Positions 1-20,000 of a stretch of 20,000 bases of DNA are shown here, piece by piece. The notes beneath the pieces are model-generated. The model was not told the DNA's origin, did not search any database, and saw nothing but the letters and a program-made list of their open reading frames with translations. The stretch lies in IMG/VR virus record IMGVR_UViG_3300031951_000033; one strand, given 5' to 3'. This DNA comes from an uncultured virus (IMG/VR IMGVR_UViG_3300031951_000033). Lineage: Duplodnaviria; Heunggongvirae; Uroviricota; Caudoviricetes. Position 1 is the first letter of the stretch. The number at the start of each line of letters is the position of its first letter. A program made the position numbers and the translations under genes.

Positions 1-950
1 AGCTGGCCAATAAGTTTCTTGGCTGGCTCGACTCTGTTGTTGCCGAGCATAAACCAGATCTGTTTGTGAATCTTGGCGACACATTTGATACTCATTCAGT
101 GGTGAGATCAGAGGTGATGACGGAGTTCATGCAGCACGTGAGAAGAGTTCTAGATCTCAAAGTTCCCTACATTTATGTTCTTGGCAACCACGATCAGTAT
201 AGGCCGGCAGACTCTAAATACCACGCTCTAAAGCACGTCAAGGACACGATTCCTAATTTCCACGTGATTGACGAGCTTACCGAGCTTCACGGAATCACCT
301 TTGTTCCTTATATTCACGAGGCATCTAAATTTCCGACATCTACGTCTTCTGTGTGCGTTGCGCATCAGACCTTTGTAGGAGCTGACTACGGCGATATAAT
401 AACAAAAGATGGCGTGGATCCAGATTCTGTTTCGGCAGATATAATTATCAGCGGGCACATACACAAGAGACAGATTTTAGGCAAAGTTATATATCCCGGC
501 TCTCCGTTCGCTCAAAGCGTGAGCGATGTTAACCAGATTAAGGGTCTGATGCTGTTTGACTCAGATACCTTTAAAACAACTTTTATCCAGACTCCTATGC
601 CTAACTGGCGCGGACTCAAATACGAGCTCACACCTAGTTTTGATGTAGAACAGATGCACGCATCGCTTTTTACTGAGTTAAACAACACTGATCATTGGGT
701 TTTAGATGTAACCGGCCCTAAGGCGGAGATAGAGCATTATTTTAGTTCAAGTAGATGGCAAGATCTTGCCGAAGGCAAAGATATAAAGCGTAGAACTAAT
801 TTTACAGACAAAGAAAAGAAGCAGATCCGGCTGGAAGCTAGATCCATGCAGTCCATTATATCAGACTATTTTGACAAGGTGTACTCAGGCACGCTTGATA
901 AAAAAATACTAACCAAAACCGCTGTCGATTTGCTTAACGAACTTAATTAA
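1..950 (+). CDS. SbcD/Mre11-like (T4 gp47-like) metallophosphoesterase nuclease subunit, 5'-partial
   Basis: The frame is open from the window edge (LANKFLGWLDSVVAEHKPDLFVNLGDTFD), so the real start lies upstream of the window. Calcineurin-like motifs GDTFD, GNHD, HQT, SGHIH and YPGSP are typical of SbcD-family nucleases. Confidence 0.85.
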   Translation, partial: LANKFLGWLDSVVAEHKPDLFVNLGDTFDTHSVVRSEVMTEFMQHVRRVLDLKVPYIYVLGNHDQYRPADSKYHALKHVKDTIPNFHVIDELTELHGITFVPYIHEASKFPTSTSSVCVAHQTFVGADYGDIITKDGVDPDSVSADIIISGHIHKRQILGKVIYPGSPFAQSVSDVNQIKGLMLFDSDTFKTTFIQTPMPNWRGLKYELTPSFDVEQMHASLFTELNNTDHWVLDVTGPKAEIEHYFSSSRWQDLAEGKDIKRRTNFTDKEKKQIRLEARSMQSIISDYFDKVYSGTLDKKILTKTAVDLLNELN

Positions 951-965
951 CAACAGTTCCCACTC

Positions 966-974
966 TGGTATAAT
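966..974 (+). promoter_or_regulatory. Extended -10 promoter (TGGTATAAT)
   Basis: Perfect TGn-TATAAT in the gap after the 950 stop. No -35 hexamer at 17-bp spacing. Confidence 0.65.
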
Positions 975-1007
975 TGAGTCAGGGTGGAGAGGATTTCCGA
1001 GGAAAAA

Positions 1008-1457
1008 ATGGCTGAAGAACAGATATCTAGCTACATAGATCAGCAACGCTGGCTTTTGAATAACGGCATAGTGTCTGATGGCATGAAGAATCAACTGTTC
1101 TTTTACGGCTCGTTAGTTCACAAGGAAGTCCAAGCAGTGGAGCTTGACATAGACGTGTCTGAGCGCGTAATGAAGTATCGCATATATGTTAGCGACTCTT
1201 TGTTAAGCAAGATGGACAAGTATAAGAGACTCTCTACCTCCACGAGCCTGTTTGGGATGTGGAGATTTCAGAGACTCCTCAAGAGTGAGGGTAGCCTGGA
1301 TTTCCAAAGCATGCTCGCGAAATTTGTCCTCGATTTTTGTGGCCCTAAGTGGTTCACTAAAGTTGAGGTTCTCAGCTTTGACAAGTATGTTGAAGTTGCG
1401 GGGGCTGAAAGTGGAGACGAGGGAGACAGTCTGCAGTCTAATAAATTGCCTGACTGA
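1008..1457 (+). CDS. Hypothetical phage protein (149 aa)
   Basis: ATG 1008 follows GAGGA (999-1003); GTG 984 is an alternative start. No motif recognised. Confidence 0.75.
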   Translation: MAEEQISSYIDQQRWLLNNGIVSDGMKNQLFFYGSLVHKEVQAVELDIDVSERVMKYRIYVSDSLLSKMDKYKRLSTSTSLFGMWRFQRLLKSEGSLDFQSMLAKFVLDFCGPKWFTKVEVLSFDKYVEVAGAESGDEGDSLQSNKLPD

Positions 1458-1839
1458 CAACGAGGATTTAAGACAGGAACTCTGGGTTCATTATCTCAGC
1501 GGTAACCCCGTAGACTCTTTTTCTGAGCACCTAGAAAAGCTAAAATCAGAGCAAGAAGATCACGCATATATAAGCTCTACTGTGTGGCAGCTACTTAAAG
1601 GGCAATACGCAGAAGAGTTCTCTGTTGTTGTTGAGGCCTTATCTGACTACGAGCGCTCTGTGATGTTCCTGGCAATACTGGGGTTCTCTGTGCCCACTAT
1701 ATCGGAGCGTAAGGGTATAAGCCAAGTAAGAATTAGACAAACTTTGACCAGCATAAGGTATAATGACGTTTGGTGCAAAATATATGGCGTTAAAGACCAA
1801 ACTAACAGAAGAAGAAAAGTACAGCCTGTCAGAGGCTGA
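1411..1839 (+). CDS. Small sigma-factor-like protein with a region-4 HTH (ECF-like, about 142 aa)
   Basis: In-frame GTG 1411 follows GGGGG. C-terminal LSDYERSVMFLAILGFSVPTISERKGISQVRIRQTL fits the sigma region-4 pattern LSxxERxV..GxSxxEIA..GISxxRVRQ. EDLRQELWVHYL resembles ECF region-2 EDLxQExFL. Confidence 0.6.
   Translation: METRETVCSLINCLTDNEDLRQELWVHYLSGNPVDSFSEHLEKLKSEQEDHAYISSTVWQLLKGQYAEEFSVVVEALSDYERSVMFLAILGFSVPTISERKGISQVRIRQTLTSIRYNDVWCKIYGVKDQTNRRRKVQPVRG
1757..1764 (+). promoter_or_regulatory. Putative internal promoter (GGTATAAT) for the terminase genes
   Basis: GGTATAAT ends 19 nt before ATG 1784 and matches the motif seen in the intergenic gaps. Confidence 0.45.
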
Positions 1840-2407
1840 GATTAAAGTAGCAACTAAATATCTGCGAAAGTTTAAGACGGCTGGAGCTCTTAAGGAAGTT
1901 GAGGCGGCTAAGTTATTTGAGCTGTTTCTTCTTGGTGACTCGCTGTCGAAGATCGCTCAGCAGTATCCTCAATACCCTCTTGGGCAGATATGCTTGACGG
2001 CAGCGCTGCGCGGTTGGGCCAAAGATAGAGACCGTATGATGCACACCCTGCAAGACAGGGTTAGAGCTAAGGTGGTTAAGTCTGTCCTTGAGCAGGTTGA
2101 TTTTTTGACGTCTATGCTGGCCGTGAGCAATGCTGAACATCTTGAGTCGATGGTGCGGTACGCTCAAGACCCGCTCAATAATCCCGCGCCCAAACTGCGA
2201 ATCATGAACATCAAAGAGTACAAGGACGTCGCCGAGACTCTTTACAAGATTGTGGCTGGCGCAACAGGTAACGGGTCTAAGAAAGACTCTTCTCCGATGT
2301 TTAATGCCCTCACGCCTATGCCAACTAAGAGCGTGGTAGAAAAGATAGCAGACGAGATACCGTCCATCGCTGACTTCACAGATCAGGAAGTCGCTGGGGC
2401 TGAGTGA
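1784..2407 (+). CDS. Probable terminase small subunit (207 aa)
   Basis: Lies directly upstream of terL and overlaps it (GTGA). It has an N-terminal HTH-like segment (LFELFLLGDSLSKIAQQYPQYPLGQI), a helical middle and a disordered tail. The assignment rests mainly on position. Confidence 0.55.
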   Translation: MALKTKLTEEEKYSLSEAEIKVATKYLRKFKTAGALKEVEAAKLFELFLLGDSLSKIAQQYPQYPLGQICLTAALRGWAKDRDRMMHTLQDRVRAKVVKSVLEQVDFLTSMLAVSNAEHLESMVRYAQDPLNNPAPKLRIMNIKEYKDVAETLYKIVAGATGNGSKKDSSPMFNALTPMPTKSVVEKIADEIPSIADFTDQEVAGAE

Positions 2408-4344
2408 TGGCTCAGCAACCTAAGAAACTAACAATCGAGCAGGAACGCAAGATGTTCCTAACCCCGTGCAAAAACCGTAATGAGGTTAAGGCATGGATCA
2501 AGCGGTATCTTGGGCTTGAACTTCCGGATGTTACTGTTTCTAGGTTTGCAGACACTAACCCTCTAGACGTCGTCTACGAGGTTTACGAGATATGTGTACT
2601 TCGTAAGAATCCCAACAAGATAAAAGAGCTTCTGTACGTTGCTGGTCGAGGTAGCGGAAAAACACTGGGTATGGCTATCGCTGAGCTTATGGTGCTTCTT
2701 CATGACAAGCGCGATGTAGTGCATGTCGGCGCCATACAGAATCAAGCGGATCGCTGTTACGCCTATCAGAAGAACTTCTTGTACAGTTCGCGCCTCAAGC
2801 ACATCGTGTCTCCTGCTGATCTTCCAGAGGAGCAAAGAATTCTAGAAAAGGCAAACATGTCTCACTCGGTGTTCAACATCGGATCAGACAAGGCCTCAAT
2901 CGAAGTTCTTCCTTGTACTCTAAAAGCGGTTAACGGCCCTCACGTTCCGCTTGTAGTCGTGGATGAGATCGATACTGTCTCCGGTGAAGGTCTTAAGGCC
3001 TTCAAGGATATTGCGGGCATGCTTGACTCTAAGGGCGGCAAACCGCAGCTTAGGGTCGGTATCTCCACTAGAAAATCTCGATATGGCTTGATGAACAAGC
3101 AGATCGAGAGCATGGAGGCGTCCGCGGATAAGTCTCGCGTTGTGCGCCGTTGGACCGCCTTCGAGTTCTCTGAGCGTTGCCCCGACTCAAGATCTGGCAC
3201 TAAACCCATAGAGCTGTGGGTGAATCAGGAGCGCATGGAGGTTCTCCAGGAAGAGGATTTCCTTAAGAAAGACAAGGGCAAACAGAAAGAGTATATCAAG
3301 CATGATGCTCTAGATGGGTGCGCTCACTGTCCGCTGTTCGCTATCTGTTTAACTGATGCCAAAAAACAAACATCTAGTTCTCCTATGCTAAAGTCTCTGG
3401 AGGACATAGTGCAGAAGGTGATGTCTGAAGGCGCAGACTGGGCATTGGCTCAGCTGATGAATCTTAAGCCTTCTGTGGAAGGAATTATCTATCGCGAGTT
3501 TGACGAGAAAACACATGTCAAGGACTGGAATCAAATGTGGCTCATCCTTACAGGTAAGGAGTATCCTGGTGAGTGTACTCACGACATGTTTGTTCGCAAG
3601 TGCCATGAGCTTCAAATTCCTTGCTATGCCGGTATTGACTGGGGGTTTAGCGCGCCCAATACCGTGGTTTACTTTTTCGTAGATAAGCGCGACAACATAT
3701 ACATAGTCAGATGCGACGGCATGACCTACATCAGCGAACCTACCTGGATTCATTACCTGAAAACCAAGTACAACGCAATATATCGCTGTCAACTTTACGT
3801 CCCTGATGCTGCCAACCAGGGTGCCATACTGGAGATGCAAAAAGCCGGTCTTCCAGTGGCCAATCAGGCTGACAAGGGGCAGATAAATACCGGCGTTCAG
3901 ACTATTAAGAAGTTTCTAAGATTTCCTGGCAACAACATGCCGAAGATGTTCTTCGCTAAAGAGACCACTCAGCATATAGTCAACGAATTTGGTCTATATC
4001 ACTATAAGGTTGATGCTGCCGGCTTAACTACAGACACACCGGACACAGAGTACGATCACTGGCTAGATGCGCTTAGATATGCGGTTACCTTGCTTTTCGG
4101 CAAACAGGCTATAGTTTTAGGGGAAGCGTTGGATTTTGATACTTCTTTTAAGCTACAAGATACGATGGGCAACTATAATAGAGCGCCAGATGCGATAGAA
4201 TTTGCAGCTTCTAGGGGTTTAAGGTTTAATAGTAACGAGGAAGATAGGTCAAAATTAGGTAAGATAGGTACGTCTAGAGAACTAGAAGAGAATCTGGGGG
4301 AAGAAGGCGCTTCCGGCGGCGGTATGCTCTGGACCTTTGACTGA
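2404..4344 (+). CDS. terL: Terminase large subunit
   Basis: Walker A AGRGSGKT, Walker B LVVVDEID, motif-III-like IST, RNase H-like nuclease motifs GIDWG and DHWLDALRY. Directly upstream of the portal. Start is GTG 2404 or ATG 2407. Confidence 0.93.
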   Translation: MMAQQPKKLTIEQERKMFLTPCKNRNEVKAWIKRYLGLELPDVTVSRFADTNPLDVVYEVYEICVLRKNPNKIKELLYVAGRGSGKTLGMAIAELMVLLHDKRDVVHVGAIQNQADRCYAYQKNFLYSSRLKHIVSPADLPEEQRILEKANMSHSVFNIGSDKASIEVLPCTLKAVNGPHVPLVVVDEIDTVSGEGLKAFKDIAGMLDSKGGKPQLRVGISTRKSRYGLMNKQIESMEASADKSRVVRRWTAFEFSERCPDSRSGTKPIELWVNQERMEVLQEEDFLKKDKGKQKEYIKHDALDGCAHCPLFAICLTDAKKQTSSSPMLKSLEDIVQKVMSEGADWALAQLMNLKPSVEGIIYREFDEKTHVKDWNQMWLILTGKEYPGECTHDMFVRKCHELQIPCYAGIDWGFSAPNTVVYFFVDKRDNIYIVRCDGMTYISEPTWIHYLKTKYNAIYRCQLYVPDAANQGAILEMQKAGLPVANQADKGQINTGVQTIKKFLRFPGNNMPKMFFAKETTQHIVNEFGLYHYKVDAAGLTTDTPDTEYDHWLDALRYAVTLLFGKQAIVLGEALDFDTSFKLQDTMGNYNRAPDAIEFAASRGLRFNSNEEDRSKLGKIGTSRELEENLGEEGASGGGMLWTFD

Positions 4345-4356
4345 AATTTCAATTTG

Positions 4357-4383
4357 GGGCATAAGTGCCCTATAAGGTAGAAT
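4357..4383 (+). promoter_or_regulatory. Small hairpin plus -10 box (GGTAGAAT) of a probably leaderless portal transcript
   Basis: GGGCA-TAAG-TGCCC at 4357-4370. TAGAAT at 4378-4383 ends 6 nt before ATG 4390. No strong SD is present. Confidence 0.5.
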
Positions 4384-4389
4384 ATAAGC

Positions 4390-6375
4390 ATGGCTTGGTA
4401 CGACGATTGGCTCAAAAACAGAATAAAAACCAACATCGATGATCTTCTAAAGGCCGACGGCGTATCCACTCCAGCCCCTGGAATAGTGGCAAACGGCGAT
4501 AAGGTGCCAGATGTACCAGAAGATGGGCATGAAGCCGAGAAGTTGATAGGCCGAAAGGCTGTAATAGACGATCCCTATTTTGATAATCTTGGACAGCAAG
4601 TCAATTATAAGCACAAGATGTCTCGTCTGTCGAACAGAACCCTTAAAGAGGTATCTCTGCGCGATTGGCTCGTGTCGTCTATTATTCAAGCTCGCGTAGA
4701 TACATTGGTTAAGTTTTCTAGACCGCAGCATCGTAAGTTTGAAGAAGGTTTCAGGATAATAAAGAAAAATGACAAAGATCCGTACACCGAAGATGATCTT
4801 AGAGAGATATCTGAGTTGGAAGATTTTATCTACCATTGCGGACGTAGAGAGGGAACGCCTCACTCTGATCGCATGCTGTTTGGCGAGTTCCTTAAACTGG
4901 TAGCACGCGATTCTCTCACCTTTGGTCACGTGGCTGTAGAAAAAATTAAGACCAGAGCGGGCGGACTGCACAGATTTCGTCCTTTGCCTGCAGAATCTGT
5001 TTATCTCATAAACAAGAAGCTATCTAAAGAACAACTTAATCAGGAAGTCCTTTCGCAACGTCAAGGCTTCAAGCCAGGGAATAACGATCCTTCTAAAGAT
5101 TATCAGATTAACCAAGTGCCTATTGAGTACTACAAGTATGTTCAGGTCTCTTACGACAATAGGCCGCTTGCTAATTTTGGCGATGAAGATCTTATTTTTA
5201 AACTATTAAATCCCCAGAACTTTGCTGATTCAAACGGTTATTGCTATTCGCCTGTAGAGATGGCAGTGATCAACATTACTAACCATCTCAATGTAGAGAA
5301 CTACAATGCGAATTTTTTTACTCATGGTTATGCTTCTCGCGGCATTCTCCATCTCAAAGGTACTGTAACTCAAGCGCAGTTGATGAACTTCCGCAGGCAA
5401 TTTTACAACACTATCAGCGGTCAACAGCACGCATGGAGAACTCCGATAGTGGCTGGACTTGAAGAGGTTCAGTGGGTACCGATGTCCGCTAGCGCTAAAG
5501 AGATGGAGTACATAAACTTCAATAACCATCTCATGCGTATCATCTGCGCTCAGTTTCAGATTGACCCGATGGAGCTCGGTCTCGATTATCTTATATCTGG
5601 TACCGGTCGTGCTCCGATGCAGCAGGCCAGTAACGAATATAAGATTAACTTCTCTCGCGAGCGCGGTTTGCATCCGCTCATGTTGTTCGTCGAAGACATG
5701 ATGAACAGCGACTTGCTTCCTTCGATAGATATAGAAATTTCTAAAAAATATAAGTTCGTGTTCACCGGATATACTGACGCGACTCCGCAAACTGAGATTG
5801 CTCAGATGCAAGCAGAGATGACCGTCTGGAAATCCATGAACGATCTTTTAGTGCAAGCTCAAAAAGACGCCATTGACTCTCCTGCGGCTAATTTGCCAAT
5901 GAATCAGGCATTCTGGGCGTTGGTAGAGAAGAACTATACTCGCGGCGAGATAAGAGAATACTTCTTCAAGGATAAGGGTGCGTCTAAGCGCAAAGAACTG
6001 CAATATATCCCAGGTGATCCTGCGTTCATGGGTTGGCAGCAACTCATCCTTAGCATGGAACAAGCTAAAGAACAAAAGTCACAGATGAAAGAGCAGCAAG
6101 AGCAACAGCAGCAGATGATGCAAGCTCAAGCCGAAGCTCAGCAGCAGCAAGCTGAAATGGAAAATAGGCATAAAGAAGCTGAGCACGATAGAGAAGAAGA
6201 AAAGCACGAGATGGAGATGAAGCAGATGCACGCTGAGGCAGCAGGAAATGCTGTTAGAGCCGGAGGCACAGGTCATAATCCTCTTACGGAAGCTGCTAAA
6301 CAGTTCGGGGCTTCTAAGGCGCCAGTTATTGCCGGAACTCCGGTTAAAAATCCATTAAACTATATACCTGATTGA
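4390..6375 (+). CDS. Portal protein (SPO1/Twort/K-like)
   Basis: FLKLVARDSLTFG, GYCYSPVEMA...YNANFFTHG..SRGILHL, NFRRQFYNTISG..HAWRTPIV and ICAQFQIDPMELG parallel phage K-type portal motifs. Gln/Glu-rich tail. Follows terL. Confidence 0.92.
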   Translation: MAWYDDWLKNRIKTNIDDLLKADGVSTPAPGIVANGDKVPDVPEDGHEAEKLIGRKAVIDDPYFDNLGQQVNYKHKMSRLSNRTLKEVSLRDWLVSSIIQARVDTLVKFSRPQHRKFEEGFRIIKKNDKDPYTEDDLREISELEDFIYHCGRREGTPHSDRMLFGEFLKLVARDSLTFGHVAVEKIKTRAGGLHRFRPLPAESVYLINKKLSKEQLNQEVLSQRQGFKPGNNDPSKDYQINQVPIEYYKYVQVSYDNRPLANFGDEDLIFKLLNPQNFADSNGYCYSPVEMAVINITNHLNVENYNANFFTHGYASRGILHLKGTVTQAQLMNFRRQFYNTISGQQHAWRTPIVAGLEEVQWVPMSASAKEMEYINFNNHLMRIICAQFQIDPMELGLDYLISGTGRAPMQQASNEYKINFSRERGLHPLMLFVEDMMNSDLLPSIDIEISKKYKFVFTGYTDATPQTEIAQMQAEMTVWKSMNDLLVQAQKDAIDSPAANLPMNQAFWALVEKNYTRGEIREYFFKDKGASKRKELQYIPGDPAFMGWQQLILSMEQAKEQKSQMKEQQEQQQQMMQAQAEAQQQQAEMENRHKEAEHDREEEKHEMEMKQMHAEAAGNAVRAGGTGHNPLTEAAKQFGASKAPVIAGTPVKNPLNYIPD

Positions 6376-6524
6376 CAAAGCTGTACTACAACAACAAAAG
6401 TCAAGCGCTTTATTCTAGAGAGCAGTTTAGAGCTTTTGTCAAGTTGTGCGTCTTACTCCATAGACTCGAGCTAATATCCTACAAAACTGCTAAGGAATTT
6501 GTTTCTTGTTTTCAGATATTTTTT

Positions 6525-6531
6525 GTATAAT
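6525..6531 (+). promoter_or_regulatory. Putative promoter -10 (GTATAAT)
   Basis: TATAAT at 6526-6531 upstream of SD AAGGAG (6553-6558) and ATG 6564. Confidence 0.55.
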
Positions 6532-6563
6532 GAATTCATGATCAAATTCCAAAAGGAGTGCTC

Positions 6564-7358
6564 ATGGCTTTAGTCTGTATCGGCGGCCTTGATCGCACCG
6601 GCAAAACATCAGTGGCAGAGCTGTATCGCTCAAAGGGGTTTACGGTTGTTCATCTGTCGGCCCCAGATAAGAAATACTTCGATCCGTCGTACCGCGGTCC
6701 GTCTTATTTCGAAGATTACATCGACATGTTGATGTCCTTCGGTTCTAAGGACGTAGTAATGGACAGATTCTGGGATGGAGAACTCATTTGGCCCCAGGTT
6801 TATGGAAGAACTCCTATGCTATCAGAGCAAGAGATCGATCAGATCAGAGAGATAGAAATGGGCATGGGCGCTTCATACATTCTGATGCACGACCCTGATT
6901 ACGAGAATCACTGGAAAAGATGTGTAGAGAATAACGAACCATTGACCAAACCTCAGTTCGTTAAGGCCAGAAGTCTTTATTACTCTATTGCTGAAAAATA
7001 TAATTTCACCAAGGCAACTATCAGAAATTTCTTTCCGAACATGGAAGACGATAAAACCAAAAATGAGGCAGAAAAATCTATGTCGCATGAGTTAGTGGCT
7101 GCTAATCCAGTCAATCACGTTCCAGTTGAGCTCCAGAAGTTAGAGTTGGCTAACGCCATAAACGATGTTTTGTCAAAGCGCGTAATAAAAGCTAAGGGAG
7201 ATATTTACGACTCTCTGGAATCTGATGTGCGCGATTTTTTGCTGGGTAAGTTGGGTAACATATTCGGTGAAGACAAAGGTTCGTCTTTTACAAAAGACGA
7301 AGTAAAGATGCTTAAACTTTTATGCAAAAGATTTGAAGTAAAGGAGAACAAGAAATGA
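6564..7358 (+). CDS. Thymidylate-kinase-like P-loop nucleotide kinase with C-terminal helical extension
   Basis: N-terminal P-loop GGLDRTGKTS and the dTMP-kinase-type DR motif (VVMDRFW). SD AAGGAG before ATG 6564. Confidence 0.75.
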   Translation: MALVCIGGLDRTGKTSVAELYRSKGFTVVHLSAPDKKYFDPSYRGPSYFEDYIDMLMSFGSKDVVMDRFWDGELIWPQVYGRTPMLSEQEIDQIREIEMGMGASYILMHDPDYENHWKRCVENNEPLTKPQFVKARSLYYSIAEKYNFTKATIRNFFPNMEDDKTKNEAEKSMSHELVAANPVNHVPVELQKLELANAINDVLSKRVIKAKGDIYDSLESDVRDFLLGKLGNIFGEDKGSSFTKDEVKMLKLLCKRFEVKENKK

Positions 7359-7930
7359 ACGGATTTAGGCAGCAACCACAGGAATCTAAGAAAGAAAAGA
7401 TCAAGAGCCTCGAAATAGAGGTTCAAAACGCGCAGGCCGCTACTCGAGTAGCTCAAGTTCTTGTGCGTCAACTTATTGACACTACCGCCAAGAACACAGA
7501 TCAGATCAGGAATCTTGTTCAGATAGTTAACGAGCTTCAGTATAAGGTGCTTGCTTTTCAGCGCCTACTGAACATTGATCTTAAGGATGCTGCTTCTATC
7601 GCAGACGAGCTTAGGGTCAAGGATTTTAACGAGGCGTCTGACAATGAGGACAAGCAGAAGAACTACGATCTTGCTAGCACAGTAGAGCAGGATAGCATTG
7701 TTATAATCACTTCCACAACCCCTAACGCAGAAAAAGACGCAGGTATTTTTCGCTCTAAGTTTAAGCTGGCAGACTGCGGGCTTCCTTCGCTTATCGATGC
7801 TCTTACGGGAAAAGCAGTTGGCGATATAGTTGAGGTTGAGCTTAACGGCGTAATGCATCAAGTTGTACTGCTGGGTATCAGAAAGCCAGTTGAAGTTAAG
7901 GAGCAAGACGCTAGTCCTGTGCTTCAGTAA
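7355..7930 (+). CDS. Coiled-coil protein with GreA/GreB-CTD-like or FKBP-like C-terminal domain
   Basis: ATGA overlap and SD AAGGAG. N-terminal heptad pattern. C-terminal PSLIDALTGKAVGDIVEVELNGVMHQVVLLGI resembles the Gre C-terminal pattern SPxGxALLGKxVGDxVEV..G...xxILxI. Confidence 0.55.
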   Translation: MNGFRQQPQESKKEKIKSLEIEVQNAQAATRVAQVLVRQLIDTTAKNTDQIRNLVQIVNELQYKVLAFQRLLNIDLKDAASIADELRVKDFNEASDNEDKQKNYDLASTVEQDSIVIITSTTPNAEKDAGIFRSKFKLADCGLPSLIDALTGKAVGDIVEVELNGVMHQVVLLGIRKPVEVKEQDASPVLQ

Positions 7931-7988
7931 GTGTCCTTGAGGGACGAAATGGGGATCACTATGAGACTGTTCTTAAAAATAGGAATCT

Positions 7989-7997
7989 TGGTATCAT
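7989..7997 (+). promoter_or_regulatory. Extended -10 promoter (TGGTATCAT)
   Basis: TGn-TATCAT in the 150-bp intergenic gap, one mismatch from TGGTATAAT. Confidence 0.5.
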
Positions 7998-8009
7998 AGT
8001 AATCATGAG

Positions 8010-8067
8010 GGGGAGAGTGTGCGCAGTGTTGAATTTTCTGTCTTCGATACTTGCGCACACTCTTCCC
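8010..8067 (+). other. Long RNA hairpin (about 24 bp) in a 5' leader
   Basis: AGAGTGTGCGCA (8014-8025) pairs perfectly with TGCGCACACTCT (8052-8063). The stem extends via GTGTTGAA/TTCGATAC and GGGG/TCCC with G-U pairs and one bulge. No U-tract follows. Confidence 0.75.
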
Positions 8068-8080
8068 GCCAAGGACGGGC

Positions 8081-8512
8081 ATGAGTACTGATGACGACAC
8101 AAAACAGCTGCCCTTAATACCCATGGACGCAAGATGTCCACGCGGTCTTACCCATCTGCCGGACTCGTTTTGCCCTTTGGCCGTTATGCGTTTAAAAGCA
8201 ATAAGAAACGCGGGTAGAGAATTATCAGAAGAAGAAGAAAACAGCTTAAACGGTTGCCCTTGGGCTGTTAACCATCAACTTGCCCACTACTGTTTTTTCA
8301 GCTACATGCATGAGTACGCTGGCGATAAGCCGCCCTCTGACATCGAGATAGCTTCGTTGAACTGCATATCTGTAGATACCGTTAAGAAGATAGAAAAAAG
8401 CGCAATAGCCAAAATGAAGGCATCTAAAGATTTTACTGAGATGCGCGAGGCTTACAAAGACGAAGCGATTGTGCCTGACTCAAATATAGACGATTATTCC
8501 GTCATAAAGTAA
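8081..8512 (+). CDS. Cys-rich protein with sigma-70 region-4-like HTH (143 aa)
   Basis: ATG 8081 follows AAGGA. SDIEIASLNCISVDTVKKIEKSAIAKMK matches region 4.2 (TLxEIAxxLGISxERVRQIExxALxKLR). Four N-terminal Cys (CPRG, FCPL, GCPW, YCFF). Confidence 0.65.
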   Translation: MSTDDDTKQLPLIPMDARCPRGLTHLPDSFCPLAVMRLKAIRNAGRELSEEEENSLNGCPWAVNHQLAHYCFFSYMHEYAGDKPPSDIEIASLNCISVDTVKKIEKSAIAKMKASKDFTEMREAYKDEAIVPDSNIDDYSVIK

Positions 8513-9889
8513 TCAAGGATCGTACGCGTGTCCTTCGTGGATCCTAGTTTTAATTTCTTTAGGAAAACTGCTGTATTCCTCGTCTGTCAATTTAGAGCCT
8601 GCCGGTTTTTTATTAAAAGTACCGTGAGTTTCATGGAGAAGATCTTTATGTTCTCTCGGTAAAGACATGTATCGTTCGTGCGAGACCGAAGATCCTTTAG
8701 GCGGCATTTCAAGATAATTTTTAGGTGCGTGGTTTGTTTCGTCGGTTTCTATTTTTACCTTAGACTCAGGCGCTTTTGGCTCAGCAACGTAAGATGGAAT
8801 TTGAGCGGGTGCTTGTATTTGCTGCGGTTCAGAGTGAAAGGTCGTATACTTTTGGCCTTCTGGCGTAACATGCTCTTTCACGTAGCTTTGTGCGTCGTAC
8901 GCCGATTCACCTAATTTTGCTGCACGAATCTGTGCGGCGCGCTTAGCATTTTCTGCTGCCATATCACTGACATTACCTAGGTTGTAATTTTCCGCGAGTC
9001 TTTGCGCTCTTCTGTCTATGCTGCTGGGTATATCTTGTTTAACCTGTTTGGTTTCTTGCGCAATGTTTCTTATTCTATTAGGGTCACCTTTAATTCTAGT
9101 TATAACCTTAGGATTAGAAGTAGAAACTTTAACTTCTTGCGGTGATAGCTGTCTCATTATGTCTGGCAACGCCATGTCTATAGCTGCCTCTCCAAGGCCG
9201 TAACCAGCTAGAATTTTTCTGGCCTCATCTTCCCTTTCCTGAGACACAGTTCTCATGTCCGGTCTTGCTGACACGCTCGCTTCTTTACCGCCAAATCCTC
9301 TGCGCCCTTTCAGATCCATCAGGCGCATTATGTTTGCGTCTCGGTCTTTACTGTAGCCTCTCATCTCATCGATGGTTCTTTTTGCTTCTTCGTGCATGTG
9401 TTTAGGCGGCAAGCCGAATTTAATCCTCATCAGCGCATCATTGTGCTCTTTCATGCCTTCAGGCCTTACGACCATCCTTCCGTCTTGATCTTGCACAACG
9501 TGTCTCTGGGCTATATCTCTGTTCATCTCAGCCCATTTTTGTTTCTCTTCTTCGTTGGCCGCCTTTCCTTCGTGAATTCTTTTGGCCTCGCCGTATCTTT
9601 TATTTCTTTGCTCTGCGGCGTCAAGCAGCTCTTGCCGCACTTTTCTCTCGTCTATCTCAGGGCCTCGCTCTGCTTTTTCTTTGGCTGACTGTTGAGCCTT
9701 AAGCTCTGAGTTTTTGCGCCTGATTTCTTCTCTCTGCTCTGGTGTGTATCTTTCGGATATACGATTAAGGTAATTTTGAATGGCAGAATCGTCAAACTTC
9801 GAAGGATCTATCTCGCTGTAATTTTTGCCAGCCTTTTCCAGCAGTTGCCATTGCCCGTTTTTAAGTGCCTTAAGGAGTTCGTTAGCCAT
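8513..9889 (-). CDS. Hypothetical charged/helical protein (458 aa), candidate internal head protein
   Basis: The only long minus-strand ORF. ATG 9889 is preferred because the 9961 start overlaps the protease gene. N-terminal LLKA and LEKA motifs; two C-terminal ~30-aa repeats. Confidence 0.8.
   Translation of the reverse strand: MANELLKALKNGQWQLLEKAGKNYSEIDPSKFDDSAIQNYLNRISERYTPEQREEIRRKNSELKAQQSAKEKAERGPEIDERKVRQELLDAAEQRNKRYGEAKRIHEGKAANEEEKQKWAEMNRDIAQRHVVQDQDGRMVVRPEGMKEHNDALMRIKFGLPPKHMHEEAKRTIDEMRGYSKDRDANIMRLMDLKGRRGFGGKEASVSARPDMRTVSQEREDEARKILAGYGLGEAAIDMALPDIMRQLSPQEVKVSTSNPKVITRIKGDPNRIRNIAQETKQVKQDIPSSIDRRAQRLAENYNLGNVSDMAAENAKRAAQIRAAKLGESAYDAQSYVKEHVTPEGQKYTTFHSEPQQIQAPAQIPSYVAEPKAPESKVKIETDETNHAPKNYLEMPPKGSSVSHERYMSLPREHKDLLHETHGTFNKKPAGSKLTDEEYSSFPKEIKTRIHEGHAYDP
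8516..8707 (-). repeat. Two protein-level repeats PxGS-x6-Y-xx-[LF]P-xxx-K-xx-[LI]HExH
   Basis: MPPKGSSVSHERYMSLPREHKDLLHETHG and KKPAGSKLTDEEYSSFPKEIKTRIHEGHA. Confidence 0.75.
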
Positions 9890-9953
9890 AACAAAGATTC
9901 TATCATGAGGTTTTGGCTTAATGTTTGTTTGTGGTAAAGTATAGAGTAGTATT
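9890..9953. promoter_or_regulatory. Divergent promoter region with two -10 boxes at leaderless spacing
   Basis: Minus strand: TGATAGAAT (9905-9897) ends 7 nt before ATG 9889. Plus strand: TAGAGT (9942-9947) ends 6 nt before ATG 9954, and TGGTAAAGT lies at 9932-9940. Neither gene has a clear SD. Confidence 0.55.
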
Positions 9954-10958
9954 ATGGCCAAAAAACCTTTAGAAGTGGATATGTGTGCAGGAAGTCAGCT
10001 CAGAGATACGCAGGGAGAGATGCTCTCTGTAGAGGGTGCCGACATATCTGAGCTGTTGGCAGGCAACGGAAGACTCAACGATAATCACGGAAAAGGTTTC
10101 TACAATAGTATTGGCAAAATCACGGGCGCCAAGAAGATATTTAAGGCAGAAGATTGCGAAGATGATCGCCAAAAATATTACTGGGAAAAGATAAAAGCCC
10201 CTTACATCTACGTTAAGGGGATTCTTTATGACGACGAAGAGCACCCTAACGCTAAGGCCGCAGCTGCTATTTTAAGGAACATACATAAGACCGATTGTCC
10301 GCTAAAGATTAAGGCCTCTGTAGAAGGCGGCGTGCTTTCTAGAGGCGTAAAAGACTCTTCACTTCTTGCTAGAACCAAGATTCATTCCGTGGCTCTTACG
10401 TTTACTCCTGCCAACAATGCTACTCTTGTTGAGCCCACCAATCTAGATAAGTCTAATTTTGACGAGAAGGCAGATATGGTGCTTATAAAGTCTGTTATGC
10501 ACCTTGCGGAGAAAAATGTTCCGTCTTTTCGACATGTTACGCGAGATGCGTCTGCCACCAAGATAACTAATAATTTAGCTAAAATGACTGAACTTCTCGC
10601 TAAGGCTGGAGTAAATGTTGATAATATAAAGTTGCCGTCTAAGGCGTCTATAATCGAAAAGGCACTAGAAAACAAGATAAAAACAAATATAGCTAAGATA
10701 AAATCTAGCTTAAAAGATGCACAAAAGCCGCTCAGTAAGGCTCTAATGGCCGGTTATGGTGGAGCTGCAGCGCCGGGCGCTAGAGTTGGCGGAAGTGTCG
10801 TACAATCTGAGTCTCTAGACTTCAGCCCGCCTATGAAATACATAGTGTGCGATGATTGCGGAAAATCGCAGGTTTACGCCAAGCATCAGGTGAAATGTCG
10901 CCACTGCAATAAGAGCTTTAGCCTAGAAAAGCTGTTTCGCACCTTAAAGCGCCCCTAA
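9954..10958 (+). CDS. Prohead (capsid maturation) serine protease with C-terminal capsid-like peptide and Zn ribbon
   Basis: RDTQGE, RLNDNH (catalytic His), ASVEGG (catalytic Ser) and VALTFTPAN are motifs of the HK97-type caudoviral prohead protease. C-terminal CDDC...CRHC. Confidence 0.88.
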   Translation: MAKKPLEVDMCAGSQLRDTQGEMLSVEGADISELLAGNGRLNDNHGKGFYNSIGKITGAKKIFKAEDCEDDRQKYYWEKIKAPYIYVKGILYDDEEHPNAKAAAAILRNIHKTDCPLKIKASVEGGVLSRGVKDSSLLARTKIHSVALTFTPANNATLVEPTNLDKSNFDEKADMVLIKSVMHLAEKNVPSFRHVTRDASATKITNNLAKMTELLAKAGVNVDNIKLPSKASIIEKALENKIKTNIAKIKSSLKDAQKPLSKALMAGYGGAAAPGARVGGSVVQSESLDFSPPMKYIVCDDCGKSQVYAKHQVKCRHCNKSFSLEKLFRTLKRP

Positions 10959-10986
10959 ATTACTGTTAAGTTTAACCAGAAGTGCC

Positions 10987-11003
10987 TGATATACTGGTAC
11001 AGT
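10987..11003 (+). promoter_or_regulatory. Putative extended -10 promoter(s) for the capsid operon
   Basis: TGATATACT (10987-10995) and TGGTACAGT (10995-11003) upstream of SD AAGGAG and ATG 11055. Confidence 0.5.
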
Positions 11004-11054
11004 ACTAAAAATGAGTTTAGTAAAACTCTTTTAATAAAGCAAGGAGATTATAAA

Positions 11055-11504
11055 ATGGCATATACCGATGTTCCAAGTGCAAAGAACCAAATTCTCGATA
11101 AGATCGCGCGTGACGCAGGTTACGTTGGTCTTACCGTATCCAGCCGCTCGTTGCAGGCTAACGGCGCTAACGCTGTCGTTATCAGCAACAGCTCTAACAA
11201 TATCACCATAAGTTACAGACTTACTGCAAACGATGGTTCCCCTGAAATTCAGGCTCCCATGGGCGGTATCGATGCTTCTGCATCTCCGTTCCTCGGCGCA
11301 GGGCTTCTTGCTCCAGGGATGTTGACCATGACTTCTGCTATCGCTACCGCGGGCACTATTGCTGACGTTATCGACGGCGCAATTGCGGCTCAAGTTCTTC
11401 AGCTTATCTCTGGTTACGCTAACGATATTAGACTGTCTAACAGCACCGGCACTTTTGTTGCAGTTCTTCGCGGAACCGTTGGCCTGGTAAACATGGGGCA
11501 ATAA
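11055..11504 (+). CDS. Hypothetical structural protein, possibly capsid decoration (149 aa)
   Basis: Strong SD AAGGAG. Ala/Gly/Ser/Thr-rich composition like the capsid protein. First gene of the scaffold-capsid operon. Function is inferred only. Confidence 0.7.
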   Translation: MAYTDVPSAKNQILDKIARDAGYVGLTVSSRSLQANGANAVVISNSSNNITISYRLTANDGSPEIQAPMGGIDASASPFLGAGLLAPGMLTMTSAIATAGTIADVIDGAIAAQVLQLISGYANDIRLSNSTGTFVAVLRGTVGLVNMGQ

Positions 11505-11534
11505 TATCGATCAACAGAAAATCTAGGAGATTTT

Positions 11535-12422
11535 ATGAACGAAGAACTAACTAAAAGTCTCACTCAGCTGATTGATGAGACTCTTCAAGAGCTCGAAGAG
11601 CTCAAAAAGTCTCGTTTTGAAGCTCAGGAGATCAAACTCCAAGGCAAAGATGACGGCATTGACGGTCACGAAGCCAATGGCGACATCGAAAAAGACGAAG
11701 ACGAAAAAGACGAAGACGAAAAAGACGAAGACCACGACGAAGATCATGAAGAAGAGGCAATGAAGGGCGAAAACGAAAAAGCTCTTAAGGCTGAAGACGA
11801 AGATCACGAAGAAGACGAAGAACAGGAAGAAGAAGAGGCTGAAAAAGCTGATGAAGATCCTGCTGACGCGCCTGAAGTTGGTCGTAAACTCAAGGGAATT
11901 CTTGGAAACAAGAAGATGTCCAAATATGAGCATGCTCATAAGGCTGAAAAAGAGCCTCATAAAGAAGACCCTGAGCATGAGAAAAAAGAGAAGAAACTTG
12001 CTCGCAAGTTGCTCGATATGCACAAGAAAGAAGGCCACAAGTCTCCTGAGCAGGTCGAGAAGGACATGGAGCATCTTGAGATGAAGGGCATGAAGAAATC
12101 TATCATGGCTGAATCATCCGAGCTCATGAAAGGTCTTATCGACGAGAGAGTTAAACCTCTCGAAGATAAGCTCTCTGTTATTCTCACTCTTGTCAACCAG
12201 ATCGCTGAACAGCCGGTGAGTCCGCGCGGTGTAACCGCTCGCACTGCTCCTCTGCTCAAGTCTGTTGATGAGGGGGAATATGAGACTCTTACTAAGTCTC
12301 AGGTTGCTTCTAAGTTGTTTGAGCTTAAGAAATCTGGATCCCCTGTTGACAGCTTGGATGTTGCCAAGGCTGAGATGGGACAAGATCTTGGTGTAATCGT
12401 CAAGAAATATAAACTGTCATAA
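11535..12422 (+). CDS. Capsid scaffolding protein (acidic, low complexity)
   Basis: SD AGGAGA. Directly upstream of the capsid gene. Glu/Asp/Lys-rich with many K-[SAG] putative cleavage sites (LTKS, LKKS, MKKS, LMKG, LLKS, VAKA). Confidence 0.75.
   Translation: MNEELTKSLTQLIDETLQELEELKKSRFEAQEIKLQGKDDGIDGHEANGDIEKDEDEKDEDEKDEDHDEDHEEEAMKGENEKALKAEDEDHEEDEEQEEEEAEKADEDPADAPEVGRKLKGILGNKKMSKYEHAHKAEKEPHKEDPEHEKKEKKLARKLLDMHKKEGHKSPEQVEKDMEHLEMKGMKKSIMAESSELMKGLIDERVKPLEDKLSVILTLVNQIAEQPVSPRGVTARTAPLLKSVDEGEYETLTKSQVASKLFELKKSGSPVDSLDVAKAEMGQDLGVIVKKYKLS
11688..11732 (+). repeat. Perfect 3 x 15-bp tandem repeat GAAAAAGACGAAGAC (EKDED x3)
   Basis: Copies at 11688, 11703 and 11718, in frame within the scaffold gene. 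Confidence 0.9.
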
Positions 12423-12440
12423 TTCAAAGGAGAAAACAAG

Positions 12441-13886
12441 ATGAATGACGCGTTGAATAGTATATTGGGAGGCCTTGAGCAAGGCATCGTGTCCGCACAG
12501 GACGTTGATGCGTTGAACAAAGCCATTTCGGCTGGCTACGGCGGAGCTGGCAAACCTACAGACCTCACTTATGGTGGTGTTCTGCAAGCTGAATCTCTCG
12601 AGGCTACCCTTAAGAGTGTTACCTTCGATATGAAGAACCTCAAGATGTGGCCAGCGATTTCTGTTGATAAGGCGTATAACCTTTTCGAACAGTACAATCG
12701 TTTGATCGGGTACGGCTCTGACAGTGCTCCGTACATCGGCGAAGGCGGCGCTCCTCAAGAGGAAGATTCGACCTACGTACGTGACGGGCAGAAGATCGTG
12801 TTCTTCGGAACTCGTCGTCGAGTGTCTCACCAGATGACTCTGGTGCGCACTACTGTCGGTGACATCGTTGCTCAGCAAGCAAAAGAAGGAACTATGCACC
12901 TTCTTAAGAACGTTGAGCGCGAGATGTACTGGGGACATTCTAACTTCATGAATCAGTCTACTGGTGCTATCACTGGAAACGACGGAGATCTTCCTTCTAA
13001 CTCTATCGCTATGAGCGGATTGCTTAAGCAACTCGTTAAAGGCGATCTGGATGTTCTCATGCAGTCTGGTGACTTCCAAGGCTTCGGAGCTAACGTTTCT
13101 ATCGTTCAGGACATGGCTGGTGCAGTTCTTGCTCAGGACGATATCGAAGCCGGCGCCGTTGTCGCTCTTCAGAACTTCGGTTCTCCGAACGAACTTCACA
13201 TCGAACCAGCTTGTCTGTCTTCGTTCGTGAAGCAGTTCTACCCGCAGTTCCGTTCTGCTCCTGGTCTCTCTAACCAGACCGTCGGTTACGATGTGTCTAA
13301 GGTTACGACCACTGCAGGAACCATCGATTTCAAGCCGAACCTCTTCTTGCGTCCGCGCTTGAATGCCCGTGCGTCTGCTGTTAACGCCGCTTGTCCTGCT
13401 GCAACCTTCACTGTGTCTGCTGCTGGTTCAGGTTCTGGCTCTTCTTACGCAGCTGGTAACTACCAGGTGAAAGTTACTGCCGTGAACGATGCAGGTGAAT
13501 CTGCCCCGGTTTCGGCTGTTGCTTCTGGTGTAACCCTTGGTCAGAACATTGTTGTGACTCTCGGTTCTATCCCTGCTGGCGTTAAGTACTTCCGCTTGTA
13601 TCTCTCTGCTCCAGGCGGTGCTGCTGGAACTGAAGCATTCGCGGGTAACTGGGCGAACGCTGGTGCAGGTAACTACACCTCTTCTGGAAGCAAGTACGCA
13701 GGTCTCGGCGAAGCATATCTCCTCGATATGTCTGCTGAGTGCCTGAAGTTCAAGCAACTTGCTCCTCTCAGCAAGATCAACTTCGCTATCGTGACCACCG
13801 CGCTTGAATTCGCGATCGTGCTGTACGGAGCTCTCTTCGTATACACCCCGCGCTTCAATTTCGTGTTCAAGAACCTTGGCAAGTAA
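12441..13886 (+). CDS. Major capsid protein (SPO1/Twort/K-like HK97 fold with Ig-like insertion)
   Basis: SD AAGGAG. N-terminal LNKAISAGYG...GGVLQAESLEATLKSVT parallels phage K VVKSFQTGYG...GALRREIL. Also KNVEREMYWG, the YQVKVTAVNDAGESAP insertion, LAPLSKINFA and LYGAL. A strong terminator follows. Confidence 0.93.
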   Translation: MNDALNSILGGLEQGIVSAQDVDALNKAISAGYGGAGKPTDLTYGGVLQAESLEATLKSVTFDMKNLKMWPAISVDKAYNLFEQYNRLIGYGSDSAPYIGEGGAPQEEDSTYVRDGQKIVFFGTRRRVSHQMTLVRTTVGDIVAQQAKEGTMHLLKNVEREMYWGHSNFMNQSTGAITGNDGDLPSNSIAMSGLLKQLVKGDLDVLMQSGDFQGFGANVSIVQDMAGAVLAQDDIEAGAVVALQNFGSPNELHIEPACLSSFVKQFYPQFRSAPGLSNQTVGYDVSKVTTTAGTIDFKPNLFLRPRLNARASAVNAACPAATFTVSAAGSGSGSSYAAGNYQVKVTAVNDAGESAPVSAVASGVTLGQNIVVTLGSIPAGVKYFRLYLSAPGGAAGTEAFAGNWANAGAGNYTSSGSKYAGLGEAYLLDMSAECLKFKQLAPLSKINFAIVTTALEFAIVLYGALFVYTPRFNFVFKNLGK

Positions 13887-13909
13887 TACTCGCTAGGTTA
13901 ATAAAGATT

Positions 13910-13945
13910 GGGGCTAGATACTATGTGTCTAGCCCCCTTTTTTTT
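13910..13945 (+). terminator. Rho-independent terminator after the major capsid gene
   Basis: GGGGCTAGATAC-TAT-GTGTCTAGCCCC forms a 12-bp stem (one G-U), followed by C and T8. Confidence 0.9.
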
Positions 13946-13970
13946 ATGACTTAAAAACAAAAGGAGATTT

Positions 13971-14348
13971 ATGTCTAACAACGTTGACTGGTCTGGATGG
14001 ATTCTTGAGAAAAATGCCGCTCATGCACAAGAAGAGCTTAAAAAGGGTGACTGGTGCAAGAAAGAAGAGCAGATAGAGAAAAAAGAAGAGCACAAGAAGG
14101 ACATGTGCCCTAAGTGCAAGAAAGAGCCTTGCAAGTGTTTGAAAAAGGCAAAAGACATGTCTGGCGACGAGATCGACAACGACATGATGATGTCTGAGCT
14201 TGAATCGCTTGTTCATCATGTCGAAGAGATTCGCGAGCACATGGGAAAAGGTCTTGCCCCTGATTGGGTTAAGGCTAAGATCTCTCGTGCGGCGAGCATA
14301 ATGTCTGATATTGCGCACTATATTCAGGGACTCAAAGAGCGCAAATAG
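13971..14348 (+). CDS. Hypothetical protein (125 aa) with CxxCxxxPCxC motif and C-terminal helical hairpin
   Basis: SD AAGGAG. Contains CPKCKKEPCKC, LEKN/LKKG/LKKA motifs and PDWVKAKISRAASIMSDIAHY. Confidence 0.8.
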   Translation: MSNNVDWSGWILEKNAAHAQEELKKGDWCKKEEQIEKKEEHKKDMCPKCKKEPCKCLKKAKDMSGDEIDNDMMMSELESLVHHVEEIREHMGKGLAPDWVKAKISRAASIMSDIAHYIQGLKERK

Positions 14349-14378
14349 CTCTTAATAAACTTTTTTATCTTAATAAAG

Positions 14379-14410
14379 AGGCCGGGAGCGATGTTCCCGG
14401 CCTTTATATT
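14379..14410 (+). terminator. GC-rich hairpin, probable terminator or regulatory stem
   Basis: AGGCCGGGA (14379-14387) pairs with TCCCGGCCT (14395-14403), followed by an AT-rich tail. The upstream flank is also A-rich. Confidence 0.6.
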
Positions 14411-14419
14411 TAGTATAAT
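14411..14419 (+). promoter_or_regulatory. Putative promoter -10 (TAGTATAAT)
   Basis: TATAAT at 14414-14419, ending 40 nt before ATG 14460. Confidence 0.55.
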
Positions 14420-14459
14420 CCTCTCATGGGGAACATCGCTGGGGTGCGACGAGGGGAAC

Positions 14460-16076
14460 ATGGCGAATAAAAACGCTAAGACCGCTGACAAGAGAAGGGA
14501 AATAGTTCGTAAGTTTGCCAACTTAAATAAGAAACTTCTTCGGCGTCCTACCGAGCAGGAGATGCTGGACGCTGGTTATGCTAGAAGTATGATCAGGCAC
14601 TACTTTCCTACAGTAGGAAGACTTGAGGCTGAGGCCAGAGACCAGTATCCCGATTGCTTTTTCGATGTTGGTATATCTGAAATAATAAACCAAGATGTTG
14701 TTAGCGTCCTCAGAGATAAGATTAAAGCGCATAAGCGCTTCGTTATAACATCGGCAGTTACAGGCTGCCAGGTCGATCAAAAATTCTATAAAAGCATAAA
14801 AACTTATTGTGCCGCCAATGACGCCATTTTACTGGTGCTCATCGCTTCAGATCCCGCACAAACAAAGACGAACAAAAAAGGAGATCACGGGACTGTGGAC
14901 TCGACTCTTGTAGACGAGTGCATAGTCTTTGAAGACACCGATCTCAATTCAAACCTGTTCCTAAGTACCATCAAGTTGAGCGCTAAGCACATCGATCCCA
15001 CCACCGGGCTAGACCGCATCGGCCAACGTGACGGCAGCTTTATATTTGCTTCCCCTAAGCAGCGCTTGCAGATGGTAGCAACCTCAAATATAAAGCTGCC
15101 TCATGCCTTAATGACAACAGGCGCGATAACGCTGCCGAACTACAAGACTGACTCCTATATGAGCGAACGTACGGCTTATATCGCCGATCACGACCACGTT
15201 ATGGGCGCCATAATAGTTGAGATACAGGACGATTCTGTCTATCATTACAGACAAGTACAAGCATCAAGGAAAGATGGATCGTTTCATGATCTAGGGCGCA
15301 AATACGGACCTCAGGGCGTGTCAGAGGATCTTCCCGTTGCGTTGGTATTGGGGGATTGGCATTCGGGAGAGACAGATCCCGTTGTCGTTAAGTGCACTGA
15401 AGAGATGATCTCTGAACTGAAACCTCGTACTCTTGTGCTGCATGATGCCTTTAACGGGCTGTCTATAAACCACCACGAGGATCATAATCTGGTGGCGCAG
15501 GCTATAAGATACAAAAACTCTCAACTTCTCCTGAAAGATGAGATACAGAAGTTCGCAGAAGATCTAGAGTGGCTATCTAGCAAGGTTAAAGAGCTGGTTA
15601 TAGTTAAATCGAACCATGACGAGTTTTTGAGCAAACATTATCTTGCTGAAGCCAAATACGTCAAGGATCCGCACAATCACTACTATTGTCTAGAACTAGC
15701 TAAGGCCATGATAGAGGGACATGATCCGCTCAGATATGCTGTTTTTAAGATTAACTCCAAGCTGCATAACGTTCTGTGGTTGCAGCGAGATCAAGACTTT
15801 AAGATAGCTGGAATACAGTTGGGGTCCCACGGTGATAAAGGCCCTAACGGTAGCAGAGGCTCGCTGAGAAATGTAGAGAAGGCTTTTGGCGACTCTATAA
15901 CAGGACATTCTCATACCCCTGGTATACTGCGAGGCGCTTGGTCTGTAGGCACGTCTAGCTTTCTCAAGTTAGGTTATAATCAAGGCCCTAGTTCTTGGGT
16001 ACAAGCGCACTGTCTGGTTTACGCTAACGGGGATCGCCAAATACTCAGTATAATCAACGGTCGCTGGCGTCTCTAG
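14460..16076 (+). CDS. Phage T5 A1-like metallophosphoesterase/DNase with N-terminal HTH-like segment (538 aa)
   Basis: SD GAGGGG before ATG 14460. KRFVITS, TTGAITLPNY, GAIIVE, GDWH, HD, NHH, SNHD, DQDFKIAGI, HGDKGPNGSRG, TGHSH, GYNQGPSSW and YANGDRQ are colinear with T5 A1 as I recall it. Confidence 0.85.
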   Translation: MANKNAKTADKRREIVRKFANLNKKLLRRPTEQEMLDAGYARSMIRHYFPTVGRLEAEARDQYPDCFFDVGISEIINQDVVSVLRDKIKAHKRFVITSAVTGCQVDQKFYKSIKTYCAANDAILLVLIASDPAQTKTNKKGDHGTVDSTLVDECIVFEDTDLNSNLFLSTIKLSAKHIDPTTGLDRIGQRDGSFIFASPKQRLQMVATSNIKLPHALMTTGAITLPNYKTDSYMSERTAYIADHDHVMGAIIVEIQDDSVYHYRQVQASRKDGSFHDLGRKYGPQGVSEDLPVALVLGDWHSGETDPVVVKCTEEMISELKPRTLVLHDAFNGLSINHHEDHNLVAQAIRYKNSQLLLKDEIQKFAEDLEWLSSKVKELVIVKSNHDEFLSKHYLAEAKYVKDPHNHYYCLELAKAMIEGHDPLRYAVFKINSKLHNVLWLQRDQDFKIAGIQLGSHGDKGPNGSRGSLRNVEKAFGDSITGHSHTPGILRGAWSVGTSSFLKLGYNQGPSSWVQAHCLVYANGDRQILSIINGRWRL

Positions 16077-16110
16077 CAGCAACTGTTTTGTCCGTTAAGC
16101 CTTCTTCTAG

Positions 16111-16119
16111 TGGTATAAT
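16111..16119 (+). promoter_or_regulatory. Extended -10 promoter (TGGTATAAT)
   Basis: Identical to the motif at 966-974. Intergenic, upstream of SD AGGAGA and ATG 16151. Confidence 0.7.
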
Positions 16120-16150
16120 GTTTTAGAAAGTCTAGCCACTAGGAGAATCG

Positions 16151-16507
16151 ATGAAGACGTCAAACTTATCAAACAATGCAATAAGGCAGTCTGAAGTAGG
16201 CCATGCCTGGGTAGAAAGACTCACTAACGCTACTGGTACGCTCTATGTGCCCAAGTTAACTACCTTCAGGGTTAGAAGCGTTACTGCAGGAACTACAGTC
16301 ACTATAGACGGTGTTCTCGCTATGACTATGGCAGCGGGCGAGATCGCAGTATTCAATGTTGGTCTTGGCGACGCAAACTACGTTCCCTCTGCTCCCAACA
16401 TGAGCAAGAGTTTGGTGGAGATCAAGGTACAAGTTAACAACGCGTTCCTTCAGATCGCAGCAGACAGTGACATAAGGTACTACGCTAACATAGTTGCGGG
16501 GCCGTAA
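16151..16507 (+). CDS. Hypothetical beta-rich protein (118 aa), possibly structural
   Basis: SD AGGAGA. Thr/Val/Ala-rich. No family recognised. Confidence 0.75.
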   Translation: MKTSNLSNNAIRQSEVGHAWVERLTNATGTLYVPKLTTFRVRSVTAGTTVTIDGVLAMTMAAGEIAVFNVGLGDANYVPSAPNMSKSLVEIKVQVNNAFLQIAADSDIRYYANIVAGP

Positions 16508-16508
16508 C

Positions 16509-18074
16509 ATGAGCATGAAGAGCTTCAGAAAATTGCTCGTAAAGAAAACGGCAGAAGGCTCTGATCTTCGTAAACTTGTCAAGGGGATTTTTGACGAGGT
16601 TCTTGAGCATTATGTTGTAGAGCGCTTAGAAAAATATGAGCCGCATGGCAATGCGGTTGATAGCGCGGTAACTCCCGCTGTTTCTCATTTTAAGGCTCAG
16701 CACCTTAACGACAACACGGTTGACACTATCAGGCATGCGATGGCGCATCATGTCTCTGAGTACAAGGCAGCAAGACAAGCAATGCATGATCCCGAGCAGG
16801 CTCAACATAAAACTGCGCTGCGAGATATAGCGGATAAACATCTTTCGGTTATGGTGCCGATGATGCATCTCGTGATGAAGGCTAGTAACAAAGACGGACC
16901 TCTTTGGACTAAACACGCCTCTATTCGTCCGTGGGAGATGAACGTCACTTCGCCAGAAACAAGAGGCGAAAGAGATGACAAGTCTCCAAATAAGCCGCAC
17001 AGAGGAACTAAAGGTTGGCGTATACGCGCTAATCCAAAATCTTCTAGCCCTTATACTCCGAAGGATTACAGGTTTTTAGAACAGCCTGCGCATCCCGCTC
17101 ATCATAAGTTTTCAAAAGATCCCCAGTTGCAGGGCCACGAAAACCACGCGTATCCGTGGGAAGAGATACAGATCGGTCATAAAAGCGCCGTAGATCAAAA
17201 TAAGGCGCATCTTCCGATAGATAATAGGAAATTAAGTGTTGACGCTAATGGTGCTCCTAAGTATGTACCGCATATTTTTGATTCGCACCCTGTTATGGAA
17301 GACATAATTCCGGATGCTGCTTCTCATTCTTATGGCGAACATTCTCCTAAGGCTATCGATATAAGACAGCGAATGGACGACTGGCATTCCAGCCCGGAGT
17401 TTTTCGATTTTCTAGATCATCCAGAGGTTTCGCCTAAAATTGCGCGTGATGAAAATGGACATCATGTTGGTGGTCACATTAAGCCTGAGCATGTTCACAG
17501 TGGTTTGCCTACCGCTGAAGCACCAGCACACAACGTTAATGCAAGAATTGTTTCTGAACAGAGATATAGTCCAATAGATTACTCTAAGAGTGGAGCCAAT
17601 ATGCCCGCTGGATCTAAGCCGCCTAAAAAGGATATTAAAAAAGACCCGCTTATCATGAGGACTCTTGCGCCGTTGCAGGAACAACAACGACAGTATGTTC
17701 AAGAAAAACTAAAAGATCCTAAAATACAGCGCCAGATAGATCTGGCGCTCGGTCGCCAAAAACCTGCTGCTGCACCTGTACAGGCTGCGCCTGCATCAAA
17801 ACCTGCTGCTGTAGAAAAACCGTCTGTGCCTCAAGCAGAAGAGTATGATCTCTCAAAGATGCCTGAAGGGGCAATGATAGAGCCAGATACGTATCATGCC
17901 TTGCCAGACAGCGTTAAGTCTATGCTCCATGAATCACATGGCTCTAAGCCTAAACCTAAATCAGAGCCAGATTTTTCAAAGCCGCCAAAAGGCTCAAACT
18001 ATTCTCAGAAAAATTGGGATGAATTGCCGCCTAAAATTAAGGAAATTATTTATAGGTCGCATGGTGGAGGTTGA
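16509..18074 (+). CDS. Hypothetical His/Pro-rich protein (521 aa), candidate internal head protein
   Basis: ATG 16509 begins 1 nt after the previous stop. Long ORF with an Ala/Pro linker, then two C-terminal repeats shared with the 8513-9889 protein. Confidence 0.8.
   Translation: MSMKSFRKLLVKKTAEGSDLRKLVKGIFDEVLEHYVVERLEKYEPHGNAVDSAVTPAVSHFKAQHLNDNTVDTIRHAMAHHVSEYKAARQAMHDPEQAQHKTALRDIADKHLSVMVPMMHLVMKASNKDGPLWTKHASIRPWEMNVTSPETRGERDDKSPNKPHRGTKGWRIRANPKSSSPYTPKDYRFLEQPAHPAHHKFSKDPQLQGHENHAYPWEEIQIGHKSAVDQNKAHLPIDNRKLSVDANGAPKYVPHIFDSHPVMEDIIPDAASHSYGEHSPKAIDIRQRMDDWHSSPEFFDFLDHPEVSPKIARDENGHHVGGHIKPEHVHSGLPTAEAPAHNVNARIVSEQRYSPIDYSKSGANMPAGSKPPKKDIKKDPLIMRTLAPLQEQQRQYVQEKLKDPKIQRQIDLALGRQKPAAAPVQAAPASKPAAVEKPSVPQAEEYDLSKMPEGAMIEPDTYHALPDSVKSMLHESHGSKPKPKSEPDFSKPPKGSNYSQKNWDELPPKIKEIIYRSHGGG
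17859..18071 (+). repeat. Two protein-level repeats of the same family as 8516-8707
   Basis: MPEGAMIEPDTYHALPDSVKSMLHESHG and PPKGSNYSQKNWDELPPKIKEIIYRSHG. Confidence 0.75.
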
Positions 18075-18077
18075 CTC

Positions 18078-19913
18078 ATGCCAGGATTTGTTAAAACTCC
18101 AAAAGATGAAGCTCGTTGGCACAAGGCCAAACAAGCTGCAAAGAAGTCTAAAAATAAAGAAGAAAGCGAATTCTCTGACAGAGATTGGGCTCTTGTAAAT
18201 CATATATACCATAGCATGTCTAAGTCTCATAGCGTCGAAGATATATCTAAAGATATGCTTTTTGCCGTCAAGATAGGAGACGCTGCGCTCGTAGATTCCT
18301 TGCTTGCTAAAGCAAAACACATGTCATCGATTGGTCAAGGCGATGACCTTGAGAAGGCTAGACCAAAAACTTACGATGAAGATTATTTGCCAGACGAAGA
18401 TCAGCCGGAAGAGTATGAGCCGGAGATTATAGAAGAAGAGGACCTTAATAAGCCGCAATTAGATGAGAACGAAGAACCAGAAGAGCGCGAACAAGACGTA
18501 GATCCTAGATCGTTCGACGTTTCTCAGATGTTTGATGAACCTTCAGACGAGTATGAAGAAGGATTTGAGCCTGAAACTGCGGTAGGGAGACAAAAACCCT
18601 CTAAGGCACATAGAGAAGATATGACGCCCGAGCAGCTTGAGGCGGTGCGACTCTTTACTGGGCCTCTCGAAGCGCATAACAATAGGCTTCGCAATGTAAA
18701 CGCAGAAGCACATGTTAACCCCGAAAAATTTAGAAGGGGTCGTCAGATAGCTGCTGTTCATGACGCCATGCGAGATCATAAAGGTGCTATCGAGCAACTT
18801 AGAAGTTCTGAAGAATACAGAAAGTCTACTCGTGGGCAACAGGCCCGGCTTGAAGCTGAATTCAATAAAAAGTGGAAAGAAGAGAATCCAGAGCACCAGC
18901 AAAAAGTTGTGTCTGCTATGGCTGAAGCGCGCGAGCATGCCGCCCGCGCAAAAGAACTTCATGGTGCAAACAAACAGCTTCAGTCTCAACACATCTTAAG
19001 GGGCGCAACTGCTGGTTCTGGCATAATGTCTTCAGAGGCTGCCGCTCAGCATGTTGGTGGCGTACGTGGCGACGATGAAGGCCCTACTGTAGCCGGCGTA
19101 ATGCAAGATCCTGCTGCCCCTTTCGCTAGAATGCACTCTAAAATACTTCAAGGTTTGGAAGGTAGATTGCGAGGAGCATCTCCATCCATGAACGAAGATG
19201 AATTTCAGCAAGCCAAGGAGTCTTTGGCTGGTGAGATAAGGCAAATACAGTTGGACGCGCCCAAAATACTCAAAGATCCTGTAGTCAAAAAGATATATGA
19301 TAATTTTGTCGGCAAATATTATCCTCTGATTACGCAATCAGAGAGAAAGATATTGAATAATCCAGATTACTCCATGCATAGAGAACATGTCGGACAAGGA
19401 GATCTTGTAGAGCCTGGGCTGCACGCACTAATTAACGCCGTCAATACCTATAATCCCGAGCACCACTCTAAGGCGAAATTTCCCACTTATGCTCAGGGGC
19501 TTATCACTAATGCGATGAAAAATCATCTCACCGAAGAATATCGTCGCGCAGTTCCCTTAGAACTCAGAGAACAAGCTAAGGCGCAAACAAAAGCAGGTAA
19601 AATGCCTAGTCCACAGGTACCTGCACCTAGCACTGAGCGTAAACAGTTTGTTGAGCAGGCTGCGCCTAAAGCAACTACGACAGTCGCACCAGAAAAACCC
19701 GCTATGCGCGATCCGTTCAAGCACGCCGCCATGAATCCCGAGCGCACTCAGAGAATGCACGGCGTTAATGCGGCAAAGAGCGTAATAAGGCGCACGCCTC
19801 AGGCTACTGCTGCGGCTGCACCGGTCAAACAACCAAAGATACATCACGATATCAGCAGCGAGATAGAGAGCGAGATGAGTGGTTATAGTGGTTTCGGAGG
19901 AAACAATGAGTAA
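18078..19913 (+). CDS. 611-aa protein with acidic N-terminal region and an isolated sigma-70 region-2 domain
   Basis: SD GGAGG. Residues ~410-485 FVGKYYPLI...DLVEPGLHALINAVNTYNP...AKFPTYAQGLITNAMKNHL match sigma region 2 (FliA-type YLPLV...DLIQxGxIGLxxAxxxYDP...KFxTYAxxRIRGAMxDxL). No region-4 HTH follows. Confidence 0.75.
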   Translation: MPGFVKTPKDEARWHKAKQAAKKSKNKEESEFSDRDWALVNHIYHSMSKSHSVEDISKDMLFAVKIGDAALVDSLLAKAKHMSSIGQGDDLEKARPKTYDEDYLPDEDQPEEYEPEIIEEEDLNKPQLDENEEPEEREQDVDPRSFDVSQMFDEPSDEYEEGFEPETAVGRQKPSKAHREDMTPEQLEAVRLFTGPLEAHNNRLRNVNAEAHVNPEKFRRGRQIAAVHDAMRDHKGAIEQLRSSEEYRKSTRGQQARLEAEFNKKWKEENPEHQQKVVSAMAEAREHAARAKELHGANKQLQSQHILRGATAGSGIMSSEAAAQHVGGVRGDDEGPTVAGVMQDPAAPFARMHSKILQGLEGRLRGASPSMNEDEFQQAKESLAGEIRQIQLDAPKILKDPVVKKIYDNFVGKYYPLITQSERKILNNPDYSMHREHVGQGDLVEPGLHALINAVNTYNPEHHSKAKFPTYAQGLITNAMKNHLTEEYRRAVPLELREQAKAQTKAGKMPSPQVPAPSTERKQFVEQAAPKATTTVAPEKPAMRDPFKHAAMNPERTQRMHGVNAAKSVIRRTPQATAAAAPVKQPKIHHDISSEIESEMSGYSGFGGNNE

Positions 19914-20000
19914 TCATGACGATAAAACCGGCTCATCTCAATATTACGACGAGCTGGTTGGCGAAGGTTTTATACCATCGTCCGATCCTAAGCCACCAAG
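19906..20000 (+). CDS. Hypothetical protein, 3'-partial
   Basis: SD GGAGG (19896-19900) and ATG 19906 overlapping the previous stop. Open to the window end (MSNHDDKTGSSQYYDELVGEGFIPSSDPKPP). Confidence 0.65.
   Translation, partial: MSNHDDKTGSSQYYDELVGEGFIPSSDPKPP

Follow-up and report, generated by a model that had tools for sequence, protein, structure and literature searches.

Does this phage carry, beside its virion genes, a sigma factor cut down to region 2, and what could such a protein do? The question arises from a 20,000-nucleotide stretch of DNA (the window) from an uncultured member of the Caudoviricetes (IMG/VR record IMGVR_UViG_3300031951_000033). Close to its end lies an open reading frame (the target) that an initial annotation read as capsid cargo bearing a lone sigma-70 region 2, and hence as a candidate virion-delivered transcription factor. 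To our knowledge, phage sigma factors without sigma-4 are known essentially from the T4 gp55 system. In that system (PMC2988020), gp55 sits on the beta' coiled-coil; its homology model is based on sigma domain 2, and the protein also possesses a flexible linker and an epitope at the C-terminus. Its companion gp33 is a sigma-4 mimic, and the two are "invariably encoded by widely separated" genes.

Identity of the sigma domain

Residues ~396-507 of the target are a genuine sigma-70 region 2 domain (Table 1). The segment first singled out as region 2 (19305-19540, residues 410-488) falls within it, and that call was correct: a profile of 19 homologs matches solved FliA/SigD/WhiG sigma factors at E 1.1e-11, a family profile of 71 homologs finds FliA-type sigma structures among PDB sequences at E down to 1.7e-14, and sigma-2 folds are the best structural matches. 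All but one of the 47 PDB sequences at E<=0.01 to the 71-homolog profile are sigma factors, the exception being KIF7. The Pfam model Sigma70_r2 aligns with target residues 441-488 at E 0.0028 and 17.9 bits, under its 24-bit cut-off, and is found (E<=0.05) in 18 of the 71 family members, with a best E of 3.3e-6. A Sigma70_r2 match, on which the initial annotation had staked its reading, is therefore sub-threshold with Pfam alone, but is borne out by the family profiles together with the structural match to sigma-2 domains.

Table 1. The target, its parts and its neighbours in the window (position 1 is the first nucleotide of the window)
Feature	Position	Strand	Basis or remark
Intrinsic terminator after the major capsid gene	13910..13945	+	12-pair stem with 7 G-C pairs, then CTTTTTTTT
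Putative promoter of the three-gene unit	16095..16119	+	TTAAGC box 16095-16100 and exact TGGTATAAT 16111-16119
o16151, first gene of the unit; small beta-rich protein, 118 aa	16151..16507	+	Ortholog in 27/27 loci
o16494, predicted partner	16509..18074	+	Ortholog in 27/27 loci, abutting or overlapping the target start
Target, open reading frame of 611 aa	18078-19913	+	Stop codon 19911-19913
Helical N-terminal module (MPGFVKT...WALVNHIYH and LEKAR-type helix), residues 1-86	18078..18335	+	pLDDT about 88-96 mostly
Acidic disordered linker, residues 87-180	18336..18617	+	pLDDT <50
Helix in place of sigma region 1.2, residues 184-207	18627..18698	+	Structural alignments
Helical insertion, residues 208-395	18699..19262	+	Model helices 215-311 and 347-387
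Sigma-2 domain (regions 2.1-2.4) with the putative first helix of region 3 (3.0), residues 396-507	19263..19598	+	Profiles, Pfam, fold search
Pro/Ala-rich disordered tail, residues 508-611	19599..19913	+	Model, conservation
Start of next gene (MSNHDD...), overlapping the last 8 nt of the target	19906..20000	+	Frame; N-terminal likeness to downstream genes in related loci L020 and L022

The AlphaFold2 model of the target has a mean pLDDT of 77. In a structure search independent of Foldseek, its best match is SigB (8x6g_H; Z 8.2, rmsd 2.3 A, 91 residues aligned), and other sigma-2 domains are also matched (pro-sigmaK, Z 7.7; SigE, 7.5; RpoS, 7.5; sigma70, 6.8; T4 gp55, 6.6); according to the tool, helical models commonly reach such Z values, and the identification therefore leans mainly on the sequence profiles. 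Foldseek with the whole model returned nothing from the PDB at E<=0.001, nearly all of its top rows being sigma chains, and from BFVD its best match was one uncharacterised phage protein (E 3.8e-3).

Within the family, the mean top-residue frequency peaks in region 2.2 (0.73), followed by region 2.3 (0.68), and is 0.42 in regions 2.4 and 3.0. The phage segment LHEAGMHGL aligns with LMQAGMIGL of FliA, and the target, a divergent copy, retains E445, G447, H449, L451 and A454 of region 2.2. Its regions 2.4 and 3.0 are strongly diverged (QGLITNAMKNHL versus NKIRGLMQTALR in the family); most family members share a uniform 2.3-2.4 sequence, THAxNKIRGLMQTAL. Regions 2.3-2.4 of sigma factors are those that read the -10 element. 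In these factors, the region 2.2 helix docks on the beta' clamp helices (PMC2988020). Because this helix is the best conserved segment of the family, it is reasonable to infer that the target binds core RNA polymerase.

Architecture of the target

Past region 2.4, the profile alignments extend into the first following helix (FliA residues up to about 117-150), and the model has a helix at residues 494-507; Sigma70_r3 is matched by none of the 71 family members. The absence of region 4, with only a Pro/Ala-rich tail in its place, had been pointed out before and holds: none of the 71 members reaches E<=0.05 with a Pfam model for region 3 or region 4, and the tail is modelled as disordered except for a single helix of 17 residues (554-570, nt 19737-19787) with the family motif HP..P...DRLKR. 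In these searches, the truncation is a trait of the family (0/71 with region 3 or 4). Since sigma-4 is missing, we file the target as a sigma-2-domain protein derived from the sigma-70 family and not as a complete sigma; it is a real but incomplete sigma factor, in which the polymerase-gripping part is present and the -35-reading part is absent.

Aligned with sigma-2 structures, the model is spanned from residue 180 to residue 488, yet only about 91-102 of its residues are paired. In the model, residues 208-395 form an insertion where sigma70 has its non-conserved region, and this insertion always accompanies the sigma part across loci. The acidic linker carries, in an alignment of the relatives' N-termini, a conserved motif, EFDPDEE...WLxENDP. 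It had been likened to the acidic tract of the scaffold; the tract is there, but homology to the scaffold-like protein is absent (BLASTP E 5.3).

The small helical motif that had been noticed at the N-terminus is likewise real and conserved, as part of the N-terminal module. The module HMM matches 10 of 22 distinct orthologs as well as the window copy, whereas the other 12 have no module or only a stub of it; it therefore cannot be an essential loading signal for the family. A degenerate DNA pattern recovered the module in 57 IMG/VR loci, 43 of them with different C-terminal parts, while locus searches with three module-bearing proteins yielded one locus or none, and an ESM Atlas look-up gave only unnamed viral clusters below a useful score. 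When the neighbours of module-bearing genes were scanned at 22 loci, 13 lay within morphogenesis blocks: ten preceded the tail sheath region at a distance of 1-3 genes, one stood between terminase and portal, another close to a portal and one among virion structural genes. At five of the 22, no structural neighbour was seen at the threshold used. One module-bearing protein of 1004 aa is of the polyvalent type and carries an InPase domain. A ~340-aa gene that precedes the small module genes was considered as the capsid gene, but this found no support, the gene having no PHROG at E<=0.01 and an Mx1 homolog annotated as hypothetical. Among five near-complete relatives the module occurs once in two genomes and is absent from three, and neither the window nor any of 27 loci, searched to a distance of 10 kb, shows a second copy; with at most one copy per genome, it is not a tag common to several cargo proteins of one phage. 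The four K-[SAD] sites named as candidate cleavage points do exist, but do not stand out as a signal, since 15 of the 48 lysines occur in K-[SAD] against about 11 expected from composition.

Operon, promoters and partner

As read from the DNA, the target is the third gene of its own transcription unit behind a putative TGGTATAAT promoter. The initial annotation had placed it in an operon downstream of the capsid gene. This is partly correct: the position is downstream, but a strong terminator (hairpin at 13910-13936, then a T run) separates the capsid operon from the downstream genes, a T5 A1-like gene lies in between, and the unit has its own putative promoter. Because the genes between the capsid gene and the operon are non-structural (A1-like; thymidylate kinase, exonuclease and CYTH), position alone is no proof of a virion role. 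On the other side, the gene after the target starts -64 to +1 nt from the target's end at all 10 loci examined. Its orthologs match phrog_772 (tail fiber label; E 9.9e-30) and phrog_442 (a weak head-tail adaptor match; E 8.6e-4), as in L007:11298-12302, and the ortholog in the complete 176.5-kb relative G004 matches phrog_772 at E 8.4e-29. The order o16151, o16494, target, neck/tail gene is kept in 27/27 related loci, and in all 27 the three-gene unit lies between head and neck genes.

No -35 hexamer is found 16-18 bp from the TGGTATAAT of the unit. Of 23 distinct sequences, from 22 loci plus the window, 17 have GGTATAAT or something close to it 26-38 nt upstream of the o16151 start, often preceded by a hairpin and a TTAAGT-like box. 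Promoters of the TGGTATAAT type, as earlier proposed, are present and enriched in the window: at <=1 mismatch the motif occurs 12 times against 3.2 expected, a count reached in 0/200 shuffles. In the complete relative, 29 intergenic TGnTATAAT sites lie upstream of genes without a -35 consensus. The box-plus-TATAAT layout of the unit's promoter is the same as that of the capsid operon promoter, and five of the seven gene-proximal matches to this layout in the complete relative precede virion genes. The promoter analysis did not assign the TGGTATAAT promoters to a host or a phage sigma.

Of the two genes ahead of the target, o16151 has no PDB sequence, Pfam or PHROG match. The product of o16494, whose conserved start is the ATG at 16509 and whose family members measure 390-526 aa, combines a conserved N-terminal domain of ~340 aa that is rich in His with a Pro/Ala-rich tail and a short motif at the C-terminus; it has no Pfam, PHROG or PDB sequence match and nothing in the ESM Atlas, and its model gives a best solved-structure Z of 4.8, which is noise level, and one uncharacterised BFVD match. 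Complex prediction suggests that the target probably pairs with o16494, docking through the insertion. The ipSAE is 0.73 (runs 0.74, 0.71 and 0.73) against 0.00 for the best of three controls, with a predicted interface at target residues 188-206 and 220-285, partner pLDDT of at least 71 and runs that agree in at least 18% of contacts. In the calibration of the tool, which holds only roughly here because our own alignments were used, an ipSAE of 0.73 is reached by 116 of 157 solved complexes and by 2 of 215 mismatched pairs. No comparable complex has been solved, o16494 being without relatives in the PDB.

Distribution of the family

A search of 1.84 billion representative proteins gives the target 206 relatives at E<=0.001, and the phages that carry the family are freshwater myoviruses of ~150-177 kb. 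The target matches no PHROG family. Against 50,697 phage records, tblastn with the target, a typical relative (P0008), o16494 and o16151 found no match, and neither did megablast with the whole window, in a collection that may omit the window's own genome or very near ones; the nearest record to the window (G001, 14 kb) lacks the target gene. In Myxococcus phage Mx1, a profile search found no member of the family, and a different Sigma70_r2-like frame is present. Full-text searches of the literature brought up neither a sigma factor carried in virions nor any description of the target family.

A PF04542 scan of five near-complete ~150-177 kb relatives matched only the target's ortholog, in one of the five, and nothing else; as the scan missed four of five known orthologs, another divergent sigma could escape it. 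G004 encodes 175 proteins of at least 100 aa; among the 150 of them compared with PHROGs there is no RNA polymerase, no other sigma and no relative of gp33, gp45 or clamp proteins. For comparison, gp33 itself has 112 residues.

Discussion

What might a phage do with a sigma factor that lacks region 4? The reading we prefer, with a confidence that is about evenly balanced, is that the target is a phage-made incomplete sigma acting with a partner as a split sigma, much as T4 gp55 does. The target would form a complex, through its insertion domain, with the product of the translationally coupled upstream gene o16494; the pair would dock on host core RNA polymerase at the beta' clamp helices and would direct or hold transcription on phage promoters with a TGGTATAAT-type -10 element and no -35 hexamer, in a manner resembling that of gp55 (sigma-2 only) working with gp33. 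From the position of its gene, the target would be made together with the head, neck and tail proteins. There are also observations that sit uneasily with a phage sigma. Ordinary primary sigma factors read extended -10 promoters without a -35 box, so the TGGTATAAT motif needs no phage sigma. Moreover, the window promoters share the TGGTATAAT of the relatives despite the diverged regions 2.4 and 3.0 of the target, which fits recognition by a host sigma as well or better. An apparently late virion operon is also an odd site for a late-gene switch factor, an oddity that would be eased if a host sigma also reads the unit's promoter or if the particle carries the protein over.

The last point touches on the proposal of the initial annotation, that the protein is packaged. 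Extended to the partner, it would have the target enter the prohead, by itself or together with o16494, and leave it along with the DNA, trimmed or untrimmed; once in the cell, the target would immediately capture host core for -10-only promoters or displace host sigma. We consider this possible but doubtful. Delivery adds a route to the split-sigma function and does not exclude that function; combined, the two would give a two-subunit "portable sigma", in which the sigma-2 protein and its orphan partner are capsid-loaded and injected with the DNA, an idea that we rate as rather unlikely. Such a factor would let phage -10-only promoters be read from the first moment without host sigma. The operon runs straight into neck/tail genes, the next gene overlapping the target stop (19906), and the unit sits between head and neck genes in 27/27 loci behind a promoter laid out like that of the capsid operon, all of which is consistent with delivery; against this stand the non-structural genes in the capsid-to-operon gap. 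No other Sigma70_r2 signal turned up in the five near-complete relatives, and the relative scanned with PHROGs yielded no polymerase gene; a factor that is made late and taken along to the next cell follows the logic known from the phage N4 virion polymerase (named in PMC5512222). The N-terminal module speaks on both sides: it heads 43 other IMG/VR proteins, its genes lie in morphogenesis blocks at 13 of 22 loci and one of the proteins is InPase-bearing and of polyvalent type, but it is absent or a stub in 12/22 distinct orthologs, occurs at most once per genome in the five near-complete relatives and has no structural neighbours at 5/22 scanned loci. Further counts against delivery are the chance frequency of K-[SAD] and the lack of homology of the N-terminus and acidic tract to the scaffold. 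In the 50,697 phage records searched by tblastn, none of the three genes has a cultured relative.

Conservation within the sigma domain bears on whether the target reads promoters at all. It is conceivable, if improbable, that the sigma-2 domain reads no promoter and only occupies the beta' clamp helices against host sigma, as a decoy or inhibitor serving host shut-off; the acidic linker would then act as a DNA mimic in the way of sigma region 1.1. Conservation peaks in the core-binding helix 2.2 and drops in regions 2.4 and 3.0, the DNA-reading part, where the target is diverged; there is no sigma-4, and a long acidic disordered tract precedes the sigma-2 domain. However, region 2.3 is nearly as conserved as region 2.2 (0.68 versus 0.73), and the uniform THAxNKIRGLMQTAL of most members suggests a shared DNA-facing function. 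Expression alongside virion genes would also be late for a shut-off factor, unless it is packaged, and 611 aa plus an obligatory partner seem elaborate if all that is needed is a plug. A use of the fold away from RNA polymerase, with the three proteins as structural or assembly parts of the head-neck region, would agree with the placement of the unit between head and neck genes in all loci, with the long disordered tails of the target and o16494 and with the lack of functional annotation for either. Yet the conserved positions are those of the sigma core-binding helix and the profile match to working sigma factors is strong for so short a domain, and we regard this exaptation as highly improbable.

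The split-sigma reading draws on a likeness to T4 that has clear bounds. Both proteins are of the sigma-2 type without sigma-4, gp55 sitting on the beta' coiled-coil (PMC2988020), where the target would be expected to dock as well. In both, the sigma-2 part is followed by a flexible C-terminal linker and a short conserved end segment. As with gp55, gp33 and gp45, the promoters are of the -10 type only and a second phage protein, in our case a predicted one, would complete the factor. Bacterial sigma-2 domains match the target model better than gp55 does (7d7d_F; Z 6.6, but rmsd 7.3 A over 111 residues), and there is no detectable sequence kinship to gp55, the target being nearest to bacterial FliA, SigD and WhiG. 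The target is three times longer than gp55, with its N-terminal module, acidic linker and 190-residue insertion, and its gene lies within a virion operon. Its partner is a 390-526-aa orphan predicted to sit on the insertion, whereas gp33 is a known flap binder. The target and o16494 genes are adjacent and coupled; those of gp55 and gp33 are widely separated, according to that source.

The family is unannotated (no PHROG, sub-threshold Pfam) and without detectable sequence kinship to gp55, yet shows the same truncation, and it differs from gp55 in its sigma70-like insertion, its obligatory adjacent orphan partner and its virion-operon location. It may represent a second independent case of steering polymerase with sigma-2 alone and of replacing sigma-4. 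If the pair is particle-borne, sigma factors would join the short list of phage-injected transcription proteins, and the N-terminal module would become a candidate marker for other delivered proteins; if the portable sigma is true, it would be the first virion-delivered sigma factor. Packaging of the N4 virion RNA polymerase and of T4 Alt has been demonstrated (as cited in PMC5512222, whose text has 0 occurrences of the word "sigma"). By analogy with these two proteins, the target is a candidate for a late-made product of a virion gene block that could influence transcription as the phage enters. It differs from the T4 IP/Alt type in that no leader shared by several head proteins of one phage turned up in the five near-complete relatives, the window or the 27 loci, and from typical polyvalent proteins in having one recognisable domain and no MuF, peptidase or other typical domain, although the N-terminal module is shared.

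By sequence, the closest proteins are the group 3 sigma factors FliA/sigma28, SigD and WhiG, with ~100-120 residues aligned from region 2.1 through 2.4 into the beginning of region 3. Group 3 factors possess both region 3 and region 4 and recognise the -35 element, whereas the phage family has neither region (0/71) and carries extra N-terminal parts. With E. coli sigma70, the target shares the succession of a helix, a large helical insertion and regions 2.1-2.4. The acidic N-terminal part of sigma70 is region 1.1; an acidic part precedes in the target too, but it has no region 1.1 homology, and regions 3.1-4 are missing. The fold search showed no likeness of the target insertion to the non-conserved region of sigma70, the matches restricted to the insertion being to generic helical proteins. 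Over model residues 180..487, sigma70 (1sig_A, residues 113..446) aligns at 102 residues with Z 6.8 and rmsd 3.4 A.

Domain identity and architecture

It is near certain that the target protein, encoded by the last gene of a three-gene unit, carries a sigma-70 region 2 domain and that its family lacks sigma-4 (regions 4.1–4.2) throughout. Pfam Sigma70_r2, a check suggested in the initial annotation, aligned to residues 441–488 with E 0.0028, but its 17.9 bits fall short of the 24-bit threshold. Relatives at E≤0.001 numbered 18 in a clustered collection of 5.8 billion proteins, one of them named 'specialized sigma subunit' by one source, and 206 among 1.84 billion representatives, 28 at E≤1e-30. 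A profile of 19 relatives matched the solved sigma factors FliA, SigD and WhiG at E 1.1e-11 over regions 2.1–2.4 and the next helix, and the profile of the 71 aligned relatives reached E 1.7e-14; 46 of the 47 PDB sequences at E≤0.01 were sigma factors, the other being KIF7. With the whole AlphaFold2 model (71-row alignment, mean pLDDT 77), Foldseek returned no match at E≤0.001, its top rows being nearly all sigma chains. In an exhaustive alignment to 48,161 PDB representatives, sigma-2 domains ranked first (SigB Z 8.2, rmsd 2.3 Å, 91 aligned; pro-sigmaK 7.7; SigI6, SigE and RpoS 7.5; WhiG 7.4; sigma70 and sigma28 6.8; T4 gp55 6.6), but since Z below ~8–13 is common for helical models, the identification rests on the sequence profiles, with the fold concordant. 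None of the 71 family members matched region 3 or 4 models, and 18 matched the region 2 model. Residues 508–611 are Pro/Ala-rich and modelled as disordered except for helix 554–570, which bears the tail's sole conserved motif, HP..P...DRLKR. Given these profile, fold and region 3/4 results, the core of the initial observation, a region 2 followed by a Pro/Ala-rich tail instead of region 4, is correct beyond chance.

Many alignments to sigma-2 domains cover model residues 180–488 yet align just ~90–100 residues (within the sigma70 fragment 1sig_A the span is 113–446), so that helix 184–207 stands in for region 1.2. Residues 208–395 are a helical insertion where primary sigma factors have their non-conserved region; insertion and sigma part are never apart in 27 loci. 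Upstream of helix 184–207 lies an acidic disordered tract, with a conserved EFDPDEE...WLxENDP motif in relatives, and before it a helical N-terminal module. Region 2.2, the docking helix of sigma domain 2, is more conserved than any other part of the protein (mean frequency of the top residue 0.73, compared with 0.68 for region 2.3 and 0.42 for regions 2.4 and 3.0), and regions 2.4 and 3.0 have clearly diverged in the window's copy.

Gene setting and promoters

The window is a portion of a large tailed phage. Its capsid protein shares ~31% identity with the capsid proteins of SPO1-like Bacillus phages, and IMG/VR relatives reach contigs of 177 kb; G004, a complete 176.5-kb genome bearing terminal repeats, is that of a myovirus and encodes sheath and baseplate proteins. 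The segment 16000–20000 is present in 20 public DNA runs, which come from 16 studies and carry freshwater or fungus metagenome labels; ten of them may be the window's own source. All 27 related loci (22 distinct) keep the order protease, o11055, scaffold, capsid, a variable 2–4 kb, o16151, o16494, target; the variable stretch holds the A1-like gene in the window and some relatives, and thymidylate kinase, exonuclease and CYTH protein genes in others.

Features of the window
Feature	Coordinates (strand)	Product	Remarks
ORF upstream of large terminase	1252-1839		weak Mycobacteriophage Gp53 (E 7e-4) and Sigma70_r4_2 (E 0.021) matches
SbcD-like nuclease			recognisable gene
Large terminase			recognisable gene
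Portal			recognisable gene
Reverse-strand ORF	8513-9961 (-)	482 aa	strongly negative AT skew region
Prohead protease	9954-10958	334 aa	recognisable gene
Box and -10 layout	10959-11054		
Acidic scaffold-like protein			recognisable gene
Major capsid protein			recognisable gene; phrog_752
T5 A1-like metallophosphoesterase	14391-16076		after capsid gene; phrog_1745, E 5.7e-101; 'DNA transfer protein'
TGGTATAAT	16111-16119		promoter of three-gene unit
o16151	16151-16507 (+)	118 aa	unannotated, after A1-like gene
o16494	16509-18074 (+)		unannotated; predicted partner
Target	18078-19913 (+)	611 aa	unannotated, last of three
Next gene	start 19906		phrog_772 (labelled tail fiber); weakly a head-tail adaptor family

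The gene had been placed in an operon downstream of the capsid gene. This holds as to co-transcription with virion genes, because the three genes abut or overlap and the next, tail-type gene overlaps the target's stop codon in the window (its start lies -64 to +1 nt from the target's end in 10 of 10 loci examined). It does not hold as to the operon of the capsid gene itself, which in the window ends at a strong terminator behind that gene; the unit is served by a separate promoter that lacks a -35 hexamer at normal spacing. Of 23 distinct sequences (the window plus 22 loci), 17 have GGTATAAT or something close to it 26–38 nt ahead of the start of o16151, usually with a small hairpin ahead and often with a TTAAGT-like box 11–13 nt upstream, and the capsid operon promoter shares this layout in 16 loci. 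Box plus -10 occurs 14 times in G004 versus 6.3 ± 2.3 in shuffles; seven copies lie just upstream of genes, five of them preceding virion genes. The layout reads TTAA(G/C)T, 10–13 nt, then a TATAAT-like element with (T)GG directly before the -10, the upstream box being closer than a normal -35. Sites occur in the window, upstream of o11055 in loci L001–L025, and in G004 (L031–L039), where portal, sheath and other virion genes are also preceded by it. We take the spacing to be reminiscent of T4 middle promoters with a MotA box.

The predicted partner protein

In the o16494 product, a conserved His-rich domain (~340 residues) is followed by a Pro/Ala tail and a short C-terminal motif; the protein could be assigned to no family, has no relative in the PDB and drew no convincing fold match. 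When target residues 175–611 and o16494 residues 6–350 were modelled as a complex, the ipSAE was 0.73 (runs 0.74, 0.71 and 0.73), and three controls all gave 0.00. In calibration, 116 of the 157 solved complexes and 2 of the 215 mismatched pairs attain this mark; the calibration is rough here because custom alignments were supplied. Partner pLDDT was 71 or higher, with 18% or more of contacts agreeing between runs. No structure resembling o16494 has been solved, which makes it unlikely that the score reflects memorised complexes; the two proteins are predicted to pair. The confident predicted interface comprises the region 1.2-like helix and the insertion (188–206, 220–285) plus 456–459, and excludes the face of helix 2.2.

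Possible roles of the target

The most likely mechanism, with about an even chance of being right, is a gp55-like split sigma. The target would bind core polymerase via region 2.2 and carry o16494 on its insertion, and two flexible tails with conserved ends would reach toward further partners. In T4, gp55 and gp33 grip the clamp by two arms, and domain 2 of gp55, like that of sigma factors, docks on the beta' coiled-coil (PMC2988020); the proposed tails of the target and o16494 could correspond to these arms. The gp55-type kind is known; what would be new is a sigma-2-only phage family with no sequence kinship to gp55, built differently and with a predicted obligatory orphan partner.

G004 has 29 intergenic TGnTATAAT sites (at most one mismatch) upstream of genes of all kinds, with G at position -1 in 18 and no -35 consensus. 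Such promoters would suit a factor having just sigma-2 and helix 3.0. However, ordinary primary sigma factors likewise read extended -10 promoters, and in the window region 2.4 has diverged alongside unchanged promoters, so either a host or a phage sigma may read these sites. In five near-complete relatives (153–177 kb) the Pfam region 2 model matched once, on the target's ortholog, its silence elsewhere being weak evidence since four known orthologs escaped it. G004 encodes 175 proteins of at least 100 residues; the 150 of these scanned against PHROGs included replication, recombination, nucleotide-metabolism and virion proteins, and no RNA polymerase, other sigma or clamp. Delivery of the target in the virion, which is compatible with a split sigma, would account for the sole sigma found so far lying in a virion operon; we regard it as possible but doubtful. 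Apart from the N-terminal module, the signs of capsid cargo proposed initially fail, as K-[SAD] sites occur at chance level (15 observed versus ~11 expected) and no homology of the acidic tract to the scaffold was found. Full-text literature searches listed no paper on a sigma factor carried in virions or on the target family, and no cultured relative offering virions for analysis was found. That the protein is purely a decoy seems unlikely, and that it is an exapted structural protein very improbable.

Of the clues to capsid cargo, the N-terminal module is the most promising. It is recognised in the window and in 10 of 22 distinct orthologs; in others a stub remains (such as 'ALIKTPKSED' in locus L022), so the family's core function does not need it. 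Five near-complete relatives have one or zero copies per genome. A degenerate DNA pattern retrieved 57 IMG/VR loci, 14 of them target orthologs (12 with the sigma part, two cut by contig ends) and 43 other proteins of 18–1093 residues. The ~50-residue module (MP[GA]F[VI]KT..DE..W..AK...W.L.N.I[YF]; loci L041–L097) is a mobile N-terminal domain, borne by these 43 otherwise unrelated phage proteins, and many of its bearers are short, basic and of low complexity. Among 31 distinct module proteins of at least 100 residues, one has InPase and DUF5856, three DUF5661 and two DUF6582 (one also DUF5824), the remainder showing no Pfam domain at family cut-off. The text of the polyvalent-protein paper does not mention sigma (PMC5512222). 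When 150 of 246 neighbouring ORFs were scanned (22 of 29 loci), the module gene lay inside a morphogenesis block in 13 of 22 loci (in ten it belongs to a conserved block, 1–3 genes ahead of the tail sheath region; the other three have it between terminase and portal, close to a portal, and amid virion structural genes), and five had no structural neighbour at E≤1e-8. By association, these positions suggest that the module has a role tied to the head or neck.

Other features

A profile search found no member of the target family in Myxococcus phage Mx1. Its 338-aa open frame (L099, record 2506–2685), outside the family, matches Sigma70_r2 below threshold (E 4.3e-5, 20.9 bits), and the gene directly before its tail sheath (WNM70344, 559 aa) encodes a low-complexity Pro/Ala-rich repeat protein. 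In the window, the ORF upstream of the large terminase most likely encodes a small-terminase helix-turn-helix rather than the missing sigma-4. The A1-like gene, between the capsid gene and the operon, shares 40.9% identity with one from Ochrobactrum phage vB_OspM_OC, and a hairpin and TAGTATAAT (14411) lie upstream of it. The 482-aa ORF has an ortholog in none of the 27 related loci. At its C-terminus it repeats a motif, LP..K..LHE.HG, that also occurs in the window-specific extension at the C-terminus of o16494 (BLASTP E 5e-8); the ORF may be a lineage-specific insertion with the same short motif. The prohead protease ends in a Cys-rich, zinc-ribbon-like part (weak TackOD1 and HypA matches), and relatives' spans are ~1100–1700 nt (~370–570 aa; L001 1372–3045, for example). 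By eye, an AGYGGA...GG.V.Q.ESL motif recurs in the protease's C-terminal part and the capsid protein's N-terminus, and could mark a maturation cleavage region.
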